Shown: piece by piece, positions 1-64,000 of the stretch | How the letters are laid out: each line of letters begins with the position of its first letter | How positions within the stretch are numbered: the stretch's first letter is position 1 | Sequence record: NC_028780.1 | Direction: 5' to 3' (one strand) | Length of the DNA: 64,000 nt | Source: Escherichia phage slur07 | The notes under the pieces: generated by a model | What the model was told of the DNA's origin: nothing | The model's input: the letters and a program-made list of their open reading frames with translations, nothing else | Databases searched by the model: none | Position numbers and translations under genes: made by a program

Positions 1-391
<391 letters not shown>

Positions 392-398
392 ATTCATT

Positions 399-890
399 TT
401 ATTCCCAATAATCGAGAGCAAGAGTTACTTCAAATGTTTGGATTTCATTGTTTGAATCCCAATCTAATTGAAGTTCACCCACGTTAGTAGGCCACAGACC
501 TTTAATTTCAATTTCTTTTGTTACTGTTTTAGCGTCACGAGCATATTGACGAACGATAGCGCTCTTTTTATACTCTGCAGGTTTTCCACCAGTAATTTCG
601 TTTCCTTGTCCCGCAGCAATGCTTTGCCAATCAACGAACTTCTGGCGAGCATCATGAGCTTCATCGTTCATTACTGTAACAGTCCAGTCATCGAATGTAC
701 GATCGCCTGCTACGTTAATTTTACGGTTCATAAATCCGACTGGAATTTTTTCTACAATACCAGCTGGTAAAGCAGTGGCTTTACATTGAAACGTAAAATT
801 TTGTCCAAGATAAGAAATTTCTACTTGGAATAAGTTAGGTCGCGCAAAATCACCCGATTCAAACGCGCGTGTTACATCATCTACAAACAT
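399..890 (-). CDS. 19: tail tube protein gp19
   Basis: 163 aa ORF (MFVDDVTRAFESGDF...), same length as T4 gp19; late promoters just upstream. Confidence 0.9.
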   Translation of the reverse strand: MFVDDVTRAFESGDFARPNLFQVEISYLGQNFTFQCKATALPAGIVEKIPVGFMNRKINVAGDRTFDDWTVTVMNDEAHDARQKFVDWQSIAAGQGNEITGGKPAEYKKSAIVRQYARDAKTVTKEIEIKGLWPTNVGELQLDWDSNNEIQTFEVTLALDYWE

Positions 891-904
891 ATTAGCCTCT
901 GTAG

Positions 905-912
905 TATTTATA
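905..912 (-). promoter_or_regulatory. T4-type late promoter (TATAAATA) for gene 19
   Basis: Exact TATAAATA on minus strand 15 nt upstream of gene 19 ATG; SD GAGG between. Confidence 0.6.
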
Positions 913-963
913 TCCCTATGTTTAACCTAGGGCATATAGAATTAAAGAATTAAGGATATAGTG

Positions 964-971
964 TATTTATA
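964..971 (-). promoter_or_regulatory. second late promoter motif (TATAAATA) in the 18-19 intergenic region
   Basis: Exact TATAAATA on minus strand adjacent to hairpin 973-990. Confidence 0.5.
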
Positions 972-972
972 T

Positions 973-990
973 GGCCTGTCGAAACAGGCC
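973..990 (-). terminator. hairpin in the 18-19 intergenic region
   Basis: GGCCTGT-CGAA-ACAGGCC, 7-bp stem, downstream of gene 18 stop. Confidence 0.45.
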
Positions 991-1006
991 TTTAGAATGC
1001 ACCGTA

Positions 1007-2986
1007 TTAACCTGCAAGACCAGTTAACTCATCGAAGTCTGCGCCAGTAGCAGTTGCTACGAAGTTTAAGGTAATGTAGTTAATGCTTCTAGCCGGTTGG
1101 ATGTAGAATGTTGCAACAAACTCATTTCTATCAATTACTGACGGAGTATTATTTGTTGTATCGCAAACTACACGATATTCATAAATTCCACCGAGAGCTT
1201 TAATTCCCTGTAAGTACTGGGCAGTTTCTGTGCGGAATGATGAACGAGTAAACGCGTTGTTTAATTCGAACAAACGATATTTTGAACTACGTCCGATATT
1301 CGTTTTCAACATATTAAACAGACGACGAACGTTAATACGATCAAACGGAGAAGGAACAGAAGTAGCTGTTTTATCACCATACAATACGTAACCATCACCA
1401 CCTGTACCAGTTACTGGGTTGATAGCTTCTTGATATAAACGGTCGCGCTGAGCTTGGCGAGTTTCAATAGCCAGTTTAATAACGTTAAGAATCTGACCAC
1501 GATTATAACCAGCTGGAGACATCCAAGTCTGAGATACGTTATCAGTTCTTGCGCATAAACCAGCAATATCAGCTGCTAATGGAACCCAACGATTCACATC
1601 ATTATATTTGTCATACTGATACTTATAGTTACCATCAATTGCTGCGTAGGTTGAACTGATATTAAAGTTATTATCAGTGTATGAACCTGCTGCAGTTCTC
1701 CAATTGACTAAGTTATCAACAGCACGAGTTACAGGAATTCCAACTACAGTTTCACGCGGAGGAGAGCATAATACTAAGCAATCTTGGCGAGCATCCCCAA
1801 TTGAAACGACGTGTTTTTGGACAGTAGATGCTGTTTCTAAAGATTCACCGGCACAAGAACCCGCAATAAACAGCTGAACGTCAACAGATTCACGGTCAGC
1901 AAAGAAGTCCCAAGCTTCCATCAAATCTCCTGCTGTTACTTCAGCATTTGATGATAATCCACCAGACAGAGTTAAAATTCCAGAGAAGCCTTCTGGCCAG
2001 TTTTGTGCAGTTGCAAAAATATATTCTGAGCCACCTTTTGCGAAAAAGTCATCGATATAGATGTTACTATCGTAAATATCTTTTTCACCACGCTTAGTTG
2101 AAAGAACAACGCTTTGAACAATAGCATCATTACGACGAACTATAATAGCGTACTGTGAATCAGTTTGTGGTCCATATCCAAACACTGCTTTAGCAGTAGA
2201 TGCACGAGTACCACCACCTGGATAAATTGGGAGTAATGCAGAAGCTCCTTTTGCATAGTCAGCTTTAGATACGATTTCAATTTCAATTTTATCGCCTAAT
2301 TCGCCTGGATAAAGAGCTACTACTCCTGGAATTCCATATTTTTCGAGATTTGCTTGAAAGTCAACAGCTGTCATAGCAGCTTCGGCATTTTCAATTTCAG
2401 CTAATAAAATACCAGAATCAGTAATAATTTTTCCAAGAGTTATTACTGCAGCTAAACCAGAGGAAGACGAAGAAATTTCCGCAGTCCAGTTAGAACCTAA
2501 TGCTGGATATTCGCCTACTTCTTTCGCTTTAGCGATAATTTTTGCGGTAGGAATATTAATTTTCTTAATTTTTCCATCAGCATCTACTTCAGTAATTTTA
2601 CCTTCTGTTTCAACATCTTCTGAAACATACTTAACAGTGATTTTATCTCCAACCGCGTAGTTACTACCTGGGGTAGAAATAGTGTATTCAATATTACCGG
2701 CAATCGGAGATGAGTTTTTAGCGGTATCTCTATCGACAGCACGCACAACTCGCAAATCATTTCCGTATTGTAAGAAATTCATTGCAGACATAAAATAGTC
2801 AGCAGTTTCAGCTGTAGGTTGACCAAAAGTATTAACTAAATCTACTTCATTTGTAACCTGTTTAATTTGAAAAGCAGGACCCCACTGGAATTTACCGGCC
2901 AAAGCTGCTGTACCAGTAGAGTTATTAACCACGGTGCTTTGAACCGTAGTTTCTTTGAGCTCAATGCCCGGAGATAATAAAGTCAT
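1007..2986 (-). CDS. 18: tail sheath protein gp18
   Basis: 659 aa ORF, same length as T4 gp18; synteny 19-18-17. Confidence 0.92.
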   Translation of the reverse strand: MTLLSPGIELKETTVQSTVVNNSTGTAALAGKFQWGPAFQIKQVTNEVDLVNTFGQPTAETADYFMSAMNFLQYGNDLRVVRAVDRDTAKNSSPIAGNIEYTISTPGSNYAVGDKITVKYVSEDVETEGKITEVDADGKIKKINIPTAKIIAKAKEVGEYPALGSNWTAEISSSSSGLAAVITLGKIITDSGILLAEIENAEAAMTAVDFQANLEKYGIPGVVALYPGELGDKIEIEIVSKADYAKGASALLPIYPGGGTRASTAKAVFGYGPQTDSQYAIIVRRNDAIVQSVVLSTKRGEKDIYDSNIYIDDFFAKGGSEYIFATAQNWPEGFSGILTLSGGLSSNAEVTAGDLMEAWDFFADRESVDVQLFIAGSCAGESLETASTVQKHVVSIGDARQDCLVLCSPPRETVVGIPVTRAVDNLVNWRTAAGSYTDNNFNISSTYAAIDGNYKYQYDKYNDVNRWVPLAADIAGLCARTDNVSQTWMSPAGYNRGQILNVIKLAIETRQAQRDRLYQEAINPVTGTGGDGYVLYGDKTATSVPSPFDRINVRRLFNMLKTNIGRSSKYRLFELNNAFTRSSFRTETAQYLQGIKALGGIYEYRVVCDTTNNTPSVIDRNEFVATFYIQPARSINYITLNFVATATGADFDELTGLAG

Positions 2987-3014
2987 TTTTAATCCTCTTT
3001 AATATGCTTTAATA

Positions 3015-6155
<3,141 letters not shown>

Positions 6156-6196
6156 GATTTCTCCTAATCTGGGCTTTAATTAGTTTATAATATTTA

Positions 6197-7898
<1,702 letters not shown>

Positions 7899-7910
7899 TT
7901 AAAATCCTTT

Positions 7911-7926
7911 GGGGCCTTGCGGCCCC
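7911..7926 (-). terminator. hairpin in the wac-13 intergenic region
   Basis: GGGGCC-TTGC-GGCCCC, 6-bp GC stem. Confidence 0.45.
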
Positions 7927-7929
7927 ATG

Positions 7930-9393
7930 TTATGCTGGTGATAAAAAGGTAGAAAGCAATACCCATTCGCCGTCTTTACGAACGTAAGCTTGCCCATCTC
8001 TTGGCGCTTCAGGAATATAACCGGCTTCTTGGAGAGCTTGAACATCGCCTTGTAAAGAAGATATATTGCCTTTAGCTGTATTCACTTCTTGTGTAACTGA
8101 TGCAATGTTGGTTTCGTTAGCTTTTATTGAATTGGTTAATCCGCGTTCTTCAACAGTTGAACCGTTTGGATTAGTTCCATTTACTAAAGTATTTAACGCT
8201 ACAACTTGCCCTTTAATTCCTGTGCTGTTATTACCAATCTCTACTTGTAGGTTTTGAACATCATTATTCAAGCCTGAAACAGAAGTTTCAATTGTAGAAA
8301 CTCGGTTTAAAAGAGACCCAGGAGGAGAAGGTTGTCCACCACTAGAATCAGTTCCAACAATTTGGTTTAACCATGAAACATTCGCTCTTAAACCAGATGA
8401 AGTGTTTTCACCGACGATTCCATTTAGAGATTCGATTGAAGTTGTATTATCTTTGATTTGGCCTTTAATACTTGAAGGAATATCGTCTGATCCAATAGAA
8501 GTTTCAATAACGGTTAAACGCTGTTTAATACCTCCACTTTGATTTAGCTCTAAATTAATAGATGCAATATTATCAGTGTTTGTATTAACACTCGTGATAA
8601 TCGAATTATTTCCTGGATATCCTATTGAGGTATTAATAGCACTAATGTCAGACTCAACTGTTGTCTGTTTAGTGTCAATTTCATTTAAACGACTGTAAAC
8701 GTTCTGTGAAAATGACGGTGGTTTTGGTCCAAGCTCTTCGCGAAGATTACCAACTTCAATAGTCAAAGAACCTACATCAGATTCAATAAATTTTGTTTCT
8801 AATTCGCTTAAACGTATTCCCTGTGAAGTAATGACATCAGTATTATTAATAATGCGATGCTTCATTCCACTACTAGGATTTCCTACAACAGGAAGACCAT
8901 TAATATCTTGACCTGTGTATTGTCCAAGTTCACGCTTTATCCATAGTAAATCATTTCTGATCGTTCTGTATACAGAGTTGGCCTCGGAGTTAAATGGACC
9001 AATATCAGCAAGAATGCTGTCAACTGTACTATTAGTCCCATTTAATATTTCTGTATGTTCACTGGTTAGCGTTTTAAGGTCAGAAATATCATTTTTATTG
9101 ATACTTATTTGGGCCAAAGCTTCAATATCACCAGATACATCTAAGATGCCCTGAATTGTTTTAATATCACTATTTGCGGTTTCTAAAGATGTTTTAAGTA
9201 TTCCAATGTTTTTATCAAGAACTTCAACATTTCTTAGTACAGAAACTGTAGGTCTATTCATTGAACCTTCGCTTCCATACTGTGTGTCAGCTCCTAATAT
9301 TTCTTCGCCGTTTTTAATCCAGGAAATGCGGCTCTGGCCCTCTGCAGGAGGGCCGTCAACGAATGGTAAGTCATTCAGTACAATATCTGTCAT
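7930..9393 (-). CDS. wac: fibritin (whisker antigen control)
   Basis: 487 aa; heptad-rich; C-terminus [27 protein letters not shown] is the T4 fibritin foldon. Confidence 0.93.
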
Positions 9394-10973
9394 TCTTTTA
9401 CCTTAATTATGTAGTTTAAAGAAATGTTCCATGGACGTGTTTCATTTCCAATTAATTCAGGGCGATTTAACGTATATTTGGAATTTCGCTGCGATGCCGG
9501 GTCAATTTCATATCCATCATTGGTGAAGTATGAACGGTTATCCCAGTCAAGTCCTTTACGTGTACCAACAAAATTTGATCTACGGGTATTACCGAATGCC
9601 CCAGAATCATCATGCTCACCAAATCCACCAGCATGTTTATGATAAGACATCTGCTGTTTCTGTACTTCACCAACATATCCACCAGTACAACCTACACCTA
9701 ATCTAGGTTTACCAAATTGGTCATTACCATTAACATTTGGATTTGTTAAGTGAGAGCCACGACCAGAGCCACGAACAAAAAGACCACGCATGTCAGGCAA
9801 TCCAGGATTTGATGAGCTTCCGCCATATCTTGTTCCAATTCTAGAAGCATATAATGGACAATCTGACGCTGAAACAGTTCCACCGTGGCAAAAACGCCAA
9901 GCATCACTAGGAAGACTATCAGCGGCCCACATCATAATAGCTCCGACAGGAATAGTTCTATCAATTTCATTTTGTGTTACGACACGCTTACCTTGAATAT
10001 AACCACCGGTCATGTTAACTGTTCCGGTAATATTTGCTCCACCTGAAGCTATTGTAAGCGTGTTATTAATGCGAAGTGTTCCATTGATAGTTTGACCGCC
10101 TCTTTGGTGGATAACGTCAGCATTCCAAGCTAAGGCTGATGAAGCATCTCCTCCACTCTGTGAACCGGCCGTTGTTGTTAATCTAACTACGCCTCTCATT
10201 GACGTTGTAGAACCACGACCATTAAGAGTTGCGCCAGTAACCGCAACAGAAGCATTATTCGAGTTAACTTCTGATTGTGTTCCTAATTTAATTACGCCTT
10301 TATATTCTTCAGTAGCAGATGAATTCATAAACGTATAAGGAGAAATTGCATAGCCTTCTCTCAAAGTTCCCTGACGAACCTGCGCTACTGTTGCTAATTG
10401 AACAACACCTTGGTCCGATTCAGTAGCTGTGGTTTCAGAAGGAGCAATTTGCGCAATTAATTTAATAGCTAACTGCTGTGTTTTTAATGGAGTCATTGCA
10501 GTAGTATCATCTGCACCAGCTAATGCTTGCGGTAGAGATGAAATTTTAATAACACCATTCGAGGATTCAGTTGAAACTCGTGTTTCAAACGCATTATTAA
10601 GAGCAACAGTAAATTTAGCTGGAGTTATAGAAGATTCATTATTAACTCCGGCAATGGCTTCATCATTGGTTGAATATCTTGTTAATCCGTAAACAGTTTC
10701 AGTTGCGTTTGGATATGATAATCTTGTTGCCAACGTTGCTGGTGTAACTGCTTTGGTATTATTAGTTCCATCTATAACTTCCTGTTCAGTGGCAAGAAAT
10801 AAAATTCCCTTTGTTGTTGACGATGCATCAGGAACTCCATTTACGCCAGCAGGAGAAATGGCTGCTATAGCAGCCTGAACATCAGTAATCTCTGGTGGAA
10901 AATTCGTATCGGTAGGATCAAATTTTACATAACGAGATTCATTAGAAACGTGTTGATATGTATTATTACTCAT
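9390..10973 (-). CDS. 12: short tail fibre protein gp12
   Basis: 527 aa, T4 gp12 length; start [20 protein letters not shown]; ATGA overlap with wac. Confidence 0.92.
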
Positions 10974-11629
10974 GCTGTTCTCTCAAAATGATAAAGTACT
11001 GTAGGAGTCTGCTGATTATCTAAAGTTACAGTTTGTGCGCCTAATAAATTCCATGTACCGTAGCCAGGTTTAGACTCAGAAATAATTTCCTGCGAAATAG
11101 TTATTCCATATGTAGAATATGTGCTTAATACATGTTTTTGATTGTCTAAATAAGTAACTTCTAATTTACTACCATCTGTTGGATGGTCTTTATATGAATT
11201 GATAGCAGTAAATGACGCAATAGCTTCTTGTAGTGCAACACGAACTTTGGCAACAAACTCGATAGCTGTCATTCCGGTTGTTGCTGAAACTGGAAGACCA
11301 AATACTAATACAGTAACAGGAGAACCAGGAGGAAGCGAATCATCTGTCACAGTTCCTGAAAATGCCCAATAATCAGTTTGAGAAACGCCCTCAGGAGAAA
11401 CACCAGTTTTATTAGTAATAATTGTACCAACGTCTTTTATAGAAAAATTATGAACGTCATTAATAGCTGATTCTACGTTTGGTTCATAAAATCCTTTCGC
11501 TAATTGAGAAATTGTCACTGACCCAACTGATTGACGATTCATTACATCTATATTACCAGCTTTAGGTCTAAAACCAAGAAAATCGGCTAAGCGGGAAATA
11601 ACTCCCGCTTTATTATTAAGTAAACTCAT
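10970..11629 (-). CDS. 11: baseplate wedge / short tail fibre attachment protein gp11
   Basis: ATG at 11629 gives a 219 aa product ([19 protein letters not shown]...), the T4 gp11 length; the ORF track extends 6 codons further upstream. Confidence 0.85.
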
Positions 11630-13437
11630 TATGCAATCCTTATCCAACGATAAACTGTAATATATGGTTGAATGTTAGTTATTGATGTTGGCGGAGTGTG
11701 AGTAGAGTTAGTAGATGCTTTAGCTTCACGGTATTTAGTGTAGATTGGACCGGATTCATCTGGATCGTATTGACACCCACCAACAATGACTGATCCATTT
11801 TCATCAACTATTAGAACTTCTTCATCTGTTTCAGTTGCAGGAAGATTAGCATTTTCCAATGTAATAGAAGTAGAACCACCTGTTCCACCTGCAGTATGCG
11901 AAGGATTTCCGCCAGAATCTAAATCGTTGTTATTTAGAGCAAAATTCGGATCCGAAATATCTTCATTCCATCCAACTAAAACTTTTCCTTGCCCAAATAA
12001 TTTCCATGAGCCAAATCCCATATATGTAACAGGGTTGTTTGGATTAACAGCGTTTTCATATATAGTTCCAATAGGATAAATCGTATCAAAGATATTTGAA
12101 ACAGCATTAAATTCGCGTTGATAAGATTGAACTGCTTCTACATTTGGCCAACCAATTTTATCGAAGTCTGTTAAATTTACATCACCAGAAATATCTACTC
12201 CCGGTCCTTGAGATACATAAAGATTATCAGTTTCATCAATAATCTCGTCTTTTGTTAATAATGTGCCTAAATCATTATTAAACCAGGTGATATTGATAAT
12301 GTCACCATGCTCAAATACTCTATCGAAATGTAAAATTTCCGGTATGCCGTTTTCATCAGTTTCAATTGAATAATCGGTATGAGATTGTTCCCAAGTTCCA
12401 CCTAAAACAGAGCATTCTACTTCATCGTCTGAATCGGCACCAACACAATGAAATAATGGCATTCCAACTGTGCCAGCTAATTCCTGCAAAATTCCATTAA
12501 AACGAACCTCAAGAGAGTTAGGATTAATAGGTTCTCCTGGAATTAATCCAAAAGCAGAAAATGGAATTGATTTCATTGTTGATAAATCAGTAACGTAAAT
12601 ACTTCCTTCTAAAGAAGTTTTTGACGTTAATTTTGAATCTAACAATCTAATTTGACGTCTTGTATATGAACTTCTCCACTGCGATACACCATCCATAAAT
12701 GTTTCAATTTGAACAGTGTCACCAATATTACAAGGCTGTCTTAATCGAATATTAAATCCATCAAGAGGAACTAGTTCTCCTTCATTTTCGCCCGGAGAGC
12801 CAAAATCGCTGTTTTCGCTAAACACATCGCCGTAATACAATTCGTTACCACGATGTTTTACTCTGATGTTATTTACATTATAACTGGTTCCACGGAAAAC
12901 ATCTAAAAAGTCTGTTTGTCCTTGGACTTCGACTAAAAATTCTTTACGAGCTACATTACTAATGTCTGAACTGGTAATTTTGTCAATTTGTTTATTTTTG
13001 ACATATTCCCAACGTCCTGGGGCACAATACACTAGTTCTAAATCGCTGAATTGAACATTAATTTCAACTGGTACTGCAGACCCTTTAATCGTATCGCCGG
13101 AAGCAGCTACTAGTGTAACTGGGTTGACGTTCCATGTAGCAAATACGTCTCTAGCTCTAATTACCTTGTTGTAATCATTAACTGTGCCCTTTGGAAGATT
13201 TATAGTCACTCTTCCAGAAGATGTATTAATAGCGTATGATTTTCCCCATTCTGCTGTTAATGTTTGTCCTGATGAAGCATTATAAGTTTTCCAGGCACCG
13301 GCTGAATATGGAACATCACCATCACCGAGTTCATAATAAAGCTCATCAAAGTTTTCATTTATTTTTATACCACCTTTACGCAGGTAGTCACCGGTACCAT
13401 CATCTACAACATTACCGATATTAATATTTTGTTTCAT
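11629..13437 (-). CDS. 10: baseplate wedge protein gp10
   Basis: 602 aa, T4 gp10 length; synteny. Confidence 0.9.
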
Positions 13438-14303
13438 TATTGAGCCACCCCGATTTTCTGCGTAGCGATAACTTTAACTGCTGCTCTCATACCGACAGTT
13501 GAAGAACTTATAGTCGCCGTTACGTAATTTTCTTTAATACTAAATGCAATATTAGCGATTTCGTCTTCTTCGGTTTCATTCCCAACTCGCATGACAGCAT
13601 ATTCAGAAGAAATGACCTCTGAATTAACAGTATCCACAAGAATATTTATTTCTGCTGTTTTAATTTTTCTTCCATCTACCGATTGGCATGTAACTAGTAA
13701 TTTAGCCATATTGTATTCAGTGCGATGAAATAGTGGAATATCAACTGATCCAGATGTAGAAATATTCCATGTACCTTCAGCTGGTGATTCCTTTTGTCCA
13801 AACATACTTTCAATAGAATAATTCCAAACCGACGTAGAATTATCAGATGAAATACAGCGTAAAGTTACTTTACTATATGGACTAGTTACTACTAAATTAC
13901 CCGAAACACCTTTAATTGAATCAATAGCTTGAATTGTTAAAGGATTAGTAACTGATATTGATCCATTTGAGTTAATGAATTCAACACAATCGCCGAGTTC
14001 GCCTCTTTCAATGATAACTTTAACACCTACAGTAGAGGTATCAATATCATGTCTAGTGCCAACTTTCACTGGAGTTGCATACTCTGCAATAGAGTGTTTT
14101 TGATAATATCCAGTAGCATGGATAATTTGACCATCTGCTCCGGTGCCATTTGCTACTGCCATTTTACGTTGATCGCCAAACGCATTATAAATTGCGTTAA
14201 AATCACTATTAATTTTATTACCACCGTCGAATAAGATATCACCAGTAGAAGCGTTACCAATTTCGCCGGTATCAATCAATTTCTTTGGTTCTTGAATGAA
14301 CAT
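13437..14303 (-). CDS. 9: baseplate wedge protein gp9 (long tail fibre socket)
   Basis: 288 aa, T4 gp9 length; late promoter and terminator hairpin upstream. Confidence 0.9.
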   Translation of the reverse strand: MFIQEPKKLIDTGEIGNASTGDILFDGGNKINSDFNAIYNAFGDQRKMAVANGTGADGQIIHATGYYQKHSIAEYATPVKVGTRHDIDTSTVGVKVIIERGELGDCVEFINSNGSISVTNPLTIQAIDSIKGVSGNLVVTSPYSKVTLRCISSDNSTSVWNYSIESMFGQKESPAEGTWNISTSGSVDIPLFHRTEYNMAKLLVTCQSVDGRKIKTAEINILVDTVNSEVISSEYAVMRVGNETEEDEIANIAFSIKENYVTATISSSTVGMRAAVKVIATQKIGVAQ

Positions 14304-14327
14304 AGCGGTTTCCTTATGAGTTTATAG

Positions 14328-14335
14328 TATTTATA
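14328..14335 (-). promoter_or_regulatory. T4-type late promoter for gene 9
   Basis: Exact TATAAATA on minus strand between terminator 14336-14361 and gene 9 ATG. Confidence 0.6.
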
Positions 14336-14361
14336 AAGAAAAAGGGAGCCCATGGGCTCCC
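14336..14361 (-). terminator. rho-independent terminator downstream of gene 8
   Basis: 18-nt palindrome GGGAGCCCATGGGCTCCC followed on the minus strand by TTTTT, then a late promoter for gene 9. Confidence 0.6.
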
Positions 14362-14366
14362 TTAAT

Positions 14367-15371
14367 TTAAAATGTAAACAGAATATTGATTTCTTCTGTT
14401 TGATCCATTGCCATGATAATAGGTGGCCTATTTTCCATATAAATCATTTCGCCCGAATGCCTCATTAAATCTTCCGGATCATAATAATCCTTTTCAGCTT
14501 TAACGTTTGGGTCATTTGGATGAGCTTTAGCTTCAAGAGGATTCGTGATTATTGATATTTGTCTAAATCCTTTATTTCCTGGCAATGCAGCTTCAGGAAA
14601 ATAAACTGAATCTAAATATGCTTTAAAACGGATAGTATTTGCCTTAACACGGTAAATTAATCCAAAATCATCTTGCTGCCAAGTGAGATTATCTTCATAT
14701 CCCCATCTAGTCGGGTCTTCTTTTAATTCCTCAGGCCAAGGAACCACGATATATTCATTCGTGCATCTATTTATAGATACATCAGGCGGAATCTCAAATA
14801 GATATTCCCAAACATATCCGTCCCCAGGTTCAATTGTTCCTTCAGCATCTCCTCGACCTTCAGGAGGAGTCATTGACCTAGCAGAAGGAGTCCATTTTCC
14901 ACCTAACTTAAGGCATTCATCCTTATCAGTTAAAGATGCGATTGAACACATTCCGGTATCAGGAACATCTAAACAACGATATACTAACCAGCCTGCGCCT
15001 GATTCAGTAGCGTTGTAAGGAGCTGAGTTACACACTACAATATCGTTAATTCTAAATGTGTATGGATCCGGATATCTAGTATCTCCCCAATCTCTACGAG
15101 GAATAACAGCATCAAGCATTGATGGAAGAACCTTTACTGTTCCCATCATATGCGTCCACATGTCAGTTACGCCTAATACAGAATCGGTAGGATAAGGTGG
15201 GGCAAAGCCCACCTCATTTTCATTTGATGACCATGGTTCTGATCTTCCAAATGTGATAAAGATAGTGTTTTTATCCGGACCACTTCCAATTGAATTATAA
15301 AAATTCAACATTTTTTCTGTTCTAAATTTTGAAGTAACTATCGCACGATAGATAACACTTGAATCATTCAT
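14367..15371 (-). CDS. 8: baseplate wedge protein gp8
   Basis: 334 aa, T4 gp8 length; synteny. Confidence 0.9.
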   Translation of the reverse strand: MNDSSVIYRAIVTSKFRTEKMLNFYNSIGSGPDKNTIFITFGRSEPWSSNENEVGFAPPYPTDSVLGVTDMWTHMMGTVKVLPSMLDAVIPRRDWGDTRYPDPYTFRINDIVVCNSAPYNATESGAGWLVYRCLDVPDTGMCSIASLTDKDECLKLGGKWTPSARSMTPPEGRGDAEGTIEPGDGYVWEYLFEIPPDVSINRCTNEYIVVPWPEELKEDPTRWGYEDNLTWQQDDFGLIYRVKANTIRFKAYLDSVYFPEAALPGNKGFRQISIITNPLEAKAHPNDPNVKAEKDYYDPEDLMRHSGEMIYMENRPPIIMAMDQTEEINILFTF

Positions 15372-18300
15372 CTATTTTAACCTGTGTTGGATTTTCAGGG
15401 TCTCTTGGATTTCCTATATTATCTTTTAGACGTTTATTAACTAAATCTCTAAATTGCGCAAATGTTGTTCCAGATGCATCAAATAAAGGACTCATTAATT
15501 TACGTCGTTCAGACGGCAATTGACCTTGAAATATTGAATTGTTATTTTCAGCATTATAGTCATCAGGAAGAGGATATTCTACACCAGCCATTGGGCCAGG
15601 CTCATAAATTGCTTCGCCTGTTACCGAATCATGCTCAATTTCACCAGTTGGAGTCAATTTAGCTACTCTATCAGCATATTCAGTAGGCAATCCAGAATCC
15701 CATTTATAGTTTTTGTATTTATTAATTATAGTCTCTGTATGTTTAAGAGTTAAACCAACATTAATAAACATTGTTAAAAGGGTAATTGCTATAAATCCAA
15801 ATCCTACTGGATGAACAAAACGAATAACGTCAGATTTCCAGCGGGAAGAAGGTAAATTGGATTTAATTTTCATTACATAGTATGATCTACTTCTATTAAT
15901 ATAGTCTATATTGTTTTGAAGCAAATCCTTTCCTTTAACCCCACGAATAATTTCGCCTTCAAAACTAGGGAGTCTTTCTGCTTTAACTTCTTGACCAGCA
16001 ATTAATCGTCCTAAAAGATTATGAATAGTTACGGTCCATTGCAATTTACCATTAGAATAGCTTCTTTCTATATAAGTAACATTACATCTTCCTGTTGCCG
16101 TATAAATCGTTTGTCCTACTAAATCTTCAGTCAAAGAATCAGATTGAACAATTATATCATATTCAGTACCAGCCCCAGATTCAATTTCAATTTCAACTTC
16201 TTCATTATAAAGAACTTTAAAAAGAAATTTGTATGATGCTTCAATTCCTTTAGTAGAATAAAAATCATAGCTACGTGATTCAAAGAATCTTGCAACAGCA
16301 TCGCGTTTGTCAGCATTTAAATAAATGTTTCTTTTATATATCTCTGACCACAAATATTCCCATGCATGCTCTTCTCGTGGATATTGGTTACGAATTAAAT
16401 TTCGTAAATTGTTATACTGAGTTCCATATCCATCAGAAAGATATTGAATATATGCTTCGCAAAATGCTTCAAAATTCGAATCCTGTAACAAATAAGAATC
16501 AGGCATCATTGTGCCAATTAATGGTCTTAAATCAGGGTCAGCTAATCCACGCTCTTCTTCTGGTGACCAAGGAGTCTCATGCTCTTGGTTTTGTAAAAAT
16601 GCTTTTAAAAATACTTCAGTTGGCTTCCAAATAATTTCTACTGTATCTCTCACACGATAGTTAAAATCATAGTAAGAAATTATTTCACCGGAGGCTTTGT
16701 AGAAAAGCATTCCTGATGCGTATTTTTTAAATCCAGTGAATTTGACATTTGGCATTACTATAGTGCAATCACCATCATCCCAGTATTCATGAACTAATCT
16801 ATCTGGTGATGTTTCCGGAATATTTTCTATAACTTTAGTGTATTTTAAATCGGCATAAACTACTACAGCTCTATCAGAGTTGTTTATCCAACAACGTGTG
16901 TTAGATTTTTTAGACCAGTTAAAGAACGGTTCTGCGTAGTATTTCATTGGTTGAGGAGTAAAAGTCTCCCAATCAGATTTTTCATCCGCTATAAATGCCA
17001 TCATATGATAATGCTTATCAGCTAACCATTCACGAGGAAATTCATATTTAACAGCACCGATTAACTGATATTTTGCTGCAGTTTCAGGGTCATTAACAAC
17101 ATTATCGCTTAAAAATTTAAAATTACTCGAAGACAGAGAAACTAATTTACCGTCAGTTGACATATTCGCATATCCGGGTTGAATACGTCTTCTTTCTTCT
17201 TCGGTATTACCAAAAACTCTTTTCCATGTTTTTTCATCATGATTTAAAACATATATTCCTTTATCAGCAGAATCAATTATTTTTGATGTTCTCGGATTAG
17301 CATTCAATGTTTCAACTTCACCAATAATAAGAGCAAAAACTTTATCACCGATAGAATCCATTTTATAGCATACTGCTTTAGGATTTCCAGTTATAGTCAT
17401 GGTATCAGGTTCAAAAAGTCTTTCCGAATATGTTGGAGATAATGGATCAGAATCTATAGGTGCATTACTCGTTTTTATGTATCTAACTTTGTCTCTGGCG
17501 ACAACGTAAATGTAATCATCGGTGCAAGTAATAGCTTCTGCAATGCGGTATACATTCGCTGGTAAAGTCGCATAAGTGGCAAAAATTTCTACATCAAATC
17601 CTAAATGTAATTGGTCGCCAAGTTTAGCGAATGTTATATCCTGAGAACTAAATCTGACATCGTCAGCTGACCATCTAACATCAGTCGATTTGCGGCCATA
17701 GAAAATCTTGTCGTATCCTAGAACGTATGTTGTGTTCGCAGATTGGTAATATACTGTCTTAGATAAAGGATATCCTACGCGGTCATTGAAGAGCTTTACA
17801 GCTTTCCAAGTTTGTCCTTTATCATTGGATACTTTAACTACGGGTTGATAGCGCTCAAAAAGATATAGAATCCCTTCTGATTCCATCAAATAAACACGGT
17901 TAATATCCTTACATACTTGCTGAATAGAACCTTGTATTTCATGATACTCATTTTCACCAATAATAAAATTACTTATTGATGAAACATCAACATATGATGG
18001 GCTGAATTGGAACGATTCATTCATCAATGCAGCCATTATAGTGTCATTATTAAAATTAACATAATCAGAATTATTAAGAGTAAATTTTTCCTGAATGAAT
18101 TTATTGGCTAATTGCATTTCAATCATGTTTTGAAATGTATAAGCATTTGTAGCAAAAGTTTCAAACTCTTCTGTATAAATCCAGTCAGACTGCTCAAAAT
18201 CTTGCGCAGCTGTGGCTACTCTAATAATGTATGTTGTTAATGGATCAGCATCATCAAAAAAGAAACTATTATTTGCTGTATATCCTAAATTAATCCAACG

Positions 18301-18462
18301 ATATTGATTACTCGGGAGTTTTTCCCCCGAGTTTGTTTTTGTCTCAGCGATTTCTACAAAATAGTAGAAATTAGCACCAACGTCATCCCAGCGTACTTGC
18401 ACCTGATTTGCGGATAACTTGGAAATTCTGAGACTAGTGACTGAAGGTGCTTTTACTGTCAT
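15364..18462 (-). CDS. 7: baseplate wedge protein gp7
   Basis: 1032 aa, T4 gp7 length; synteny. Confidence 0.9.
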   Translation of the reverse strand: MTVKAPSVTSLRISKLSANQVQVRWDDVGANFYYFVEIAETKTNSGEKLPSNQYRWINLGYTANNSFFFDDADPLTTYIIRVATAAQDFEQSDWIYTEEFETFATNAYTFQNMIEMQLANKFIQEKFTLNNSDYVNFNNDTIMAALMNESFQFSPSYVDVSSISNFIIGENEYHEIQGSIQQVCKDINRVYLMESEGILYLFERYQPVVKVSNDKGQTWKAVKLFNDRVGYPLSKTVYYQSANTTYVLGYDKIFYGRKSTDVRWSADDVRFSSQDITFAKLGDQLHLGFDVEIFATYATLPANVYRIAEAITCTDDYIYVVARDKVRYIKTSNAPIDSDPLSPTYSERLFEPDTMTITGNPKAVCYKMDSIGDKVFALIIGEVETLNANPRTSKIIDSADKGIYVLNHDEKTWKRVFGNTEEERRRIQPGYANMSTDGKLVSLSSSNFKFLSDNVVNDPETAAKYQLIGAVKYEFPREWLADKHYHMMAFIADEKSDWETFTPQPMKYYAEPFFNWSKKSNTRCWINNSDRAVVVYADLKYTKVIENIPETSPDRLVHEYWDDGDCTIVMPNVKFTGFKKYASGMLFYKASGEIISYYDFNYRVRDTVEIIWKPTEVFLKAFLQNQEHETPWSPEEERGLADPDLRPLIGTMMPDSYLLQDSNFEAFCEAYIQYLSDGYGTQYNNLRNLIRNQYPREEHAWEYLWSEIYKRNIYLNADKRDAVARFFESRSYDFYSTKGIEASYKFLFKVLYNEEVEIEIESGAGTEYDIIVQSDSLTEDLVGQTIYTATGRCNVTYIERSYSNGKLQWTVTIHNLLGRLIAGQEVKAERLPSFEGEIIRGVKGKDLLQNNIDYINRSRSYYVMKIKSNLPSSRWKSDVIRFVHPVGFGFIAITLLTMFINVGLTLKHTETIINKYKNYKWDSGLPTEYADRVAKLTPTGEIEHDSVTGEAIYEPGPMAGVEYPLPDDYNAENNNSIFQGQLPSERRKLMSPLFDASGTTFAQFRDLVNKRLKDNIGNPRDPENPTQVKIDE

Positions 18463-20441
18463 TGTGATATAGGCTCCAAATCGATAGTTAAGTATTGTGG
18501 ACGTAAGTCATTTTCAAATACAATCAGTGAACCATCGCGAGTAAAGATAACATCATCGGTTGGGTCAGAATATAATTCAATGGTCTGAACTTCAAATTTT
18601 TCAGATGTTAAATTAATTTTAGCGATATTCCAATAAATCATGTCAGCCGGATAATTTATTTCACCGATAACATAATATTTGTCACGTCCATCAGAATTTG
18701 CTAATTTATTAAAATCATTGCCTGTATACGGCTGAATGTTTTCATTTTCTGTAACATCGCCAGAAGCAAATGGACCAATAATAACTTTACCAATTCCTTT
18801 AGAATCTCGGTCTGTTGATACTATACGAACGTCATATAATACATCTTCTTCTAAACCAGTATCAGGATTTACAACCTTTCGTCCAGAATTAAATGAAAAC
18901 GTATTAGATTCCATAGAACGATCTTTTATTTGATTATTGTATTTAATACCTGCTTCAGGCGTTTTATAGAAGTTTTGTACTTCACGAACAATTTGAATTG
19001 TCGCTGATGAACCAATGATAGAATGATCTGCATCATCTACATATGTCAACATCTTAGACTTGGCAAAAGACGAGTTAAAAATTTCTACATCTTCGGTATA
19101 ATAACGATCAATTTTATCAATTATTTGACCTTCGAGCCACTGTTCGGATTCTTGCAGCTTATTTAAAGCATATGTGACTTTTAAATTAGTCTTAATAAAA
19201 AGATAATTAGGAGAAATAATTGATGGCGTAATAGGAGCTAAATTATAGTCTTTGAGATAATTTTTAATATCTTCACGTTGCACAGTAGTTAAATACAATC
19301 CTGATTTAGGTTTAGCAGCAATAAATGCATACCCAGGTTTAGTAGAATCAGTGAAAGTCTGAACAGCTTGAATAATAGAACCAAATCTCTCTGAAACGAA
19401 TGTATCATAATCAGTCGCAGTTACGCAGCGTTGCTGGGTTTCGCGTTTAATAGTACCCAATTCGCGAATACGCTCAATATCTTCTGGATCACCGCCGCCA
19501 TCTGCTCCGACAAAATCTGGGTCGTCGTTTGGATTTTCATTAATATTGATGACAGTTATATTTGTTAATGTATCTGCATATGAAAATCCGACTGCACCAT
19601 TCGCATCTGCACCGTTAGTACTGATGTACTCAATAACAATCGTAGAGTTCTGGGTAGGTTTAAGACCTCCGATATAATTAGCGGTCAAAGCTCCTTCAGA
19701 AGCATTAACAGAAATTTCACCTTCACCAAAATAGAATTCAGTGTTTCCATCAATAGTTTCACGCATATAGTAAATCGTTGATGTTGAACCAGCATGAACC
19801 ATTGACTTTCTCGTCCAGTTAATCCATTCCGCTCCATCAACATATAATTTAACCTGGTTTCTATCAATATTTTTATCATAAATGATAATAGGTGTTAATT
19901 TATCATAAATGATTTCAGTTCTTACTATACGTCCCTGGGCCAATTTTAAACGCGGAAAATATTGGTTATTTTTATCACGAATGGCAATAACGTCTTCGGT
20001 AGAAACGAAGTTATATGGATTAACAGAAGTATCTTTTGCATATGCTAAAAAGCGAGTTCCGCGAGGAATAGTAATGTAATTCCTATTCAATGCGTCGGTG
20101 CATGTTAACATAATTTCGGTCTGCGCAGCGGATTTTGAAGTAGGTAAATATCCGTTATCTTGTGCAGCTTGAACAACTGAACTTCGTAAGTTAGCAGTAC
20201 GCATAAAGCTTTCATACACAGCAGCATTACCAAACTGTTGAATGTACAGCGTATTATAAGCCAAAAGGTCACACAGAACGTTTAATCTTGAGCCTTCAAA
20301 ATCATAATCCAAAAATTCATTTTGGCCATTAAGCCATTCAATGAGGTTTTGTTTTATTTCAGCAAACGTACCCCCGACGAATATCTCGGGAATAGCATTT
20401 GCTGTTCTTGTTAATTGATAATTTACAGGGGTATTTGCCAT
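18459..20441 (-). CDS. 6: baseplate wedge protein gp6
   Basis: 660 aa, T4 gp6 length; synteny. Confidence 0.9.
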   Translation of the reverse strand: MANTPVNYQLTRTANAIPEIFVGGTFAEIKQNLIEWLNGQNEFLDYDFEGSRLNVLCDLLAYNTLYIQQFGNAAVYESFMRTANLRSSVVQAAQDNGYLPTSKSAAQTEIMLTCTDALNRNYITIPRGTRFLAYAKDTSVNPYNFVSTEDVIAIRDKNNQYFPRLKLAQGRIVRTEIIYDKLTPIIIYDKNIDRNQVKLYVDGAEWINWTRKSMVHAGSTSTIYYMRETIDGNTEFYFGEGEISVNASEGALTANYIGGLKPTQNSTIVIEYISTNGADANGAVGFSYADTLTNITVININENPNDDPDFVGADGGGDPEDIERIRELGTIKRETQQRCVTATDYDTFVSERFGSIIQAVQTFTDSTKPGYAFIAAKPKSGLYLTTVQREDIKNYLKDYNLAPITPSIISPNYLFIKTNLKVTYALNKLQESEQWLEGQIIDKIDRYYTEDVEIFNSSFAKSKMLTYVDDADHSIIGSSATIQIVREVQNFYKTPEAGIKYNNQIKDRSMESNTFSFNSGRKVVNPDTGLEEDVLYDVRIVSTDRDSKGIGKVIIGPFASGDVTENENIQPYTGNDFNKLANSDGRDKYYVIGEINYPADMIYWNIAKINLTSEKFEVQTIELYSDPTDDVIFTRDGSLIVFENDLRPQYLTIDLEPISQ

Positions 20442-20449
20442 TTTAAATC

Positions 20450-20743
20450 CTATTTAATGAATACTTTAGATGATGCCTGAGCCACAGTATCACCGCATGA
20501 TATTGGATCAGCCATTTGAACAGCTTTCTTTCCAGTGACATATACCTTAGAAGTTCTGGGTTGTGTCACTCCGCCATGTGTTTCATATGGCTTTTTAATT
20601 TCTGTATGTTCTGTAATTGGATCACCTGCTACGAGAACAGCAATTCCTCCAGTGAATACTTTACTTTGTGTAGCATTCACAACTGTTGGAGGCCATGCTT
20701 CATGTCCAGCAGTAACACACTTATCATAACTTAATCCTGGCAT
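20450..20743 (-). CDS. 5.4: baseplate spike tip protein gp5.4 (PAAR-like)
   Basis: 97 aa, T4 gp5.4 length; Gly/Val-rich small protein between genes 5.1 and 6. Confidence 0.8.
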
Positions 20744-21298
20744 TTATGACCTCTCATATACATAGCTTCTCAATTTATTAGCCCAACGGCTCCAATTTCC
20801 AACTATAGTTTTAGTATAATTTTTAACAAGAGTTTTTCTTACTGGAGCAGGAGGATCCGTTGGTTCAGTAGTATCAGAAGATGACCTAGAATTACTGCCA
20901 GAACCTCCAGATTCACTTTGTTCTTGGTAGTCATATATTAATGTTACTTCGTAAGTGAATGTCTTCTGGAGATTCTGAGGAGCTTTCCACAAATACAACT
21001 GAGTGTCAGAATCAGTTGGAAGGTCTTCCCATGAAGCAGCAGTTTTAAATTCATCATCTAAACGATATTTCAACGCGTCATTTCCGAAACCAAATACAGA
21101 TTCATATGTTCCATATAAGCGATTTTCTTCTACTAAAACCCCAGGAGTTTCTTCGTAACTAGTTATATTTATAGATACTAACGTTTCACCTGTTTCTAAT
21201 TGAGCGGTAAAGGTGACGTCGATAGAAGAACCTTCCATGGATTCTCCTAAATCAGCGCTCATTGGAAGTATATTAGCCAATGTCAATCCTCGATCCAT
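20744..21298 (-). CDS. 5.1: gp5.1-like protein, unknown function
   Basis: ORF between genes 5 and 5.4; first ATG at 21298 (track start 21301 is TTG); overlaps 3' end of gene 5; no clear SD so exact start uncertain. Confidence 0.55.
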   Translation of the reverse strand: MDRGLTLANILPMSADLGESMEGSSIDVTFTAQLETGETLVSINITSYEETPGVLVEENRLYGTYESVFGFGNDALKYRLDDEFKTAASWEDLPTDSDTQLYLWKAPQNLQKTFTYEVTLIYDYQEQSESGGSGSNSRSSSDTTEPTDPPAPVRKTLVKNYTKTIVGNWSRWANKLRSYVYERS

Positions 21299-23000
21299 CA
21301 ATTGTGTATTGACCAGATGAAATAGAACTCATAGATGCCATTTTTTCTGTCCAATCACCACCAACGTCCCAATCAACTGTTCCAGCAACTTTCCAAGAAA
21401 GATTTCCATTTACTGTATTAGTTTGATTTCCTTCAACTAAAGTGGTAGCATCTCCTTTAACTGTAATGTCAGCATTACCTTCAACTACAATAGTAACATT
21501 ACCTTTAACTAGGATAGTTCCATTACCTTCAACCGTCTTAGTTTCATCGCCACGTACAAATATTGTATTGCTTCCATCTATTTGGTGAAGACGATTATCC
21601 ATGTTGTAATAAATTTCTGATCCACCGACGTTAGTCTTTTTATCACCGGCTACCAAAAAATTACCATCAGCGTTGGTTATATCATACAAATTATCAACAG
21701 TTTTTCTTGTTCTTCTTCCTGACGGTGATACTTCTTCATAAGTTCCAGTTGGATGAACTAATCTGTATCGTTCTTGCCCAGGGGTATCATCAAATTCTTG
21801 GATATGTCCACTTTCAGTTTCCATTGTATGCACATAAGGATATTCACCTTTATATGAAGAAACTGGTTCTTTGAATAAAATTCTCGAGTCATTTGGAATA
21901 GGAGGATCAGCAGGGTCAGAAGATTTAGCTACAGTAGCAGCCATTGCTGATAGAGACCTAGCTGGGGTTTTCACTTCAACACCATATGATTCCAAATTCC
22001 CTGTAAGAATAATCATAGTAACACGGGATGCACGGCCTTTTGTTTGTTGATACCACAATGAATCACGACCAGCTTTATATGCTTTTTCCCAATCTCCGGC
22101 TAACATAGCAGTTAACATTGTGTTAAATTTAGCTACACCGCCAACACCCATCTGAAATGCCATATTTTCTAATGCCATTTGACGAGAACGGTTGACAGCT
22201 TGCCAGACTGGTCCTACTTTAGAATGTGATTTAATGTCACGTTGCATATCAGCCAAATCACGCTCAAATAAAGCTGTAGCTTCTTCCATTGTAATAGAAC
22301 CTGGATTTCCTGTAATTTCACGACCAACTTGTTTTGATAAAACTTTATTAATTTGAGCCATATCACGAACTGGCTGCTTCATGATAAGATGACCAATACC
22401 AATTGTCGGATATCCTTCGGTATCCCAATAAACTTTTAGTCTTAATCCTTCATCACGGCGAAGCATTTCAGCCATTGACATATTTGGATTATCATCAGTT
22501 GGAATTTCTGATAGTGGTCTATCATCGGGATTTATTGCAGTGTCTAGATTACTATCTTGGATAATATTAGAAGACGAATCATATCCTACTTCTCCGCCTT
22601 GGTTTAATACGTTAGTATCATTTCCTAAACGTCTAGGATATTGCCCAGTTGGGTCAGAAAATCCTTCAAGTCTATTCGGTTTTTCGCGAACTATTCCACC
22701 ATACGTGCCAAGGACAATTCCGTTAGTTTTCCATTTGTCTAAAAAATGACCATAAACTCTAGTTCCTTCTACCGGTCCAGTAACAGAACCTCCAATTCCT
22801 GACATTGCTGCAGAAGTTATAGGTTGAATAACTGACATCCATGGTAATTTTTCAGTTGGAATACCCATTACATCACCTTGTGCTCTTTGAGGTGGATGCA
22901 AACCAACCACACGAACACGAACACGACCTAATTTTAATGGGTCCATTCTATCTTCAACAACACCAACAAACCAATTAAGGTTATTACTTATCATTTCCAT
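21273..23000 (-). CDS. 5: baseplate hub / cell-puncturing protein gp5 with lysozyme domain
   Basis: 575 aa, T4 gp5 length; internal T4-lysozyme-like segment (EGYPTIGIGHL); C-terminal VxGxxxxxT beta-helix repeats. Confidence 0.93.
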   Translation of the reverse strand: MEMISNNLNWFVGVVEDRMDPLKLGRVRVRVVGLHPPQRAQGDVMGIPTEKLPWMSVIQPITSAAMSGIGGSVTGPVEGTRVYGHFLDKWKTNGIVLGTYGGIVREKPNRLEGFSDPTGQYPRRLGNDTNVLNQGGEVGYDSSSNIIQDSNLDTAINPDDRPLSEIPTDDNPNMSMAEMLRRDEGLRLKVYWDTEGYPTIGIGHLIMKQPVRDMAQINKVLSKQVGREITGNPGSITMEEATALFERDLADMQRDIKSHSKVGPVWQAVNRSRQMALENMAFQMGVGGVAKFNTMLTAMLAGDWEKAYKAGRDSLWYQQTKGRASRVTMIILTGNLESYGVEVKTPARSLSAMAATVAKSSDPADPPIPNDSRILFKEPVSSYKGEYPYVHTMETESGHIQEFDDTPGQERYRLVHPTGTYEEVSPSGRRTRKTVDNLYDITNADGNFLVAGDKKTNVGGSEIYYNMDNRLHQIDGSNTIFVRGDETKTVEGNGTILVKGNVTIVVEGNADITVKGDATTLVEGNQTNTVNGNLSWKVAGTVDWDVGGDWTEKMASMSSISSGQYTIDGSRIDIG

Positions 23001-23574
23001 AAGATTTCTCCATTATACGTATAAGGTCGTTCATAAATGAATTGATGTCTGATTTTGCTATTATTTTTATTTGACGAAGTTTTTCATTTTCAAGAACAGC
23101 AGCTTCATACGTATCGACCGCAGCAAGTGCTCCTTCATATTGAGGATATTTTCTAGCTTTATCACCTTTGTCATACCAAACATATGGATTATCATCGTAT
23201 GATATTAAATTATAAAATTTTTCACCGTTCTCATTCACATGATATACTATCTGGTCTCCACCCACATTTTTGTATTTTTGTATAGATGCTTGATAAGCAG
23301 CTTCTTGTGAAGTAATCCATCCATAATACGGATCATAATTATCATTACACATCAATAAAACCCAATACAACTGTGGATTTCCATATATAGTATTTGCTAA
23401 TTCTTCCGGGCGTGGTGAACCTTTGATATAATAAGTACGTAAGCGGTATCCCGCAAGAGCACGTTTAAAATAGTCTTTATAGTTTCTAAAAATATCTGTC
23501 ATAGGAATAGTCGGCGCGTTTTTATTCACCGTTTTGGCCGCATATTCAATCGGATCAAAAAATGTAAAGAGCAT
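22984..23574 (-). CDS. 53: baseplate wedge protein gp53
   Basis: 196 aa, T4 gp53 length; late promoter 23603-23610 upstream. Confidence 0.85.
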   Translation of the reverse strand: MLFTFFDPIEYAAKTVNKNAPTIPMTDIFRNYKDYFKRALAGYRLRTYYIKGSPRPEELANTIYGNPQLYWVLLMCNDNYDPYYGWITSQEAAYQASIQKYKNVGGDQIVYHVNENGEKFYNLISYDDNPYVWYDKGDKARKYPQYEGALAAVDTYEAAVLENEKLRQIKIIAKSDINSFMNDLIRIMEKSYGNDK

Positions 23575-23587
23575 GGGCCCTCCTGTT

Positions 23588-23595
23588 TATAAATA
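23588..23595 (+). promoter_or_regulatory. T4-type late promoter for gene 4
   Basis: Exact TATAAATA on plus strand 27 nt upstream of gene 4 ATG; divergent from the gene 53 promoter. Confidence 0.6.
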
Positions 23596-23602
23596 TATTA
23601 TC

Positions 23603-23610
23603 TATTTATA
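23603..23610 (-). promoter_or_regulatory. T4-type late promoter for gene 53
   Basis: Exact TATAAATA on minus strand in the 53/4 divergent intergenic region. Confidence 0.6.
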
Positions 23611-23621
23611 AGGAGAATCCA

Positions 23622-24074
23622 ATGGCATATTCTGGAAAATGGGTTCCTAAAAATATATCAAAGTATAGAGGTGACCCTAAAAAAATTACGTATAGATCAA
23701 ATTGGGAAAAATTCTTTTTTGAATGGTTAGATAAAAATCCAGAAATTATTGCATGGGGTAGTGAAACAGCAGTAATTCCTTATTTTTGTAATGCAGAAGG
23801 GAAAAAACGTAGATACTTCATGGATATTTGGATGAAAGATTCTTCTGGACAAGAATTTTTTATTGAAATAAAACCTAAAAAAGAAACACAACCACCAGTT
23901 AAACCAGCACATCTAACAACCGCAGCGAAGAAAAGATTTATGAATGAAATTTATACCTGGTCTGTGAACACTGATAAATGGAAAGCAGCACAATCTTTAG
24001 CTGAAAAGCGTGGAATAAAATTTAGAATTCTAACAGAAGATGGATTACGAGCTCTTGGCTTTAAGGGGGCATAA
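23622..24074 (+). CDS. 4: head completion protein gp4
   Basis: 150 aa, T4 gp4 length; divergent from gene 53 as in T4; late promoter 23588-23595. Confidence 0.85.
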
Positions 24075-24898
24075 TGGCTATTTTTCAAATAATTAATGAA
24101 AGCACTCCCCAAGTTCCAAAGGTTAAGCAATCATTAAACGAAAAGAAATGGATTCAGATAGGTCTTGAATACAGAAAGGCCAAAGCAAAAGGAATGACAG
24201 GAAAGCAATTTGCTGAAGAAAGAGGAATCAAATACTCTACGTTTACTTCGGCAATGTCAAAATATGCTTCAGGAATTAAAACGGCTGAAAAGATTCAAAA
24301 GCTTGAATCAAAACCAATGAATAAACTCAATAAGCAAGAAAGACAACTGCTTATGATAAATTCATTCAGGCAAACATTGCGTGATAAAATTCGTAATGAA
24401 GGTGCAGCAATTAATAATAAAACCAGAAAGTGGTTTGCTGAAACTATTAAGCAAGTAAAAGGACATAAAGTTGTTCGCCCGCAGCCGGGACGAATATATG
24501 CTTTTGCTTATGATGCTAAACACAAGGAAACTCTTCCTTATTGGGATAAATTTCCTTTGATAATTTACCTTGGTTTAGGTAAGCATAATTTAATGTACGG
24601 ATTGAACTTGCACTATATTCCACCTAAAGCTCGTCAGCAATTCCTAGAAGAGCTTTTAAAGCAATATGCAAATACACCTACTATTACTAATAAAACGAAA
24701 TTAAAAATTGATTGGAGTCAAGTGAAAGGATTTAGGGGCGCAGACCAAATGATTAAGGCATATATACCTGGTAATATTATGGGTAGCCTTGTTGAAATCG
24801 CCCCGAAAGACTGGGCGAACGTTGTGTTGATGCCACTTCAGCAGTTCGTTTCAAAAGGAAAACGTTTCTCTGCAAACAAAGTCTGGTCAAATATCTAA
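24074..24898 (+). CDS. 2: DNA end protector protein gp2
   Basis: 274 aa, T4 gp2 length; TAATG overlap with gene 4. Confidence 0.85.
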
Positions 24899-25004
24899 TT
24901 CTATTATCTTCCATTCTTTTCTGTTGTTTGTTCTAAATGGAATTGAATGGAAGGGACTTAGACCCATTATACCACCAACAGTTATAAAGCATTATGAGGA
25001 ATAT

Positions 25005-25535
25005 ATGTCGCAAGCTCTGCAACAAATTTTTAACCAAGCAAATACAACTAACTTTGTAGTATCAATACCACATAGTAATACTACATCTGCTTTTACTTTA
25101 AATGCTCAGTCAGTTCCTATTCCAGGAATTAGAATACCTGTTACTGATACTGTGACTGGGCCGTTTGGACTGGGCCGAGCACAACGTCCAGGTGTTACAT
25201 TTGAGTATGATCCACTCATTGTGAGATTTATAGTTGATGAAGAACTTAAGTCGTGGATAGGAATGTATGAATGGATGCTAGGAACTAGCAACTATCTTAC
25301 AGGTGAAAATACTGCCCAAAAAACAGGTCCTGAATACATTACGCTTTACATCTTAGATAATAGCAAAACTGAAATCGTGATGTCAATAAATTTTTATAAG
25401 CCTTGGGTTTCTGACCTATCTGAAGTAGAATTTAGCTACACAGAAGATTCAGACCCGGCTTTAGTATGTACTGCAACGATTCCTTACACATATTTTCAAG
25501 TAGAAAAAGATGGAAAAATTATAGCAGAAGTTTAA
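25005..25535 (+). CDS. 3: tail completion / tail tube terminator protein gp3
   Basis: ATG at 25005 with SD TGAGGAA gives 176 aa (T4 gp3 length); track ORF extends 27 codons upstream. Confidence 0.8.
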   Translation: MSQALQQIFNQANTTNFVVSIPHSNTTSAFTLNAQSVPIPGIRIPVTDTVTGPFGLGRAQRPGVTFEYDPLIVRFIVDEELKSWIGMYEWMLGTSNYLTGENTAQKTGPEYITLYILDNSKTEIVMSINFYKPWVSDLSEVEFSYTEDSDPALVCTATIPYTYFQVEKDGKIIAEV

Positions 25536-25584
25536 TGCTTCAGTTTTGTGTGTTATAATCTTAATTAAATTTGAGGAGAAACAC

Positions 25585-26309
25585 ATGAAACTAATCTTTT
25601 TAAGCGGTGTAAAGCGTAGTGGAAAAGATACTACTGCTGATTTTATCATGAGCAATTATTTTGCAGTTAAATACCAACTTGCTGGTCCTATTAAGGATGC
25701 ATTGGCTTATGCATGGGGCGTATTTGCAGAAAACACTGACTATCCTTGCTTAACTCGTAAAGAGTTTGAAGGAATTGACTATGATCGTGAGACTAATTTA
25801 AATCTGACTAAATTAGAAGTAATCACGATTATGGAACAAGCATTTTGCTATCTTAATGGTAAAAGCCCGATTAAAGGTGTGTTTGTTTTTGATGACGAAG
25901 GACAAGAATCAGTTAATTCCGTAGCATTTAACAAGATTATTGACGTTATAAATAATATTGAAGATCAATGGTCAGTCCGTCGTCTGATGCAAGCCCTAGG
26001 TACGGATTTGATTGTTAATAACTTCGACCGCATGTACTGGGTAAAATTATTTGCTTTAGATTATCTTGATAAATTTAACTCAGGTTATGATTATTATATC
26101 GTTCCTGATACTCGTCAAGATCATGAAATGGATGCGGCTAGGGCGATGGGTGCTACAGTAATTCATGTAGTTCGTCCTGGTCAAAAATCCAATGATACAC
26201 ATATTACAGAAGCTGGATTGCCAATTCGTGATGGCGATTTAGTAATTACAAACGATGGTTCTCTTGAAGAACTTTTTTCTAAAATTAAAAATACACTAAA
26301 GGTACTATA

Positions 26310-26310
<1 letters not shown>
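25585..26310 (+). CDS. 1: deoxynucleoside monophosphate kinase gp1
   Basis: ATG at 25585 with SD GAGGAGAA gives 241 aa starting MKLIFLSGVKRSGKDTTADF (P-loop); T4 gp1 length. Confidence 0.9.
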
Positions 26311-27007
<697 letters not shown>

Positions 27008-27019
27008 TTTCACAAAGTT

Positions 27020-27049
27020 GTTTACATGGGGTTTTAGTAGTGATACTAT
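27020..27049 (+). promoter_or_regulatory. early (sigma70-type) promoter, -35 GTTTAC / 18 bp / -10 TACTAT
   Basis: GTTTAC 27020-27025 and TACTAT 27044-27049; drives the IPI-locus gene. Confidence 0.65.
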
Positions 27050-27060
27050 TACCCTATCAA
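27037..27060 (+). repeat. 24-nt direct repeat, copy 1 (GTAGTGATACTATTACCCTATCAA)
   Basis: Identical to 27337-27360, exactly 300 bp downstream; the two copies bracket the IPI-locus gene. Confidence 0.8.
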
Positions 27061-27085
27061 AACAAATGTGAAATTGGAGAACAAA

Positions 27086-27319
27086 ATGAAAACGTATCAA
27101 GAATTTATTGCTGAAACTGCTGATGTAAAAGTTGAGTTTATTTACACTGGCAAGAAAGATAAAATGGGTGAAATGCCTCATGGAGTTCTTCGTGATGCAT
27201 TAGATGATTTCGGTCAACTCGGTGGTGAAGAGTTTGGCGATTACTTTGTTATCTATGGCCCGGCAAAAGTCATTGAGAAATGGGCTGATAAATATAAATC
27301 AATTTTTCGTAAAAAATAA
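27086..27319 (+). CDS. internal protein with capsid targeting sequence (IPI-locus protein)
   Basis: ATG at 27086 with SD GGAGA; 77 aa starting MKTYQEFIAETAD, the T-even CTS consensus cleaved by the prohead protease; not the T4 IPI length. Confidence 0.75.
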   Translation: MKTYQEFIAETADVKVEFIYTGKKDKMGEMPHGVLRDALDDFGQLGGEEFGDYFVIYGPAKVIEKWADKYKSIFRKK

Positions 27320-27349
27320 GTTTACTTTTAGATAGGGTAGTGATACTAT
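27320..27349 (+). promoter_or_regulatory. early promoter, -35 GTTTAC / 18 bp / -10 TACTAT, -10 centred in a 9-bp-arm palindrome
   Basis: GTTTAC 27320-27325, TACTAT 27344-27349; palindrome GATAGGGTA(27331-27339)...TACCCTATC(27351-27359). Confidence 0.65.
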
Positions 27350-27360
27350 TACCCTATCAA
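27337..27360 (+). repeat. 24-nt direct repeat, copy 2
   Basis: Identical to 27037-27060. Confidence 0.8.
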
Positions 27361-27377
27361 CTACCGAGGAGAATAAA

Positions 27378-27563
27378 ATGAAACGTTGTGAATTAATTCG
27401 AAATGTTGCTATTGCAATTTCTGCTTCTGCATTTAGTTTTTCAATGTTTGTTGGATTTATATGCGGATTATTGACTACAGCAGAAAATGTATTTTCACTT
27501 GTAGTAGCATTTTTAATTGGTTTAATTGCTATCGTTATGGATAAAATTTCTAAAGGTGAATAG
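27378..27563 (+). CDS. small membrane protein (two predicted TM helices)
   Basis: 61 aa, SD GAGGAG 8 nt upstream; hydrophobic AIAISASAFSFSMFVGFICGLL... Confidence 0.55.
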   Translation: MKRCELIRNVAIAISASAFSFSMFVGFICGLLTTAENVFSLVVAFLIGLIAIVMDKISKGE

Positions 27564-27564
27564 A

Positions 27565-27945
27565 ATGTATAAAGTGTACGCTGATTATCAGGCTAATCCA
27601 TCTGAAAAGCCAGATTGCCAAATTGGATGGGCTCATGATACCCTGCTTGAAGCAGTAGATGCTGCTCAAAAATTAGGATATAGTTATGTAGATATTGTTC
27701 AACCTGGTGGAACAGTTATTACTCTTGAAGAGTTTAATAATATTAAACCAAACTTTTTACTTTTTGCAGGTGATAATTATTATCCTCGTGGTGGATATGC
27801 TGATTTAATCGCGAAAGCCGCTACCGAAGATGAACTCCGTGATATTATCAAAGAAAATGAAAACAAACCGATGTATGGTTCTAATCGCTTTGATTGGTGG
27901 CAAATTGTAAATGCCCACACTCATACTATTGTTGATGAAGGCTGA
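27565..27945 (+). CDS. hypothetical protein
   Basis: 126 aa from ATG 27565 (MYKVYADYQANP...); tightly packed after previous gene. Confidence 0.55.
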   Translation: MYKVYADYQANPSEKPDCQIGWAHDTLLEAVDAAQKLGYSYVDIVQPGGTVITLEEFNNIKPNFLLFAGDNYYPRGGYADLIAKAATEDELRDIIKENENKPMYGSNRFDWWQIVNAHTHTIVDEG

Positions 27946-27947
27946 TA

Positions 27948-28238
27948 ATGATTCTTTATGCTAAAGTATCATCCATTGAAAATGGATATAAATATGATCA
28001 AGACGCGGCTAAAGCCTTGATTGATGATTATGGCATTTTAACATGTTTTGAAGTTGAAAAGGTTTACATTGACCGTTCATCTTCTCAGGTTAAATTAGTG
28101 AAGGAAGACCGTAAATTTAATACAGTAAATTTTGATTTCTTTATTGAAACAGAAAAAGGTCCTCTTGAATATGATATTTTCAAGAATCCTTTGGGTCTTG
28201 AATGTATTCAGAAAACGTATATTAATGCAGCGTGGTGA
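27948..28238 (+). CDS. hypothetical protein
   Basis: 96 aa ORF, 2 nt after previous stop. Confidence 0.55.
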   Translation: MILYAKVSSIENGYKYDQDAAKALIDDYGILTCFEVEKVYIDRSSSQVKLVKEDRKFNTVNFDFFIETEKGPLEYDIFKNPLGLECIQKTYINAAW

Positions 28239-28240
28239 AA

Positions 28241-28756
28241 ATGAATATTTGTTTAGGTACTACAATTCCGCAGGGTTACGTAATTGATGTCACTACCTGG
28301 GAAAATGATGGTGACAACTATAAAACTAAAACACTGTTTGGCGTAGAAGAGCATGAAATCTTACAATTCCAATATCTTTTAAAGAAGTTTAAAAGCAGAC
28401 ATTCTAGTACTAAAGCTGAACGTTATTGTGGTAATGGCTTGTTCAGCGAGCAATCGCTTTTTATTTATGAATACTTGGTTGAAGGACTGTTCTCAGAACA
28501 ACTTTATCCAGAATTCATTAAAAAGGTCTTTGACATAGAAGTTGACCTTGGTAATAAATCCGAAGAAGACGAAGAACGTGTATTTGACTTATTCTTTGTG
28601 AATGGTAATAAAGTGCTTGAAGGACTTATTAATATTTTAGGCAGTGCTTCTGAGTATTATGATTATGATTTTTTGCGTGTAGTTGAGAGTGTTAAATACT
28701 CTTATATAGAAAAAGAAATTGTTTTGCCGACCGTTAAAATGTTTAATTTGCTTTAA
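28241..28756 (+). CDS. hypothetical protein
   Basis: 171 aa from ATG 28241 (GTG at 28232 is an alternative start). Confidence 0.55.
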   Translation: MNICLGTTIPQGYVIDVTTWENDGDNYKTKTLFGVEEHEILQFQYLLKKFKSRHSSTKAERYCGNGLFSEQSLFIYEYLVEGLFSEQLYPEFIKKVFDIEVDLGNKSEEDEERVFDLFFVNGNKVLEGLINILGSASEYYDYDFLRVVESVKYSYIEKEIVLPTVKMFNLL

Positions 28757-28842
28757 GAATTATTTGTTATTATTAATTCATACCGCACTGATTAATACCC
28801 TCTATCATCAAGGGTTCTTGTTTGAGAGCCTTTGTTAATAAT

Positions 28843-28915
28843 TGGGAATTAGCCAAGTTGGTAAGGCACTGGATTTTGATTCCAGGATGCAAAGGTTCGA
28901 GTCCTTTATTCCCAG
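28843..28915 (+). tRNA. tRNA-Gln (anticodon UUG)
   Basis: Cloverleaf by eye: acceptor TGGGAAT/ATTCCCA, anticodon stem CTGGA/TCCAG with loop TTTTGAT, T-arm AGGTTCGAGTCCT. Confidence 0.75.
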
Positions 28916-28916
28916 C

Positions 28917-29003
28917 GCGAGAATGGTCAAATTGGTAAAGGCACAGCACTTAAAATGCTGCGGAATGATTTCCTTGTGGGTTCGAGTCCCACTTCTCGCA
29001 CCA
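28917..29003 (+). tRNA. tRNA-Leu (anticodon UAA), CCA encoded
   Basis: Acceptor GCGAGAA/TTCTCGC, anticodon loop CTTAAAA, long variable arm, T-arm GGGTTCGAGTCCC, 3' ACCA. Confidence 0.75.
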
Positions 29004-29008
29004 AATTT

Positions 29009-29082
<74 letters not shown>

Positions 29083-29128
29083 ATTTATGACTCGTCGTGA
29101 GACGCTCAGTTCTTTATTAGGGACTGAT

Positions 29129-29737
29129 ATGCATTTTTATCTTTATAAAATAACAAATAAAATTAATAATAAAATTTATATTGGTGTGCATTCTACCGAA
29201 AATTTAGATGATGGATATATGGGTTCTGGTAAATTATTAAAAAGAGCCCAAGATAAATATTGTATAGAAAATTTTTCTAAAGAAATATTAGAGTATTTTG
29301 ACGATAAAGAATCTATGCTTGAAGCCGAGAAAAATATTGTCACAGAAGAGTTTTTAAATAGACCAGATGTGTATAATTTAAAACTTGGAGGTGAAGGTGG
29401 ATGGGATCATATAAATAATTATCCTATGACAGATCAGCAACGCGAATTAATTTCATTGGGTGTTAAAAAGGCACATTCTAACGGAAAATTAAAAGGATGG
29501 TCTTCAAATGGATTAATGAAGAATGGCTTTGCTGGTAAAACTCATTCTCAAGAAGCTAAACGTAAAATAGCAAAAGCAAACGAAGCAAAAGTTTCTGCGG
29601 ATGAAAGAAAAAGAAGAATAGAAATTTCTAAATTATATGATTTTTCTAAACGTGGCGAATTGTCTAAATATGCTAAGCATATTGGCGTAAGTCATACTCA
29701 AGCAAAAAGAATTCTAAATCAAATTAACAATATATAA
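29129..29737 (+). CDS. segB: GIY-YIG homing endonuclease, SegB-like
   Basis: 202 aa from ATG 29129 (MHFYLYKITNKINNKIYIGVHST...GYMGSGKLL); GIY-YIG motifs; sits inside the tRNA cluster as T4 segB does. Confidence 0.8.
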   Translation: MHFYLYKITNKINNKIYIGVHSTENLDDGYMGSGKLLKRAQDKYCIENFSKEILEYFDDKESMLEAEKNIVTEEFLNRPDVYNLKLGGEGGWDHINNYPMTDQQRELISLGVKKAHSNGKLKGWSSNGLMKNGFAGKTHSQEAKRKIAKANEAKVSADERKRRIEISKLYDFSKRGELSKYAKHIGVSHTQAKRILNQINNI

Positions 29738-29740
29738 ATA
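29733..29740 (+). promoter_or_regulatory. TATAAATA motif immediately upstream of tRNA-Ser
   Basis: Exact late-promoter octamer at the segB 3' end, 4 nt before tRNA-Ser; could be chance in AT-rich DNA. Confidence 0.3.
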
Positions 29741-29743
29741 TTT

Positions 29744-29833
29744 GGAGGCGTGGCAGAGTGGTTTAATGCACCGGTCTTGAAAACCGGCAGTCGCTCCGGC
29801 GACTCATAGGTTCAAATCCTATCGCCTCCGCCA
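29744..29833 (+). tRNA. tRNA-Ser (anticodon UGA)
   Basis: Acceptor GGAGGCG/CGCCTCC, anticodon loop CTTGAAA, long variable arm, T-arm AGGTTCAAATCCT, 3' GCCA. Confidence 0.75.
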
Positions 29834-29839
29834 GTTTTT

Positions 29840-29915
29840 GCTGATTTAGCTCAGTAGGTAGAGCACCTCACTTGTAATGAGGACGTCGGCGGTTCGATTC
29901 CGTCAATCAGCACCA
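29840..29915 (+). tRNA. tRNA-Thr (anticodon UGU)
   Basis: Acceptor GCTGATT/AATCAGC, anticodon loop CTTGTAA, T-arm GGTTCGATTCC, 3' ACCA. Confidence 0.75.
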
Positions 29916-29916
29916 A

Positions 29917-29991
29917 GGCCCTGTAGCTGGAAGGTTCAAGCAAGCGACTCATAATCGCCAGATGGTGGTTCAATTCCACCCAGGGCCACCA
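29917..29991 (+). tRNA. tRNA with CAU anticodon (Ile2-type as in T4, or Met)
   Basis: Acceptor GGCCCTG/CAGGGCC, anticodon loop CTCATAA, T-arm GGTGGTTCAATTCCACC, 3' ACCA; D-arm pairing imperfect. Confidence 0.65.
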
Positions 29992-30003
29992 AATTATGAA
30001 TTA

Positions 30004-30090
30004 GGGGAGTTATCCCGTAGAGGTAGCGGTGTGGACTGTAAATTCATTGTCATTGCGACTCGGGTGGTTCGACTCCACCACTCCCCACCA
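30004..30090 (+). tRNA. tRNA-Tyr (anticodon GUA), class II with long variable arm
   Basis: Perfect 7-bp acceptor GGGGAGT/ACTCCCC, anticodon loop CTGTAAA, variable arm TGTCATTGCGACTCG, T-arm GGTGGTTCGACTCCACC, 3' ACCA; D stem and anticodon stem contain GU or mismatches. Confidence 0.6.
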
Positions 30091-30094
30091 ATTT

Positions 30095-30169
30095 GGATGT
30101 GTAGCTCAATGGCAGAGCGATCGCCTGTTAAGCGATTGGTTATAGGTTCGAATCCTATCACGTCCGCCA
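30095..30169 (+). tRNA. tRNA-Asn (anticodon GUU)
   Basis: Acceptor GGATGTG/CACGTCC, D-arm GCTCAATGGCAGAGC, anticodon stem ATCGC/GCGAT with loop CTGTTAA, T-arm ATAGGTTCGAATCCTAT, 3' GCCA. Confidence 0.7.
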
Positions 30170-30173
30170 AATA

Positions 30174-30249
30174 CGAGGCATAGCTCAGAAGGAAGAGCAA
30201 GGACCTTCTAAGTCCTGGGTCGTAGGTTCGATCCCTACTGCCTCGACCA
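30174..30249 (+). tRNA. tRNA-Arg (anticodon UCU)
   Basis: Acceptor CGAGGCA/TGCCTCG, D-arm GCTCAGAAGGAAGAGC, anticodon stem AGGAC/GTCCT with loop CTTCTAA, T-arm GTAGGTTCGATCCCTAC, 3' ACCA. Confidence 0.75.
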
Positions 30250-30560
30250 GACAAGAAGCCGGGTCGCTACCGGCAAGTCGTCGGACTGATGTTCCCTGTT
30301 TAAGGACTGGCATTAATAAATCTTTATGTTTTGTTAATGCCCCCTTATATCACAGCAGAAACGGCGCACCGAATTATCGATTCGAGGAAATATCTTTGCC
30401 ATAAGCCGAGTAGCGTTTTTGACGGAACGTTCGGATATGGTCGAGATATGGCCTTTTAAAAATATTGAGTAGCGTCAACTACTTAATAACCGGGTTCGAA
30501 TCCCGGCGTTTCGTACAAACACTTGCCTTAGCAGGTGGAACCCCGACAAGGTTGCCGCAA
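30250..30560 (+). ncRNA. candidate stable small RNA(s) with tRNA-like T-arm (compare T4 species 1/2 RNAs)
   Basis: 310-nt non-coding stretch after tRNA-Arg with several hairpins (GCCGG..CCGGC at 30258-30274; GGCATTAA..TTAATGCC at 30309-30341) and a T-arm-like CCGGGTTCGAATCCCGG at 30490-30506; ends at terminator 30566-30593. Confidence 0.3.
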
Positions 30561-30565
30561 GGCTT

Positions 30566-30593
30566 AGCCCCGACCGAAAGGTTGGGGCTTTTT
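30566..30593 (+). terminator. rho-independent terminator at the end of the tRNA/stable-RNA cluster
   Basis: AGCCCCGACC-GAAA-GGTTGGGGCT + TTTT. Confidence 0.65.
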
Positions 30594-30595
30594 AG

Positions 30596-30603
30596 TATAA
30601 ATA
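30596..30603 (+). promoter_or_regulatory. T4-type late promoter for CTS internal-protein gene
   Basis: Exact TATAAATA 41 nt upstream of ATG 30644; late expression fits a capsid-packaged protein. Confidence 0.5.
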
Positions 30604-30643
30604 TAGTAGTATATTAAATCCACGAATTAAAACAGGAAATAAG

Positions 30644-31117
30644 ATGAAATCATATGCTCAATTTTTAAATGAAGCGGTGTTAAATGAAGCATCTAGCACC
30701 GAAATTCAAGCTGTCGCAAAAGCAGCCATTGCAGCGGGTAAATATTCCTATAAAGATGCTTCTGACGAATCACGATTCCAATTTGCTCGCGACATGAAAG
30801 CAGAAGGATTTACGGGAAATGCAGTTAGTATGGCCTGGAAAAGTTTAGTTGCTACTGGCGCTGCTTTTGCAAAGGCTTCGGGTAAACCTGCTCCTAAAGC
30901 AGATCCTAAAGTCACACAAGAGAAAAATATCGTTAAAGGAATTATCTCCAGATATGAAGCTATCCTTAAAGAGCTTTTAGTAATCAAAACTGAAGGTCAA
31001 AAGTTAGCTCGTGCTTATAGTTTCAAAGATAATCCACATGCTCATGACCTAGAGTATGTTGAAGACATCCAAAAAATTATTAAAGACCGCATTTGGTCTG
31101 CTAAACAAATCAAATAA
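30644..31117 (+). CDS. internal protein with capsid targeting sequence (CTS)
   Basis: 157 aa, MKSYAQFLNEAVLNEA... (CTS-like MK.Y..F..E); SD AGGAAA; late promoter TATAAATA 30596-30603 upstream; flanked by near-identical terminators. Confidence 0.7.
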   Translation: MKSYAQFLNEAVLNEASSTEIQAVAKAAIAAGKYSYKDASDESRFQFARDMKAEGFTGNAVSMAWKSLVATGAAFAKASGKPAPKADPKVTQEKNIVKGIISRYEAILKELLVIKTEGQKLARAYSFKDNPHAHDLEYVEDIQKIIKDRIWSAKQIK

Positions 31118-31124
31118 CATTCTT

Positions 31125-31152
31125 AGCCCCGACCAAAAGGTTGGGGCTTTTT
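31125..31152 (+). terminator. rho-independent terminator (near-identical copy of 30566-30593)
   Basis: AGCCCCGACC-AAAA-GGTTGGGGCT + TTTTT. Confidence 0.65.
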
Positions 31153-31271
31153 GGTATCTAGGCCTTTCCGGGCCTCTCTAGGCATCATTTAGTTTATACC
31201 CTTTATAATATATTATCCTACCTTTTAATTGCCCCTCCTGACCCTAGAATTCCCTAAAACTTTTTAAAAAT

Positions 31272-31328
31272 TTTTTCACAAAACTGTTTACATCCCTGTT
31301 CTTCCATGGTACTATACAACTATCAACT
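31272..31328 (+). repeat. promoter-module repeat, copy A (21 + 23 nt identical blocks)
   Basis: TTTTTCACAAAACTGTTTACA (31272-31292) and ATGGTACTATACAACTATCAACT (31306-31328) are identical to 46802-46822 and 46836-46858; only the 13-nt spacer differs. Confidence 0.75.
31286..31315 (+). promoter_or_regulatory. early promoter, GTTTAC / 18 bp / TACTAT
   Basis: GTTTAC 31286-31291, TACTAT 31310-31315; flanking sequence near-identical to the promoter at 46816. Confidence 0.65.
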
Positions 31329-31359
31329 ACTGATACAGAAAAACAACTTGGAGAATGAA

Positions 31360-31623
31360 ATGGATAATTACGGCGAACTGTTCAACTTCTTTATGAAATG
31401 CGTTTCAGAAGATTTCGGTCGTACAGTGAATGATATTAAAGTTATCGGTCCTGACCATCCGATGTTTGAAACCTACGCAGTAATGGGTAATGAAGATGGT
31501 CAGTGGTATACTGTAAAAGTTGTGATTAATATGTTCACAGCTGAAAGTTATGTTAAACTGTCTTCTAAAGTTTACCACGATAACGACGAAATCGCAGAAG
31601 AATATTTCAATAATATGAAATAA
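31360..31623 (+). CDS. hypothetical protein
   Basis: 87 aa from ATG 31360 with SD GGAG; own early promoter 31286-31315; track ORF start 31306 lies inside the promoter -10. Confidence 0.55.
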   Translation: MDNYGELFNFFMKCVSEDFGRTVNDIKVIGPDHPMFETYAVMGNEDGQWYTVKVVINMFTAESYVKLSSKVYHDNDEIAEEYFNNMK

Positions 31624-31653
31624 GTTTACACAGGCTCATGATTGAGATATTAT
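31624..31653 (+). promoter_or_regulatory. early promoter, GTTTAC / 18 bp / TATTAT, overlapped by a 9-bp-arm palindrome
   Basis: GTTTAC 31624-31629, TATTAT 31648-31653; palindrome CAGGCTCAT(31631-31639)...ATGAGCCTG(31652-31660). Confidence 0.6.
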
Positions 31654-31678
31654 GAGCCTGTAACTTGAGGAGAACATT

Positions 31679-32014
31679 ATGAAACGTAACTTTAGTAAAG
31701 CTTTTTGTAATCGAAATTATTATCCCGAAGAGCTTTTTGAATCTAAGGAATTTAAAGAGTTTAACGAACGTTCTCAAAACATGCCTGTACAGTGGGTATT
31801 GGATTATGCTAACCGTATCTTTGAAGGTGTACGTTTCGTTGGCCCTGATGATGAAGCTCCTTATTTTAAAAAGGCTTGGGAACTTGCTAACCAAGCATAT
31901 ATCAATGCTTTAGAATCTTCTAAAGGCACTGACGATGATTTTACTTTATTGGCTATCAATGATGCCGTTATCGAGGCCATTGACGTCTTTATCGATGAGA
32001 TAGACGAAGAATAA
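31679..32014 (+). CDS. hypothetical acidic protein
   Basis: 111 aa, SD GAGGAG; acidic C-terminus (DVFIDEIDEE); own early promoter 31624-31653. Confidence 0.55.
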   Translation: MKRNFSKAFCNRNYYPEELFESKEFKEFNERSQNMPVQWVLDYANRIFEGVRFVGPDDEAPYFKKAWELANQAYINALESSKGTDDDFTLLAINDAVIEAIDVFIDEIDEE

Positions 32015-32039
32015 GTTTACAATCTATTAAAAACGTGAT
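32010..32039 (+). promoter_or_regulatory. early promoter, GTTTAC / 18 bp / TATTAT
   Basis: GTTTAC 32010-32015, TATTAT 32034-32039. Confidence 0.6.
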
Positions 32040-32071
32040 ATTATCTAATTGTATCAACCTAAGGAAATACT

Positions 32072-32665
32072 ATGAACACACTGAAGAAAATTGTTGAGTT
32101 TATTCGCACTAAACTTGGTTCTGCTATGGCTAAAAATTTATCTGTCGAAGAACAGTATACTGCTGCAGCAGCAAAACTACTTGATAAAATTAAAGATCTA
32201 AAAACTGCTTCTGTTAAATCTATTAATGAAGAAAAACGTATTCGTGAACTTATTGTCGAAAAGAATCGACAAGCCGAATCAAAAGAGCGTGAAATTCGTA
32301 AACTTCTTTCCGAAGGTCAAGATGTAACAATGCATGCTAAACTCGGTTTACTATATCGTCGAACGGCTGAGCAGTTGACTACTAAAGCTGACGGTTATGC
32401 TGAAATGCGAATTGAAATCGCCAAGAAAGTAGTTGAGTTAGATGATGCTCGTCAAGAACTTGCAGTTAAATTGGAATATATCCGTGAAACTCGTGCAGCA
32501 AATGCCCTTGGAATTAGTACTGCAGATGATGTAGTTGAAATTGCAGCGCTGACTAAGGTTGATATTGAAGATACCCTTGCTCGAGTTGAAACCTTTAACG
32601 GTAATATTTCCGGGGTTGAAACTACCTCTGCCGATGTTCAGGAATACATTAATTCTCTGAAATAA
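32072..32665 (+). CDS. coiled-coil protein, possibly PspA/IM30-like
   Basis: 197 aa, almost entirely heptad-rich helix; N-terminal amphipathic segment; C-terminal [15 protein letters not shown] resembles the PspA ARFESFERR region (recall only). Confidence 0.5.
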
Positions 32666-32670
32666 TGATA

Positions 32671-32686
32671 AGGGGCTTCGGCCCCT
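32671..32686 (+). terminator. UUCG-loop hairpin
   Basis: AGGGGC-TTCG-GCCCCT after the 32072-32665 gene; weak T-run. Confidence 0.45.
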
Positions 32687-32706
32687 ATTACTTGGAGTAA
32701 ATAGGA

Positions 32707-33312
32707 ATGAAAATGCAAAGTGATTTCAATTCAATGTTTGAAGAGTTCCAAAGACAAGTTGATGTTCCAGACCAATTACTAAATGCTCTTAAACGCATGG
32801 CAGAAGGACGTAATTACTATTGGAGCTCTTCATATGAAACTGATGAAAGTCTTTCTGGATTTTATAAAGGTAAAAAGTCTTTAATACGTCCTGGAATACT
32901 CATTAAAAGTATTGAATCAATTCATTCATTGACATGTGATTTTGATGTTGAATTTACTGATTTCATTTCTCCTGAATGGACAGTTTGTTATTTAAATGAC
33001 GATTATGATTATCTTGGCGTTTATAGTTTAAGTGACGCATGGTTTAAACGTAATTTACAAAAGTCAAATTTGTTCTATATTGATACTACGGTAAAATTTC
33101 AGGGAAAGAAATATTTCTTTACTCTTATAGTTGATTCTGAAACAAAACATGAAAATAAACGTATTCTTAGTAAAAAGAATATCTTGACTATTGTTGATGA
33201 TCTTTTTGATAAATTCGTGGAAAATCCCAATTTTGAAAGCGATTTATTATTAGAAAAATTTGTTAAGGAATGTAGAGAATATGTTAAAGCCATCACTATA
33301 CCTTCCAAGTAA
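32707..33312 (+). CDS. hypothetical protein
   Basis: 201 aa ORF with SD GGAG upstream. Confidence 0.55.
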   Translation: MKMQSDFNSMFEEFQRQVDVPDQLLNALKRMAEGRNYYWSSSYETDESLSGFYKGKKSLIRPGILIKSIESIHSLTCDFDVEFTDFISPEWTVCYLNDDYDYLGVYSLSDAWFKRNLQKSNLFYIDTTVKFQGKKYFFTLIVDSETKHENKRILSKKNILTIVDDLFDKFVENPNFESDLLLEKFVKECREYVKAITIPSK

Positions 33313-33673
33313 ACCTGTGAAGTATGAATTAAAGCGCCAGCTAATTCCTACTGATGTATTAATAGGTCCTGTGACAGCTATATCATTTGTAATTCTATTG
33401 ATTGTTGGAATGGTTATAGACTTTATGACTGATATTGAATCTGGCGTAATATTTTTGTTAGTATTAATTCTTCCATTAGTAGTTCCATTTTTATTGGTAC
33501 CTGTAAATTGGGTAGGATATTGGTATCAAGGAAGGCATTATCGTAAACGTGTACGTGAATGGAAAGCTCAGTGTAAAAAGATCAAAAAGGAACACCAGCT
33601 TAAACTAAATATGTATGAATTTAATGAAATTATGAAATTTGTTAAGGAATCACGATGCAAAAGCCAAAACTAA
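33281..33673 (+). CDS. small membrane protein (paralog 1 of 3)
   Basis: 130 aa from ATG 33281; two hydrophobic helices; C-terminal FVKESRCKS-type motif shared with the next two genes. Confidence 0.5.
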   Translation: MLKPSLYLPSKPVKYELKRQLIPTDVLIGPVTAISFVILLIVGMVIDFMTDIESGVIFLLVLILPLVVPFLLVPVNWVGYWYQGRHYRKRVREWKAQCKKIKKEHQLKLNMYEFNEIMKFVKESRCKSQN

Positions 33674-34029
33674 ATAAAGTCAAATATTCTTTTTCTGAGT
33701 CATTTTTAATTTTTGCTGTGGCGTTGGCTGCAGCTCTTGCTGGTAGTCTTATTGGATTAACGATTGACTGTATTATTTTAAACATCCGCAGTAACGTCAG
33801 CGGTATAGTAGATATAATAGAAGTTTGGAGTGAACTTCATTATACTATAGCAATTTCATTATTTTCATTCTTTGGTATTATTTTATATTTTCATTATGAT
33901 AATTTTAAAATAAATTGGCAAAGAAAAAAGGATTACAAAATACAATTAAAAGAATATAATAACTACATATCTTATATTGAAAATGAATCAATGAAAGAGT
34001 TTGTGAGTGATTGCAGGAAAATCAAATGA
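33655..34029 (+). CDS. small membrane protein (paralog 2 of 3)
   Basis: 124 aa; two TM helices; C-terminus EFVSDCRKIK; SD AAGGA. Confidence 0.55.
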   Translation: MQKPKLNKVKYSFSESFLIFAVALAAALAGSLIGLTIDCIILNIRSNVSGIVDIIEVWSELHYTIAISLFSFFGIILYFHYDNFKINWQRKKDYKIQLKEYNNYISYIENESMKEFVSDCRKIK

Positions 34030-34510
34030 TTTTAAAAACTCGCTGGTATGATTTAGATGATGGGGACGATGGCATTTCAGTCGATAGAGTTGACTGGAGC
34101 GGCTGTTCTGAAGATACAAAGAAACGATTAATTAGGGAGTTTAGAATGGGATATCAAGCAGTTAAGCCATCTACTGTAACAGATGATAAATTCGTGTGTA
34201 TTCAAAATGGTCGTGCTAAGTTAACGAACGCTGATTGGTTCACAGATAAGAAGGTTATTCTGTGGTATATTATTAGTTTTCCTGTGACATCATTTGTATT
34301 TTGCTTCTTTGGAGAAAGTCCAGTAGGCAGAACGGAAGATTGGATTCTTTTAATTATACTTGTTAATATTTTTACAGCAGCAGTACTATCAGGAATATGG
34401 TGCGTGTTCATTGAAATGCCATGGCGTTTACGCAGACAGCAAAAGATTTATGATGAAAAGAAATATGCTCAAAATTTAAATAGCTTTATCACTGAATGCA
34501 GGAAATTAAA

Positions 34511-34514
<4 letters not shown>
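34026..34514 (+). CDS. membrane protein (paralog 3 of 3)
   Basis: 162 aa from ATG 34026 (ATGA overlap); two TM helices; C-terminus SFITECRKLK. Confidence 0.55.
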
Positions 34515-35755
<1,241 letters not shown>

Positions 35756-35756
35756 T

Positions 35757-35786
35757 GTTTACTTCCTCCAAGGACTTTGATACTAT
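35757..35786 (+). promoter_or_regulatory. early promoter for denV, GTTTAC / 18 bp / TACTAT
   Basis: GTTTAC 35757-35762, TACTAT 35781-35786. Confidence 0.65.
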
Positions 35787-35813
35787 ACATTCATCAACTA
35801 CTTGGAGGAAATT

Positions 35814-36230
35814 ATGACTCGTATCAATTTAACACTTGTTTCTGAACTGACCGACCAACATCTTATGGCTGAGTATCGTGAATTGCCGCGTGTTTTTGGT
35901 ATAGTTCGTAAACATGCGGCAAATGGTAAGCGGGTTAAAGATTTTAAAATATCTTCCGAGTTTATTTTAGGCTCTGGTCATGTTACGTTCTTTTACGATA
36001 AGTTAGAATTTTTGCGAAAGCGTCAATCAGACATTATAACGGAATGCTTAAAACGTGGGTTTAGTATAAAAGATACTGAAGTTCCTGACATCAGCGATAT
36101 TCCAGCAGAATGGAAAAATGATTATAATCCATGCAAATCAGCTATTAAATTGAGTCAACAACGACTCGATGAAAAAATTTTAATGAAGCCACACTGGTAC
36201 AAGTATTACGGCAAAAATATTTACATTTAA
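35814..36230 (+). CDS. denV: endonuclease V (pyrimidine-dimer DNA glycosylase)
   Basis: 138 aa from ATG 35814 with SD GGAGGAA: [29 protein letters not shown]..., matches T4 endo V; early promoter 35757-35786. Confidence 0.93.
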
Positions 36231-36239
36231 AGGAAACAT

Positions 36240-36713
36240 ATGAAAACATATCAAGAATTTATTACTGAAGCAGCTATTAATTCTCAAATTATTGCTGAAT
36301 CTTTTACTGATCTTTTGAAATTTAAAAAAGGTCAAAAAATCACTGCTGTATTGGATGATGGTACAGAAGTTGAGATGGATGTACAGGGATATAATTATGC
36401 AGTAGATGGAAAACTGTATAATAAATCTCATGCTAAATTTGATTCATTTGACGACTTTGTTAATACAGTTGAAGATGAAAAAACTCGTAGATCCATTGCA
36501 ACTGGTGATGCTAAGGTTCTTATGGCACACGGCCATGAACGCATTCGCGCTAAGCAGAATAAAATGGGCGAAGATAATTTCGCATTAGTTGGTTATCAAT
36601 CTGGTAAACAAACTTATGGTTATCAGCGTACTGCTACCATGTATAACAAAAATGGTAAAATCGCTTTCGTGAATAGTAAAGGTTCTGTTCAGTACGTCAA
36701 ATCATTCAAATAA
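36240..36713 (+). CDS. internal protein with capsid targeting sequence (CTS)
   Basis: 157 aa MKTYQEFITEAAINSQIIAE...; SD AAAGGAAA. Confidence 0.7.
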   Translation: MKTYQEFITEAAINSQIIAESFTDLLKFKKGQKITAVLDDGTEVEMDVQGYNYAVDGKLYNKSHAKFDSFDDFVNTVEDEKTRRSIATGDAKVLMAHGHERIRAKQNKMGEDNFALVGYQSGKQTYGYQRTATMYNKNGKIAFVNSKGSVQYVKSFK

Positions 36714-36866
36714 GCAAATAAGAAATATGGGAACAAGCTGGACCTCATGATTCTATGAGGGATTCCCGCCAACCTGTAATAAGGTCGAGCCCAAGTGCGG
36801 TAATGGGTAAATACAGAAATGGAAAATTCATGCGCCATGGAATGGCCCAAATTTAGAGAGAATAAA

Positions 36867-37406
36867 ATGAGAACATTTTTAACTGGTCCTTATCTATCCC
36901 TGATGAATGCTTTTACACACCATTCTGATGCTAGAGTAGAAGAAATTTGTAAAAACGATTATATCCCACCATTTGAAGACTTACTCAAGCAGTATTGCAC
37001 ACTTCGATTAGATGGTGGCAGACAATCCGGTAAATCAACTGCTGTGACTAACTTTGCTGCTAATTGGCTGTATGATGGTGGAACAGTTATTGTTCTTTCT
37101 AATACTTCAGCTTACGCTAAAATTTCTGCGGGCCACATTAAAAAAGAATTTTCTCGTTATTCTAGCGATGATATTCGATTCCGCTTATTTACCGATTCTG
37201 TCCGTAGTTTTATCGGTAATAAAGGAAGCAAGTTCAGAGGTTTATCGCTTTCGCGGATTTTGTATATAATCGATGAGCCTGTTAAATCTCCTGATATGGA
37301 TAAAATTTACGATATTCATATTGAAACTGTGCACCACTGTTGCAATAGTAAATGCTGCATTGGTGGTATTACTCGTCCACAGTTTTTCATAATCGGAATA
37401 CAATGA
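36867..37406 (+). CDS. small P-loop NTPase
   Basis: 179 aa from ATG 36867 with SD GAGAG; Walker A GGRQSGKST, Walker B-like ILYIIDEP. Confidence 0.55.
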   Translation: MRTFLTGPYLSLMNAFTHHSDARVEEICKNDYIPPFEDLLKQYCTLRLDGGRQSGKSTAVTNFAANWLYDGGTVIVLSNTSAYAKISAGHIKKEFSRYSSDDIRFRLFTDSVRSFIGNKGSKFRGLSLSRILYIIDEPVKSPDMDKIYDIHIETVHHCCNSKCCIGGITRPQFFIIGIQ

Positions 37407-37732
37407 TGACAGACACACAGCTTTTCGAATATCTTTATTTTTCGCCAAAAACTATTAAAAATAAATTGGTGAATCATTTTGAAATTTTGGCAAATAATAA
37501 CGTCTTGAGCGAATTTTATCCTAAGCAATACAAATTACAAAAAGGCGTATTCAAAGGATGCAGAGTTTTGTGCACTGCTCCTAATGCAAGATTAATGAAT
37601 AAAATTCCATATTTTACCATGGAATTTATTGATGGACCTTTTAAAGGACTAATCACCCAAAGTTTAATGGCATATGATTCTGAGCCATTTTTAATTAAAG
37701 AACAATCTTGGATAAATTTATTTTCTAATTGA
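37403..37732 (+). CDS. hypothetical protein
   Basis: 109 aa from ATG 37403, overlapping previous stop. Confidence 0.5.
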   Translation: MMTDTQLFEYLYFSPKTIKNKLVNHFEILANNNVLSEFYPKQYKLQKGVFKGCRVLCTAPNARLMNKIPYFTMEFIDGPFKGLITQSLMAYDSEPFLIKEQSWINLFSN

Positions 37733-37738
37733 GGTTAT

Positions 37739-38101
37739 ATGAAAGCATATCAAATTCTTGAAGGCACACATAAAGGTACTATTTATTTTGAAGATGGTAT
37801 TCAAGCACGAATTATTGTTTCTAAAACCTTTAAAGAGGACTCTTTTGTAGACCCAGAAATTTTCTACGGTTTGCATGCCCGTGAAATTGAAATTGAGCCA
37901 CAACCTACAGTTAAAATTGAAGGTGGTCAACACCTGAACGTTAACGTTTTGCGTCGTGAAACTCTGGAAGATGCAGTTAAGCATCCGGAAAAATATCCGC
38001 AGCTGACCATCCGTGTATCCGGTTATGCAGTTCGCTTTAACTCTCTGACTCCGGAACAGCAGCGCGACGTTATCGCTCGTACCTTCACCGAGAGTTTGTA
38101 A
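37739..38101 (+). CDS. autonomous glycyl-radical cofactor (GrcA/YfiD-like)
   Basis: 120 aa; C-terminal ~57 aa ([57 protein letters not shown]) matches the glycyl-radical domain of E. coli GrcA/PFL including the RVSGY glycine-radical motif. Confidence 0.85.
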
Positions 38102-38322
38102 TGGCAAAGATAATTATTGAAGGTTCTAAAGATGTGCTAAATGCTTTCGCCGAGTGGTTTAGTAATTCAGGCGAACAGCAATTTAATGAAGCGTGGACCA
38201 TGGGTGATATTGATGGAATTTATCCTACGACAGAAATTTCTGTTCAAGGATATGGCATTCATGAACCCATTCGTTTAGTTGAATATGATTTATGTACTGG
38301 TGAGGAAGTCAAATATGATTGA
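38101..38322 (+). CDS. hypothetical small protein
   Basis: 73 aa, TAATG overlap with previous gene. Confidence 0.5.
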   Translation: MAKIIIEGSKDVLNAFAEWFSNSGEQQFNEAWTMGDIDGIYPTTEISVQGYGIHEPIRLVEYDLCTGEEVKYD

Positions 38323-38581
38323 AGATATTAAGGGTTATAAACCACATACTGAAGAGAAAATCGGTAAAGTGAATGCTATCAAAGACGCTGAAGTTCGTTT
38401 AGGACTTATCTTTGACGCTTTATACGATGAATTCTGGGAAGCATTTGATAGCTGTGAAGATGATGAACTCGCGAAGAATTATGCTGAAAGCCTCGATCAG
38501 TTAACTATTGCTAAAACGAAACTCAAAGAAGCCAGTATGTGGGCTTGCCGTGCTGTGTTCCAACCAGAGGAAAAATACTAA
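38315..38581 (+). CDS. hypothetical small protein
   Basis: 88 aa from ATG 38315 with SD GAGGAAG. Confidence 0.5.
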
Positions 38582-38859
38582 TGGCTCAATTAAGTGCAGG
38601 GTTTGGTTATGAGTATTATACTGCCCCTCGTCGTGTATCTGCCGCTCCTAAGAAAATTCAAAGTCTTGATGACTTCCAGGAAGTAGTCCGTAAAGCTTTC
38701 CAGGACTATGCACGCTATCTTAAAGAAGATTCACAGGACTGTCTCGAAGAAGATGAAATTGCTTACTATGAACAGCGTCTTGAACAGCTTAAAAATCTAC
38801 ATGAGGTTCGTGCAGAAGTTTCAAAGTCTATGAATAAATTGATTAGATTTAAAGAATAA
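38581..38859 (+). CDS. hypothetical small helical protein
   Basis: 92 aa from ATG 38581 with SD AGAGGA (TAATG overlap). Confidence 0.5.
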
Positions 38860-38861
38860 CT

Positions 38862-38891
38862 GTTTACTTTTCCTCTTGACTGTGGTATAAT
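38862..38891 (+). promoter_or_regulatory. early promoter for regB, GTTTAC / 18 bp / TATAAT
   Basis: GTTTAC 38862-38867, TGTGGTATAAT with -10 at 38886-38891. Confidence 0.7.
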
Positions 38892-38918
38892 TTTTCTATC
38901 AGTTAAGAGGAGAACAAC

Positions 38919-39380
38919 ATGACTATCAATACAGAAGTTTTTATCCGTCGAAATAAGCTTCGTCGTCACTTTGAGTCGGAGTTTCGTCAAATTAACAATG
39001 AGATTCGTGAGGCATCAAAAGCAGCAGGGGTCTCATCGTTTCATCTAAAATATTCTCAACATCTTCTTGATCGTGCAATTCAACGGGAGATTGATGAGAC
39101 ATATGTTTTTGAATTATTCCATAAAATAAAAGACCATGTTTTAGAAGTTAATGAATTCCTGAGTATGCCTCCGCGTCCTGACATTGACGAGGATTTTATT
39201 GATGGGGTTGAATATCGTCCTGGACGTTTAGAAATCACAGATGGAAATCTTTGGCTTGGATTTACAGTTTGTAAACCTAACGAGAAGTTCAAAGACCCGT
39301 CACTTCAATGTAGGATGGCAATTATCAACAGTCGTCGTTTACCAGGAAAGGCTTCTAAAGCAGTAATTAAAACTCAATGA
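38919..39380 (+). CDS. regB: site-specific endoribonuclease RegB
   Basis: 153 aa MTINTEVFIRRNKLRRHFESEFRQINNEIREASK..., matches T4 RegB length and sequence; early promoter 38862-38891. Confidence 0.93.
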   Translation: MTINTEVFIRRNKLRRHFESEFRQINNEIREASKAAGVSSFHLKYSQHLLDRAIQREIDETYVFELFHKIKDHVLEVNEFLSMPPRPDIDEDFIDGVEYRPGRLEITDGNLWLGFTVCKPNEKFKDPSLQCRMAIINSRRLPGKASKAVIKTQ

Positions 39381-39387
39381 GGTAAGC

Positions 39388-39933
39388 ATGAGAAAAGCAC
39401 TACTCGCTGGTCTATTGGCCATTTCAATGATGGCACATAGCTCCGAGCATACTTTCAGTAATGTCCAACTCGATAACATGCGTTACGCGTATCAATTCGG
39501 GGAACAATTTTCTAAGGATGGAAAATATAAAACACATAAAAATATCCACAAGAGCGGATTAGGTCATATAATGGCAGCCATTTTATGGCAAGAAAGCTCT
39601 GGCGGAGTTAATTTAAAATCTAAACCAAAGCATCACGCTTATGGAATGTTCCAAAATTATTTGCCTACTATGCGAGCGAGAGTTAAGGAACTTGGTTATA
39701 ATATGACCGATGCTGAAATAAAAAGAATGTTGAATAAACGGTCCAATTCAGCTTCCTGGGCGTACATTGAACTTTCTTATTGGTTAAATATACATAAGGG
39801 CGATATAAGAAAAGCAATATCCTCTTATAATTCGGGATGGAATGTTAAAGCAGGTTCTAGATATGCTTCTGAAGTCCTAGAAAAGGCTAATTACCTTAAA
39901 AATAATAAACTTTTGGAAATAGTAAATGACTAA
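39388..39933 (+). CDS. secreted lytic-transglycosylase-like protein
   Basis: 181 aa; N-terminal signal peptide (MRKALLAGLLAISMMAHS); SLT-like catalytic region ILWQESSGG ... AYGMFQ. Confidence 0.6.
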   Translation: MRKALLAGLLAISMMAHSSEHTFSNVQLDNMRYAYQFGEQFSKDGKYKTHKNIHKSGLGHIMAAILWQESSGGVNLKSKPKHHAYGMFQNYLPTMRARVKELGYNMTDAEIKRMLNKRSNSASWAYIELSYWLNIHKGDIRKAISSYNSGWNVKAGSRYASEVLEKANYLKNNKLLEIVND

Positions 39934-40267
39934 AATTTTGGTTTTATGTATAGGATTAATTTCATTTTCTGCGTTAGCAGATACATCATATACTGAAATT
40001 AGAGAGTATGTAAACCGTACTGCAGCGGATTATTGCGGGAAAAATAAAGCATGTCAAGCTGAATTTGCACAGAAATTAATATATGCATATAAAGACGGAG
40101 AAAGAGATAAATCAAGTAGATACAAAAACGATACATTATTAAAACGATATGCTAAAAAGTGGAATACCTTAGAATGTTCAGTTGCGGAGGAGAAAGATAA
40201 AGCCGCTTGTCATTCAATGGTTGACCGTTTGGTAGATTCTTATAATCGAGGATTGAGTACTAGATGA
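39926..40267 (+). CDS. small secreted Cys-containing protein (possible vs ortholog)
   Basis: 113 aa; signal peptide MTKILVLCIGLISFSALA; four Cys; position after regB. Confidence 0.5.
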   Translation: MTKILVLCIGLISFSALADTSYTEIREYVNRTAADYCGKNKACQAEFAQKLIYAYKDGERDKSSRYKNDTLLKRYAKKWNTLECSVAEEKDKAACHSMVDRLVDSYNRGLSTR

Positions 40268-40731
40268 TTGTAAAATATATCAAGGGCGATATTGTCGCCC
40301 TTTTCGCTGAAGGTAAAAATATTGCGCATGGATGCAATTGTTTTCATACTATGGGTTCAGGCGTAGCGGGTCAATTAACCAAAGCTTTCCCTAAAATTTT
40401 GGAAGCTGATAAATTACAGACTGAATGGGGTGATGTAACTAAACTCGGTTCTTACTCAGTCTATGAAAAATACTTTAGGACTCATAAAGCGTATTGCTTT
40501 AATCTTTATACTCAATTTCAACCAGGGCCAAATTTTGAGTATTCCGCTTTAATGAATTGTATGTTAGAATTAAATGAGTTTGGTGAAAATAAACTGATTA
40601 AACCTACAATCTATATGCCTAGGATTGGTGCAGGCATAGGTAAAGGGAACTGGGATATTATTGAGGGGATTTTAGATACATATTCCTCTAAATTAGAAAT
40701 TGTGATTGTTGATTGGGAACCGTTATTATGA
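40264..40731 (+). CDS. macro-domain-like protein
   Basis: 155 aa; GDIVAL ... HGCNCFHTMGSGVAGQL ... IGAGIGKG resemble macro (ADP-ribose binding/hydrolase) motifs. Confidence 0.5.
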   Translation: MIVKYIKGDIVALFAEGKNIAHGCNCFHTMGSGVAGQLTKAFPKILEADKLQTEWGDVTKLGSYSVYEKYFRTHKAYCFNLYTQFQPGPNFEYSALMNCMLELNEFGENKLIKPTIYMPRIGAGIGKGNWDIIEGILDTYSSKLEIVIVDWEPLL

Positions 40732-40940
40732 ATATACATTATCCACATCCGTATGACCCAAAGAATAAGGCAGTAATTATTCGTCAATGGGAACGCATTT
40801 GTCGTACTAAATGTCCAATTAATAGTCCACATGATGTAGATAAAGACTACATTGGAACATTCGTTGAATATACCTTTATTGATAAGAAAGGTCGTAAACA
40901 GCATGTAGAAGAATACTGCTTAAAGGTGACATGGTTATGA
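40728..40940 (+). CDS. hypothetical small protein
   Basis: 70 aa from ATG 40728 (ATGA overlap). Confidence 0.45.
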   Translation: MNIHYPHPYDPKNKAVIIRQWERICRTKCPINSPHDVDKDYIGTFVEYTFIDKKGRKQHVEEYCLKVTWL

Positions 40941-41143
40941 GCCAAACTAGTATTCTTAAAAATGCCCACTGTGAAAAGTGTAAATGGCCGGTTGTTTTTG
41001 CTTTATGCAACGATGAAATGGCTTGTGATTTCGATTATTGGTGCTATTGTTCTAATAAAGGATGCATCAATCATAAAGGTGAAGGATTTTATTCGGGATT
41101 TTATCCTTATCCAGATTTCGTTAAAGAAGGTAAACCGAAATGA
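40937..41143 (+). CDS. Cys-rich small protein (putative zinc-binding)
   Basis: 68 aa from ATG 40937; CEKC ... C ... CDFDYWCYC ... C. Confidence 0.45.
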   Translation: MSQTSILKNAHCEKCKWPVVFALCNDEMACDFDYWCYCSNKGCINHKGEGFYSGFYPYPDFVKEGKPK

Positions 41144-41313
41144 ATAGTTCTGAGTTACAATATGAAGTGTTACGTGAACTTGATAATTTAATTGAACTCG
41201 CTGTTAATAAAGGTTTTGCCATTGGAATTGGTCAAAAAGATACTGATCATTTAACTGTGGAAATATTTAAGCAAAAGCGAATTATTTTAAAACTTTTGGA
41301 AATTAATATATGA
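41140..41313 (+). CDS. hypothetical small protein
   Basis: 57 aa ORF not in the track; ATGA overlaps at both ends (41140, 41310) continue the coupled gene chain. Confidence 0.4.
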   Translation: MNSSELQYEVLRELDNLIELAVNKGFAIGIGQKDTDHLTVEIFKQKRIILKLLEINI

Positions 41314-41495
41314 GTTTAAGCAAAGAACAAAAAGACAAACTCTTTTCTCTTATCCACGAAGTTATGGATAAAAACAGTGAATTGGAAAAAGTTTGTGATG
41401 AATGCGGTCCTTTTAATGCAAATGAATACGAAGAACTTTCTAAAGAATTCGATAATAAAGAACAAGAACTTATTAATTATATAAATTCCTTATGA
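41310..41495 (+). CDS. hypothetical small protein
   Basis: 61 aa, acidic; ATGA-coupled. Confidence 0.45.
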   Translation: MSLSKEQKDKLFSLIHEVMDKNSELEKVCDECGPFNANEYEELSKEFDNKEQELINYINSL

Positions 41496-41680
41496 TTACT
41501 CGCGAACAAAAGAACGAAATATTATTTTTAGTTGGTGAAATTATTAGTTTAGAAAAGGATTTGTCTTTTGAAATATCTTCTGAATATGGAGATGCCGAAA
41601 CATATTACGAATTAGTAAAATCTATCGATAAAGTTGAAAATGATTTAGAAACATATTTAGAAAATTTAACTAAGGACTAA
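41492..41680 (+). CDS. hypothetical small protein
   Basis: 62 aa, acidic; ATGA-coupled. Confidence 0.45.
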   Translation: MITREQKNEILFLVGEIISLEKDLSFEISSEYGDAETYYELVKSIDKVENDLETYLENLTKD

Positions 41681-41681
41681 G

Positions 41682-42263
41682 ATGGCGAGTTTAATTTTTA
41701 CTTATGCAGCAATGAATGCTGGAAAATCTGCTTCTCTTTTGACTGCTGCACATAATTATAAAGAACGTGGAATGAGTGTATTAGTTCTTAAGCCTGCTAT
41801 TGATACTCGCGATTCTGTCTGTGAAGTCGTTTCTCGCATTGGAATTAAGCAGGAAGCGAATATTATTACAGATGATATGGATATTTTCGAGTTCTATAAA
41901 TGGGCTGAAGCACAAAAAGATATTCATTGCGTATTTGTAGATGAAGCTCAGTTTTTAAAAACTGAACAGGCGCATCAATTGAGCCGAATTGTTGATACAT
42001 ATAATGTTCCTGTTATGGCTTATGGGCTAAGGACTGATTTCGCTGGAAAATTATTTGAAGGTTCTAAAGAACTTTTAGCGATTGCAGATAAACTTATTGA
42101 ACTAAAGGCAGTTTGTCATTGTGGTAAAAAAGCGATTATGACAGCTCGATTAATGGAAGATGGATCACCAGTTAAAGAAGGTAATCAAATCTGTATTGGT
42201 GATGAAATTTATGTTTCTTTGTGTAGAAAACATTGGAATGAATTAACTAAAAAGCTCGGTTAG
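41682..42263 (+). CDS. tk: thymidine kinase
   Basis: 193 aa, T4 Tk length; P-loop AAMNAGKSASLL; C-terminal Zn-ribbon cysteines. Confidence 0.9.
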   Translation: MASLIFTYAAMNAGKSASLLTAAHNYKERGMSVLVLKPAIDTRDSVCEVVSRIGIKQEANIITDDMDIFEFYKWAEAQKDIHCVFVDEAQFLKTEQAHQLSRIVDTYNVPVMAYGLRTDFAGKLFEGSKELLAIADKLIELKAVCHCGKKAIMTARLMEDGSPVKEGNQICIGDEIYVSLCRKHWNELTKKLG

Positions 42264-42272
42264 TGCAAAAGT

Positions 42273-42280
42273 TATAAATA
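42273..42280 (+). promoter_or_regulatory. T4-type late promoter upstream of rI.-1/rI
   Basis: Exact TATAAATA in the tk - rI.-1 intergenic region. Confidence 0.45.
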
Positions 42281-42305
42281 GGTTTATCTAACTAAAGGGG
42301 TATAT

Positions 42306-42518
42306 ATGCTACAATTAACTGAAAAGCAACTTCGCAATCTTACTGTTCTTCAATTAGATGAAATTCGTAGGGAAGTTGGAAATATCATTTCAGCTTTGCG
42401 TCGAGAAGTATCACTCAACCAATCTCCGGCAGACTATACTAGATTGCGAAATTTTGAAAAATACCTTGATAAAGTTAAGGCCGTGCATCGGCATAAAGTA
42501 AATACAGGACAAAAATGA
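42306..42518 (+). CDS. hypothetical protein (rI.-1 position)
   Basis: 70 aa ORF between tk and rI. Confidence 0.5.
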
Positions 42519-42530
42519 TAGGAGGCCTTT

Positions 42531-42824
42531 ATGGCCTTAAAAGCAACGGCACTTTTTGCCATGCTAGGATTGTCATTTGTTTTATCTCCATCGATTGAAG
42601 CGAATGTCGATCCTCATTTTGATAAATTTATGGAATCTGGTATTAGGCACGTTTATATGCTTTTTGAAAATAAAAGCGTAGAATCGTCTGAACAATTCTA
42701 TAGTTTTATGAGAACGACCTATAAAAATGACCCGTGCTCTTCTGATTTTGAATGTATAGAACGAGGCGCGGAGATGGCACAATCATACGCTAGAATTATG
42801 AACATTAAATTGGAGACTGAATGA
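42531..42824 (+). CDS. rI: lysis inhibition regulator RI (antiholin)
   Basis: 97 aa MALKATALFAMLGLSFVLSPSIEANVDPHFDKFMESGIRHV..., matches T4 RI; signal-anchor N-terminus. Confidence 0.92.
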   Translation: MALKATALFAMLGLSFVLSPSIEANVDPHFDKFMESGIRHVYMLFENKSVESSEQFYSFMRTTYKNDPCSSDFECIERGAEMAQSYARIMNIKLETE

Positions 42825-43207
42825 AATTCAGCGACTTTTCACAAAGTGGAAAACCTTCAAAGGCAGATGAATACTTAGGTTTATTAATGGCTGCACAAGC
42901 TTATTTTCATTCTGCACATTTTGAAACTAAAAGTTATGCTAGACACAAAGCATACGATTTTATTTTCTCCGAGTTGCCAGATTTGATTGATAAATTTGGT
43001 GAGCAATATTTGGGGTATTCTGGTAGAAAATACACACCTTCAATTCCAGATGCCAGTAAACTTCCTACCGACACAATTAAAATGATTGATCACATACTAG
43101 ACCAATCTAACAGCATTTATAAAGAAATGCCTCCAGCCATCCAAAGCACGATAGATGATATTACTGGAATGTTTTACCAGAGTAAGTATCTTCTTTCCCT
43201 CGAATAA
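42821..43207 (+). CDS. hypothetical protein (rI.1 position)
   Basis: 128 aa, ATGA overlap with rI; terminator follows. Confidence 0.6.
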
Positions 43208-43211
43208 CATT

Positions 43212-43235
43212 AGTCTCCTTCGGGAGACTTTTTTC
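43212..43235 (+). terminator. rho-independent terminator after rI.1
   Basis: AGTCTCC-TTCG-GGAGACT + TTTTTT. Confidence 0.65.
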
Positions 43236-43244
43236 ATTTTACCG

Positions 43245-43274
43245 GTTTACTTTCCGTTTGAGCTGTGGTACTAT
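43245..43274 (+). promoter_or_regulatory. early promoter, GTTTAC / 18 bp / TACTAT
   Basis: GTTTAC 43245-43250, TACTAT 43269-43274; follows terminator 43212-43235. Confidence 0.65.
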
Positions 43275-43302
43275 ACAACTATCGGATAAAGAGGAGAACA
43301 TC

Positions 43303-43491
43303 ATGAAAATTGAAGCACTTAATCAAGAAGGAAATATCTACGTCATCATTAATGGTGATTTTTTCGTCGACATGGATGAAGTTACTAGTGAAGAACTTGT
43401 AGAATTTCTTAAGAAACGTTATAATATGTGTGATGAAGTTGCAACTCACATGGCGTGTGCAATATTCTCTCTTTCATATGTGGTGGAATAA
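43303..43491 (+). CDS. hypothetical small protein
   Basis: 62 aa from ATG 43303 with SD GAGGAGAA; early promoter 43245-43274. Confidence 0.5.
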
Positions 43492-43694
43492 TGATTAGTA
43501 TCGAACAAGCGGATAAAATTAAGGAATTGGTAGCTTTAATTCGTAAAGCAGATGAGGAACTTAGTGACTTTGCTTGGTTTTCGTCAGGCATTGCAAATAA
43601 AAGTATTGAAGAACTTGAAGATAAAGTTAATAATGCTGTAGAAGCGTTAGATATGTTTCTTGATGAAATTATCGATCATAATACGAGAGTTTAA
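43491..43694 (+). CDS. hypothetical small protein
   Basis: 67 aa from ATG 43491 (TAATG overlap). Confidence 0.45.
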   Translation: MISIEQADKIKELVALIRKADEELSDFAWFSSGIANKSIEELEDKVNNAVEALDMFLDEIIDHNTRV

Positions 43695-43696
43695 GT

Positions 43697-43891
43697 ATGC
43701 TAACACGCGAACAGTTTGAAAAAATCATTAAATTAGCACGTGATATTGAAATAGATTCATATCAATTAGCAGTTGAGCATTGTGAAGGATATTCATACGA
43801 CGGTATAGAAGCAGCTAAAAAGGATTTGGATAAATCCAAAGCTAAGTTAGTTCAATATCTTGAAATGATTAGGTGGAATAATGAAAACTGA
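43697..43891 (+). CDS. hypothetical small protein
   Basis: 64 aa ORF. Confidence 0.45.
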   Translation: MLTREQFEKIIKLARDIEIDSYQLAVEHCEGYSYDGIEAAKKDLDKSKAKLVQYLEMIRWNNEN

Positions 43892-44054
43892 AAAGCAGAT
43901 GTTTTTAATGAAGCTAATTGAAGAATATGCTAATGCAGTTTCTGACTATGAATGTTCTTCTCGTGAAAGAGGTACAGCTTTCGCAAAGGAAGAAATGAAA
44001 ATCATGGTTGATGCTCATACAAAGCTTCAGAATTTTATCGAAAACGTCATTTAA
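43881..44054 (+). CDS. hypothetical small protein
   Basis: 57 aa ORF not in the track; ATG 43881 overlaps previous gene end. Confidence 0.35.
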   Translation: MKTEKQMFLMKLIEEYANAVSDYECSSRERGTAFAKEEMKIMVDAHTKLQNFIENVI

Positions 44055-44056
44055 TG

Positions 44057-44086
44057 GTTTACAAGTTGGCAAGGTTATGGTATAGT
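44057..44086 (+). promoter_or_regulatory. early promoter, GTTTAC / 18 bp / TATAGT
   Basis: GTTTAC 44057-44062, TATAGT 44081-44086. Confidence 0.6.
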
Positions 44087-44114
44087 AATCTTGTCAACTG
44101 CCAAGGAGAAGAGA

Positions 44115-44219
44115 ATGAAAGTTTTGTTTGTTGTGTATGTGGTGATTCAATATAATTACCCAATGTTTACTTATAATCTGGTGAACAACATTATTGATAT
44201 GATTCAGAGGAGTATGTAA
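44115..44219 (+). CDS. hydrophobic 34-aa leader/membrane peptide
   Basis: MKVLFVVYVVIQYNYPMFTYNLVNNIIDMIQRSM; strong SD AAGGAG 7 nt upstream; stop overlaps next start (TAATG); downstream of early promoter 44057-44086. Confidence 0.35.
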   Translation: MKVLFVVYVVIQYNYPMFTYNLVNNIIDMIQRSM

Positions 44220-44764
44220 TGACGGTAGCGGCGAAACGATTAGTATTAGAAGTTAGTTCACTTTTTGGTGAATTGGCTATAGAAAAAGTAAATAATATGT
44301 ATCGTTTGACACAAGAAGACGATATGCTATATTTTACGCCTAGTGAAATCATTCATTTAACCCAAATTGAAAATCCTTATACTGATAAAATTGTAAGCAT
44401 TAATGATGAGCATAAAATTCATTTTTATTCTTCATGCCCAGGATTTAATATTGAAAGCGAGTCAATATGCTTATCAGTTATCCATTGGGATAGTTTTATA
44501 GATAAGATTAAATATTTTTATTATTCTAATGAAAGAAAACACAGTTTAAAATGGTTTAAAAATTGCAATGCTATTATTACTAACGCTTGCAATCAGAATG
44601 ATGAAACTGTTTTAAACGTATCAAAATGTTATGAAGATGGAGATGTCTTAACTATTCGTCAAATTGATGATTTTCGAGCACATATTGTCACATTTACCAA
44701 AGACGAAGCTATTGCACTAAAGACTTATCTTGATTCTGTTATTCCAACTATGATTTCAAAGTGA
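44219..44764 (+). CDS. hypothetical protein (paralog pair, member A)
   Basis: 181 aa; C-terminus KDEAIALKTYLDSVIPTMISK resembles that of the next gene. Confidence 0.55.
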   Translation: MTVAAKRLVLEVSSLFGELAIEKVNNMYRLTQEDDMLYFTPSEIIHLTQIENPYTDKIVSINDEHKIHFYSSCPGFNIESESICLSVIHWDSFIDKIKYFYYSNERKHSLKWFKNCNAIITNACNQNDETVLNVSKCYEDGDVLTIRQIDDFRAHIVTFTKDEAIALKTYLDSVIPTMISK

Positions 44765-44770
44765 GGAAAT

Positions 44771-45292
44771 ATGTTTATTTCAAGTGAAAGTGGTTTAATT
44801 CGTGTTGAATTTAAAAATGACATCTTCCTTAGTCAAGGAGATGATATTATTAAAATGAGTTATGACGAAATCAAGAAAATTTGTCATACTCTTGAAAGCC
44901 GTGGAAAAGTAAATGCTGTTATTGACATCGGTGATTTATGGGTAACGCTTTATGAAGTATCCGAAGGATTTAACATTGAAGATGAAAATAACATTTTAGC
45001 TATTGATAAAAGAACTGATTTGTTTGATGTATTAAAAGCCTATGAACAGTCAAATGGTGGAAGAAAAGCTGCATTGATTTATCAAAAACCACATTCATGT
45101 GGAACTGCTTCAATCATTTCAAATATTGAAGGTGAAGTTGATACTTATATGTGTGTTTTAAAAGCTGGTGGTGACCGTCATCCGGATTTTATTTCTATTC
45201 GTCAAAACAATGGAGAAATTTCATTATCAAAATCAGAAGCTGAAGCTATGATTAAGTATTTAACAACCATTACGCCTTCAATGAAAGGATAA
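44771..45292 (+). CDS. hypothetical protein (paralog pair, member B)
   Basis: 173 aa; C-terminus KSEAEAMIKYLTTITPSMKG; shared internal GFNIE(S/D)E motif. Confidence 0.55.
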   Translation: MFISSESGLIRVEFKNDIFLSQGDDIIKMSYDEIKKICHTLESRGKVNAVIDIGDLWVTLYEVSEGFNIEDENNILAIDKRTDLFDVLKAYEQSNGGRKAALIYQKPHSCGTASIISNIEGEVDTYMCVLKAGGDRHPDFISIRQNNGEISLSKSEAEAMIKYLTTITPSMKG

Positions 45293-45294
45293 TT

Positions 45295-45756
45295 ATGATT
45301 ATTAATGAAAACTCTTGGCACTATAAATTATTCAAATTGTTTAACGATGAATGGCAACGACCTAAGACATTATGCGCATATTTTTGGTCTATTGCCATTC
45401 CTACATTTTTCGTTTCTATTTTTGGGTGTGCTATACTCGTAGGGTTAACAATTATTTGTGCAGAAAGCCTACAACGTTGGCTTATTTTCGGTAGTTTATG
45501 GACTCTTCTTCCATCGGCATTTATACTTGCACTTTTGGTTGTTTTACTTATTATCGGTTCATTTGTTATTCCTGCACATTTGCGTGAAAAATATAAAGAT
45601 TATAAATGGAAAAAGGATTATGCTTTACACGTAGAAAATATTGATAGAGCGTATAAAGGTTTACCTCCTATTCAACCCAAGAAATCGATTATCGTCGAAT
45701 TTTTAAAAGCTCGTAAAGCTAAAGTATGTCCTGTTATTGAATATAAGGCTGAATGA
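45295..45756 (+). CDS. membrane protein
   Basis: 153 aa; two or three hydrophobic helices. Confidence 0.55.
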   Translation: MIINENSWHYKLFKLFNDEWQRPKTLCAYFWSIAIPTFFVSIFGCAILVGLTIICAESLQRWLIFGSLWTLLPSAFILALLVVLLIIGSFVIPAHLREKYKDYKWKKDYALHVENIDRAYKGLPPIQPKKSIIVEFLKARKAKVCPVIEYKAE

Positions 45757-46765
45757 TGAAAACAGTAATGAAAAGCTATTTTGGTAGTCATCTTTATGGA
45801 ACTTCTACCCCAGAATCTGATGTAGATTTTAAAGAAATTTTTGTTCCTCCTGCTCGCGATATTCTTATCGGAAATGTCAAAGAGCACATGAGTAAAAACA
45901 CTAACAACACATCATCTAAAACACTAAAGATGATATTGACCATGAACTATACAGTCTTAAATATTTCTTTAAATTAGCAGCAGATGGTGAAACTGTAGCA
46001 TTGGATATGCTTCACACTCCACCTGAACTAGTGGTTAAATCTGATTTGCCTGATGTGTGGAAGTTTATTCAAGACAACCGTTCTCGTTTTTATACGACTA
46101 ACATGAAATCCTATTTAGGATATGTCCGCAAGCAAGCTTCTAAATACGGCGTCAAGGGTTCTCGTTTGGCTGCATTACGTGATGTATTGAAAGTAGTTAA
46201 TCAAATCCCTGAGCAATGGGTTGATTACCAAGAAGACGGTTCCATTAAGCAGCGTCGTACTAAAGTTGAAGATATTAAGCATCGTCTTCCAGAAAACGAA
46301 TTCTGTGAATGGGTGTTCCATAATCATGAGAAAACAGGTCCACAAACGTTCTATACAGTGCTGGGTCGTAAATATCAGACAACGCTTTCTCTTATTGAGC
46401 TTAAGCAGTCACTGAACAAATTAGATGCTGAATATGGTGAACGTGCTCGTAAGGCCGAAGCTAATGAAGGTATTGATTGGAAAGCACTAAGTCATGCTTG
46501 TCGTGGTGGACTTCAACTATTGGAAATTTACAAAACTGGCGACTTGATTTATCCACTCCAAGATGCTCCATTTATTCTCGACGTGAAGTTGGGTAAACAT
46601 CCATTTAAAACAGTTCAAGAGTTTTTGGAAGATGTGGTCGATCAAGTAGAAGCAGCATCTACTGAAGCTTCTAAGAATGGTATGCCTAAAACAGTAGACA
46701 TGAGTTTCTGGGATGACTTCCTTGAGAAGGTCTATCTTGAAAACCACCGAAGTTATTATAAATGA
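45753..46765 (+). pseudogene. nucleotidyltransferase-fold gene interrupted by a -1 frameshift (programmed frameshift, pseudogene or sequencing error)
   Basis: Frame-0 ORF 45753-45977 (74 aa, GS...SDVD NTase motif) stops at TAG 45975-45977; the -1 frame is open from 45920 to 46765 (254+ codons); slippery heptamer T_TTA_AAT at 45968-45974; no SD before first downstream ATG (46007). Confidence 0.6.
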
Positions 46766-46767
46766 TA

Positions 46768-46791
46768 GGGAGCCTTCGGGCTCCCTTTTTT
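46768..46791 (+). terminator. rho-independent terminator
   Basis: GGGAGCC-TTCG-GGCTCCC + TTTTTT, directly followed by early promoter 46816-46845. Confidence 0.65.
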
Positions 46792-46801
46792 ATTTCAAAA
46801 A

Positions 46802-46858
46802 TTTTTCACAAAACTGTTTACAAGCATAAAGCTTTATGGTACTATACAACTATCAACT
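46802..46858 (+). repeat. promoter-module repeat, copy B (terminator plus early promoter)
   Basis: Same two blocks as 31272-31328; preceded by terminator 46768-46791. Confidence 0.75.
46816..46845 (+). promoter_or_regulatory. early promoter, GTTTAC / 18 bp / TACTAT
   Basis: GTTTAC 46816-46821, TACTAT 46840-46845; follows terminator 46768-46791. Confidence 0.65.
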
Positions 46859-46879
46859 GATACGGATTTGGAGAATAAA

Positions 46880-47848
46880 ATGAAAACTGTAACTATCAAT
46901 AAGGGTATCTACTTCGGTAAAGAAATCTCTGGAACTTTTGAGCTCTTAGGTGAATGGTTCCCAGATAATGCTCCGGTAGATGCGCAAGGAGATGGTAAAG
47001 TTTTTGTTGAAATTGACGGTAAACGTCGCGGTGTTTGGGTTTACAAATCAGACATTTCATATGATGGTGTAAAAGTTGAAGAAGTTAAAGAATCGTATGA
47101 AGATATGAAAACCCGCATTAATAAAAGATTTAATGTTATGGGAATGATGACGAATGGTATTATTAATGGAAATATTCGTTCATTAATTATCTCTGGTGCG
47201 GCGGGTATTGGTAAAACGTATTCTTTAGATAAAGCTTTAAATAAAGCAAATGATATTGGATACATTGAATATAAAAGCATTAACGGTAAAATCTCCGGTA
47301 TCGGTCTTTATGAACAGCTTTGGAATAATCGTGAAGAGAATTCTGTCCTTTTGATTGATGATGTGGATGTTTTCTCTGATATGGACATTCTTAATCTTCT
47401 GAAAGCTGCTCTGGACACTGGAGAGACCCGTAAAGTCTGCTGGAGCACCGCATCTTCTTACTTAGAAGAAAAAGGCATTGAGCGTGAGTTTGAATTTAAA
47501 GGAACGATTGTTTTTATCACAAACGTTGACATTGACCGCGAATTAGACCGTGGTACTAAACTTGCTCCACATTTACAAGCATTAGTGTCCCGCTCAGTTT
47601 ATTTGGATTTGGGTGTTCACACTAATGAAGAAATTATGGTCAGGGTTGAAGATGTTATTCTTTCAACTGACATGATGCAAAAGCGCGGTCTTTCTGATGA
47701 AGAAACTTATAAAGCATTATCATGGATGAAAGTCAATGTTAATCGTTTACGCAATGTTTCACTGCGTACTGCTCTTTATCTTGCTGACTTTATTATGACC
47801 GACAAAAATGGTTGGGAAGAAATTGCTGAGGTTACTCTTCTGAAATAA
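46880..47848 (+). CDS. AAA-type ATPase
   Basis: 322 aa from ATG 46880 with SD GGAGAA; Walker A GAAGIGKT, Walker B LLIDDVD; early promoter 46816-46845. Confidence 0.7.
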   Translation: MKTVTINKGIYFGKEISGTFELLGEWFPDNAPVDAQGDGKVFVEIDGKRRGVWVYKSDISYDGVKVEEVKESYEDMKTRINKRFNVMGMMTNGIINGNIRSLIISGAAGIGKTYSLDKALNKANDIGYIEYKSINGKISGIGLYEQLWNNREENSVLLIDDVDVFSDMDILNLLKAALDTGETRKVCWSTASSYLEEKGIEREFEFKGTIVFITNVDIDRELDRGTKLAPHLQALVSRSVYLDLGVHTNEEIMVRVEDVILSTDMMQKRGLSDEETYKALSWMKVNVNRLRNVSLRTALYLADFIMTDKNGWEEIAEVTLLK

Positions 47849-47946
47849 TTCATAAGAGGCCTTCTATGACAAAAAGGCAGTTCAGAAATAGATTATATGG
47901 ACTGCCATCAAAAAGATGACTAGAATTAAACTGGTAAATGGAGGTA

Positions 47947-48252
47947 ATGATGTTATACTCAAAGGCTCGTGAAATTTATGAAACTAAAATTAAAGAAGCA
48001 GTATTTCAGTTCGCAACAACGATGCGATGGACAAATGATTGGGAGTATTCAAAAAATCATAAGAAGTCCTTGGTGACAAGAAAGGCTCATATGTTAGTGT
48101 TAATAGACCGTGAGCAGATTAAAGCCCGAGAAGCCCTCCAGAATCATAAAAAGGCTGCCTTTGAATGGTTTATGGATAACACTGCTCCTGAGACTAAGAA
48201 AGCAGTGAGCGCGTGGTTCAGTGGAAAAAATTGTGAAAGAAGTTTCTTTTAG
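47947..48252 (+). CDS. hypothetical protein
   Basis: about 101 aa; SD GGAGG before ATG 47947/47950. Confidence 0.5.
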   Translation: MMLYSKAREIYETKIKEAVFQFATTMRWTNDWEYSKNHKKSLVTRKAHMLVLIDREQIKAREALQNHKKAAFEWFMDNTAPETKKAVSAWFSGKNCERSFF

Positions 48253-48254
48253 TT

Positions 48255-48284
48255 GTTTACAAGACCGTTCCTCTGTGGTACTAT
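48255..48284 (+). promoter_or_regulatory. early promoter, GTTTAC / 18 bp / TACTAT
   Basis: GTTTAC 48255-48260, TACTAT 48279-48284. Confidence 0.65.
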
Positions 48285-48312
48285 ACAACTATCAACTACG
48301 GAGGAACAGAAA

Positions 48313-48840
48313 ATGAATGCTAAAGATATTTTCAACTTGGTAAACTACAATGATGGTAAATTTAAATCTGAAGCTCAAAGCAAGTTCTTTAATGACATCT
48401 CAATTGGAGGTGAAATCACTGTTGATGGAGGACAAATTTACAAATCACGTTGGAATTGGATCGTTATTATTGATGAGATTGGTATTGTAGAAATTTACAA
48501 AAATACGAATAAAAATCGTACATTACACTGGTCTCGTGATACTAACGAACAGTACAAAAAGGATAAAGCATCTAAATTATCTCGTGTAACTCAAGAAGAT
48601 ATTGAGTTCATCAAGAAAGATATTTTGATGTATGATAACTTAATTGCTGAAGAGCAAGCTGTTATTGATAAATTTGATGAGATTAAAGCTTCTCGTGAAA
48701 TTCCTGATTTTATGAAAGAATCAGTAAATGAACGATACACTCTCATTTCAGAGCGTATTGAAACTTACAAAAAGCAAAGAGCTGAACGCCAGAATACTCT
48801 TCGGAAGTTTGAAGAACGGTTAAAGACGGTACTCGCATAA
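48313..48840 (+). CDS. hypothetical protein with C-terminal coiled coil
   Basis: 175 aa from ATG 48313 with SD GGAGGAA; early promoter 48255-48284. Confidence 0.55.
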   Translation: MNAKDIFNLVNYNDGKFKSEAQSKFFNDISIGGEITVDGGQIYKSRWNWIVIIDEIGIVEIYKNTNKNRTLHWSRDTNEQYKKDKASKLSRVTQEDIEFIKKDILMYDNLIAEEQAVIDKFDEIKASREIPDFMKESVNERYTLISERIETYKKQRAERQNTLRKFEERLKTVLA

Positions 48841-48895
48841 CCGCTTTATACCAAGGATGGTATAATGGTTCTAAGCCCTTTTAATTGAGATTATT

Positions 48896-49303
48896 ATGAA
48901 ACAGTTGATAATTAAAAGATTGAATTTATTGATATGTTGTTTATGTATAGTAATTGCATATGGTTATTACGCAATTAATGATTATATGCATTATAAAGAT
49001 TATGATGTTACTGTAGTTAATACCTTTACAGGAACTCAAGGAAAGGGGTCTAGTTTATCGTTTATTGCCGTATATGAACTAAATGACGGTTATAGATTTA
49101 GCGAATATATTTCACTGGAGATGTATTCTTCAATAGAAAAAGGTGATAATATTACTGTAAGTTTACGTCCTTTCGACGTAAAACAGACATTGTTTGATAA
49201 TATTGTTTGGTTCTTTGGAATGGTATTAGTTCAATCTGTGTGTGGTGCTTATATAGTCTGTTCCATCTTATTCTGTATATTTAGTAAAATTGAAATTGAG
49301 TGA
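48896..49303 (+). CDS. membrane protein
   Basis: 135 aa; N- and C-terminal hydrophobic helices. Confidence 0.55.
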   Translation: MKQLIIKRLNLLICCLCIVIAYGYYAINDYMHYKDYDVTVVNTFTGTQGKGSSLSFIAVYELNDGYRFSEYISLEMYSSIEKGDNITVSLRPFDVKQTLFDNIVWFFGMVLVQSVCGAYIVCSILFCIFSKIEIE

Positions 49304-49310
49304 GGAAAAT

Positions 49311-50198
49311 ATGTCAGTAGTAATTAATAATGTCAATGCAGTAATTAAATCTTTAGTTAATAAAAAATTGAATGAATGGACTGTACTTCGTCGTGGAGAG
49401 CCAGATAAATTTTTTCATAGATTTAACCCAACTTTGGATTTGAATGTTATTGACAGAGATGTTCATGCTGAAATATTAGATAAGTTTAAAGTTGATATTG
49501 GGTTTGGATTAGATAAACATTTACAACGAACAAACGGGTCTGGAATGGGTTTATCTAATCGCATCATGAAAGCCCTTAATAAAATTGGAGCGTTGTCTCG
49601 TATTAATGCGAGTGAAATCCTTCGCAATTATAATAAAGGATATGACCTTTATGGTCGACTAATGCCGAAATTATCATTCGATCAAATGATTGCGGATTTG
49701 TGGGAAAATCAACGACGATTATTAGCATTAGGCGCTCGATTAGCTAAAGGTCTAGATAAACAAATGATTTTTAAGACCAATAATACAGAAGACCTTAAAT
49801 GCTTTAAATTTAGTATTCGCGGCGATGATTATTATATCAGAGCTCGCTCTACAGATTATGTTAATATGGGGCATCATCTCTGTTTAGCTTTTGAAGTTTT
49901 AAAAGAAGCTGGAACGTTAGAATATTCATCTGGTGCTAAATGCCCGATTGGTTCAAATTGCATTTTAATTTATCGCCCGGATGAATCCAGTTTAACTAAA
50001 TTTCCTACAAAACCTGTACCAGTTCGTAGTAATGAAAAACATTCTGAGCAAATTGATTATTTTAATAAGCAAATTGAAGAGCTGAATATTTCTATTCAAC
50101 AATATGACGATGAAATTTTCAGACTATCTGGACTGAGTAGTAAAGCTAAATCTGAACGTGAAAAATTAATTAAAATTGTTGATTTACTTAAATCTTAA
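49311..50198 (+). CDS. hypothetical protein with C-terminal coiled coil (tandem set, 1 of 4)
   Basis: 295 aa from ATG 49311 with SD GAGGAAA; C-terminal ~35 aa heptad region. Confidence 0.6.
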   Translation: MSVVINNVNAVIKSLVNKKLNEWTVLRRGEPDKFFHRFNPTLDLNVIDRDVHAEILDKFKVDIGFGLDKHLQRTNGSGMGLSNRIMKALNKIGALSRINASEILRNYNKGYDLYGRLMPKLSFDQMIADLWENQRRLLALGARLAKGLDKQMIFKTNNTEDLKCFKFSIRGDDYYIRARSTDYVNMGHHLCLAFEVLKEAGTLEYSSGAKCPIGSNCILIYRPDESSLTKFPTKPVPVRSNEKHSEQIDYFNKQIEELNISIQQYDDEIFRLSGLSSKAKSEREKLIKIVDLLKS

Positions 50199-50206
50199 GG
50201 AACACC

Positions 50207-51226
50207 ATGAAAACTCGTTCTCAAATTGAAGATATGGTTCGTAATGCCAGCTATACTCGTGATGTTATGACATTTTTGTGCCAAAATAATTTAGACCCTG
50301 ATAAAGTTAATCGTGATATTCACTTTAAATATATGAATAGCAGTGAATGGTTACGTCATTTTAGTAAAGCGGGGTATATTACACAAATGACTGCTCGTGA
50401 GCAGCTCACCGATTTCTGTAAAACTATTGATTATAAAAATCCTCTATTTGTTCAAGGTGTTGGTCAGAGTAAGGTCGATTTATCATCTGGATTTTTCAAT
50501 CCAAATCATTATCGTATTGAATGGAGATTTATTGCTCTATTCCGTAAACAATTAAAGCAAATTTTGTCGACGGCTAGTCGATTAAAAGGTTCTGATATTA
50601 ACTTAAAGAATCTGAAATTTGATGGTTATACTCTTCAGATGGAAGTAAGACCATTAAAAGAAAATAATAGAACTGCACGAATTAGCTTTAAACCTAATAC
50701 AAAAAATTCTCTTTCAATTTGTGAATGCCTTAAATCACAGTTGACAGAAGCATTTAAGTATATGGATGTTGTTGCTGCTGTTCAATCTAAGATTTTACCT
50801 CGTTTTGAACGATTTAAGTTAGATACAACATCATATGAACTTGATATGATCGTTTCATTTAAATACGATTTTTTGAGAAAGGACGAAGTCCCGCAAGAGA
50901 AAAAGCAGGAAGTGCAAGATAACTTAAATTTATCCAATTACTTATCAAACGATCCTAAATTTTGGATGTATAGTTCAGGTAATAATGATGCATGGAAATT
51001 CAATAAAGTGAATTTTCTTCCTGTTGAAAATCCGAGTCTTAAACCTGTTGAAAAATGGCACGCGGATGCGATTGAGAAGTCTATCAAGGCAGTAGATGAT
51101 GAACTCGTTAAAGCGACCAATGAAGTGCTAGAAGCTGAAAAGGCGTTAGAACAAGCTCAAGAAAAAGTAAAAAATCTCACGAAGCAACGTTCTAAACTGA
51201 ACAATGCACTAAATGCACTGAACTAG
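50207..51226 (+). CDS. hypothetical protein with C-terminal coiled coil (tandem set, 2 of 4)
   Basis: 339 aa; SD AAGGAA; C-terminal heptad region ...LEAEKALEQAQEKVKNLTKQRSKLNNALNALN. Confidence 0.6.
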   Translation: MKTRSQIEDMVRNASYTRDVMTFLCQNNLDPDKVNRDIHFKYMNSSEWLRHFSKAGYITQMTAREQLTDFCKTIDYKNPLFVQGVGQSKVDLSSGFFNPNHYRIEWRFIALFRKQLKQILSTASRLKGSDINLKNLKFDGYTLQMEVRPLKENNRTARISFKPNTKNSLSICECLKSQLTEAFKYMDVVAAVQSKILPRFERFKLDTTSYELDMIVSFKYDFLRKDEVPQEKKQEVQDNLNLSNYLSNDPKFWMYSSGNNDAWKFNKVNFLPVENPSLKPVEKWHADAIEKSIKAVDDELVKATNEVLEAEKALEQAQEKVKNLTKQRSKLNNALNALN

Positions 51227-51255
51227 TTTACTTTGCCACAAGGATGTGGTATAAT
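51226..51255 (+). promoter_or_regulatory. early promoter, GTTTAC / 18 bp / TATAAT
   Basis: GTTTAC 51226-51231, TGTGGTATAAT with -10 at 51250-51255. Confidence 0.65.
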
Positions 51256-51283
51256 GTTCTTACTTTCTACTGAGGAGATTATT

Positions 51284-52285
51284 ATGACTCGTAACGAATA
51301 TATCAAATCATTCAATAGCGTTATTGATGATAAAGCTATACCGATGTTTGGTCAAAATATCGTTCTTTCTATTATCAATCAATGGCTCAATAGTGTTGAT
51401 GCAAGTATTGTTTCTTCTACTAAATTTATTCATGAAATTCGTAAAATTTCTAGCCGTGTAGATAAAGATGTTATCAAGAAAACTTTTAAAGAGTCTCGTC
51501 TTCTTTCATATTTGGTTAATCGGGATATTCTTGGTAATTTTGGGAAAGAAATTAAACGAACCAAAGATGTAGTAGGATATAATTGGTTCGGTGATGTTAA
51601 TTCTTATCATCTTAATAATAAAGAAGACCCTGAGAATATTTTTACTCGTCGTTGGATTAGTAATTTCAGACTTTTCAAAGGACAAATTCTAAAATCAGCT
51701 TCTAAATTATGTTATGGCGATTATCGTCAAATTCATCCTTTGGCTTCTGATATGATTATCGTAAAAGAATATGAGCTTGATGAAAATAAAGTAGCTATTT
51801 TTGTGAATTATGGATTTTTTACACCAAACGCTAACCAAAAGAATATTAATAAATTTTTCTCAATTGCTAGCACTATAACTCGTCAGTTAGAGACTGCATT
51901 ACTTTGTATGGAAACAGTAGAAAATATTCATACATATCCTTTTAAGAATATATGCGGATGGGAAGGATATAAAATTGTAATTAGTCTTCGTGAAGTGAAA
52001 TGTGCTTATTCACCGACTGATAAAGAAATTTACCAACAAAAATGTGAAGAAATTGTGAATACTCCTAAAGAAGAAACTACACTTGAGGAACTAATGGATA
52101 ATCTTGATGATTCGCCTGAATCGGTAGAAATTCGTCCAGAAGTTATTGCATTAGAAAAAGCTTATAAAGAAGCTCTAGAAATTTCTAATAAAGCGCAGAA
52201 AGAATATGAGCAGGCTAAAAAGATTTGGGAAGAATCCGTTAATCGTCTTGATCGTCTTGAACAAGCTTTACAGTTAATTAAGTAA
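51284..52285 (+). CDS. hypothetical protein with C-terminal coiled coil (tandem set, 3 of 4)
   Basis: 333 aa from ATG 51284 with SD GAGGAG; own early promoter 51226-51255; C-terminal heptad region. Confidence 0.6.
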   Translation: MTRNEYIKSFNSVIDDKAIPMFGQNIVLSIINQWLNSVDASIVSSTKFIHEIRKISSRVDKDVIKKTFKESRLLSYLVNRDILGNFGKEIKRTKDVVGYNWFGDVNSYHLNNKEDPENIFTRRWISNFRLFKGQILKSASKLCYGDYRQIHPLASDMIIVKEYELDENKVAIFVNYGFFTPNANQKNINKFFSIASTITRQLETALLCMETVENIHTYPFKNICGWEGYKIVISLREVKCAYSPTDKEIYQQKCEEIVNTPKEETTLEELMDNLDDSPESVEIRPEVIALEKAYKEALEISNKAQKEYEQAKKIWEESVNRLDRLEQALQLIK

Positions 52286-52337
52286 TTTAAAGCCAAGGAT
52301 GGCTCGGAGTATAAACCATTAACCAAGTGAGAAGAAT

Positions 52338-53267
52338 ATGAAAACTCGTAAACATTATATTGATTATTTTGACAGTCTTATTACTAAACATCGTAATTAT
52401 CAGATAGGACACAGAGCAGTAATCAATAATATTCTTCGTGATTTCCTTCAATATGTTGGTCAGGAAAATCATATCTGTAAAGATACTCAAACCGCTTATT
52501 CTCATTCGTTAGGCAATTTGCTTGAATGGTTTAAACGTTCTCGTATGTTATCTTCTACTGTAGCTCATGAGAACATTAAAAACTTTATGAAGCCGAGCTT
52601 CATTAAATCTGAGACATCTATAACCGATTTGGTTGAATTTACTATTGTTAATGATGTTAAAAAGACTCATTTGGCTGATTGGTTTTCTACCATTCCTGAA
52701 ACTAAATTTGCTGATAAATTTGCTTGTCAATTCAATGACCAAGTGAATATGCTTTTTAAGCATGCTCGCAAACTATTTACCGCGGGCGATGACCGTACAA
52801 ATACAGTTCATGTTAAGGACTGGGTTATTGCTGATGAAGTAACACACAAGCCAGGTGGTTCATCAGTATTAATTAATATCCAGGTTCCTTATTATTACTC
52901 ACGTAATCTTGGCACCATGACAGCTAAAGAAATTAATAAGCACAACAAAACTATTCGTTCGTTGTCTTATAAACTCCGCATGATGTTAAAAATTATGGAC
53001 GTAGTGGAAATGTATGACGAAACCGAAGATAATGGTTCAATGTTATACAGTTCACGCATTCTAATTAAACTGAAGAACCCTAATACATATAAGACAGTTG
53101 TAAAAGAGCCTAAAGTAGAAAAGGTTGATAATCTGAGTGAAGAACGTGAATATCTCAATGCCCGTTTGATTGAAGTTGAAGCCCAAATTACAGAACACGC
53201 CAAATTGTTAAAAGCTCTTAATGCAAAAGCAAATGGTTTACGTAATGCTATTGAGGTATTGAAATGA
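52338..53267 (+). CDS. hypothetical protein with C-terminal coiled coil (tandem set, 4 of 4)
   Basis: 309 aa; C-terminal heptad region ...[42 protein letters not shown]. Confidence 0.6.
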   Translation: MKTRKHYIDYFDSLITKHRNYQIGHRAVINNILRDFLQYVGQENHICKDTQTAYSHSLGNLLEWFKRSRMLSSTVAHENIKNFMKPSFIKSETSITDLVEFTIVNDVKKTHLADWFSTIPETKFADKFACQFNDQVNMLFKHARKLFTAGDDRTNTVHVKDWVIADEVTHKPGGSSVLINIQVPYYYSRNLGTMTAKEINKHNKTIRSLSYKLRMMLKIMDVVEMYDETEDNGSMLYSSRILIKLKNPNTYKTVVKEPKVEKVDNLSEEREYLNARLIEVEAQITEHAKLLKALNAKANGLRNAIEVLK

Positions 53268-53653
53268 AAAAGCGTTTATTAGAAGACATTGCAGCTTCAA
53301 GTAATTCCAGTTTAATTAAAATTATTATGGCTGGTGAGGAAGATGATATGGAAATGCGTGGAAAGATTCATGGCTGCGACGATTTAGATTTTAAACCTCC
53401 AGCATGGGATGCTATTATGGCTATGGTTGAACGACGTGAAAGAGCTTCTAAAAACGTTCCTAATTGCCCTGAATGCGGTACTGAACAAGTTCAATTGATT
53501 AACTGGCGTAAACCAGAGCTTGAATATAAATGCCGTCAATGTAAACATAAATTCAGTAAGCATGCTCCGGAAATGGTTAAATTGCCTGACTCTACTGAGT
53601 TCTTTAAAGAACTTGTGAGTGTTCAACCAATGCCTAATAATATTTTGGATTAA
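53264..53653 (+). CDS. zinc-ribbon protein
   Basis: 129 aa; CPECG ... 17 aa ... CRQCKHKF (C4 ribbon); ATGA overlap. Confidence 0.55.
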
Positions 53654-53655
53654 AA

Positions 53656-53898
53656 ATGACCAAGCGTAAAGAATATATGGAGGCTGCTGAAAAGGCAGTC
53701 CGTGAATTAGCAATAGCTTATTATAATGAACATGGTAAATTTCCTGATAGATACAGCGTGCTTAAATCTGCTTTAACTCGTTCATATAAAAATATGCTAT
53801 CAGAAGTAAGTGATATTATATACAAACATAAAGAACAAACGGGCCAAAGTCTTGATTACGACGAGACTTTTAAACAAGTACTAGGAATTAAGGAATAA
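53656..53898 (+). CDS. hypothetical protein
   Basis: 80 aa ORF. Confidence 0.5.
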
Positions 53899-53900
53899 AT

Positions 53901-54164
53901 ATGTTTAAAGTATATGGTTATGATAGCAACATTCATAAATGTGTGTATTGCGATAATGCAAAACGTCTTTTGACCGTGAAGAAACAGCCGTTTGAATTTA
54001 TCAACATTATGCCGGAAAAAGGTGTTTTTGATGATGAGAAAATCGCTGAGCTTCTGACTAAACTAGGTCGTGATACTCAAATCGGCTTGACAATGCCCCA
54101 GGTATTTGCTCCCGATGGAAGTCATATTGGTGGATTTGACCAACTGCGAGAATATTTTAAATGA
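53901..54164 (+). CDS. nrdC: thioredoxin/glutaredoxin NrdC
   Basis: 87 aa MFKVYGYDSNIHKCVYCDNAKRLL... with CVYC redox motif; matches T4 NrdC. Confidence 0.92.
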   Translation: MFKVYGYDSNIHKCVYCDNAKRLLTVKKQPFEFINIMPEKGVFDDEKIAELLTKLGRDTQIGLTMPQVFAPDGSHIGGFDQLREYFK

Positions 54165-54376
54165 TGCTCGAAGGAACTGACTATATTCATGATTACCGCG
54201 GAAGCGCGGTATATGTAGGTGATGAAGTTGCAGTTTATTATGGGTATGGAACTTTGATGACAGCCAAGGTTATTCAAATTAAAAATAATCGTGCTAAACT
54301 CGAAGTTTATTATTCTAATGGTGAAAAGTCTATTTCTAAGTGGAAATACGGCGATTGTATGGTTAAATTGGGGTAA
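54161..54376 (+). CDS. hypothetical protein
   Basis: 71 aa, ATGA overlap with nrdC. Confidence 0.5.
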   Translation: MMLEGTDYIHDYRGSAVYVGDEVAVYYGYGTLMTAKVIQIKNNRAKLEVYYSNGEKSISKWKYGDCMVKLG

Positions 54377-54378
54377 AT

Positions 54379-54549
54379 ATGATTTACGATATTAATGTAT
54401 CACGAGCTCCGTCAATGGTTACTATTCCAGCCGAAGAACTAGATCGTCTTCAGAAAATTGAAGAACTTCTTTGGGAAATTGAATGTGACCTGCCATCAGG
54501 ACTAGAATCCTGGATTGATGATGAAGAACTTAATAAATTGCGAAATTAA
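54379..54549 (+). CDS. hypothetical small acidic protein
   Basis: 56 aa ORF not in the track; ATG 2 nt after previous stop. Confidence 0.35.
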   Translation: MIYDINVSRAPSMVTIPAEELDRLQKIEELLWEIECDLPSGLESWIDDEELNKLRN

Positions 54550-54559
54550 TTGGTGAAAA

Positions 54560-54880
54560 ATGACTATTGAAAATAAATTAGATGTTGATGCAGTTCTGAG
54601 CGAAATCATTGAAGACCATGATGCATTTTCGGAAAACTATGATTTCGATTTTTCCGATTATCTTAAACCTGTCGAAATAGAAGACTGGGTGCAAGATGGT
54701 AAATGTCAATATCGTCAGTGTGTTTACTTTAGTCCAAAACATAATGTACATGTGGCTGTAAATGAATCTCGGTCAGGTTCTTATCATTCTGACTGGTATT
54801 ATGCAGTTCCGACTGTTGAACTAGTCGAGCCCCATGAACGTGTAGTAACTCAGACAGTACGAGAATGGATTACGCTATAA
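54560..54880 (+). CDS. hypothetical protein
   Basis: 106 aa ORF. Confidence 0.5.
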   Translation: MTIENKLDVDAVLSEIIEDHDAFSENYDFDFSDYLKPVEIEDWVQDGKCQYRQCVYFSPKHNVHVAVNESRSGSYHSDWYYAVPTVELVEPHERVVTQTVREWITL

Positions 54881-55003
54881 AACCTTGGTGGGCGGCTAGA
54901 TGGGAAACTGTAGAGCCAGAGCCGGAAGAACCGGTTTACACTGATGAAGAAACGGTGTATAATGAACCTACAATAAATGACATAATTGATATGGAGATGG
55001 GAC

Positions 55004-55423
55004 ATGATTACAGTAGATAAGTGGTTTAGAATTAATCGTGCTGATACAGGGCTGTGTAATTACTGGCCGGAACTTAGTGCAGGTAATGTCTTTAAAGTTC
55101 GTGAACTTGCAAAAGAATGTGAAGATGATATAGAGCCTGATACTGGAATTATTGAAATTGAACTTTCTGATGGAAAGATTATTAACATCTACGATAAGCC
55201 AATTACGTATTGGTGCTTGTGGAATACTGAATCAGTAGAAAATGGCGAAATTGAAGAAGTTGTAGAGCGAACTAATCAAGTTGTTCAGAAGCCTAAAGCC
55301 GATTTTCAAGGTGAACGTATTTCATATGCATTAGCTAAATTAGCTGCACAAGAAAATAACGATGGCTATGAAGGAAATTTGATGCAAGCTGCGGCAGAAT
55401 ATATTGAATGGCTTGAAACCTAA
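55004..55423 (+). CDS. hypothetical protein
   Basis: 139 aa from ATG 55004 with SD GGAGATGGGA; an overlapping 51-aa ORF (54865-55020) is an alternative. Confidence 0.5.
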   Translation: MITVDKWFRINRADTGLCNYWPELSAGNVFKVRELAKECEDDIEPDTGIIEIELSDGKIINIYDKPITYWCLWNTESVENGEIEEVVERTNQVVQKPKADFQGERISYALAKLAAQENNDGYEGNLMQAAAEYIEWLET

Positions 55424-55500
55424 ATTTCTTTTTCTGACCAAAAGATTCGGCAATATAAGCGATTGAATCAAATGTTTTACAATACTTGAAAATAATAAAT

Positions 55501-55525
55501 ACCCTTATCTATTTAAGGTAAGGGT
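55501..55525 (+). promoter_or_regulatory. RBS-sequestering hairpin upstream of gene 49
   Basis: Inverted repeat ACCCTTA(55501-55507)/TAAGGGT(55519-55525); the right arm contains the SD (AAGGG) 6 nt before ATG 55531, as described for T4 gene 49. Confidence 0.55.
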
Positions 55526-55530
55526 TTATT

Positions 55531-56004
55531 ATGTTATTGACTGGCAAATTATACAAAGAAGAAAAACAGAAATTTTATGATGCACAAAACGGTAAATGCT
55601 TAATTTGCCAACGAGAACTAAATCCTGATGTTCAAGCTAATCATCTTGATCATGACCATGAATTAAATGGACCAAAAGCAGGAAAGGTACGTGGATTGCT
55701 TTGTAATCTCTGCAATGCCGCAGAAGGTCAAATGAAACATAAATTTAATCGCTCTGGTTTAAAGGGACAAGGCGTTGATTATCTTGAATGGTTAGAAAAT
55801 TTACTTACTTATTTAAAATCCGATTACACCCAAAATAATATTCACCCTAACTTTGTTGGAGATAAATCAAAGGAATTTTCTCGTTTAGGAAAAGAGGAAA
55901 TGATGGCCGAGATGCTTCAAAGAGGATTTGAATATAATGAATCTGACACCAAAACACAGTTAATAGCTTCATTTAAGAAGCAGCTTAGAAAGAGTTTAAA
56001 ATGA
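55531..56004 (+). CDS. 49: endonuclease VII (Holliday-junction resolvase)
   Basis: 157 aa MLLTGKLYKEEKQKFYDAQNGKCLICQRELN...; matches T4 gp49; RBS-sequestering hairpin upstream. Confidence 0.93.
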   Translation: MLLTGKLYKEEKQKFYDAQNGKCLICQRELNPDVQANHLDHDHELNGPKAGKVRGLLCNLCNAAEGQMKHKFNRSGLKGQGVDYLEWLENLLTYLKSDYTQNNIHPNFVGDKSKEFSRLGKEEMMAEMLQRGFEYNESDTKTQLIASFKKQLRKSLK

Positions 56005-57818
56005 CAATTGAAAAAGAAATTGAAGGATTGATTCATAAAACTAATAAAGACCTTTTAAACGAGAATGCTAATAAAGATTCTCGTGTTTTTCCAACTCAAC
56101 GGGACCTTATGGCTGGTATTGTGTCTAAACACATTGCCAAAAATATGGTCCCGTCTTTTATTATGAAAGCGCATGAAAGCGGAATTATCCATTTCCACGA
56201 TATTGATTATTCCCCTGCTCTTCCATTTACTAATTGCTGTTTAGTAGATTTAAAAGGAATGCTTGAAAACGGATTTAAGCTAGGTAATGCACAGATTGAA
56301 ACTCCTAAATCAATTGGCGTTGCTACTGCAATTATGGCACAAATTACTGCACAGGTTGCTTCTCACCAATACGGCGGAACGACTTTTGCGAATGTAGATA
56401 AAGTACTTTCTCCTTATGTTAAACGCACCTATGCAAAACATATTGAGGATGCAGAAAAATGGCAAATCGCCGATGCGTTGAATTATGCTCAATCTAAAAC
56501 AGAAAAAGACGTATACGATGCATTCCAAGCTTATGAATATGAAGTAAATACTCTCTTTAGTTCAAACGGACAGACTCCTTTTGTAACAATTACATTTGGT
56601 ACGGGAACTGACTGGACTGAACGAATGATTCAGAAAGCAATTCTGAAAAATCGTATTAAAGGTCTTGGTCGTGATGGGATAACTCCTATTTTCCCTAAGC
56701 TTGTTATGTTCGTTGAAGAAGGTGTTAATCTTTATAAAGACGATCCGAACTATGATATTAAGCAGCTTGCTCTAGAGTGCGCAAGCAAAAGGATGTATCC
56801 TGATATTATTTCAGCTAAGAACAATAAAGCTATCACTGGTTCATCTGTTCCTGTTTCTCCAATGGGTTGCCGTAGTTTCTTGAGCGTATGGAAAGATTCG
56901 ACTGGTAATGAAATTCTTGATGGACGTAATAATCTTGGTGTTGTAACATTGAATCTTCCTCGCATCGCGTTAGATTCTTATATTGGAACACAGTTCAATG
57001 AACAGAAATTTGTTGAATTGTTCAATGAACGAATGGATTTGTGTTTTGAAGCTTTGATGTGTAGAATTAGTTCCTTAAAAGGAGTTAAAGCGACTGTTGC
57101 TCCTATTCTTTACCAAGAAGGTGCATTCGGGGTTCGTCTTAAACCTGATGACGACATAATTGAGTTATTTAAAAACGGTAGAAGTTCAGTGTCTTTAGGA
57201 TACATTGGTATTCACGAATTGAATATTCTTGTCGGTCGTGATATTGGACGAGAAATTTTAACTAAAATGAATGCTCATCTTAAACAGTGGACTGAAAGAA
57301 CCGGATTTGCTTTTAGTTTATATTCGACTCCTGCTGAAAACCTTTGTTATCGCTTCTGTAAACTCGATACAGAAAAATATGGAAGCGTAAAAGATGTTAC
57401 CGATAAAGGTTGGTACACTAACAGTTTCCATGTTTCAGTAGAAGAAAATATTACTCCGTTTGAAAAGATTTCCCGTGAAGCGCCATATCATTTCATTGCG
57501 ACAGGTGGTCACATTTCTTATGTTGAACTTCCTGATATGAAAAATAACTTAAAAGGTCTTGAGGCCGTGTGGGATTATGCTGCACAACATTTAGATTATT
57601 TTGGTGTTAATATGCCAGTAGATAAATGTTTTACATGCGGAAGTACCCATGAAATGACTCCTACTGAAAACGGATTTGTTTGTTCTATTTGTGGAGAAAC
57701 TGATCCTAAAAAGATGAATACCATAAGAAGAACATGTGGTTATTTGGGAAATCCGAACGAACGCGGATTTAATCTCGGTAAAAATAAAGAAATCATGCAT
57801 AGGGTTAAACACCAATGA
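56001..57818 (+). CDS. nrdD: anaerobic ribonucleoside-triphosphate reductase NrdD (uninterrupted)
   Basis: 605 aa continuous ORF; C-terminal glycyl-radical motif RRTCGYLG; Cys cluster CFTCGSTHEMTPTENGFVCSICG; ATGA overlap with 49. Confidence 0.92.
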   Translation: MTIEKEIEGLIHKTNKDLLNENANKDSRVFPTQRDLMAGIVSKHIAKNMVPSFIMKAHESGIIHFHDIDYSPALPFTNCCLVDLKGMLENGFKLGNAQIETPKSIGVATAIMAQITAQVASHQYGGTTFANVDKVLSPYVKRTYAKHIEDAEKWQIADALNYAQSKTEKDVYDAFQAYEYEVNTLFSSNGQTPFVTITFGTGTDWTERMIQKAILKNRIKGLGRDGITPIFPKLVMFVEEGVNLYKDDPNYDIKQLALECASKRMYPDIISAKNNKAITGSSVPVSPMGCRSFLSVWKDSTGNEILDGRNNLGVVTLNLPRIALDSYIGTQFNEQKFVELFNERMDLCFEALMCRISSLKGVKATVAPILYQEGAFGVRLKPDDDIIELFKNGRSSVSLGYIGIHELNILVGRDIGREILTKMNAHLKQWTERTGFAFSLYSTPAENLCYRFCKLDTEKYGSVKDVTDKGWYTNSFHVSVEENITPFEKISREAPYHFIATGGHISYVELPDMKNNLKGLEAVWDYAAQHLDYFGVNMPVDKCFTCGSTHEMTPTENGFVCSICGETDPKKMNTIRRTCGYLGNPNERGFNLGKNKEIMHRVKHQ

Positions 57819-58285
57819 ATTATGATAGATTTTATCCTTGCGATTTTGTTAATGGCCCTGGTTGCAGGGTTGTTCTTTTCGTTACAGGTTGTTTGCATAA
57901 ATGCGAAGGGTGTTATAATAAATCAACATGGAATGCTAGAAATGGTATTCCATTTACTGGTGAAACACTAGAACAATTGATTGAATGTTTGAATAATGAT
58001 TATATAGAAGGATTAACTATAACCGGAGGTGACCCTCTTTATCCTGATAACAGAGACGTGATTCACTCTGTGGTTCAAACAGTAAAAAATCTTTATCCCA
58101 ATAAAAGCATTTGGTTGTGGACAGGATATAAGTTTGAAGATATTAAACAACTAGAAATGCTTAAATATGTTGATGTTATTATTGATGGGAAGTATGAGAA
58201 AAATCTTCCGACTAAAAAGCTGTGGCGAGGATCAGATAATCAGCGACTTTGGTCAAATACCGATGGGGTGTGGAAACATGATTAA
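57815..58285 (+). CDS. nrdG: anaerobic ribonucleotide reductase activating protein NrdG (radical SAM)
   Basis: 156 aa; Cys motif near the N-terminus (CLHKCEGCYN); ATGA overlap with nrdD. Confidence 0.9.
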   Translation: MNYDRFYPCDFVNGPGCRVVLFVTGCLHKCEGCYNKSTWNARNGIPFTGETLEQLIECLNNDYIEGLTITGGDPLYPDNRDVIHSVVQTVKNLYPNKSIWLWTGYKFEDIKQLEMLKYVDVIIDGKYEKNLPTKKLWRGSDNQRLWSNTDGVWKHD

Positions 58286-58400
58286 ATTGAATTATATTAT
58301 GGACACTATAAATGATATGATTTTTCATTTTGGTCCAGAATTTTATTCGCAATATAGTTTAGTGCTTATCAATGCTTGGTTAATCAATTAAGGGTAAAAT

Positions 58401-58613
58401 ATGTATAAATTTCGTAAAGGTTTAGCTGATTTTCTTACAACTGTAACGTTCTTTCTGTTTATGGCAGTTGGAGCTATTTTTCTTATTCCTTTTATTGTTG
58501 TATTTTTCGTGATTAGTTTAATTTCTCCAGAAAAGGGCTTATCTTCTAGTGAGTTCAATGAGCGTCTGGATAAAATTACTAACAAGCTGAATGCTGCTCT
58601 TAGTAAGGAATAG
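58401..58613 (+). CDS. small membrane protein
   Basis: 70 aa; one long hydrophobic segment. Confidence 0.5.
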   Translation: MYKFRKGLADFLTTVTFFLFMAVGAIFLIPFIVVFFVISLISPEKGLSSSEFNERLDKITNKLNAALSKE

Positions 58614-58615
58614 TT

Positions 58616-58924
58616 GTGAAACAAAATAAGATTGAAGTCTATGGAATTCCAGATGAAGTAGGTCGTTGTCCTGGATGTCAATCAGTTACAAAACTTCTAA
58701 AGGAGCTCAATGCTCCTTTTACTTTCTATAAAGTTCTTACAAATAATGGTAAGATTGAGTATGATCGTCCACTGATTGTATCTCTTGCTAAACGCGCTGG
58801 ATTCACATCTCTTAACATTCGTTATCCAGTCATTTTCATTAATGATTCTAGACAAAAGAACATTAAACACTTCAAAGAAACTCTCATTTCACTTGGATAT
58901 GATAGAGATATCATAGAAGATTAA
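58616..58924 (+). CDS. nrdH: glutaredoxin-like protein NrdH
   Basis: 102 aa from GTG 58616 with SD AAGGAA; CPGC redox motif. Confidence 0.75.
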   Translation: MKQNKIEVYGIPDEVGRCPGCQSVTKLLKELNAPFTFYKVLTNNGKIEYDRPLIVSLAKRAGFTSLNIRYPVIFINDSRQKNIKHFKETLISLGYDRDIIED

Positions 58925-58925
58925 G

Positions 58926-58950
58926 ACGGGCCCTCTGGGCCTTTCTTTCT
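58926..58950 (+). terminator. hairpin plus U-rich tract after nrdH
   Basis: GGGCCC-TCT-GGGCC followed by TTTCTTTCT. Confidence 0.45.
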
Positions 58951-59022
58951 CACATTCTGTATATTACCATTCTAAGCTATCGTTCCTTTCTTATCATTCC
59001 CTAAAATATTTTTCACAAAGTT

Positions 59023-59052
59023 GTTTACAACAAGTTCAAACCGTGGTATTAT
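59023..59052 (+). promoter_or_regulatory. early promoter, GTTTAC / 18 bp / TATTAT
   Basis: GTTTAC 59023-59028, TATTAT 59047-59052; follows hairpin 58926-58950. Confidence 0.6.
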
Positions 59053-59082
59053 TAACATATGAATTGCCTTTGAGGAATTGAT

Positions 59083-59265
59083 ATGGTTATGATTGATAAA
59101 GAAATTAAAAGGGGACAGTATTATCTTATTAATGGTAATGCTGTTCGCGTTACTCATGTAAATAGTTTTGAAGTTTGCTATATTATACTCAAGTTACATA
59201 AACGCATGATTTGCGATCGTGCTGCATTTAGTTCAGTTGCTAAGGAAATTAAACTCCATGGGTAA
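59083..59265 (+). CDS. hypothetical small protein
   Basis: 60 aa, SD GAGGAA; early promoter 59023-59052. Confidence 0.45.
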   Translation: MVMIDKEIKRGQYYLINGNAVRVTHVNSFEVCYIILKLHKRMICDRAAFSSVAKEIKLHG

Positions 59266-59551
59266 AACGTATCGTCGTAAAGACTTGAAAGTGCGTGATT
59301 ATGACTATTTCGGAAAGCGTAAAGCTCCTGACGGTGTAAGTCATAAAGATATGGTTGAAAACATTTTTCGCTCAGATAAATGGCGTAGAATGAAAGGTAT
59401 TGATTCAGAAGTTAAAGATGAGTTAAATCGTCAATTACGCGGTGAAGTAAGAAAGTTGAAAAAATCAGTTTACATTGACGATGATTTTGATTATAATACT
59501 TCTCAACGAGTTGCTAAACGTAAATCAAACGAGTGTTATCGTTACAGCTGA
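59258..59551 (+). CDS. hypothetical basic protein
   Basis: 97 aa from ATG 59258; Lys/Arg-rich. Confidence 0.45.
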   Translation: MGKTYRRKDLKVRDYDYFGKRKAPDGVSHKDMVENIFRSDKWRRMKGIDSEVKDELNRQLRGEVRKLKKSVYIDDDFDYNTSQRVAKRKSNECYRYS

Positions 59552-59558
59552 GGAAAAT

Positions 59559-59690
59559 ATGAATATCAAACGCATGCTTTTTAAGCAAGGGCTATACACT
59601 TTAAATGTTACTCCAAAGGGTGATACAACTAAGTGGTCAGTAAATGACTGGATTAAATTTATTGATGAAAACGGTAATTGGGAAATTTAA
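59559..59690 (+). CDS. hypothetical small protein
   Basis: 43 aa from ATG 59559 with SD GAGGAAAA. Confidence 0.3.
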   Translation: MNIKRMLFKQGLYTLNVTPKGDTTKWSVNDWIKFIDENGNWEI

Positions 59691-59891
59691 ATGAATCCTG
59701 AATCTAAATTATCGCAGCGAATTGCCGAAGCTCGTCGTCAGTTCTTTGAAAATATGATAGCACAAGGTATTGATGACGAAGTTTTTCTAAACTGGTTTTG
59801 GAATCACAAATATTCAAGTTGCTCAGGAGCAATATTAATATCAGCCGCAATGATGTATGAAGGCTGGAAGGGTGCCAAAAAGTTTAGCTAA
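59691..59891 (+). CDS. hypothetical small protein
   Basis: 66 aa ORF followed by terminator 59891-59908. Confidence 0.45.
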   Translation: MNPESKLSQRIAEARRQFFENMIAQGIDDEVFLNWFWNHKYSSCSGAILISAAMMYEGWKGAKKFS

Positions 59892-59908
59892 GGGCTTCGG
59901 CCCTTTTT
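59891..59908 (+). terminator. rho-independent terminator
   Basis: AGGGC-TTCG-GCCCT + TTTT. Confidence 0.55.
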
Positions 59909-59943
59909 GGATAATAAAATTTTAACGTAATTGAGGATAATGT

Positions 59944-60270
59944 ATGACTATTCAAATTAAAAACGTCATTAATTCTTACGCATATGATAAAGTAGTTTCT
60001 TTGCTAGAAAAAGGCGATATTGTAACTCCTCAAATTTTGGATAAATGGGAAAAAGAGCTTCATCAGACGATGAAACAGAATGATCAGAAGATTGGACGCA
60101 ATACTGTCCGTGAATTGTTGGTTCAATATATCTTGTCAGAATTTGATGTTAAAGCTTTTGGTGTAGAATCTAAAGCTTATCAAAAGCATGAAATTTCCGA
60201 TAAAACTATTCGTCGCATGAAAAATCAACGCAAGAAAAAATTTGCAGACCTGAAAATTACTAAGGTATAA
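59944..60270 (+). CDS. hypothetical protein
   Basis: 108 aa, SD GAGGATAA. Confidence 0.5.
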   Translation: MTIQIKNVINSYAYDKVVSLLEKGDIVTPQILDKWEKELHQTMKQNDQKIGRNTVRELLVQYILSEFDVKAFGVESKAYQKHEISDKTIRRMKNQRKKKFADLKITKV

Positions 60271-60272
60271 TT

Positions 60273-60488
60273 ATGAACGAAGCTCTTATTAACGATTTGC
60301 GTCTTGCCGGATATGAAGTAAATACAAACGGCAATGGTTTAACTCAAATTGAAGGAAATGGATTCATCCTTGAGTATGAATTTAGCCAATGGTGGTTATA
60401 TGGCAATTATGGCGAATTGATTGAATATGTTGACCAATTTGATTCACTAGATGCAGCTCTTGAAGCGGCTAAGTTGATGAATGTATGA
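60273..60488 (+). CDS. hypothetical small protein
   Basis: 71 aa ORF. Confidence 0.45.
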   Translation: MNEALINDLRLAGYEVNTNGNGLTQIEGNGFILEYEFSQWWLYGNYGELIEYVDQFDSLDAALEAAKLMNV

Positions 60489-60754
60489 AATTTATTAATA
60501 TTTCTATTACTATTGAAAATTATGGCATTTTCTATGTTGACCAATACATGAAAATTTCATTTTTCCCAAATAAAACTGGTGTTGGATATTGGGAAAGTCA
60601 TGTTTCTGAATTAAATGAAAGTGAATATGTTAGTACACATGAAAAGTTTTTAGACTTTTTATATCATGCTGATTTAACTAGTCATTATATAGATATTCAT
60701 GAATTTAAAAAGATGATGGAAAAAGTATTCCAAGCATACTGTTTACTTAGATAA
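60485..60754 (+). CDS. hypothetical protein
   Basis: 89 aa, ATGA overlap. Confidence 0.45.
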   Translation: MKFINISITIENYGIFYVDQYMKISFFPNKTGVGYWESHVSELNESEYVSTHEKFLDFLYHADLTSHYIDIHEFKKMMEKVFQAYCLLR

Positions 60755-60795
60755 CTGATATCCTCTATGCTTTAAGATAGATCTTCAAATATTAT
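60741..60795 (+). promoter_or_regulatory. putative promoter region upstream of gene 55 (MotA-box-like ATGCTTTA)
   Basis: GTTTAC at 60741-60746 and MotA-box-like ATGCTTTA at 60767-60774 followed by AT-rich -10 candidates; spacing not ideal. Confidence 0.3.
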
Positions 60796-60832
60796 GATAT
60801 AATAGATCTATGAATTGAGCTAAGAGGTGAAA

Positions 60833-61390
60833 ATGTCAGAAACTAAGCCTAAATATAATTACGTAAACAATAAAGAGCTTTTACAAGCTATTATTGATTG
60901 GAAAACAGAATTAGCAAATAATAAAGACCCAAATAAAGTAGTTCGTCAGAATGATACTATCGGATTAGCCATTATGCTTATTGCAGAAGGCTTATCTAAA
61001 CGTTTCAACTTTTCAGGATACACCCAGTCTTGGAAACAAGAAATGATTGCAGATGGTATAGAAGCTTCTATTAAGGGGCTTCACAATTTTGATGAAACGA
61101 AATATAAAAACCCGCATGCGTATATAACTCAAGCTTGTTTTAATGCATTCGTCCAACGTATTAAAAAAGAACGTAAGGAAGTTGCAAAGAAATATAGTTA
61201 CTTCGTTCACAATGTCTATGACAGTCGTGACGACGATATGGTTGCGTTAGTAGATGAAACTTTTATTCAAGACATCTACGATAAAATGACGCATTACGAA
61301 GAATCAACCTATAGAACACCGGGGGCTGAAAAGAAAAGTGTTGTAGACGATTCTCCTAGTTTGGATTTTTTATATGAGGCTAACGATTAA
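60833..61390 (+). CDS. 55: late-transcription sigma factor gp55
   Basis: 185 aa from ATG 60833 with SD AAGAGGTGA: [24 protein letters not shown]..., matches T4 gp55. Confidence 0.92.
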
Positions 61391-61592
61391 CCTCTCCGGA
61401 TTCTTGGAAGAAATACCTGAAGTTGAAGCTATTCCCTATTTACTTAAAATGTATCTCAGGGAAGTTTTAGCTCTTGACATTGATATTGATCCAGAAAATC
61501 CGTATGATACCGCTTTTAAATCTAATGGTGTAGAATTAAATTACAGGTATCATTTAACAGATGATGATTTTTATTTTATATTAGAGAAATAA
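61374..61592 (+). CDS. hypothetical protein
   Basis: 72 aa ORF overlapping gene 55 end by 17 nt. Confidence 0.4.
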
Positions 61593-61593
61593 T

Positions 61594-61911
61594 ATGACTG
61601 ATAAACCCGAAATTAATGATGAAGTGGAAAAGCTTATTTCTTCTATTGAAGAAAAGAACCGTCTTGAAGCAGAAAGAAAAGCAAATAAGTTATTGTCTAA
61701 AAACAAACGCGAACTGAATCGTCTTTATAAGCACGCTCAGACTGCAGCTGAAAACAATAATTTTGCTCAATACGAATATGCTATCAAGAAAAGTCGGGAT
61801 ATTCTAAAACAGCCATATAACGATGAACTCATCAGTATTCTTTGGAAGACTACTAGATCGCAAATTGAGGATATGATTGATGCTTACACACGTAAAATTC
61901 AAGCGTCTTAA
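61594..61911 (+). CDS. hypothetical coiled-coil protein
   Basis: 105 aa, SD GAGAAA. Confidence 0.5.
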   Translation: MTDKPEINDEVEKLISSIEEKNRLEAERKANKLLSKNKRELNRLYKHAQTAAENNNFAQYEYAIKKSRDILKQPYNDELISILWKTTRSQIEDMIDAYTRKIQAS

Positions 61912-62083
61912 AATTAATGCAGGATTTACTGAATCTTTGAATGGTCATCTTTGTGTGAAAATTTCTGAAAAAGAATACCATGATAGTTCAATTAAAGAAG
62001 TTAATCCTCCTATTGTAAGAGCAGACCCTAATATGAAAGTGTGGGTTGATTCTTATCAAGTCAAAAAATGGTGGCAGTTATGA
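61880..62083 (+). CDS. hypothetical small protein
   Basis: 67 aa from ATG 61880, overlapping previous gene by 32 nt. Confidence 0.35.
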   Translation: MLTHVKFKRLKINAGFTESLNGHLCVKISEKEYHDSSIKEVNPPIVRADPNMKVWVDSYQVKKWWQL

Positions 62084-62143
62084 AAGATGAACACCCAGAC
62101 TTCTGAAATAGATTATAATAAAATTCGTTCCTCTAAAGAGGAA

Positions 62144-62260
62144 ATGATGAGACTCTTTAAAGCGTCTCATGATAAAGCTAAAGCAGAAGGAACTATAAAA
62201 TATAAGCGCATAAAATTTAAAAGTTCTAACGAGCCTCTGTATGGCGTATTATGTGGATAG
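62144..62260 (+). CDS. hypothetical small basic protein
   Basis: 38 aa ORF not in the track; SD AGAGGA; followed directly by hairpin terminator. Confidence 0.3.
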   Translation: MMRLFKASHDKAKAEGTIKYKRIKFKSSNEPLYGVLCG

Positions 62261-62274
62261 GAGCTTCGGCTCCT
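62259..62274 (+). terminator. UUCG-loop hairpin upstream of alpha-gt
   Basis: AGGAGC-TTCG-GCTCCT; weak T-run. Confidence 0.4.
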
Positions 62275-62326
62275 ATATTGCTTTATAAATTTTTGGTAAA
62301 ATAAACCAAAACAAAGAGGATATTAA

Positions 62327-63529
62327 ATGAAAGTATGTATTTTTATGGCTCGAGGTCTTGAAGGTTGTGGTGTAACTAAATTTTCTCTTGAGCAACGTGA
62401 TTGGTTTATTAAGAATGGTCATGAAGTAACTTTGGTTTATGCTAAAGATAAATCATTTACTCGTAATTGCGCGCATGATTATAAATCATTTTCAATTCCG
62501 GTTTTATTGGCAAAAGAATATGATAAAACACTTAAGCTGGTAAATGATTGTGATATTCTAATTATCAATTCAGTTCCTGCTACTTCGGTTGAAGAAGACA
62601 CTATTAATAACTATAAAAAAATTATTGATAACATTAAACCTTCTGTTCGTGTTGTAGTTTATCAACATGACCATTCTTCTCTTTCTTTGCGCCGAAATTT
62701 GGGATTAGAAGAAACTGTTCGTCGAGCTGATGTTATTTTTAGCCATTCTGATAATGGTGATTTTAATAAAGTTCTGATGAAAGAATGGTATCCTGAAACA
62801 GTTTCTCTGTTTGATGATATTGAAGAAGCACCGACAGTATATAACTTTCAGCCTCCTATGGATATTGCGAAGGTTCGGTCAACCTACTGGAAAGATGTTT
62901 CTGAAATTAACATGAATATCAACCGTTGGATTGGTCGTACGACTACATGGAAAGGTTTTTATCAGATGTTTGATTTTCATGAAAAACATCTTAAACCTGC
63001 AGGACTAAGTACTATTATGGAAGGTCTGGAACGTTCTCCAGCGTTCATTCCTATTAAAGAAAAAGGAATTCCATACGAGTATTATCGTCTTCATCAAGTA
63101 GACCAAATTAAAATTGCTCCTAATTTGCCAACGCAAATTCTTGACCGTTATGTAAATAGCGAAATGCTTGAACGTATGAGTAAATCCGGTTTTGGTTATC
63201 AGTTGAGTAAGTTGGATAAAAAATATCTACAACGTTCTTTAGAATATACTCATCTCGAGCTTGGTGCATGTGGAACAATTCCGGTATTTTGGAAATCTAC
63301 TGGCGAAAATTTAAAATTCCGTGTTGATAATACTCCTTTGACCTCGCATGATAGCGGTATCATTTGGTTTGATGAAAATGACATGGAATCAACATTTGAA
63401 CGTATTAAAGAACTGTCATCTGACCGAACTCTTTATGACCGCGAACGCGAAAAAGCTTATGAATTTTTGTATCAGCATCAAGATTCAAGCTTCTGCTTTA
63501 AAGAACAGTTTGACATTATTACAAAATAA
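62327..63529 (+). CDS. a-gt: DNA alpha-glucosyltransferase
   Basis: 400 aa, T4 alpha-gt length; start MKVCIFMARGLEGCGVTKFSLEQRDWF; position between 55 and 47. Confidence 0.88.
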   Translation: MKVCIFMARGLEGCGVTKFSLEQRDWFIKNGHEVTLVYAKDKSFTRNCAHDYKSFSIPVLLAKEYDKTLKLVNDCDILIINSVPATSVEEDTINNYKKIIDNIKPSVRVVVYQHDHSSLSLRRNLGLEETVRRADVIFSHSDNGDFNKVLMKEWYPETVSLFDDIEEAPTVYNFQPPMDIAKVRSTYWKDVSEINMNINRWIGRTTTWKGFYQMFDFHEKHLKPAGLSTIMEGLERSPAFIPIKEKGIPYEYYRLHQVDQIKIAPNLPTQILDRYVNSEMLERMSKSGFGYQLSKLDKKYLQRSLEYTHLELGACGTIPVFWKSTGENLKFRVDNTPLTSHDSGIIWFDENDMESTFERIKELSSDRTLYDREREKAYEFLYQHQDSSFCFKEQFDIITK

Positions 63530-63545
63530 AGGGCTTCGGCCCTTT
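63528..63545 (+). terminator. UUCG-loop hairpin after alpha-gt
   Basis: AAAGGGC-TTCG-GCCCTTT. Confidence 0.45.
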
Positions 63546-63568
63546 AGCTTTATACGGAGTTTGATATA

Positions 63569-63709
63569 ATGATATTTCTTGGATATGTGATACTTTTTCT
63601 TGCATTTTATCTATTCACTAGAGCATGTTGGATTGGGTTCTTTAGCACGCCAGATGGGTTTATTTCAATAATTTTATTTTGCATTTCAATGACGGTTCTT
63701 GATATATGA
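63569..63709 (+). CDS. hydrophobic 46-aa peptide
   Basis: MIFLGYVILFLAFYLFTRACWIGFFSTPDGFISIILFCISMTVLDI; ATGA overlap with gene 47 start. Confidence 0.3.
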   Translation: MIFLGYVILFLAFYLFTRACWIGFFSTPDGFISIILFCISMTVLDI

Positions 63710-64000
63710 AAATTTTAAATTTAGGTGATTGGCATTTAGGCGTTAAAGCCGATGATGAGTGGGTTCAATCCATTCAGTTGGATGGAATTAAACAAGCAAT
63801 AGAATATTCTAAGAAAAATGGAATTACTACATGGATTCAATACGGCGATATTTTTGATGTGCGAAAAGCAATCACGCATAAAACTATGGAGTTCGCTCGT
63901 GAAATAGTTCAAATGCTTGATGATGCTGGTATTACCCTACATACTGTTGTAGGAAACCATGATATGCACTTTAAAAATACTTTAACTCCAAATGCCTCTA
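63706..64000 (+). CDS. 47: recombination endonuclease subunit gp47 (Mre11-like), N-terminal part (continues beyond window end)
   Basis: MKILNLGDWHLGVKADDEWVQ... with phosphoesterase motifs GDWH and GNHD; position after alpha-gt as in T4. Confidence 0.88.
   Translation, partial: MKILNLGDWHLGVKADDEWVQSIQLDGIKQAIEYSKKNGITTWIQYGDIFDVRKAITHKTMEFAREIVQMLDDAGITLHTVVGNHDMHFKNTLTPNAS

Follow-up and report, generated by a model that had tools for sequence, protein, structure and literature searches.

The window analysed here is the whole 64,000-nucleotide (64-kb) stretch of DNA, which comes from a Tequatrovirus. The 2.5 kb around ip6 match 855 phage records, the best of them being AndreasVesalius (98.2%) and KIT03 (96.3%, with an identical layout). 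Genes follow the order 2, 3, 1, 57A, 57B, ip, trna.4, trna.3, trna.2, an ORF, tRNA genes and segB, and the succession 57B-ip-trna.4 therefore identifies the slot as the classical internal protein (IP) locus IP1, with 57B as its conserved left flank and trna.4 as its conserved right flank. Because 57B is Acb1, the slot for injected proteins directly adjoins another anti-defence gene; the PHROGs label for the 57B family, 'RNA ligase', is misleading. The features of the locus are as follows.

26552-27007, plus strand: 57B, which is acb1 (anti-CBASS phosphodiesterase); PF23474 Acb1, E 2.6e-60; annotated as 57B in KIT03.
27008-27085, plus strand: promoter module 1, with -35 GTTTAC at 27020-27025, an 18-nt spacer and the -10 at 27044-27049; its further parts are an AT-rich upstream element (aatttcacaaagtt), the extended -10 TGaTACTAT, a 5'UTR and the SD GGAG at 27076-27079.
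27018-27065, plus strand: three-tier hairpin of module 1, enclosing the entire promoter, with the -10 in the apical stem-loop.
27037-27060, plus strand: first copy of the 24-mer repeat (exact search).
27086-27319, plus strand: ip6 (ipVI), 77 aa, the protein starting MKTYQEFIAETADV; phrog_8111, tblastn, BFVD.
27320-27377, plus strand: promoter module 2, with -35 GTTTAC at 27320-27325, an 18-nt spacer, -10 TACTAT at 27344-27349 and the SD GGAG at 27368-27371.
27331-27358, plus strand: 12-bp hairpin of module 2, GATAGGGTAGTG/TATTACCCTATC, loop ATAC.
27337-27360, plus strand: second copy of the 24-mer repeat (exact search).
27378-27563, plus strand: trna.4, a 61-aa predicted membrane protein; phrog_1692; annotated in KIT03, JLBYU31 and SA21RB.

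The product of ip6 falls in phrog_8111, 'internal virion protein' (E 3.9e-51). It was found by tblastn in 249 phage records, is annotated as ip6 or ipVI in VR25, fFiEco06, JK1 and PST, and has as its top BFVD match the 'Ip6 putative internal head protein' of VR7. The initial annotation had supposed that the cargo may be uncharacterised, but it belongs to this named Ip6/IpVI family. A large protein search with Ip6 recovered only 11 close relatives. No Pfam family was found, PDB sequences gave no match below E 0.07, and the AlphaFold model (mean pLDDT 83), a small alpha/beta domain, had no match among PDB folds in Foldseek at E <= 0.001. A weak ferredoxin-like or ACT-like resemblance (E > 0.07) was set aside. 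Mature Ip6 has no detectable sequence or fold similarity to IPI*, and the T4-type IPI in SA21RB is a different protein of 95 aa. That the gene is not of T4 IPI length, which had been taken to fit cassette replacement, agrees with this comparison (77 versus 95 aa) and with the differing slot contents described below.

Residues 1–10 of Ip6, MKTYQEFIAE (encoded at 27086-27115), form a capsid-targeting leader (CTS), defined as an N-terminal leader that ends at a prohead-protease site (PMC9026906). With a predicted protease site of the form I/L-x-E in this leader, and with its position in the IP locus, Ip6 would qualify as a T-even IP. Leaders of the MKTYQEFIAE type also occur on at least 10 unrelated ORFs of the slot. 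At one locus (L024), a 69-aa slot ORF has MKTFKDFLNEA joined precisely to Met1 of an ORF from a CTS-less family, which elsewhere lies directly after 57B (58 aa, in L014, L015 and L018; 55% identity), and the 71-aa slot ORFs of L031 and L032 were grouped with this observation. The leader is modular. The mature Ip6 domain is itself distantly related to CTS-less slot proteins, so one effector domain may exist in both injected and non-injected forms.

No late promoter motif (TATAAATA) lies between 57B and ip6, the nearest one upstream on the plus strand being at 25947, inside gene 1, and a late promoter for ip6 was rejected on this ground. Ip6 destined for prohead assembly would thus need either early-made protein or read-through across the module 1 hairpin, and this is a mild argument against a strong terminator role of that hairpin. 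As to function, Ip1, Ip2 and Ip3 are injected inhibitors, each of a distinct GmrSD type IV enzyme, and the authors of that work expect the other Ips of both loci to act likewise (PMC12373910). By analogy, Ip6 may inhibit one variant of GmrSD-type type IV restriction enzyme, a suggestion that we hold tentatively and at somewhat less than even chance. Because Ip6 resembles neither IPI* nor solved structures, its target is a guess; as a separate possibility, it could inhibit a GmrSD subtype that has no assigned inhibitor.

The 24-mer GTAGTGATACTATTACCCTATCAA is present in exactly two copies in the 64-kb window, both on the plus strand. No third copy was found in the window with up to 3 mismatches allowed, and none of 100 shuffled sequences matched. 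Each copy is embedded in GTTTAC-N18-TACTAT, with GTTTAC at 27020 and 27320 and TACTAT at 27044 and 27344. The repeat pair that the initial annotation described as bracketing a 77-aa CTS-bearing gene, with a shared -35 GTTTAC, is thereby confirmed to the exact coordinates. Its spacing of 300 bp, start to start, is also correct but carries no meaning, and the idea of a meaningful distance was dropped; the value is the length of the ORF plus UTR, and it is 298 in another phage of the set (L036). Over their full length, the 41-nt modules 1 and 2 are 80% identical. We took as criteria for a T4-type early promoter a -35 GTTTAC, a spacer of about 17–18 nt, an extended -10 of the form TGnTA(c/t)(t/a)AT, a downstream CTATCAA and an AT-rich upstream element. 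Judged from sequence, both modules fit this description and align base for base with 11 other sites in the window, and a sigma-70 scan called TTTACA-17-TACTAT with TG in module 1. The -35 of module 2 directly abuts the ip6 stop codon, and each module ends in an SD and a start codon (GGAGAACAAAATG at 27076 and GGAGAATAAAATG at 27368).

How much of the repeat is simply promoter consensus can be judged from an alignment of 13 early-promoter-like sites in the window over these 24 columns. The sites are on average identical at 14.2/24 positions, and 15 of the 24 positions of GTAGTGATACTATTACCCTATCAA are the consensus of the other 11 early promoters. Full 24/24 identity is unlikely to arise from column frequencies alone (~2e-6). 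The promoters at 31286, 46816 and 48255 form three unlinked pairs that are identical at 22/24 positions in the same columns, and those at 31286 and 48255, 17 kb apart, have an exact 24-mer in common (TGGTACTATACAACTATCAACTAC). The earlier statement that other promoters of the window do not share the 24-mer therefore holds for GTAGTGATACTATTACCCTATCAA, and the GTAGTGA...TACC variant is confined to the ip6 locus within the window, but a 24-nt identity is not unique to the ip6 flanks. We rejected the argument that the 24-mer is unique among promoters and hence special, since the TGGTACTATACAACTATCAACTAC pair is likewise exact; T4-type early promoters thus tend in general to share long exact strings. 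Given 15/24 consensus positions and equally long strings elsewhere, the identity alone is no proof of recent exchange. Promoter consensus, which had been named beforehand as one explanation that would undo the cassette reading, accounts for part of the identity, yet the cassette data from relatives still favour exchange.

Both modules are also folded elements. The RNA fold of 27016-27066 reaches -19.2 kcal/mol (z -4.25, with 0/200 shuffles as good), and the DNA fold of the module 1 hairpin -9.2 kcal/mol (z -2.9). In the module 2 hairpin, the -10 hexamer spans the loop's 3' portion and the first bases of the 3' arm, and 27316-27366 folds as RNA at -16.4 kcal/mol (z -3.85, 1/200 shuffles as good). 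In both modules, as in a PeSL, the published promoter/stem-loop element, a stem-loop is physically joined to the early promoter. No U-tract is present at the module hairpins and a terminator scan of the window made no call, so a canonical intrinsic terminator was rejected; the overlapping 'terminators' that the depositors of SA21RB placed at the modules were annotated by software only.

From 40 loci we gathered 43 unique modules, the majority of which fold at -10 to -20 kcal/mol; examples are a T4-type module (L004, -15.5 kcal/mol) and one from an empty slot (L010, -20.6 kcal/mol). Pairs were counted in 35 aligned modules, and no subsets were selected for the covariation count, to avoid circularity. 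In one register, 69.3% of cells were paired, compared with 64.8±1.0 in shuffled alignments (0/500 as high), and sliding the same register along the alignment gave 28–61%. Changes on both sides were seen in 8 of the 12 stem pairs. This register fits only some modules, and a single hairpin common to all was rejected; a second register suits the other module type. Because two registers exist, the covariation support is moderate. Among other early promoters of the window, those at 31286 and 46816 are without a hairpin. Those at 31624, 35757, 38862, 44057 and 48255 (plus strand) are hairpin-wrapped too, and in several the 3' arm holds the downstream SD, as in TTCCTCCAAG...CTTGGAGGAA at 35757 (-16.9 kcal/mol) and at 48255 (-19.4 kcal/mol). 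With the SD inside the 3' arm, read-through transcripts would hide the ribosome-binding site and promoter-proximal transcripts would not.

The initial annotation had asked which gene occupies the interval between the repeats in T-even relatives. Across the 40 loci, the answer is different CTS genes, with 0 to 5 genes per slot, and the same gene with the same flanks does not recur in all relatives. 57B and trna.4 are separated by as little as 80 nt, with one module and no gene (L009 and L010), and by as much as 1664 nt, with five genes (L020). The CTS proteins of the slot include Ip6 (77 aa), T4 IPI (95 aa) and others of 74, 85, 90, 92, 97–99, 102–103 and 110–121 aa, and CTS-less ORFs also occur. 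In Tequatrovirus, every slot gene has a module copy of its own in front of it.

The loss of a cassette between the two modules of the window predicts a specific junction. We joined positions 26900-27036 to 27337-27500 in silico, and this product is found as a single 301-nt match at 95.7–97% identity in at least 9 Tequatrovirus records. Records with the deletion-type junction are 11B_SA_NWU, PTE-Eco15, A6-6, slur02/04/11/13 and bov9_1/bov10K1, and the lone module of these phages consists of the left half of module 1 and the right half of module 2. Several Tequatrovirus genomes (L042, OR062527.1; L043, LN881729.1; L044, MT884006.2; around locus positions 491-586) have no IP gene between 57B and trna.4, and their lone promoter module equals the recombinant of the two modules of the window. 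Junctions of this type exist in natural genomes, and either loss or gain of a cassette could have produced them.

Breakpoints are also visible where cassettes differ in number or kind. The slot of AndreasVesalius has two cassettes and three modules, and module 1 of the window combines the spacer of its first module with the post -10 segment of its second, so that a crossover falls within GTGATACTATTACC. In L036 the spacer of the second module is carried entire, so the crossover point differs from that in the window. In AndreasVesalius, the final 57B codons and the upstream promoter element recur as a copy at the end of the 85-aa gene. Two spacer types (A and B) and two post -10 types ('ccctatc' and 'c(t/c)tcatc') are found in each of the four possible pairings, a distribution that puts crossovers inside the -10 core; hairpins of the mixed combinations are weaker (-12.3 and -7.0, versus -13.7 to -17.4 kcal/mol). 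Crossover sites lie in the -10 core (window and KIT03), upstream of the spacer (L036), upstream of the -35 (L035) or in the last 57B codons (AndreasVesalius). Exchange inside the modules at variable positions fits general homologous recombination and not a fixed site. Between close relatives, modules lie at the edges of insertions, deletions and replacements, and the proposal that cassettes are gained, lost and swapped at the repeats is supported by the slot series, the deletion junction and the breakpoints taken together.

We consider it probable, with good confidence, that the two 24-mers are the shared cores of tandem promoter/stem-loop modules that are specific to the T-even IP1 locus and serve in cassette exchange. 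The case for exchange rests wholly on comparative sequence. A module would be the T-even analogue of a PeSL and a self-contained expression unit (AT-rich element, -35, TGnTACTAT, UTR and SD), each driving early transcription of its downstream gene. The hairpin, with the -10 at its top, could form only in the DNA itself or in RNA that reads through from upstream, and might mark or stabilise the 3' end of the upstream unit. As each slot gene has its own module, direct repeats of 20–60 nt stand on either side of neighbouring genes. The highly active homologous-recombination machinery of T4 could act on these repeats to delete a cassette, to insert one, for example via an excised circle, or to swap one in a mixed infection. 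The window would represent the one-cassette state with ip6 as cargo. To judge from its leader, Ip6 would be packaged, have its leader removed by prohead-protease cleavage after ...IAE and be injected along with the DNA.

The identity of the modules might instead reflect functional constraint on two strong early promoters that belong to one local subtype and need the same -10 core and hairpin arm, while cassettes changed by crossovers in the flanking 57B and trna.4 with the repeats uninvolved. Such constraint would agree with the 15/24 consensus positions and with the 22/24 and exact matches among the unlinked promoters at 31286, 46816 and 48255, and structure could preserve the 24-mer, which contains the 3' arm of the hairpin. 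For a simple allelic swap, moreover, the conserved flanking genes suffice and the repeats are not needed. We nevertheless think this account unlikely: the number of modules follows the number of cassettes, with one module per added Tequatrovirus gene over copy numbers of 0 to 5; homology breakpoints are found within modules and not within the flanking genes; each of the four spacer/post -10 pairings exists; and the terminal copy of 57B codons in the 85-aa AndreasVesalius cassette reads as the footprint of an exchange within a module. A chance match or an assembly artefact has negligible probability and was ruled out, as the shuffles yielded no match and the two-module ip6 layout recurs in the independently sequenced genomes of KIT03, vB_Eco_CP, PhiZZ23, RB18 and others.

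The modules could also be more than passive patches of homology, if they were targets of a dedicated structure-specific recombination that recognises a folded site in the manner of integron attC. The hairpin is kept across genera while its sequence changes, and Arbiol et al. speculated on a specific DNA-binding protein for PeSL stems (PMC2839356). Against this stand crossover points that vary between lineages and a slot in which no gene for a site-specific recombinase and no fixed crossover point were found. In T4, repeats as short as 6–10 bp lead to deletion and amplification of the DNA between them (PMC9391042), and general T4 recombination would be enough; a dedicated system seems to us highly improbable. 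We also doubt, as something quite unlikely, that the hairpin enclosing the -10 is an active element rather than a by-product; it could, for example, act as a cruciform, or as a site where replication stalls, and so direct template switching or cleavage by endonuclease VII to the module core. If it were active, T-even phages would have a quasi-site-specific, integron-like cassette system for injected anti-restriction proteins.

Further features of this kind are found elsewhere in the window. A second IP locus is present at 35474-35755 (plus strand), adjoining the lysozyme gene e (34989-35477) and denV (35802-36230), and an ORF at 36240-36713 (plus strand) was listed together with it. The second locus encodes a 93-aa CTS protein. 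This protein and the 85-aa IP that AndreasVesalius carries in its 57B slot are paralogues with 51% identity, so that one IP family is represented at both IP loci; the early promoter/hairpin module at 35757 directly follows the gene for the 93-aa protein. At 30644-31117 (plus strand), immediately downstream of a strong, terminator-like hairpin (30566-30589) and of a late-promoter motif (TATAAATA) at 30596, a 157-aa ORF starts with a CTS-like leader (MKSYAQFLNEAVLNE) and may encode an additional internal protein, away from both classical loci. A 216-aa ORF at 29087-29737 (plus strand), within the tRNA cluster, may be a second source of local mobility; KIT03 annotates 'endonuclease / segB' from the corresponding position.

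The locus offers a working case of the exchange of injected anti-restriction proteins among T4-like phages, which contributes to setting host range, and it is of use for annotation and for the choice or engineering of therapeutic phages. Among known cassette systems, the slot resembles integron cassettes with their attC hairpins in its single ORFs of promoterless size, hairpin-forming repeats, variable-length arrays and natural empty site. It differs in having no integrase, variable crossovers and a promoter of its own for each cassette, and the mechanism is most likely general homologous recombination. In cargo, Ip6 is like T4 Ip1 (IPI*), Ip2 and Ip3 in its N-terminal CTS leader, small size, IP locus and early promoter, and differs from IPI* in its mature part, which has no detectable sequence or fold in common with it.

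The closest likeness is to the PeSLs, for which deletions and encapsidated mini-circles were described in RB49/phi1 (Arbiol 2010, PMC2839356) and which were extended to PST/T4 and stated for IP loci (Comeau 2014, PMC4122927). The PeSLs of RB49/phi1, PST/T4 and nt-1/KVP40 share with the modules of the window an AT-rich region, -35 and -10 boxes, a stem-loop, an SD and an ATG, as well as a hyperplastic setting in which single small ORFs are flanked and indels end. Those of RB49 have near-perfect sigma-70 boxes and G/C-rich stems upstream of the promoter, with termination and mini-circles shown experimentally, whereas the modules of the window, studied here at the level of sequence, have the -35 GTTTAC and AT-rich stems that wrap around the -10 and lack a U-tract. 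To go by its figure legend, the published PST element likewise has its stem upstream, in contrast to the wrapped -10 seen here. Arbiol et al. regarded the T-even IP elements as analogues of PeSLs, not homologues (PMC2839356).

PMC2839356 and PMC4122927 credit Repoila et al. 1994 (EMBO J 13:4181) with having seen such elements at T-even IP loci. In those descriptions the locus is the same (the IP1 slot by gene 57), as are the basis in a T4 early promoter, the AT-rich stem-loops of variable size, the replacement of IP genes and the proposed mechanism, and they contain no essential difference from the modules of the window. The match that the initial annotation drew with published promoter/stem-loop shuffling in T4-type phages is therefore apt, and extends to this very locus. 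Architecture and mechanism are already known from Repoila 1994, Arbiol 2010 and Comeau 2014; what is added here is a natural series at one site, from empty through one and two to up to five cassettes, together with crossovers inside the -10 core.

Follow-up and report, generated by a model that had tools for sequence, protein, structure and literature searches.

Escherichia phage slur07, a Tequatrovirus, carries at the 3' edge of its tRNA cluster a small gene that is absent from T4 and whose protein is annotated 'hypothetical' in every sampled record. The gene, an ORF of 157 aa starting MKSYAQFLNEAVLNEA, lies at 30644-31117 of the window (the whole stretch analysed, 64,000 nucleotides from NC_028780.1), on the + strand like all the features described below. 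The tRNA transcription unit ends upstream with homologues of the T4 stable RNAs rnaD and rnaC (30250-30517, the 3' end being approximate), to which rnaD/rnaC of T4 align near-identically, and is closed by an intrinsic terminator (stem-loop 30566-30589, T-run 30590-30594) homologous to the single terminator found in T4; in the T2L record, 48 nt separate the rnaC end from this hairpin. There follow an exact match to the T4-type late promoter box TATAAATA (30596-30603), a Shine-Dalgarno-like AGGAAA read from the sequence 4 nt 5' of the ATG (30634-30639), the coding sequence and a second intrinsic terminator (stem-loop 31125-31148, T-run 31149-31153). Further downstream, an early-type promoter-like site (TTTACA-17-TACTAT with TG, 31287-31315), which is conserved in T4, starts the e.8 unit. 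The ORF is a genuine gene in a self-contained, probably late cassette, comprising terminator, TATAAATA, ribosome-binding site, coding sequence and terminator.

The two terminators are held within a direct repeat of about 36 nt with 2 mismatches (30563-30598 versus 31122-31157, read from the sequence), copy 1 closing the tRNA/rnaC unit and copy 2 closing the cassette. Each hairpin is 24 nt long, its 10 pairs (7 of them G-C) closing a loop of 4 nt, and is followed by TTTTT; the only difference between the copies is the first loop base (G versus A), and the energies predicted for the RNA are -20.3 and -19.5 kcal/mol for terminators 1 and 2, respectively. The 64-kb window has exactly two occurrences of the 24-nt pattern, where 100 shuffles gave an expectation of 0.00. 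The TATAAATA octamer is not significant by count (17 occurrences in the AT-rich window versus 10.6 +/- 3.4 expected), but it carries weight because of where it lies, 2 nt past the T-run with the ATG 48 nt downstream, and because it is conserved there across genera. The same hairpin/T-run/TATAAATA junction is seen in NBG2, fD1, ECML-134, IMG/VR loci and Jiaodavirus KpV477, and the Mosigvirus version of the box is AATAAATA. Promoter prediction found no sigma-70-like site on the + strand from hairpin to ATG (30566-30644), and Rfam returned only tRNAs over 28500-31500, with no RNA family across the cassette. A previous sequence-only reading of this DNA had pointed out the 157-aa ORF with its capsid-targeting-type leader, the exact late promoter and the near-identical terminators differing by one loop base, all of which are real. 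This arrangement suggests that terminator 1 may insulate the gene from early/middle transcription of the tRNA cluster, leaving its late transcription to a promoter of its own.

The protein begins with MKSYAQFLNE (codons 1-10, 30644-30673), which resembles a capsid-targeting sequence (CTS) and ends at a predicted site for the head protease gp21 (L-N-E/A). In T4, where the CTS is MKTYQEFIAE, amber-suppression genetics have revealed that positions 4 and 7 are needed for targeting and positions 8 and 10 for processing, and the 10-residue CTS alone is enough for packaging foreign proteins (PMC9026906). The slur07 leader keeps Y4, F7 and E10, with L for I at position 8. The next five codons (AVLNE, codons 11-15, 30674-30688) end at a second predicted site, and the two L/I-x-E gp21-type sites, L8-N9-E10/A11 and L13-N14-E15/A16, would generate mature proteins starting AVLNEASSTEIQAVAK (from A11) or ASSTEIQAVAK (from A16). 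In the latter case, the predicted mature protein would have 142 aa (30689-31114), with a computed mass of 15.6 kDa and pI of 9.5. Leaders of this type are retained in homologues down to ~25% identity (MLKFNEFLAE, MINFSDFLNE, MKSFSSFLNE and MKFKEFLAE), a Glu is found at the aligned cleavage site in all homologues, and the 9 invariant columns of the family alignment include F7 and the cleavage-site Glu, E15 being likewise invariant. The segment of codons 11-15 is an indel hotspot among homologues. Across very divergent homologues, conservation is highest in the leader, while the stretch right after it varies by indels, which argues for selection on the leader itself. Since the CTS alone suffices in T4, packaging would be expected of a late-made protein that has one. 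A further gp21 site could lie at the internal L-K-E (aa 107-109).

Virion proteomics, which the sequence-only reading had named as a check on the protein, is available for a near-identical orthologue. Protein g140 of Yersinia phage fD1 (98% identity) was scored as PPAP at the strict threshold by LC-MS/MS of ultracentrifuge-purified virions (PMC8309999 Table S3). The same preparation yielded 113 of 277 phage proteins plus 672 host proteins, and included DenV, NudE and lysozyme (PMC8309999), and this lack of specificity means that the detection of g140 proves expression and supports packaging weakly. A literature search found no proteome for fHe-Yen9-01, another Yersinia phage; for UFV13, a proteomic analysis of structural proteins has been described. 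The protein could instead be a late cytoplasmic or morphogenetic accessory acting outside the virion, its CTS-like N-terminus being a relic of 5'-end sharing between ip-type genes by recombination, a reading compatible with the clearly non-structural proteins that the fD1 proteome also scores as particle-associated, and with the lack of homology to named internal proteins (IPs) past the leader. It is very improbable in view of the conservation of the leader across very divergent homologues, next to a segment in which indels abound, and of the packaging of foreign proteins by the 10-residue T4 CTS alone. The protein of slur07 is probably a late-expressed, capsid-targeted internal protein.

It has company in the window. 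A loose CTS pattern run over six frames of the 64 kb retrieved only this ORF, three ORFs labelled by PHROGs as internal head/virion proteins and one 17-aa fragment. What had been described as the second CTS gene is hence one of four CTS-bearing ORFs, the others being (i) a gene of 77 aa with leader MKTYQEFIAE at the classical ipI locus (27086-27319; phrog_8111, 'internal virion protein'), (ii) a gene of 93 aa directly 3' of the lysozyme gene e (35474-35755; phrog_3499, 'internal head protein'), whose leader is the closest to that of the cassette protein and likewise has two sites, and (iii) a gene of 157 aa after denV (36240-36713; phrog_3155), whose position and length are those of ipIV in the PST record. 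No similarity between the cassette protein and these IP homologues was found past the leader. The possibility that it is a paralogue of the equally long protein encoded at 36240-36713 was rejected, there being no relation beyond the leader.

The protein belongs to a large family. About 510 phage records carry the gene according to tblastn, the protein shows ~75% identity between genera, and dN/dS values of 0.06-0.11 against homologues, with dS up to saturation, reveal strong purifying selection, which makes this a real gene. Such selection, as opposed to hypervariability, fits a housekeeping role as well as an arms-race role. The profile of phrog_2280, labelled 'unknown function' in PHROGs v4, is matched with an E-value of 9.7e-60 (residues 1-157 aligned to positions 1-172 of the 178-position profile). 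The AlphaFold2 model (mean pLDDT 71.8) predicts a helical N-domain (~aa 18-75) followed by a Pro/Lys linker (81-93) and then by a long helical hairpin (88-155). Pfam gave sub-threshold noise only, NCBIfam and PADLOC gave no match to the protein, nor did a sequence-profile search of the PDB, while Foldseek found a best match of E 0.47 against the PDB and only the protein's own family in BFVD. With domain and fold searches empty, there is no hint of any specific biochemical activity, and none can be proposed from structure.

Comparison with other phages reveals that the interval between rnaC and e.8 is a multi-cassette locus and not the site of a single insertion. In T4, the alignment displays a clean 559-bp gap exactly between the hairpin copies, one hairpin being kept. 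The interval is empty in T4, T2L, PST, N2 and W143, and elsewhere it is filled with cassette A (the slur07 gene), cassette B, or A and B together, or, in other genera, cassette C, the measured lengths of the interval being 63, about 620, about 750 or about 1300 nt. Cassette B encodes a CTS protein of 187 aa (leader MKTYAEFLTE, 165 records), and cassette C has a CTS leader starting MKTYNEFLNESVLNEA, again with two sites; both match phrog_2280 over their full length (E 1.2e-53 and 5.8e-60), as does cassette A, and the boundaries of the cassettes consist of the same hairpin plus late promoter. Homology among the cassette proteins is mosaic. When A and B are compared directly, BLAST aligns the leader only and hhalign finds a weak C-terminal match (probability 25%), their relation resting on the shared PHROG and on intermediates. 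No paper on the leader peptides of the three cassettes emerged from a literature search. What is new here for phrog_2280 is the CTS leader of its members, their common locus and their mosaic domain structure. The overall picture would be one of alternative phrog_2280 members with copies of a single hairpin on either side, in most cases joined to a late promoter.

How the T4-type and slur07-type arrangements are related is a question of gain or loss. The sequence-only reading proposed an insertion that had duplicated the cluster terminator and, indeed, a near-perfect 36-nt direct repeat flanks the gene in slur07, while a single terminator and no gene are found in T4 and T2L. The duplicated terminators of the filled site are confirmed. 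Phages swap such cassettes, and individual genomes may have regained the gene by recombination. However, the order tRNA cluster, CTS gene, e.x genes is shared by Tequatrovirus, Mosigvirus, Jiaodavirus, Yersinia phage fHe-Yen9-01 and a distant metagenomic T4-like contig, which puts syntenic homologues in four or more lineages besides that of slur07, and the hairpins on either side of the Jiaodavirus gene are not copies of each other. In addition, divergence of the gene at this locus reaches dS saturation, and empty sites are a minority of the sampled records, in a census to be read as a sample and not as a count (an IMG/VR scan with e.8 gave 10 loci only). Finally, the single hairpins of empty genomes contain differing mixes of the polymorphisms that distinguish copies 1 and 2, in three chimeric signatures (T4/T2L/PST, W143 and N2). 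A recent insertion into a T4-like empty site, itself duplicating the terminator, is consequently quite unlikely. Synteny, the filled majority and the chimeric hairpins make T4-type loss by recombination between hairpin repeats the more economical explanation and, judging from the synteny across several genera, the empty site of T4 is most likely a deletion rather than the result of a gain in slur07. Recombination between the short hairpin repeats, or exchange via the conserved flanks, could generate the empty, A, B and A+B states.

There are clear parallels with the PeSL (promoter-early stem-loop) cassettes of T4-type phages (Arbiol et al. 2010, PMC2839356; Comeau et al. 2014, PMC4122927), in which a repeated stem-loop also bounds small accessory ORFs, the endpoints of indels and replacements that distinguish close relatives fall within the repeat and homologous recombination between short repeats is the proposed mechanism. 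However, the PeSL stem-loop is fused to a sigma-70-like early promoter, whereas the hairpin described here is fused to a late TATAAATA box and, unlike PeSL, is locus-specific, its two copies here being the only ones in the 64 kb.

The similarities to the IPs of T-even phages are equally informative. These proteins share with the cassette protein a leader of the form MK(T/S)Y.(E/Q)F(I/L).E with an L/I-x-E protease site, they are also small and non-essential, and their presence too varies among close relatives. IPII and IPIII are basic, as is the cassette protein, whose orthologue was detected in virion preparations. Past the leader, there is no similarity in sequence or predicted fold. The classical ip loci are 57B-trna.4 and e-denV, and IP genes have been stated to be absent outside these two T-even loci (Arbiol et al. 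2010, PMC2839356), which a third locus at rnaC-e.8 contradicts. That the gene lies outside both ip places of T4, as the sequence-only reading had remarked, has thus proved correct. Classical ip genes have early-promoter/AT-rich stem-loop flanks, whereas the slur07 gene has a GC-rich intrinsic terminator and a consensus late promoter, and its protein is much more conserved across genera. Taken together, there is a good probability that it represents a newly described internal-protein family at a third IP locus, to which an anti-defence function can be attributed by analogy only.

The host encounters internal proteins before any other phage protein, and in 2025 all three of those of T4 and one from a relative were found to inhibit type IV restriction enzymes specifically (PMC12373910; 10.1101/2025.11.20.689424). 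Ip1-3 each block a distinct GmrSD enzyme (PMC12373910), and Bas37_0260, a CTS-leader protein of the T4 relative Bas37, inhibits McrBC (10.1101/2025.11.20.689424). Ip1, Ip2, Ip3 and Bas37_0260 share nothing with one another, and past the leader the cassette protein has no sequence or structural homology to any of them (PDB, BFVD). Bas37_0260 is a close parallel, having also been a 'hypothetical' protein, from a relative of T4, whose internal nature was recognised by its N-terminal signal alone. It differs from the slur07 protein in having a classical ipI locus and an experimentally defined target. By analogy with these inhibitors, an anti-defence role is a candidate, with slightly less than an even chance.

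A physical role was long assumed for IPII and IPIII. The cassette protein could similarly be packaged and injected and help to condense, neutralise or eject DNA, or guard its ends, which would suit its basic predicted mature form (pI 9.5) and Lys/Pro-rich linker, and also its low dN/dS and high identity between genera, which contrast with the fast turnover usual in arms-race genes. Three points make this unlikely: (i) the gene is dispensable for head function, as T4, T2L, PST, N2 and W143 do without it, (ii) every T-even internal protein of known function is a specific restriction inhibitor and (iii) the replacement of cassettes A, B and C at one locus is typical of adaptive accessory genes. 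For the preferred reading, a packaged internal protein, the following course of events may be envisaged. The MKSYAQFLNE leader would direct the precursor into the prohead core, where gp21 would cut after E10 and/or E15 to yield a basic helical protein of ~15.6 kDa, and this mature protein would remain in the head and enter the host with the DNA. Its most likely job, going by Ip1, Ip2, Ip3 and Bas37_0260, would be to neutralise a defence against incoming modified DNA, for example, a type IV restriction enzyme. A bolder and somewhat less probable proposal is that a third IP locus of T-even phages, bordering the tRNA cluster on its 3' side, holds a mosaic superfamily of capsid-targeted, injected phrog_2280 proteins (cassettes A, B, C and relatives) swapped at a repeat of terminator and late promoter, of which cassette A would inhibit a widespread defence other than the targets of Ip1-3, and which might have been missed since T4, T2 and PST lost it.

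The family is found in hundreds of sequenced T4-like phages, many of which are candidates for therapy or biocontrol, and the position of the gene outside both loci searched for ip genes makes it a candidate new anti-defence function and a possible host-range determinant. As for genome evolution, rnaC-e.8 is a clear natural case of cassette gain/loss at a repeated terminator. Junctions of a hairpin with a late promoter, built on other hairpins, are present elsewhere in the window, and this architecture is in itself not unusual.

The 157-aa ORF at 30644-31117 on the + strand, between rnaC and e.8, is very probably a member of an internal-protein (IP) family at a third locus, previously unreported within the literature that we covered. 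The ORF is as first described, and its N-terminus, MKSYAQFLNEAVLNEA, which had been taken for a variant of the capsid targeting sequence (CTS, the leader cut by the gp21 head protease), fits at all four positions defined by the genetics of the 10-residue CTS of T4 IPIII, where 4 and 7 serve targeting and 8 and 10 processing (PMC9026906): Y4, F7, L8 and E10 are all present, and a second L-N-E|A follows at 13-16. A loose CTS pattern, run over the six frames of the window, returned four substantial ORFs, one 17-aa fragment and nothing else; the three ORFs besides the target carry PHROGs labels of internal head or virion proteins, and the 93-aa CTS protein encoded 3' of the lysozyme gene has nearly the same two-site leader. 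The leader is kept in otherwise very divergent family members (MLKFNEFLAE, MINFSDFLNE, MKSFSSFLNE, MKFKEFLAE), and the family alignment has only nine invariant columns, which include F7 and the cleavage Glu, while indels alter the stretch directly behind the leader; this is the pattern expected from selection on a cleavable targeting peptide. Its consensus drifts between genera, as seen in Yersinia phage fHe-Yen9-01 (L023 2422-3537), where two tandem CTS genes 10 nt apart, cassette-B-like then cassette-A-like, both begin MLxYxEFLKE, with Leu, not Lys, at position 2.

The target is a real, widespread gene, found by tblastn in 510 phage records at 95-99% identity in most Tequatrovirus copies, ~75% in Mosigvirus and ~50%, over the N-terminal domain, in T4-like phages of Klebsiella/Yersinia. 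Its dN/dS is 0.06-0.11 against homologues of growing distance, with synonymous sites near saturation. Every annotation seen for the family reads 'hypothetical' or 'uncharacterized', a profile search found only 14 relatives among 1.84 billion representative proteins, and searches of Pfam, NCBIfam, PADLOC and PDB gave no meaningful match; in PHROGs the protein belongs to phrog_2280 (unknown function). AlphaFold2 (mean pLDDT 71.8) models the leader with low confidence and a helical N-domain (~residues 18-75) with confidence; a disordered Pro/Lys linker (81-93) and a long helical hairpin (88-155) make up the rest, and Foldseek matched the model to nothing beyond its own family. Several records hold frameshifted or truncated versions of 97-111 aa, N-domain only (G28; P0006, P0008, P0009, P0027). 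In G28 (L025) the frameshift falls at a poly-A run at the linker/C-domain boundary (window 30921-30927), which is A8 in G28, A7 in Mosigvirus and GAGAAAAA in the window, while P0006, P0008 and P0009 diverge directly after the common ...QEK residues; such versions could reflect homopolymer sequencing error or natural slippage giving an N-domain-only product. An in-frame TAA (CCT TAA GCT) splits the KpV477 homologue (L004 ~2496-3027), which is annotated as two short ORFs, although other Klebsiella phages have the intact 177-aa form (P0011); either the KpV477 copy is a pseudogene or its stop codon is a sequencing error.

Virion proteomics speaks to the same assignment. Yersinia phage fD1 (HE956711) has at the same site a 157-aa orthologue, g140, with ~four residues different, and this protein, marked as without T4 homologue, was scored particle-associated at a strict threshold by LC-MS/MS of ultracentrifuge-purified virions (PMC8309999 Table S3). 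This detection in a virion preparation is proof of expression and agrees with packaging; it is supportive, not decisive, because the same preparations held 113 of the 277 phage proteins, DenV, NudE and lysozyme among them, and 672 host proteins (PMC8309999). Sequence logic gives good support to the target being an internal protein, and proteomics gives weak support. Cleavage at E15 would yield a product of 142 aa and 15.6 kDa, with a computed pI of 9.5. As for function, Ip1, Ip2 and Ip3 are inhibitors of GmrSD type IV restriction enzymes, a different one for each (PMC12373910), and McrBC is blocked by a 'hypothetical' Bas37 protein that has a CTS (10.1101/2025.11.20.689424); by analogy, our best guess is that the target may be an injected inhibitor of early-acting defence. 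A DNA-associated role would also fit, in keeping with the strong conservation and basic charge of the protein. The family offers concrete, testable anti-defence candidates.

The gene lies between two near-identical terminator-like hairpins, confirmed as AGCCCCGACC-GAAA/AAAA-GGTTGGGGCT then TTTTT, at 30566-30589 (copy 1, 5') and 31125-31148 (copy 2, 3'). This 24-nt hairpin pattern has only two sites in 64 kb (chance expectation none), one loop base apart, with predicted RNA energies of -20.3 and -19.5 kcal/mol, and the direct repeat reaches ~36 nt with 2 mismatches. The late-promoter box TATAAATA is likewise in place, as an exact match, at 30596-30603; by count alone the octamer is not significant in this AT-rich window (17 found vs 10.6 expected), and what gives it weight is where it stands and that relatives conserve it. 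T4 lacks any gene in the rnaC-e.8 interval, and the indel suspected from the sequence is real: alignment to T4 gives near-identity on both sides of a clean 559-bp gap, exactly hairpin copy to hairpin copy, with a single hairpin remaining in T4. Measured from a conserved rnaC 3' anchor to a conserved e.8-upstream anchor, the interval is (i) 63 nt and empty in T4, T2L, PST and N2, (ii) 598-622 nt with cassette A (the target) in the window, NBG2, fD1 and IMG/VR loci, (iii) 750-757 nt with cassette B in ECO07P1 and Shfl2, and (iv) about 1300 nt with A and B in tandem in ECML-134 and IMG/VR loci; W143 has one hairpin and no gene at the site, its left anchor being without match, hence no interval figure. 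Cassette B, in 165 records (RB14 and RB69 included), encodes a 187-188-aa protein with the CTS leader MKTYAEFLTE|A, 5' of which stands a AATAAATA box, and cassette C, in other genera, a 205-aa protein beginning MKTYNEFLNESVLNEA. All three match phrog_2280 (each E below 1e-50), and mosaic links join a Klebsiella-type C-domain to cassette C (E 4e-6) and a fHe-Yen9-01 protein, over its full length, to cassette B (E 5e-4). A copy of the same hairpin marks nearly all cassette boundaries, in most cases fused to a T-run and (G)TATAAATA; only at the 3' end of cassette B does a different hairpin precede this tail. Elsewhere in the window, other hairpins are also joined to late promoters; junctions of this type are ordinary, and the repeated copy at cassette boundaries is the specific part. 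In the cassette C genera, the locus also holds a 184-aa gene without CTS (phrog_2143), whose product has a seemingly hydrophobic N-terminus. It stands 5' of the CTS gene in one IMG/VR genome and 3' in another (L017 1572-2880, L018 1743-2885), and all of these junctions have the same hairpin; modules are shuffled within the locus, the two genes swapping order.

The sequence-only reading saw here an insertion that had duplicated the cluster terminator; synteny and the hairpins of empty sites favour instead the loss of an old resident gene. CTS genes of the family lie directly 3' of the tRNA cluster (3' of rnaC where recognisable) and 5' of e.x genes in Mosigvirus Shf125875, Jiaodavirus KpV477, fHe-Yen9-01 (two in tandem) and a distant metagenomic contig. 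The upstream junction of KpV477, TTTTTAGTATAAATAT, is that of the window, and its downstream terminator is a different hairpin. In Mosigvirus an uncompensated arm change, CCCCTTCC, is common to both hairpin copies, which implies that the copies homogenise. Empty genomes carry differing mixes of the polymorphisms by which the two copies of filled genomes can be told apart: the single hairpin has GACC, loop G and a G-tail in T4, T2L and PST, loop A in W143, like window copy 2, and AGCC with an A-tail in N2, features of copy 1 in one IMG/VR genome that are followed here by the downstream flank of copy 2. Synteny and mixed signatures thus favour a resident gene lost more than once over a recent duplication-making insertion, and the gene would have been lost through recombination between the hairpin repeats or swapped through conserved flanks. 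The polarity is therefore probably the reverse of that first proposed, on evidence that is suggestive, not conclusive.

The site lies, as first noted, outside the ip places of T4, the two known IP loci being 57B-trna.4 (ipI) and e/denV; according to Arbiol et al. (PMC2839356), T-even genomes have no IP genes outside them. The published PST annotation names IPs only at these two, and the rnaC-e.8 site of PST is empty. A literature search, with Repoila et al. 1994 outside its scope, found no paper with the leader sequences of cassettes A, B or C, and 'undescribed' means not found within that scope. Whereas early-type promoters within AT-rich stem-loops flank the classical ip genes, in T4 as in the window, the target cassette combines a GC-rich intrinsic terminator with a consensus late promoter; it is thus alike in logic to promoter-early stem-loop (PeSL) cassettes, but without their defining early promoter. 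The e-proximal IP locus of the window (34989-36713) is ordered unlike that of T4 (e-ipIII-ipII-denV): the 93-aa CTS gene overlaps the lysozyme stop codon (ATATGA), denV (~35815-36230) comes next, and then a 157-aa CTS gene with the position and length of PST ipIV.

The window region matches Escherichia phage vB_Eco_Geo at 99.9% identity and many Tequatrovirus genomes at 96-97%. Its + strand order is the ipI-locus gene and trna.4/.3/.2; tRNAs Gln, Leu and Gly; a SegB-like endonuclease gene; tRNAs Ser, Thr, Met(CAT), Tyr, Asn and Arg; the stable RNAs rnaD and rnaC, then the target gene; and e.8 through nudE and the lysozyme gene e. The GIY-YIG homing-endonuclease gene (29087-29737) stands exactly in place of tRNA-Pro, between tRNA-Gly and tRNA-Ser, where NBG2 has tRNA-Pro; residues 15-131 of its product are 82% identical to the first 117 of T4 SegB, GIY-YIG motif included, its C-terminal half is unrelated to SegB, and T4 segB sits at a different site, between tRNA-Arg and tRNA-Ile. 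The cluster contains tRNA-Tyr and tRNA-Asn (30004-30169), both absent from T4, and a CAT-anticodon 'Met' tRNA directly 3' of tRNA-Thr, at the position of the annotated tRNA-Ile of T4. For the ipI-locus gene (27068-27319), the mechanical ORF call begins at GTG 27068, and the CTS and ribosome-binding site indicate ATG 27086 (77 aa) as the real start.

Follow-up and report, generated by a model that had tools for sequence, protein, structure and literature searches.

[quoted passage not shown] Induction of host PspA is transcriptional, via sigma-54 and PspF, and in E. coli the gene has pspBCDE and pspF as neighbours. PspF binding by E. coli PspA resides in the α1-α2/3 hairpin region, and the 4WHE fragment covers residues 1-144. 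Vipp1 is about 260 aa long, with a C-terminal extension (H7). LiaH is the PspA homologue of Firmicutes and is accompanied by the anchor LiaI, and the archaeal and eukaryotic ESCRT-III proteins (CdvB2, Snf7/CHMP) have the same superfamily fold.

Virus-encoded relatives have also been recorded. Acinetobacter phage vB_AbaM_ME3 has a 229-aa 'PspA/IM30 family protein', which resembles conventional PspA and is caught by standard annotation, and in the Jug jumbo phages a pspA-like gene adjoins terD (PMC12880540). The homology of T4 gene e.6 to PspA is itself already known from a 2021 genome announcement, in which the e.6 homologue gp163 of Klebsiella phage Metamorpho gave an HHpred match of 99.9% to E. 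coli PspA (4WHE_A; PMC7862958). That report devotes one sentence to the protein and offers neither controls nor a family-wide analysis, a structure or a proposed function. The assignment is missing from the T4/GenBank annotation and from the 2025 T4 re-annotation; although T4 is the reference lytic phage, its e.6 is still labelled 'hypothetical' both there and in RefSeq. Our search of the literature found no functional work on T4 e.6, on phage-encoded PspA or on phage-encoded ESCRT-III, and no discussion of phage-encoded members was found in the PspA/ESCRT-III superfamily reviews and surveys examined. A 2025 eLife paper on pspA* concerns capsule loss and is uninformative on e.6.

Identity and expression of e.6

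The window analysed is a 64,000-nucleotide stretch of Escherichia phage slur07 (NC_028780.1). An earlier note, made from the letters of this DNA alone, had described a 197-aa open reading frame at 32072..32665 on the plus strand. On reading the sequence, the frame was present exactly as described, 197 aa plus stop, and both terminal peptides quoted in the note were in place. Its product is identical to T4 e.6 (P39224) at 196 of 197 residues; the gene name e.6 is given in LR746311, and the T4 copy lies at 69312-69905. The frame is therefore T4 early gene e.6, and it is flanked by phage genes e.7 and e.5, both without a Pfam family.

A consensus scan placed a T4 early-type sigma-70 promoter at 32016..32044 (+), with (G)TTTACA, a 17-nt spacer and a TG-extended TATTAT, matching at 10 of 12 positions with the TG. 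This promoter is kept in T4, T6 and vB_SsoM_113, which bears out the earlier proposal that the gene has an early promoter of its own, and it sets e.6 apart from the sigma-54/PspF control of PspA. The Shine-Dalgarno sequence AAGGA (32061..32065, +), 6 nt 5' of the ATG, is unchanged in all four aligned phages. In T4, e.6 has been placed in the 'early' mRNA class and the 'middle' protein class, and the protein was detected (PMC9697503, supplements 4 and 6). Its knock-down by CRISPRi-ART under standard conditions was scored 'Not Fit' (0.30; PMC11879866, supplement 15). With no fitness cost on knock-down, e.6 is dispensable in the laboratory and is an accessory gene.

Sequence relationship to PspA and Vipp1

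The earlier note suggested, from a weak likeness, that the product might have PspA/IM30 (ESCRT-III-like) character, and named profile searches as a check, with matches to generic coiled-coil families in place of PspA/IM30 as the refuting outcome. A plain search with the single protein gave just that outcome: Pfam returned weak matches scattered over coiled-coil families (USP8_interact, Seryl_tRNA_N and others) but none to PspA, PF04012 not being found by hmmscan at E-values up to 10. PF04012 was also absent among the Pfam families listed for 34 close e.6 relatives (the top 25 by member number), and phmmer gave no sequence match in the PDB. A Snf7-family match was found neither in the full Pfam list of the window protein nor among the top 25 families listed for the e.6 alignments. 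The single-protein Pfam search is too insensitive a test for homology in this protein.

The relationship became visible through the wider family. A profile made from e.6 sequences only (A1), run against a library of 1.8 billion proteins, retrieved P0065-P0068 over their full length with E-values of 1.8e-21 to 2e-19. Two of these four exceeded the PF04012 (PspA_IM30) gathering score of 33.9 bits, namely P0066 (39.0 bits, E 8.9e-10) and P0065 (35.1 bits, E 1.4e-8), and for these the next-best Pfam family scored below 15 bits. P0067 and P0068 (E about 1e-4) and P0061 (E 0.13) were below the threshold, and the PF04012 alignments of all five proteins begin at profile positions 2-3. By BLASTP, the window protein matched gp042 of FEC14, from the Pfam-positive Kuttervirus clade, with an E-value of 4e-12 over 194 aa. 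The window protein itself scores below the PF04012 threshold and belongs to the family transitively, through unambiguous homologues. A direct bridge to cellular PspA was not found by exhaustive HMMER profile search, which stayed within a phage family of about 200 aa. A scan of contigs for diverse PspA proteins added little diversity, yielding Enterobacterales PspA only (78-99% identity).

The equivalog models are narrower. The NCBIfam PspA equivalogs (NF007974/TIGR02977), which score E. coli PspA at 437 bits as a positive control, did not match the window protein, P0065, P0066, FEC14 gp042 or RB43 e.6. The LiaH equivalog model gave a weak collinear match with P0066 only (E 0.005, 16.5 bits against a cut-off of 380), and e.6 thus fails the LiaH equivalog comparison.

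Profile-profile alignment was performed with hhalign against a profile of 46 PspA and Vipp1 sequences. The local alignment of the e.6 family had a probability of 94.3% (P 1.1e-7) over 167 columns and paired residue 1 with residue 1; the global alignment, of e.6 1-197 with PspA+Vipp1 1-215, was collinear at 94.5% (P 1.6e-8). Removal of the bridging sequences left 88.6%, and a single Vipp1 sequence as target gave 89.8%. Reversed-sequence controls, which preserve composition and periodicity, reached 0.2-0.6% and aligned short fragments only. When close relatives alone were used (A1, or a 23-sequence core), the probability was 12-14%; the alignment was still collinear and scored about 28, the reversed control about 16. 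A profile search of the PDB gave a collinear match to Vipp1 (4-142 against 4-144), which was not significant. hhalign also set ARVETFN of e.6 opposite MARFESFE of PspA, objectively recovering the C-terminal likeness to PspA MARFESFERR that the earlier note had pointed out.

Predicted structure

The AlphaFold2 model of e.6 (pLDDT 84.1, pTM 0.68) is nearly all-helical, as had been expected from the sequence, with DSSP helices at residues 2-22, 25-80, 86-145, 151-160, 166-170/174 and 186-196. The first of these, α0 (residues 2-22; 32075..32137, +), is a cationic amphipathic helix and the predicted membrane anchor; it aligns with α0 of PspA and Vipp1 from residue 1. Over residues 2-19 its computed hydrophobic moment is 0.45 (PspA 0.49, Vipp1 0.61) and its net charge +3, against -1 in PspA, and the hydrophobic face is formed by L4, I7, V8, I11, L15, A18 and M19. 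The N-terminal segment called amphipathic in the earlier note is thus truly so. No TM segment is present and the protein is cytoplasmic, as is PspA.

The two following helices form a predicted hairpin of ESCRT-III type, about 57 residues long. Its first arm is α1 (residues 25-80; 32144..32311, +; pLDDT 89-98), which aligns with PspA 25-80. The tip, EGQDV (residues 81-85; 32312..32326, +), aligns with the tips KERED and NGEEN of PspA and Vipp1, and the second arm is α2/3 (residues 86-145; 32327..32506, +; pLDDT 85-95). The start of α2/3 is the most conserved block of the family, with K90, L91, L94 and R96 invariant, and aligns with LAR(A/E)AL..K of PspA and Vipp1. Short α4-like helices follow (residues 151-174; 32522..32593, +), including ARVETF, which aligns with PspA MARFESF; T174 and F175 are invariant. 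The C-terminal helix (residues 186-196; 32627..32659, +) was set by global hhalign against the motif V(E/S)(D/E)(E/Q)LAxLK at the end of α5 in PspA and Vipp1, and Y192, S195, L196 and K197 are nearly invariant. We considered this helix as an ESCRT-III MIM-like motif and rejected it: the hydrophobic spacing is MIM1-like, but the helix aligns with the LAxLK of PspA and Vipp1, and we know of no Vps4/MIT partner in the host. In the model, the layout of e.6 is of the ESCRT-III type, namely α0, hairpin, short α4 helices and a terminal α5-like helix.

In comparison with E. coli PspA, e.6 is collinear from residue 1 and shares the amphipathic α0, a hairpin tip at the same position (about 80-85), an FExF-type α4 motif and a C-terminal helix ending in ...L..LK. 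Identity across the aligned columns is 13-15%. e.6 is 25 residues shorter, about 21 of which are missing between α4 and the last helix, and where PspA has its AEDP linker, e.6 has N-x-[ST]-x-E-[DE]. Vipp1 gave the best structural and profile matches; e.6 lacks its H7 extension and part of the α4-α5 region, and has no thylakoid context.

Foldseek, which the earlier note had recommended as a check, was run with the model against 350,542 PDB chains. The best 8, and then the best 11, matches were all Vipp1 (probability 1.00, E down to 5e-4), and archaeal ESCRT-III CdvB2 ranked next (E 0.05-0.1). The likeness to the archaeal and eukaryotic proteins is at the level of the fold only. The E-values were modest and the TM-scores about 0.45, the rmsd being large beyond the hairpin; the hairpin alone reached a TM-score of 0.68 against 6zvs_A. 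The modelled fold is that of the ESCRT-III superfamily. The ME3 phage protein was only a distant structural match to e.6 by Foldseek (E 0.05), and the e.6 family is a separate lineage from it, more diverged.

A long heptad-repeat protein could resemble PspA by convergence of composition and periodicity and have an unrelated role, for example as a scaffold or adaptor. The scattered Pfam matches of the single sequence would suit such a reading, as would the 'scaffolding' or 'host specificity' names that some GenBank records give to neighbours or relatives of e.6. The reversed profiles argue against it, since they fall to short fragments, as does the true alignment, which begins at residue 1 in each family and extends to the two C-termini. 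Two family members pass a curated Pfam threshold with no other family near, the first eleven Foldseek ranks are held by Vipp1 only, and the published HHpred result is independent of ours. We consider convergence to be largely refuted already and very improbable. The transitive Pfam membership, the profile-profile alignments, Foldseek and the published HHpred match uphold the PspA/IM30 reading, and e.6 is almost certainly a diverged, compact relative of PspA/IM30/Vipp1, within the ESCRT-III superfamily, over its whole length. At 197 aa it is a minimal ESCRT-III-like protein of naturally reduced length, on which structure and mechanism could be studied.

Distribution and gene neighbourhood

The e.6 family was found in 1,105 phage records from Straboviridae and Ackermannviridae, and the core alignment has 22 invariant positions. 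Strongly diverged members occur in phages that infect Aeromonas and further hosts. GenBank labels the proteins of this family 'hypothetical' or, wrongly and in hundreds of records, 'host specificity protein', and the PHROG of e.6 (1203) is of 'unknown function'. With e.6 placed in the PspA/Vipp1/ESCRT-III family, a gene present in more than 1,100 phage genomes of two families acquires a specific function that can be tested.

The neighbourhood is not that of cellular psp genes: e.6 is phage-borne, pspBCDE and pspF are not beside it, and no PspB/C/F-like partner was found to accompany it across the lineages compared. The terD linkage of the Jug jumbo phages is not seen in the e.6 family. We rejected a conserved e.7-e.6-e.5 module common to the Ackermannviridae, the flanking proteins being dissimilar and without Pfam families. 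A downstream membrane-protein partner was likewise discarded as a general feature: such genes occur in Kuttervirus and in T4 (e.4 to e.2, further downstream) and are not homologous, and RB43, Aeromonas 65.2 and SonariX have no membrane-protein neighbour downstream. An adjacent membrane anchor, as LiaH has in LiaI, is thus not general.

These observations bear on whether e.6 belongs to the lysis clock, remodelling or scaffolding the inner membrane for holin T and antiholin RI or for the spanin, and so setting lysis timing instead of protecting in a general way. The earlier note had raised a role of this kind, and the position of e.6 is within the gene block that precedes lysozyme e, adjoining the small two-TM proteins e.4, e.3 and e.2. 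A PHROG match to an Rz-like spanin points the same way, but at E 0.22 it is not significant, and we dismissed it. Moreover, e.6 is early whereas t and e are late, and its surroundings are not kept in RB43, Aeromonas 65.2, SonariX or the Ackermannviridae. A part in the lysis clock appears quite unlikely.

Possible role during infection

Host transcription is shut off by T4, and the infected cell would therefore be left without a Psp response of its own. On this rationale we infer that the phage may supply a guardian in e.6. Soon after infection, the phage would make its own PspA-like effector, which would bind the cytoplasmic face of the inner membrane via α0 and polymerise via the hairpin and C-terminal helix, in the manner of PspA and Vipp1. 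The polymer would then seal or stabilise stressed membrane, and the proton-motive force would be kept. Such stress arises from genome injection, from superinfection, from the build-up of holin in lysis inhibition, and from abortive-infection effectors that target the membrane. Were the proton-motive force lost too early, the holin would be triggered and the burst aborted. On this mechanism e.6 would be an accessory safeguard, needed under certain conditions. We give even chances to e.6 being a guardian of the inner membrane and the proton-motive force. Taken together, the best explanation overall is that e.6 is a compact PspA/IM30/Vipp1 member with such a guardian mechanism, and to this we lean slightly.

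Homology to PspA would also allow a regulatory role, in which e.6 mimics or antagonises the host protein, binding PspF so that the psp regulon stays off, or poisoning or redirecting host PspA polymers. e.6 retains the α1-α2/3 hairpin, and it is early and non-essential. Nevertheless, with identity to E. coli PspA at about 13-15%, it is questionable whether a specific interface for PspF or PspA has been kept, and repression of a sigma-54 regulon would be redundant where T4 has already abolished host transcription. The strongly diverged members in Aeromonas phages and in those of further hosts also speak against this. We regard a regulatory function as rather unlikely.

A further candidate function is defence evasion. 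In a Bacillus CBASS system, the cyclase is conjugated solely to host PspA and is freed upon infection (PMC11153139), and e.6 might act as a decoy for this Cap2 cyclase-PspA conjugation; it might also neutralise pore-forming or depolarising abortive-infection effectors. An early, accessory and widespread gene with no laboratory phenotype is typical of counter-defence. On the other side, the CBASS-PspA link does not come from Enterobacterales, e.6 resembles no known anti-defence family (its PHROG being of unknown function), and protection by simple membrane stabilisation would overlap with the guardian mechanism. A dedicated decoy or shield thus seems unlikely.

Extended to the whole family, the guardian mechanism would mean that T4-like and Vi1-like (Ackermannviridae) phages carry an ESCRT-III-superfamily membrane-repair polymer of their own, which replaces the silenced host Psp response and keeps the inner membrane energised against the stresses named above. 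This generalisation is tentative and, in our view, somewhat doubtful. If it is true, a virus-encoded ESCRT-III machine would operate in bacterial cells, and it might also serve as a general counter-defence to immune systems that depolarise. More widely, the kinship of e.6 with PspA and Vipp1 suggests that lytic phages, once they have silenced the stress response of the host, may actively uphold its inner membrane and proton-motive force by means of an effector they bring themselves.

A conserved hairpin downstream of e.6

Between e.6 and e.5 lies a GC hairpin with a UUCG tetraloop, GGGGC-UUCG-GCCCC (32671..32686, +; z = -2.5), which is unchanged in all four aligned phages. The earlier note had called this element a hairpin terminator. 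The hairpin is real and conserved; the terminator label holds only in part, because the coding strand 3' of it reads UAUUACUUGG where a U-tract would be expected, and it is therefore not a canonical intrinsic terminator. It may instead be an RNA-stabilising or attenuating element.

Locus and identity of the gene

The window is a segment of a Tequatrovirus (T4-like) genome, and its plus strand carries, in order, tRNAs, segB, tRNAs, e.8, e.7, e.6, e.5, e.4, e.3, e.2, nudE, lysozyme e and denV. The ORF at 32072-32665 (+ strand, 197 aa), whose coordinates and reading agree exactly with those quoted in an earlier note, occupies the e.6 slot, and the same gene carries the name e.6 in LR746311. Its T4 counterpart lies at 69312-69905 (locus T4p129). 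The two proteins are identical at 196 of 197 positions, and several deposited phages encode a protein 100% identical to that of the window.

The gene had been credited with an early promoter of its own, and a T4 early-type site (GTTTACA-17 nt-TGnTATTAT) was indeed found 5' of it on the + strand at 32016-32044; this promoter and the upstream AAGGA Shine-Dalgarno site are both kept in T4, T6 and vB_SsoM_113. Downstream, at 32671-32686, lies an invariant hairpin (GGGGC-UUCG-GCCCC). The accompanying label of 'terminator' is only half right, because the coding strand has no U-tract 3' of the hairpin. Early-promoter-like sites, (G)TTTACA-17-TAnTAT, were observed at 31287-31315, 31625-31653 and 32016-32044, one each for e.8, e.7 and e.6, so that early transcription units of one gene each are closely packed here.

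Sequence evidence for homology to PspA/IM30

A Pfam hmmscan of the window protein did not recover PspA_IM30 and returned only weak, scattered coiled-coil matches; phmmer found no match in the PDB, and PHROGs placed the protein in family 1203, 'unknown function'. The earlier note had read the ORF as a possible PspA/IM30 (ESCRT-III-like) protein, to be given up if profile searches favoured generic coiled coils, and because the Pfam search was negative the idea would on those terms be dropped. Four deeper lines of evidence overturn this single-protein verdict: a transitive Pfam bridge, controlled hhalign comparisons, Foldseek and a published HHpred result agree that e.6 very probably belongs, as a diverged member, to the PspA/IM30 family, and hence to the ESCRT-III superfamily.

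For the bridge, 1.84 billion representative proteins were searched with a profile (A1) built solely from e.6 relatives of at least 47% identity. The search retrieved a compact family of 46 representatives, roughly 195-205 aa long, including four diverged proteins, P0065-P0068, matched over their full length (E 1.8e-21 to 2e-19). Scanned individually, P0066 (39.0 bits, E 8.9e-10) and P0065 (35.1 bits) exceeded the 33.9-bit gathering threshold curated for PF04012 (PspA_IM30), with the runner-up Pfam family below 15 bits in both cases. E was about 1e-4 for P0067 and P0068 and 0.13 for a fifth protein, P0061, and all five alignments begin at profile positions 2-3. The precomputed annotation in the source collection also assigns P0066 to PF04012, and its gene adjoins UvsX and DnaB-type helicase genes on a phage contig. 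Its clade falls within the Ackermannviridae, for example Kuttervirus FEC14 gp042, which matched the window protein (E 4e-12, 194 aa) and RB43 e.6 (E 5e-24) by BLASTP.

In order to compare the families directly, a 40-sequence e.6 alignment (A2) was aligned by hhalign with a PspA+Vipp1 profile of 46 sequences, comprising search hits and Enterobacterales PspA translated from fetched loci; the E. coli PspA used was 100% identical to NCBI PspA, and the Vipp1 sequence was drawn from a PDB alignment. The probability was 94.3% (P 1.1e-7, 167 columns, residue 1 on residue 1), and in global mode residues 1-197 aligned with 1-215 at 94.5% (P 1.6e-8). The C-terminal likeness to PspA pointed out in the earlier note was recovered here, with PspA MARFESF paired with e.6 ARVETF. 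Further on, the PspA/Vipp1 end motif V(E/S)(D/E)(E/Q)LAxLK was paired with the conserved e.6 C-terminus DVxEYLxSLK, about 21 residues between the two regions being deleted in e.6. Reversing either profile, which preserves composition and heptad periodicity, gave only 0.2-0.6% over short fragments. These controls essentially exclude a generic coiled coil without homology to PspA, the reading to which the Pfam matches would lead, and we regard it as highly improbable.

The result held at 88.6% after removal of the five bridging sequences, and at 84.5% when only the twelve non-bridging members that diverge most were used. Close relatives alone gave just 12-14%, with the collinear alignment unchanged and a score of ~28 vs ~16 reversed. 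The family reached 89.8% when aligned with one Vipp1 sequence and 63.8% with a shallow enterobacterial PspA profile. An equivalog-level test ruled out e.6 as a PspA or LiaH equivalog, and membership of a Psp operon was also rejected.

The homology itself is already known, since it was printed in 2021 as a single sentence in a genome announcement, where Klebsiella phage Metamorpho gp163, a T4 e.6 homolog, gave 99.9% by HHpred to E. coli PspA 4WHE_A (PMC7862958). The PspA/ESCRT-III reviews and surveys examined do not discuss phage-borne copies. What we add is the controlled statistics and the transitive bridge, the end-to-end alignment including an alpha5-like helix, a structural ranking against the PDB, the extent of the family over two phage families with its widespread mis-annotation, and a mechanistic hypothesis linked to host shut-off.

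Predicted structure

AlphaFold2 models of e.6 reached pLDDT 74.5 with A1, and pLDDT 84.1 and pTM 0.68 with A2. Both contain an N-terminal helix alpha0 (residues 2-22), a hairpin of alpha1 (25-80) and alpha2/3 (86-145) joined by a tight turn (81-85), shorter helices (151-160 and 166-170/174), and one more at the C-terminus (186-196). In a Foldseek search of 350,542 PDB chains, Vipp1 entries took ranks 1-8 with the first (A1) model and ranks 1-11 with the better one (E 5e-4 to 4e-2, probability 0.97-1.00). Archaeal ESCRT-III CdvB2 filaments came next, with Synechocystis and E. coli PspA further down. Global TM-scores are just ~0.45, a consequence of the 'open' form of the polymer-state structures; 6zvs_A, a chain comprising the hairpin only, gave 0.68.

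The amphipathic N-terminal segment noticed earlier is borne out by a hydrophobic moment of 0.45 over residues 2-19 of alpha0, compared with 0.49 in PspA and 0.61 in Vipp1; its hydrophobic face is L4/I7/V8/I11/L15/A18/M19. Unlike that of PspA, this helix is cationic (+3). A search for a TM segment in e.6 found none. In place of the PspA/Vipp1 linker AEDP the phage protein has N-x-[ST]-x-E-[DE], and the best-conserved e.6 block, 12 residues (86-97) at the start of alpha2 right past the hairpin tip, stands where PspA/Vipp1 have LAR(A/E)AL..K.

Family distribution and annotation

The family is present in 1,105 of 50,697 phage records. Its carriers are Tequatrovirus and many other Straboviridae (hosts Escherichia, Klebsiella, Shigella, Aeromonas, Enterobacter, Yersinia, Citrobacter, Salmonella and Serratia), RB43, the jumbo phages Aeromonas 65.2 and SonariX, and, among the Ackermannviridae, Kuttervirus and Miltonvirus, with BFVD matches in phiEa2809 and UPM 2146. 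The pspA-like gene of Acinetobacter phage ME3 and that found beside terD in Jug jumbo phages (PMC12880540) belong to different lineages.

Homologs are labelled 'hypothetical' nearly everywhere. The wrong label 'host specificity protein' is spread over many GenBank phage records, and BFVD has 'tail completion protein' for the UPM 2146 homolog. In T6 (AP018814), e.7 is named 'capsid scaffolding protein' and e.5 'site-specific RNA endonuclease'. All these appear to be unsupported annotation transfers.

Neighbourhood of e.6

A conserved Psp-like partner module was considered and rejected. Genes next to the e.6-family gene show no homology between the two phage families and contain no Pfam families. 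In Kuttervirus the gene directly 3' of the e.6-family gene encodes a single-pass membrane protein, but no membrane-protein neighbour was found in RB43, Aeromonas 65.2 or SonariX. With non-homologous flanks and so patchy a membrane neighbour, no conserved module can be claimed. Two such downstream genes, 5647-6225 of locus L086 (Kuttervirus FEC14 gp041) and 7391-7951 of L083, encode ~190 aa with one N-terminal TM directly 3' of the PspA-like gene. T4 e.5 has no homology to this Ackermannviridae protein, which could serve as a membrane anchor peculiar to that lineage, as LiaI does for LiaH.

In the window, e.4 (33260-33673), e.3 (33655-34029) and e.2 (34011-34514) encode small 2-TM proteins, and each runs into the beginning of the gene that follows it. 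With about 23% mutual identity and a shared type of cytoplasmic tail, F(V/I)x(D/E)CRK(I/L)K, they look like tandem paralogues with a common C-terminal motif; the e.5 terminus has a related FVKECRE (near 33270-33312).

Proposed role

We propose that e.6 would bind the cytoplasmic face of the inner membrane via alpha0 and polymerise via its hairpin and terminal helix, like PspA and Vipp1, and that the polymer would reduce proton leak and stabilise damaged membrane. The infected membrane is insulted by injection, superinfection, hours of holin build-up in lysis inhibition and depolarising abortive-infection effectors, and collapse of the proton-motive force (PMF) would fire the holin too early. 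Induction of host PspA requires new sigma-54/PspF-dependent transcription, and T4 abolishes host transcription. A phage PspA made from an early promoter could cover the gap left by the blocked host response. We judge this membrane- and PMF-protecting role to be plausible and about evenly balanced. Involvement of the same host pathway as a target, with e.6 a mimic or antagonist of PspA/PspF, is unlikely, and a dedicated lysis-timing component is quite unlikely. The conjugation of a CBASS cyclase to PspA (PMC11153139) favours a role for e.6 in shielding against, or acting as a decoy for, particular defence systems; we consider this unlikely.

PMC9697503 (supplementary files 4 and 6) places the e.6 mRNA of T4 in the early class and reports detection of the protein, its kinetics being termed 'middle'. 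A genome-wide CRISPRi-ART knock-down lists e.6 as 'unknown function, phrog_1203' with prior essentiality 'UNKNOWN' (PMC11879866, supplements 8 and 15) and scored it 'Not Fit' (0.30), that is, no fitness cost under standard conditions. A conditionally useful protective protein is consistent with this absence of a laboratory phenotype, and its function is directly testable in the best-studied phage.

Other features of the window

The ORFs at 30644-31117 (157 aa) and 35474-35755 (93 aa) share the N-terminus MK(S/T)Y(A/S)(Q/E)FL(N/S)E(A/S)(V/I)LNEA (BLASTP E 4e-7), which we take to resemble the sequence that targets the T4 internal proteins IPI/II/III to the capsid. One of the ORFs occupies the position of ipIII/ipII, between e and denV, and the other lies between the tRNA cluster and e.8; both probably encode variable internal (injected) proteins. 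Nine tRNA genes (28843-30249) are split after Gln, Leu and Gly by segB, a GIY-YIG homing endonuclease gene (29087-29737), and continue with Ser, Thr, Met, Tyr, Asn and Arg. Compared with the eight of T4, the window has Met, Tyr and Asn and lacks Pro and Ile.

Follow-up and report, generated by a model that had tools for sequence, protein, structure and literature searches.

The window analyzed here is a stretch of 64,000 nt from Escherichia phage slur07 (NC_028780.1, one strand, 5' to 3'). The gene under study, the vs.6 homologue, lies in a block with the order e (34989), denV (35802), vs.8, vs.7, vs.6, vs.5, regB (38919), vs.1, vs, tk.4 and tk (41682) (Table 1), and the order from e to tk around vs.6 is the same in T4 and RB69. 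The database phages closest to vs.6 are Tequatrovirus isolates, with at most 99.4% identity over the gene. The ATG of vs.5 overlaps the stop codon of vs.6 in the sequence TAATG, making translational coupling of the two genes probable. The overlapping vs.5 may have its Shine-Dalgarno sequence in GAGAG at 38090-38094, a role that is weakened by the presence of GAAAG at this place in T4. In a scan for promoters and terminators around vs.6, sites were no commoner than in shuffled sequence. On the minus strand, opposite vs.6, there is a 129-aa ORF (37718-38107), which we took to arise merely as a consequence of the coding strand.

Table 1. Features of the vs.6 region and of the nrdD-nrdG pair, in window coordinates.
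Feature	Coordinates	Strand	Basis
vs.7 homologue, directly 5' of vs.6	37403-37732	+	phrog_2049 over residues 18-126 of ORF 37352-37732; synteny
vs.6 ORF, 120 aa plus stop codon	37739-38101	+	ORF list; PF01228; T4 orthology; synteny
Phage-type head of vs.6	37739-37916	+	GC 0.34, GC3 0.19; diverged GrcA N-terminus
Host patch, 168/169 nt as in E. coli grcA nt 200-368	37917-38085	+	blastn; alignment
Predicted glycyl-radical site Gly95, GGT codon in RVSGYAV	38021-38023	+	Sequence plus GrcA/PflB alignments
3' terminal 16 nt including stop codon	38086-38101	+	Five synonymous differences from E. coli
vs.5 homologue, 73 aa	38101-38322	+	phrog_1986, E 2.8e-43; position as T4/RB69 vs.5
nrdD (56001-57818) and nrdG (57815-58285)	56001-58285	+	Pfam NRDD, E 2.1e-171; Fer4_12, Radical_SAM

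The first-pass annotation of this DNA had described the C-terminus of vs.6 as GrcA-like with the motif RVSGYAVRF, and the comparisons bear this out: the ORF matches the Pfam family Gly_radical (PF01228; E 2.8e-18; 66.8 bits, the cut-off being 22.2), and residues 61-120 are all identical in alignment to residues 68-127 of E. coli GrcA, the motif included. The protein also matches E. coli GrcA in PDB entry 6OWR (E 8.6e-42) and, over residues 1-120, phrog_1209 (E 1.2e-62), which is the orthologue group of T4 vs.6 and is thereby covered at full length. With its 120 aa and a PFL-type C-terminal domain carrying RVSGYAV (TIGR04365, IPR011140), vs.6 has the build of a small stand-alone GrcA/YfiD-type protein. 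Against the NCBIfam GrcA profile TIGR04365, of which positions 25-126 of 126 are aligned, vs.6 scores 153.3 bits, compared to an equivalog cut-off of 170 and 233.9 for E. coli GrcA, and the score falls short because the N-terminus is shorter and diverged. vs.6 is GrcA-like by the biochemistry reported for T4, and by the curated threshold it lies just outside the bacterial equivalog. Gly95 corresponds to Gly102 of GrcA, with an alignment offset of seven residues, and to Gly734 of PFL, which carries the radical in that enzyme (PMC8683613); the C-terminal 60 aa are ~78% identical to the C-terminus of PflB.

Neither vs.6 as a gene nor its function in biochemical terms is new. T4 vs.6, annotated as an autonomous glycyl radical cofactor, is the same gene in the same slot, flanked by vs.7 and vs.5 within the denV-regB interval; the two proteins differ in one of 120 aa (R73 here, H in T4). 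That T4 encodes a YfiD-like protein able to repair cleaved PFL, as had been stated at first pass, agrees with PMC8683613, in which Y06I (T4 vs.6, ~14 kDa) is reported to rescue oxygen-cleaved PFL, with reference to Wagner et al. 2001. In this account YfiD and Y06I receive the glycyl radical from the PFL-activating enzyme (PFL-AE) and restore PFL cleaved at Gly734 (PMC8683613). YfiD itself is disordered in residues 1-60 and structured in residues 61-127, the structured half duplicating PFL residues 693-759 and the disordered half aiding binding and activation (PMC8683613). E. coli GrcA (YfiD) and vs.6 have this two-part architecture in common, with identical C-terminal 60 residues and homologous N-terminal halves, and vs.6 differs in being seven residues shorter, in an N-terminal half that is only ~36% identical over 39 aa and in its location in a phage early-gene block.

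At the DNA level the two halves of vs.6 are different in composition. The 5' half (GC 0.33-0.34, GC3 0.18-0.19) is typical of the phage, whereas the 3' part has a GC of 0.49 and a GC3 of 0.44-0.46, to be compared with a mean GC of 0.353 for the window and a mean GC3 of 0.244 (maximum 0.315) for the phage ORFs. By GC the patch ranks within the top 0.8% of all 168-nt windows; in its fit to the codon usage of the phage it is among the lowest 0.8% of 55-codon windows, four of its five Leu codons being CTG and all three Pro codons CCG. The GC-rich 3' part with host-preferred codons that had been noticed at first pass is, consequently, real, but its limits had been misplaced: it had been put at about 37870 with a length of ~230 nt, and the host-like stretch including the 3' end begins ~47 nt later, at 37917, and is ~185 nt long, 37870-37916 being phage-type still. 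From 37917 to 38101 the DNA matches the 3' end of grcA at 96.8% (E 2e-80) by blastn in 5426 of 5426 complete E. coli genomes. The only mismatch between 37917 and 38085 is a synonymous change of CTG to TTG at position 37949, and the differences in the terminal 16 nt (38086, 38089, 38092, 38095 and 38096) all fall within the last six codons. The patch codes for nearly the whole structured glycyl-radical domain and coincides with the part that is structured in YfiD. The phage-type head, by blastn, has no nucleotide match in the 5426 E. coli genomes, and in a megablast of the whole 64-kb window against the same genomes there was no chromosomal match other than the patch. Besides grcA, this search gave one 93-nt match resembling tRNA-Tyr, located on plasmids. 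Other GC-rich spots in the window (9760-10264 and 54766-54958) are without a match in E. coli, and the one at 29724-30599 is a tRNA cluster.

The source of the patch was traced with the grcA genes of 80 Enterobacterales and Pasteurellales species. Over the last 183 nt, Citrobacter amalonaticus, which encodes the same C-terminal 60 aa, has 92.9% identity to E. coli, with a core dS of 0.43, where core denotes the segment corresponding to the patch; Salmonella, with two residues different, is 84.2% identical over the same length, with a core dS of 1.15, and K. pneumoniae grcA reaches 86.3%. The phage cores, in comparison, have a dS to E. coli of 0-0.07, a range that includes the value of a cryptic-clade Escherichia genome (0.048). 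Over grcA nt 202-369 the identity to E. coli is 98.8% for the window, 99.4% for T4, 98.8% for RB69 and 100% for two IMG/VR phages, and merely 87-88% to K. pneumoniae for all of these. By identity and dS the source is grcA of Escherichia specifically. Both grcA and pflB 3' ends had been proposed for alignment; grcA stood the comparison, and pflB was rejected as a source at 79.2% over the last 183 nt against 96.7% for grcA.

Identity without transfer, brought about by selection or convergence through amino-acid constraint, codon optimization or RNA structure, could be argued from the extreme conservation of the domain as a protein and from the preferred codons in host grcA. Hosts encoding the same or nearly the same C-terminal 60 aa nevertheless differ from E. 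coli at the DNA level among the 80 grcA genes, C. amalonaticus at ~7% and Salmonella, with its two residue changes, at ~16% of bases (dS 0.43-1.15), and other phage genera with nearly the same protein differ by 16-37% of nucleotides from their best-matching host. In addition, the phage clades each match their own host species and not a common optimum. We regard this explanation as having a vanishingly small probability. Neither of the two doubts raised at first pass, low identity to the host or a shift in composition that merely mirrors the amino acids of the domain, holds when 92.9% for the same protein in C. amalonaticus is set against 168 of 169 nt in the patch.

Identity alone does not give the direction of transfer, and the 3' half of E. 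coli grcA could in principle have come from a T-even phage. However, grcA is host-like throughout: its halves have a GC3 of 0.42 and 0.43 in E. coli, i.e. a uniform composition, and they are equally diverged, with identities between E. coli and Escherichia sp. of 0.990 and 0.989 and between E. coli and Salmonella of 0.843 and 0.844. E. coli grcA moreover sits between ung and eamB. Because the segment is atypical for the phage only and the grcA halves are uniform, the transfer would have been from host to phage, and we consider the reverse direction extremely improbable.

The first-pass annotation had viewed vs.6 as a mosaic of a host-derived module and a phage-specific N-terminus. The first part of this description stands, with grcA as the origin of the 3' part, and the second does not, as the N-terminal halves compared alone are 36% identical (14 of 39 residues, GrcA residues 28-66; BLASTP, E 1e-5). 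Full-length homologues of vs.6 are present in CC31-like, RB49/JSE-like, Slopekvirus, Pseudotevenvirus and T5-like phages and in giant-phage contigs of 345-357 kb, and vs.6 was found in six of six T4-like genomes compared in PMC1524935. The C-terminal coding regions of those homologues from other genera are 63-84% identical to any host compared and mostly less GC-rich than that of E. coli, suggesting that the ancestral phage gene was probably already complete. Fusion of a glycyl-radical module, captured once from the host, to an unrelated N-terminus specific to the phage would account for the sharp step in composition and for the host-identical 3' part; it is contradicted by the homology of the N-terminal half to the GrcA N-terminus, with profile coverage from position 25 to 126, and made very improbable also by these complete homologues in other T4-like, T5-like and giant phages.

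The 3' end of the gene bears on the same question. RB69-type phages end in ACT GAG AGT CTA TAA, as opposed to ACT GAA AGC CTG TAA in E. coli, and Slopekvirus and Pseudotevenvirus phages end in ACA GAG AGT CTA TAA, which resembles the RB69-type end. The ending that is like that of other genera comprises the last 12-16 nt in RB69-type phages, and this suggests that the host tract stops inside the gene, so that the replaced segment seems internal, contrary to what a fusion predicts. An internal tract with the resident gene's own sequence to its left and right is the mark that homologous recombination or gene conversion leaves. By its sequence, vs.6 is then to be read as an old full-length phage homologue of grcA with an internal replacement and not as a fusion.

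Combining these data, we consider it highly probable that the gene is the vs.6 orthologue of this phage, that its structured domain was overwritten by E. coli grcA via homologous recombination and that its product is a spare part for PFL. In this model, T4-like phages would have had an AT-rich grcA homologue of their own for a long time, and in the T4-like/RB69-like lineage the segment 37917-38085 would have been replaced by E. coli grcA through homologous recombination (gene conversion). The left crossover would be intragenic, where the coding sequence of the highly conserved EGGQHLNV stretch begins; its position there probably reflects a disordered N-terminal half with too much divergence for recombination. 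The right crossover would apparently lie ~16 nt 5' of the stop codon. The sequences themselves establish the identity of the DNA, where it begins and stops, its specificity for one host species and the unequal age of the two halves; we infer the mechanism from the pattern of identity, and with it the direction and the timing of each event.

The two halves of the gene differ in age. For a T4-like set (the window, T4 and the phage genomes L085-L087) and an RB69-like set (RB69, L088 and L089), the heads differ between the sets at 18-19 of 177 nt (dS 0.40-0.48), whereas the cores differ at 0-4 of 168 nt (dS 0-0.05); the contrast in synonymous sites between head and core has a Fisher p of 0.002 to 1e-5. 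Together with the small distance of the cores to E. coli and the diverged 3' terminal 16 nt, this makes vs.6 a mosaic. L086 and L089, which belong to different genera, each show 100% identity to E. coli for grcA nt 202-369. Identity of the core across genera implies that it is much younger than the split of the genera or that it is being refreshed, i.e. the replacement in E. coli phages is either very recent or repeated.

Several further observations concern the recurrence of exchange. The right end of the host tract is slightly different in T4, which otherwise has the same patch and few synonymous differences from the window over the gene: T4 retains host-type TTT ACT GAA, and the window phage diverges from TTC onward. 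Phage OES_C-2 is of host type through to the stop codon, with one mismatch in 185 nt. In phage EcNP1 the core differs from E. coli at 10 sites, and one of these changes is shared with the cryptic-clade Escherichia genome, and L084 carries a CAA to CAG variant that marks the E. coli O157 allele. The variant shared by L084 and O157 is one synonymous transition, for which coincidence is possible, with a rough estimate of about 0.04. The identity of L086 and L089 to E. coli, the varied right ends, EcNP1 and L084 are each weak alone, and jointly these sequence patterns would favour several events.

Alternatively, a single replacement of host origin could have been followed by spread from phage to phage in the T4-like/RB69-like group, with no ongoing exchange with the host. 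T-even phages recombine readily when co-infecting, the left limit of the tract does not vary among the T-even phages examined, and the differences in the core are mostly private singletons, all of which fit this model. Markers of genus, however, lie ~6-12 nt from both edges of the patch (ACA/AAA on the left, TTG/CTA on the right), so that a tract exchanged between phages would need to coincide almost exactly with the segment homologous to the host. Moreover, right ends differ among close relatives, one phage being of host type to the stop codon, in both genera there are several phages without any difference from E. coli over 168 nt despite a head dS of 0.48, and the K. pneumoniae-type patch of Jiaodavirus (see below) is left unexplained. 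On this evidence we judge one replacement with later spread to be unlikely, though it keeps an appreciable share of the probability. We lean, by a little, towards a model in which host DNA repeatedly overwrites the structured half of vs.6, following the current host of the T4-like lineage.

The Klebsiella phages of Jiaodavirus provide a parallel case. Their vs.6 (e.g. in vB_KpnM_17-11) is the same gene at the same position with the same mosaic layout, with a head of GC 0.37, a tail of GC 0.56 and GC3 0.59 and a left limit at grcA nt 199-202. Here, too, the 3' end is unlike that of the host; the patch, in contrast to that of slur07, is of K. pneumoniae type, at 95-98%, and the tract stops ~15 nt earlier. 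Compared with K. pneumoniae grcA, for which we used a chromosome wrongly entered as a plasmid in PLSDB, the cores reach 95.2-97.6% identity; compared with E. coli they reach ~87%, and the patch encodes two residues specific to K. pneumoniae (LLDAVEH versus LEDAVKH). The dS between T-even and Jiaodavirus cores is 0.59-0.62, and between the two host genes it is 0.60. In a search with K. pneumoniae grcA, 106 phage records matched at 95-99% and a further 28 at 90-95%; among the matches listed, all above 90% are Klebsiella phages, matching from nt 199/202 to nt 369/374. E. coli grcA returned 637 phage records at 95% or above, and among the matches listed all but one start at nt 200. Cross-matches, i.e. 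of E. coli phages to K. pneumoniae grcA and the reverse, are at 85-89%, those of the E. coli phages to K. pneumoniae grcA at 85-88%. From these sequence comparisons the Jiaodavirus patch appears to be an independent second replacement, derived from K. pneumoniae grcA.

Salmonella and Enterobacter grcA had no near-identical match among sequenced phages, with maxima of 83.8% and 88.7%, and without such counterparts the phenomenon is not general among enterobacterial phages. In two phage contigs of ~150 kb from human metagenomes (L104 and L106), a tract of ~70 nt resembles grcA of Haemophilus parainfluenzae: it has one third-position mismatch in 23 codons, as compared to 20 of 37 in the remainder (p 0.004 by permutation). 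Given that this pair was picked from many, the Haemophilus case is suggestive only.

As for function, vs.6 is presumably activated by PFL-AE and docks into cleaved PFL as GrcA does. By analogy with GrcA/YfiD and the T4 protein, the host PFL-activating enzyme would put the radical on Gly95, and the C-terminal, structured half of vs.6 would stand in for the part of PFL that is lost through cleavage by oxygen. The benefit in vivo would be that PFL is kept working in the infected cell through shifts in oxygen. T4 shuts off host gene expression, and for this reason the phage may provide a spare part of its own.

A different target is conceivable, namely the phage anaerobic ribonucleotide reductase NrdD, which itself carries a Gly_radical domain and is encoded in the same window together with its activase, NrdG. 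The first-pass annotation had placed vs.6 in the same early region as these two genes; they share its strand but lie 18 kb downstream and are not neighbours. A role of vs.6 in nucleotide metabolism has also been suggested (PMC1524935), which would suit a spare part for NrdD. Against it, the C-terminal 60 aa match GrcA in full and PflB closely, the DNA was copied from grcA, and the T4 protein is reported (PMC8683613) to rescue PFL with PFL-AE; we therefore find NrdD as the target, in place of host PFL, very improbable. Formate made by PFL is the reductant for class III ribonucleotide reductases, and an indirect link from PFL via formate to NrdD is plausible and compatible with vs.6 being a spare part for PFL.

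Intragenic recombination between phage and host is known from cyanophage psbA, which is mosaic in this way, with host-like patches inside a phage-type gene. It is likewise a host-derived metabolic gene of lytic phages, in another gene, host group and phage family. The vs.6 patch is a further example of this process, i.e. intragenic exchange between phage and host in a metabolic gene; it differs from psbA in that the patch corresponds to a single structural domain, with almost 100% identity to a host species that can be named. A literature search, with key older papers outside its scope, returned no paper describing the host-matched mosaic of vs.6, and an earlier description is possible. As the gene and its function were known before, the value of the present data lies in the evolutionary pattern.

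T-even phage genomes are a textbook case of essentially no DNA homology to the host, and these phages degrade the host chromosome early in infection. The vs.6 patch suggests that host DNA nevertheless enters T-even genomes in nature by homologous recombination, and vs.6 offers a specific site at which the frequency of such entry could be measured. If the repeated overwriting is true, vs.6 would be a natural and ongoing record of recombination between a host and a phage that destroys its chromosome, its core would be a nucleotide marker of host genus (E. coli versus Klebsiella type), and the spare part would stay exactly matched to host PFL and to the PFL-activating enzyme. This matching may be either selected or a neutral by-product of recombination at the sole stretch with sufficient homology.

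A freely evolving disordered half joined to a structured half copied from the host fits the roles reported for the two halves of YfiD, and the vs.6 mosaics are natural chimeras with which these roles could be tested. In practice, the core may help in placing T4-like phages by host genus, and, being host-like, it can mislead filters that remove host reads or raise flags for chimeric assembly.

Of the E. coli-type patches observed, that of Escherichia phage EcNP1 (L221:218-580) has diverged furthest, with 10 synonymous differences in its core. A cryptic-clade Escherichia genome (L004) has one of these as well (GTA), and the donor of the EcNP1 patch may have been another Escherichia species. Among the K. 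pneumoniae-type patches, the one nearest to the host was found in a 167 kb Jiaodavirus-like IMG/VR contig (2974754850_000001, L109), with 4 mismatches in 168 positions. The match spans 359 nt and an in-frame start codon was not found; the vs.6 reading frame of this contig appears to be broken in the 5' half.

Two phage contigs from human metagenomes, both with a grcA homologue, suggest that a third host patch, if a partial one, may exist. In these contigs (IMG/VR 3300008607_000007, L104, 91 kb, and 3300007924_000003, L106, 152 kb), a segment of ~70 nt within the last 183 nt of the homologue is almost identical to Haemophilus parainfluenzae grcA (permutation p 0.004, uncorrected for the selection of this pair), and sibling contigs lack it.

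Homing endonuclease genes promote gene conversion between phages at a local scale. A gene of this kind adjoins vs.6 on the downstream side in JSE (L168:831-1361), an RB49-like phage.

Other features of the window are given in the table below. The ORF on the opposite strand is treated as a by-product of the vs.6 coding strand, and the GC-rich stretch at 29724-30599 is accounted for by the tRNA gene cluster. Within this cluster, the tRNA-Tyr region (30001-30093) matches tRNA-Tyr of E. coli plasmids at 89.4%, in 219 plasmid places. Two more short stretches, 9760-10264 and 54766-54958, have a GC content of at least 0.48 in this 35% GC phage; megablast gave no match to E. coli genomes for either of them, so neither is a host patch like that in vs.6.

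Additional features of the window
Feature	Position	Strand	Description
ORF	37718-38107	minus	129 aa, antisense to entire vs.6
tRNA cluster	28843-30249		nine genes: Gln, Leu, Gly, Ser, Thr, Met-CAT, Tyr, Asn, Arg

The annotation of K. aerogenes NCTC10006 (L218:200-600) gives grcA as a 'pyruvate formate-lyase' CDS of reduced length. The gene has a frameshift caused by one additional A in a run of A (GAAAAAATACCC), probably a sequencing error. L218 is also one of several matches, including L216 (CP125156.1) and L217, in which entire or partial chromosomes are filed as plasmids in PLSDB; examples are a K. pneumoniae record of 5.37 Mb and records of 4.8-4.9 Mb from E. coli. Such records were of use in the present analysis, yet they are a trap for analyses of plasmids. 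NCBI gives the name 'GrcA [Escherichia coli]' to a vs.6-type protein of 118 aa (P0012) whose gene lies on a contig of 167,969 bp, most likely a T4-like phage genome within a bacterial assembly.

What the first reader, a model, noticed from the sequence alone, without database searches (positions are those of the whole stretch)
40264..40731. Macro-domain-like protein in the regB-tk interval
The motifs GDIVAL, HGCNCFHTMGSGVAGQL and IGAGIGKG resemble the ADP-ribose-binding loop of macro domains. T-even phages ADP-ribosylate host proteins, so a phage macro domain could reverse or read ADP-ribose marks, or counter host ADP-ribosylating defences. The gene starts a run of six ATGA/TAATG-coupled small genes (40264-41680) that includes a Cys-rich putative zinc-binding protein.
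Basis: inference. Interest (0 to 1): 0.4.

Follow-up and report, generated by a model that had tools for sequence, protein, structure and literature searches.

The report
T4 Tk.4 (AdfM) macrodomain, already known

Summary
The ORF at 40264-40731 (+, 155 aa) is real. Its protein is 155/155 identical to phage T4 Tk.4. It is a genuine macrodomain: Pfam Macro scores above the curated cut-off, the AlphaFold model has pLDDT 95.6, and the best PDB matches by sequence and fold are all ALC1-like macrodomains (BT1257, TARG1, Poa1p, DarG, SCO6735).

T4's own annotation already notes an "A1pp phosphatase motif". A 2025 preprint (HIDEN-SEQ) showed that tk.4 is the single T4 gene needed on DarTG2-expressing hosts and renamed it adfM. 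The "reverse T4's own marks" reading has no support.

My one addition concerns the active site. It is not DarG-like. The catalytic lysine of DarG (K80), TARG1 (K84) and PhiKZ AdfM (K78) is an invariant glutamine here (Q84, 119/119 homologues). Q84 pairs with invariant N25 and G124, which match the three residues whose mutation lowers or abolishes activity in Streptomyces SCO6735, a thymidine-ADP-ribose DNA hydrolase. Tk.4 lacks SCO6735's extended "mobile loop".

The ATGA-coupled gene run and the zinc-binding neighbour are confirmed. Interest is low and the finding is already known.

The parts
40264..40731 (+). tk.4 / adfM coding sequence (155 aa plus stop), a single-domain ALC1-like macrodomain
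   Evidence: ORF list. Pfam Macro 27.7 bits, above the cut-off of 22. 100% identical to T4 Tk.4. AF2 pLDDT 95.6. Foldseek top hits are TARG1, Poa1p, BT1257 and DarG.
40327..40377 (+). Loop 1 region H22-L38 (HGCNCFHTMGSGVAGQL). It contains the family-conserved G23, N25, G33 and A35.
   Evidence: N25 aligns with SCO6735 Asn27 and DarG Asn22. G23 aligns with SCO6735 Val25, the proposed backbone water-positioning residue (PMC9411070).
40501..40515 (+). NLYTQ motif. The Q84 codon (40513-40515) occupies the position of the catalytic Lys of DarG and TARG1.
   Evidence: Q in 119/119 family members. K in Mtb DarG, Taq DarG, TARG1 and PhiKZ gp104. Q in BT1257 and SCO6735 (alignments).
40618..40647 (+). 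Loop 2, P119-G128 (PRIGAGIGKG), the diphosphate/distal-ribose binding loop
   Evidence: P119, I121, G122 and G124 are invariant. G124 aligns with SCO6735 Gly128. The TARG1 Asp125 position is Gly or Ala here.
38863..38891 (+). Promoter-like site (TTTACT-17-TATAAT with upstream TG) ahead of regB. It is a candidate early promoter for the regB-to-tk unit.
   Evidence: Consensus scan. The number of promoter-like sites in the region is not above shuffled controls, so this is a lead only.
38919..40267 (+). Upstream genes of the same tightly packed unit: regB (38919-39380), vs.1 (39388-39933, SLT domain) and vs (39926-40267)
   Evidence: Pfam and PHROG hits. Junctions verified.
40728..40940 (+). tk.3 (70 aa, DUF7202), ATGA-coupled to tk.4
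   Evidence: PF23832 at 1.6e-38. 70/70 identical to T4 Tk.3.
40937..41143 (+). 68-aa Cys-rich protein (phage zinc-binding domain). Absent from T4.
   Evidence: PF23895 at 2.6e-29. 7 Cys. It lies in the 367-bp insertion relative to T4.
41140..41313 (+). 57-aa protein of unknown function (phrog_3452). Absent from T4.
   Evidence: PHROG at 2.8e-33. Part of the insertion relative to T4.
41310..41680 (+). tk.2 (41310-41495) and tk.1 (41492-41680), both DUF7438
   Evidence: PF24219 at 3e-19 and 1e-13. 57/61 and 61/62 identical to T4 Tk.2 and Tk.1.
41682..42263 (+). tk, thymidine kinase, at the end of the coupled run
   Evidence: PF00265 at 2.8e-60. 190/193 identical to T4 Tk.

Best explanation
The gene is tk.4 (adfM) of a T4-type Tequatrovirus. 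It encodes a stand-alone 155-aa macrodomain of the ALC1-like class.

Proposed mechanism: it is transcribed with the early regB-vs-tk cluster and is present when phage DNA replication begins. The host DarT2 toxin ADP-ribosylates thymidines in single-stranded phage DNA. Tk.4 binds the ADP-ribose moiety in the cleft formed by loop 1 (H22-L38) and loop 2 (P119-G128). It then hydrolyses the thymine-ribose bond, which restores replicable DNA and neutralises DarTG2 defence.

The catalytic chemistry is probably the lysine-independent type described for Streptomyces SCO6735. In that scheme Gln84, held by Asn25, positions the distal ribose and the transition state, and a backbone-positioned water attacks. 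This differs from the Lys80/Lys84 chemistry of DarG and TARG1.

Shown here: identity with T4 Tk.4, the macrodomain fold, and the Gln-type active-site residues with their invariance. Shown in the literature: the genetic requirement for tk.4 on DarTG2 hosts. Inferred: hydrolysis of thymidine-ADP-ribose by Tk.4, the catalytic role of Q84 and N25, and the early timing of expression.
For: Identity and synteny. Tk.4 is 155/155 identical to T4 Tk.4, and the gene order regB-vs.1-vs-tk.4-tk.3-...-tk is conserved.

Fold.
- Pfam Macro scores above the gathering threshold.
- The AF2 model has pLDDT 95.6 and pTM 0.91.
- Foldseek PDB top hits are TARG1, Poa1p, BT1257 and the DarG macrodomains, with TMq 0.69-0.80 and probability 1.00.
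- The family profile hits only ALC1-like macrodomains in the PDB, with BT1257 best at 3e-18.
- The PADLOC DarG model hits at 1.3e-9.

Function. The HIDEN-SEQ preprint reports tk.4 as the single significant T4 hit on a DarTG2 host, and a clean knockout is sensitised. T4 lacking adfA and adfN stays DarTG2-resistant, which predicted a further factor. Phage T5, which is DarTG2-sensitive, has no family member; its best profile hit is 9 bits against 213 bits for the window ORF.

Mechanism. Q84 is invariant in 119/119 homologues and aligns with SCO6735 Gln85. N25 aligns with Asn27 and G124 with Gly128. In SCO6735, Q85A abolishes and N27S nearly abolishes thymidine-ADPr DNA hydrolysis, and mutation of Gly128 (G128E) reduces activity. 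That enzyme is faster than DarG and TARG1 and rescues DarT toxicity (PMC9411070).
Against: - No biochemical assay of Tk.4 is reported in the papers I could read. The preprint only says enzymatic removal 'seems likely'.
- The genetic evidence comes from one non-peer-reviewed preprint.
- Tk.4 lacks the 5-6-residue extension of the SCO6735/BT1257 'mobile loop', which was proposed to help DNA processing.
- Its sequence is no closer to SCO6735 (1e-13) than to TARG1 (3e-15) or Mtb DarG (4e-14), so the Gln could be convergent.
- SCO6735's Q85A mutant still inhibits DarT by binding, so a non-catalytic contribution is not excluded.
- Early expression is inferred only from gene packing and one promoter-like site, and promoter-like sites in the region are no more frequent than in shuffles.
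Confidence: 0.75

Rival explanations
1. Tk.4 neutralises DarT2 without catalysis. It would bind the toxin directly as an antitoxin mimic, or shield or sequester ADP-ribosylated sites.
For: The catalytically dead SCO6735 Q85A, DarG K80A and TARG1 K84A mutants still inhibit DarT in vitro, and SCO6735 does so most strongly (PMC9411070). Other phage anti-DarT factors, AdfA and ICP1 AdfB, act by binding DarT.
Against: - Tk.4 has no counterpart of the DarG C-terminal DarT-binding domain. It is 155 aa and matches only positions 2-146 of the 338-position NCBIfam DarG profile.
- Every residue tied to catalysis in SCO6735 is invariant across 119 homologues from very different phages. That fits an enzyme acting on a universal product better than a binder of one toxin.
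Confidence: 0.1
2. The primary substrates are small ADP-ribose derivatives: ADP-ribose-1''-phosphate, O-acetyl-ADP-ribose or NAD-derived immune signals. This matches the legacy 'A1pp phosphatase', 'Poa1p-like' and 'O-acetyl-ADP-ribose deacetylase' annotations.
For: Database annotations include 'phosphatase', 'Poa1p-like' and 'O-acetyl-ADP-ribose deacetylase'. Poa1p is among the best structural matches, with TMq 0.80. [quoted passage not shown] In two T4-like contigs the homologue lies near RNA ligase 1 and PNKP repair genes.
Against: - The only phenotype on record is specific sensitisation to DarTG2, a DNA ADP-ribosylating system.
- The Poa1p alignment is weak over the C-terminal half.
- By my reading of that alignment, Poa1p appears to have Ser rather than Gln at the position aligned with Q84.
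- The 'phosphatase' name is a historical domain label, not a measured activity.
Confidence: 0.1
3. Tk.4 erases or reads ADP-ribose (or RNAylation) marks placed on host proteins by T4's own transferases Alt, ModA and ModB, tuning the phage's takeover programme.
For: Macro domains as a superfamily can erase protein ADP-ribosylation.
Against: - Background knowledge, not tested here: Alt/ModA/ModB modify arginine, a linkage handled by ARH-type hydrolases and not by characterised ALC1-like macrodomains.
- In the transposon screen, tk.4 depletion was specific to the DarTG2-expressing host.
- Homologues occur in about 2,800 phage records from many genera. I did not check whether those phages carry Alt/Mod homologues.
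Confidence: 0.05

Closest known systems
Phage T4 Tk.4 = AdfM (anti-DarT factor Macrodomain; bioRxiv 10.1101/2025.11.20.689424)
   Same: The protein is identical (155/155). The neighbours are the same (vs upstream, tk.3 downstream), and flanking DNA is 98-99% identical.
   Different: Nothing in the protein differs. The window's phage carries a 367-bp insertion with two extra small genes between tk.3 and tk.2, which T4 lacks and T2/RB14-type phages have.
Streptomyces coelicolor SCO6735 and Bacteroides BT1257 (Gln-type ALC1-like macrodomains; PDB 5E3B, 2FG1)
   Same: Gln sits at the catalytic-Lys position, with the conserved Asn that locks it and the conserved Gly of loop 2. BT1257 is the best PDB sequence match, at 1.3e-9 with the single sequence and 3e-18 with the profile. 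SCO6735 cleaves thymidine-linked ADP-ribose on DNA and rescues DarT toxicity.
   Different: Identity is only 22-30%. Tk.4 lacks the 5-6-residue longer 'mobile loop' that characterises that subclass. It has its own invariant residues (D49, Y82, C24, C26) where those proteins have Y, I, C and D. It is phage-borne rather than chromosomal.
DarG antitoxin macrodomain of DarTG2 (PDB 5M3E, 5M31, 5M3I)
   Same: Same fold (TMq 0.76-0.77), the same conserved Asn, and the same biological outcome of neutralising DarT2.
   Different: DarG has catalytic Lys80 where Tk.4 has Gln84. DarG carries a C-terminal DarT-binding domain and sits in an operon with darT. Tk.4 is a single domain with no darT nearby, and its NCBIfam DarG score is 30 bits against a cut-off of 250.
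Chimallivirus AdfM (PhiKZ gp104; Cell Rep 2026, PMC13309987)
   Same: Same name, a phage-encoded stand-alone macrodomain, and the same target system (DarTG2). Removal of ADP-ribose from DarT2-modified DNA has been shown biochemically for this protein.
   Different: They are not orthologous. BLASTP aligns only 23 residues. PhiKZ AdfM is DarG-type, with N23 and K78, and is imported into the phage nucleus. Tk.4 is Gln-type. Two independent groups gave the same name to two different macrodomain lineages.
Human TARG1/OARD1 and yeast Poa1p
   Same: They are the best Foldseek matches (E about 1e-9, TMq 0.69-0.80). TARG1 also reverses DarT-type thymidine ADP-ribosylation (title and abstract of PMC8501950).
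   Different: The TARG1 catalytic dyad Lys84/Asp125 is Gln84 and Gly126 in Tk.4. Poa1p is an ADP-ribose-1''-phosphate phosphatase, and by my reading of the alignment it appears to have Ser at the position aligned with Q84.

Membership tests
Macro domain superfamily (Pfam PF01661) | Profile match above the curated gathering score | tested here: met
   27.7 bits against a cut-off of 22, E 2.9e-6, covering profile positions 2-113 of 118.
Macro domain superfamily (Pfam PF01661) | Three-layer alpha/beta macro fold with the two glycine-rich ADP-ribose-binding loops | tested here: met
   AF2 pLDDT 95.6 with a mixed beta-alpha topology. 136 PDB matches at E <= 0.001, and those listed are macro domains or designs built on them. 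G33, G122 and G124 are invariant.
ALC1-like macrodomain class (TARG1, DarG, Poa1p, SCO6735/BT1257) | Closest relatives by sequence and by fold belong to this class rather than to MacroD-type or viral Mac1-type | tested here: met
   Nearly all of the 16 profile hits in the PDB are named members of this class: BT1257, TARG1/C6orf130, DarG, the DarTG fusion, Poa1p and SCO6735. MacroD-like and viral macro domains appear only from Foldseek rank 24 onward, with TMq below 0.65.
T4 Tk.4 / AdfM orthologous group | High sequence identity and a conserved position between vs and tk.3 | tested here: met
   155/155 identical. The neighbours vs and tk.3 are conserved.
T4 Tk.4 / AdfM orthologous group | Confers resistance to DarTG2 | not testable with these tools
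   Reported for T4 in a preprint. The only consistency check here is that DarTG2-sensitive T5 lacks any homologue.
DarG antitoxin (DarTG2) | Catalytic lysine (Lys80) in the macrodomain | tested here: not met
   Gln84 aligns with Lys80 of Mtb and Taq DarG. Q is found in 119/119 family members.
DarG antitoxin (DarTG2) | C-terminal DarT-binding domain; full-length model score | tested here: not met
   The protein is 155 aa. NCBIfam NF048014 scores 30.3 bits against a cut-off of 250, and only profile positions 2-146 of 338 are matched.
DarG antitoxin (DarTG2) | Encoded next to a darT toxin gene | tested here: not met
   The neighbours are vs and tk.3. Two homologues filed under bacterial MAGs also sit in T4-like phage contigs with no DarT.
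SCO6735/BT1257 subclass (Gln-type thymidine-ADPr hydrolases) | Gln at the catalytic-Lys position, plus the Asn that locks it and the loop-2 Gly | tested here: met
   Q84, N25 and G124 align with Gln85, Asn27 and Gly128, and all are invariant or nearly so. The mutational data are in PMC9411070.
SCO6735/BT1257 subclass (Gln-type thymidine-ADPr hydrolases) | Extended 'mobile loop', five residues longer than in DarG and TARG1 | tested here: not met
   Tk.4 has 8 residues between Q84 and Y93, like TARG1. BT1257 has 14 (alignments).
SCO6735/BT1257 subclass (Gln-type thymidine-ADPr hydrolases) | Hydrolysis of thymidine-linked ADP-ribose on ssDNA | not testable with these tools
   Needs an enzyme assay. 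See the decisive next steps.
TARG1-type glycohydrolase | Lys84/Asp125 catalytic dyad | tested here: not met
   Tk.4 has Gln84 and Gly126 at these positions. The family has Ala or Gly at the second.
Chimallivirus AdfM (PhiKZ gp104) | DarG-like sequence with N23 and K78 | tested here: not met
   BLASTP aligns only 23 residues, E 0.005. PhiKZ has K where Tk.4 has Q.

The most novel reading that the evidence does not exclude
Tk.4-type AdfM is a lysine-independent, Gln-type thymidine-ADP-ribose DNA glycohydrolase. Under this reading it is a lineage recruited by phages independently of the DarG-like (Lys-type) AdfM of chimalliviruses, and it is spread over thousands of myovirus genomes. Its own invariant residues (D49, Y82, C24, C26) and short loop would define a third active-site variant within ALC1-like macrodomains, possibly with a broader substrate range than DarT2 products. 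That would make anti-DarT2 'orphan antitoxins' polyphyletic and mechanistically diverse.
Probability: 0.5. Interest if true: 0.35.

Novelty: already known. Interest (0 to 1): 0.15.

Why it matters
The gene is a real phage counter-defence enzyme against a DNA-ADP-ribosylating toxin-antitoxin system. However, it has carried a macro/A1pp domain annotation in the T4 reference genome, and its anti-DarTG2 role was published in 2025. Flagging it in a T4-like genome therefore adds nothing new.

The residual value is mechanistic. The literature describes Tk.4 by analogy with DarG, yet its active site is of the SCO6735 Gln type and not the DarG Lys type. In addition, the name AdfM now covers two unrelated macrodomain lineages. 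This matters for anyone designing catalytic-dead controls, because there is no K-to-A equivalent in Tk.4. Q84A or N25A are the rational mutants. It also matters for annotating phage macro domains and inferring their evolutionary origin.

Tried and rejected
- **DarG membership.** The PADLOC and NCBIfam DarG models do hit, but only over the macrodomain and far below the NCBIfam cut-off. Together with the Lys-to-Gln change, I rejected filing the gene as DarG.
- **A bacterial origin or toxin-antitoxin context.** Two homologues are labelled as bacterial MAG proteins (P0072, P0118). Both sit in T4-like phage contigs with Rnl1, a Dda-like helicase, PNKP, dCMP deaminase and T4 spanin, and no DarT. No cellular context was recovered.
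- **Orthology with PhiKZ AdfM.** Rejected, because BLASTP aligns only 23 residues.
- **Promoter scan.** Promoter-like sites are no more frequent than in shuffled sequence (21 against 21.7 ± 4.5). Only the site upstream of regB is mentioned, and only as a lead.
- **tk.2/tk.1 tandem duplication.** Both match DUF7438 and phrog_653, but BLASTP finds no pairwise alignment. Paralogy holds at profile level only.
- **Literature.** The original LeRoux et al. 2022 DarTG paper is not in the searchable library. Statements on T5 sensitivity therefore rest.
- **Structure.** Model coordinates are not exposed, so I could not measure the geometry of Q84, N25 and D49 or the surface charge.

Full report
**Observation**

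The ORF at 40264-40731 on the + strand is real. It has an ATG start, a TGA stop and 155 codons.

The gene sits between regB (38919-39380, Pfam REGB_T4, 8e-69) and tk (41682-42263, Pfam TK, 3e-60). The genes vs.1 and vs lie immediately upstream.

The translationally coupled run is confirmed base by base:
- 4-nt ATGA overlaps occur at 40264, 40728, 40937, 41140, 41310 and 41492.
- A TAA-G-ATG junction leads into tk at 41682.
- No junction is of the TAATG type.
- The coupling already starts upstream, because vs.1/vs overlap by 8 nt and vs/tk.4 share an ATGA.

The Cys-rich member (40937-41143, 7 Cys in 68 aa) matches Pfam PF23895, 'Phage zinc binding domain', at 2.6e-29.

**What it is**

Megablast of 39800-41800 finds 678 phage records, nearly all Tequatrovirus and relatives. 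The gene under the match is annotated tk.4, 'phosphatase', 'macro domain protein' or 'Poa1p-like'. A tblastn search shows the protein is 100% identical to T4 'ORF 60.5'. Direct comparison with the T4 reference gives 155/155 identical residues for Tk.4 and 70/70 for Tk.3, with 98-99% nucleotide identity in the flanks.

The window's phage differs from T4 by a 367-bp insertion (40942-41308). The insertion carries the zinc-binding gene and a 57-aa gene, as in T2/RB14-type phages. The T4 RefSeq note for tk.4 already reads 'contains A1pp phosphatase motif', and A1pp is the old name of the macro domain.

**Is it a macrodomain?**

Yes, on several independent lines:
- Pfam Macro scores 27.7 bits against a gathering score of 22.
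- PHROG 335 matches at 1.3e-65.
- A 72-sequence alignment of homologues gave an AlphaFold2 model with mean pLDDT 95.6 and pTM 0.91.
- Foldseek against the PDB returns TARG1, Poa1p, BT1257 and the DarG macrodomains first (E 1e-9 to 7e-7, TMq 0.69-0.80). MacroD-type and viral Mac1-type domains appear only further down.
- Sequence searches of the PDB give the same picture, both with the single protein and with the family profile. Nearly all of the 16 profile hits are named ALC1-like macrodomains, and BT1257 is best at 3e-18.
- Against predicted viral structures, the best matches are other phage tk.4-like macro proteins.

**What it does: literature**

The HIDEN-SEQ preprint (bioRxiv 10.1101/2025.11.20.689424) infected a DarTG2-expressing host with a T4 transposon library and found tk.4 as the single significant hit. 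A clean knockout sensitised T4 to DarTG2. The authors noted structural similarity to the Mycobacterium tuberculosis DarG macrodomain and renamed the gene adfM. They stated that enzymatic removal of ADP-ribose from DNA 'seems likely', so no enzymology is reported.

This fills a gap predicted earlier. T4 lacking adfA and adfN remains DarTG2-resistant (PMC11825919).

I ran one simple consistency test. Phage T5 is DarTG2-sensitive. Its whole unique genome was translated in six frames and searched with the family profile. The best score was 9 bits, against 213 bits for the window ORF.

**Active-site anatomy: the one point beyond the literature**

I first checked recalled sequences of Mtb DarG and human TARG1 against PDB entries, and both were identical. 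I took the Taq DarG, BT1257 and SCO6735 sequences from the printed alignments and PhiKZ gp104 from its paper. I then aligned all of them with Tk.4 and 118 homologues.

- The catalytic lysine of DarG (K80), TARG1 (K84) and PhiKZ AdfM (K78) corresponds to Gln84 in Tk.4. This Gln is present in 119 of 119 family members.
- BT1257 and SCO6735 also have Gln at this position.
- Asn25 (118/119) aligns with SCO6735 Asn27 and DarG Asn22.
- Gly124 (119/119) aligns with SCO6735 Gly128.
- TARG1 Asp125 is Gly or Ala in the family.

For SCO6735, Q85A abolishes and N27S nearly abolishes hydrolysis of thymidine-linked ADP-ribose on DNA, and mutation of Gly128 (G128E) reduces activity. The enzyme is faster than DarG and TARG1 on this substrate. 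It rescues DarT toxicity, and a water-mediated, backbone-assisted mechanism was proposed for it (PMC9411070).

Tk.4 therefore works like DarG but has an SCO6735-type catalytic centre. It is not a clean member of that subclass either:
- It lacks the 5-6-residue extension of the 'mobile loop'.
- It is only 22-30% identical to SCO6735 and BT1257.
- It has its own invariant residues (D49, Y82, C24, C26), whose roles are unknown.

**Relation to other 'AdfM' and DarG proteins**

A 2026 Cell Reports paper independently named PhiKZ gp104 'AdfM' and showed biochemically that it removes ADP-ribose from DarT2-modified DNA. That protein is DarG-type (N23/K78), and BLASTP aligns only 23 residues of it with Tk.4. 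The same name therefore covers two macrodomain lineages.

Tk.4 is not a DarG. The catalytic Lys is absent, there is no C-terminal DarT-binding domain (NCBIfam DarG scores 30 bits against a cut-off of 250), and there is no neighbouring darT. Two homologues deposited under bacterial MAG names turned out to lie in T4-like phage contigs. The family as sampled is phage-borne and very widespread, with about 2,850 phage records at E <= 1e-3.

**Mechanism proposed**

The gene is packed head-to-tail with regB, vs.1, vs and the tk.x genes. No + strand terminator-like site was found in the interval, and one promoter-like site lies upstream of regB. That site is a weak lead only, because such sites are no more frequent here than in shuffles.

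I infer early co-expression. Tk.4 would then hydrolyse the thymine-ADP-ribose bond that DarT2 places on single-stranded phage DNA, using Gln84 and Asn25 to position the distal ribose.

Rivals:
- Non-catalytic inhibition of DarT2. This has a precedent, because SCO6735 Q85A still inhibits DarT.
- A primary role on small ADP-ribose derivatives, as implied by the legacy 'A1pp/Poa1p/OAADPr' annotations and the argument in PMC9503650.
- Erasure of T4's own Alt/Mod marks. This has no support.

**Verdict**

The domain has been annotated in the T4 reference genome, and the anti-DarTG2 role was published in 2025. The only increment here is that Tk.4/AdfM is a Gln-type rather than a Lys-type ALC1-like macrodomain. 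This suggests Q84A and N25A as the informative mutants, and it suggests an acquisition independent of chimallivirus AdfM.

Noticed in passing
window 40942-41308: A 367-bp insertion relative to T4 lies between tk.3 and tk.2. It carries a 68-aa Cys-rich 'phage zinc binding domain' protein (PF23895) and a 57-aa protein of unknown function (phrog_3452). Both are ATGA-coupled into the run. T2/RB14-type phages have them and T4 does not.
   Followed up: partly
window 40282-40302 (minus strand): A perfect 8-bp GC-rich hairpin (AAGGGCGA-caata-TCGCCCTT) is followed by a T-run on the minus strand, inside codons 7-13 of tk.4. It looks like an intrinsic terminator for antisense transcription (-12.8 kcal/mol, z = -3.6, 0 of 200 shuffles as stable). 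On the + strand the same hairpin lies 18 nt after the tk.4 start codon. I did not check its conservation or function.
   Followed up: partly
window 41310-41680: tk.2 and tk.1 both match DUF7438 (PF24219) and phrog_653, so they look like diverged tandem paralogues. BLASTP finds no pairwise alignment between them.
   Followed up: partly
literature (not a window coordinate): The name AdfM is used for two non-orthologous phage macrodomains: T4 Tk.4 (Gln-type) and PhiKZ gp104 (Lys-type, DarG-like). BLASTP aligns only 23 residues between them.
   Followed up: yes
L002 1927-2397 and L003 6001-6480: Two tk.4 homologues deposited as proteins of bacterial MAGs (Bacilli, Culicoidibacterales) lie on roughly 40-kb contigs full of T4-like genes: Rnl1, a Dda-like helicase, PNKP, dCMP deaminase and spanin. 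These are probably phage contigs binned into MAGs. In L002 the macro gene sits next to RNA ligase 1 and a DUF4326 gene.
   Followed up: partly
The preprint also reports vs as the T4 gene most depleted in minimal medium.
   Followed up: no
Tk.4 residues D49, Y82, C24, C26 (window 40408-40410, 40507-40509, 40333-40335, 40339-40341): These residues are invariant or nearly invariant in the Tk.4 family but differ from all the characterised ALC1-like macrodomains I aligned. For example, D49 is Tyr in DarG, PhiKZ AdfM, BT1257 and SCO6735, and falls in an alignment gap in TARG1. Their role is unknown and they may be relevant to catalysis or DNA binding.
   Followed up: no
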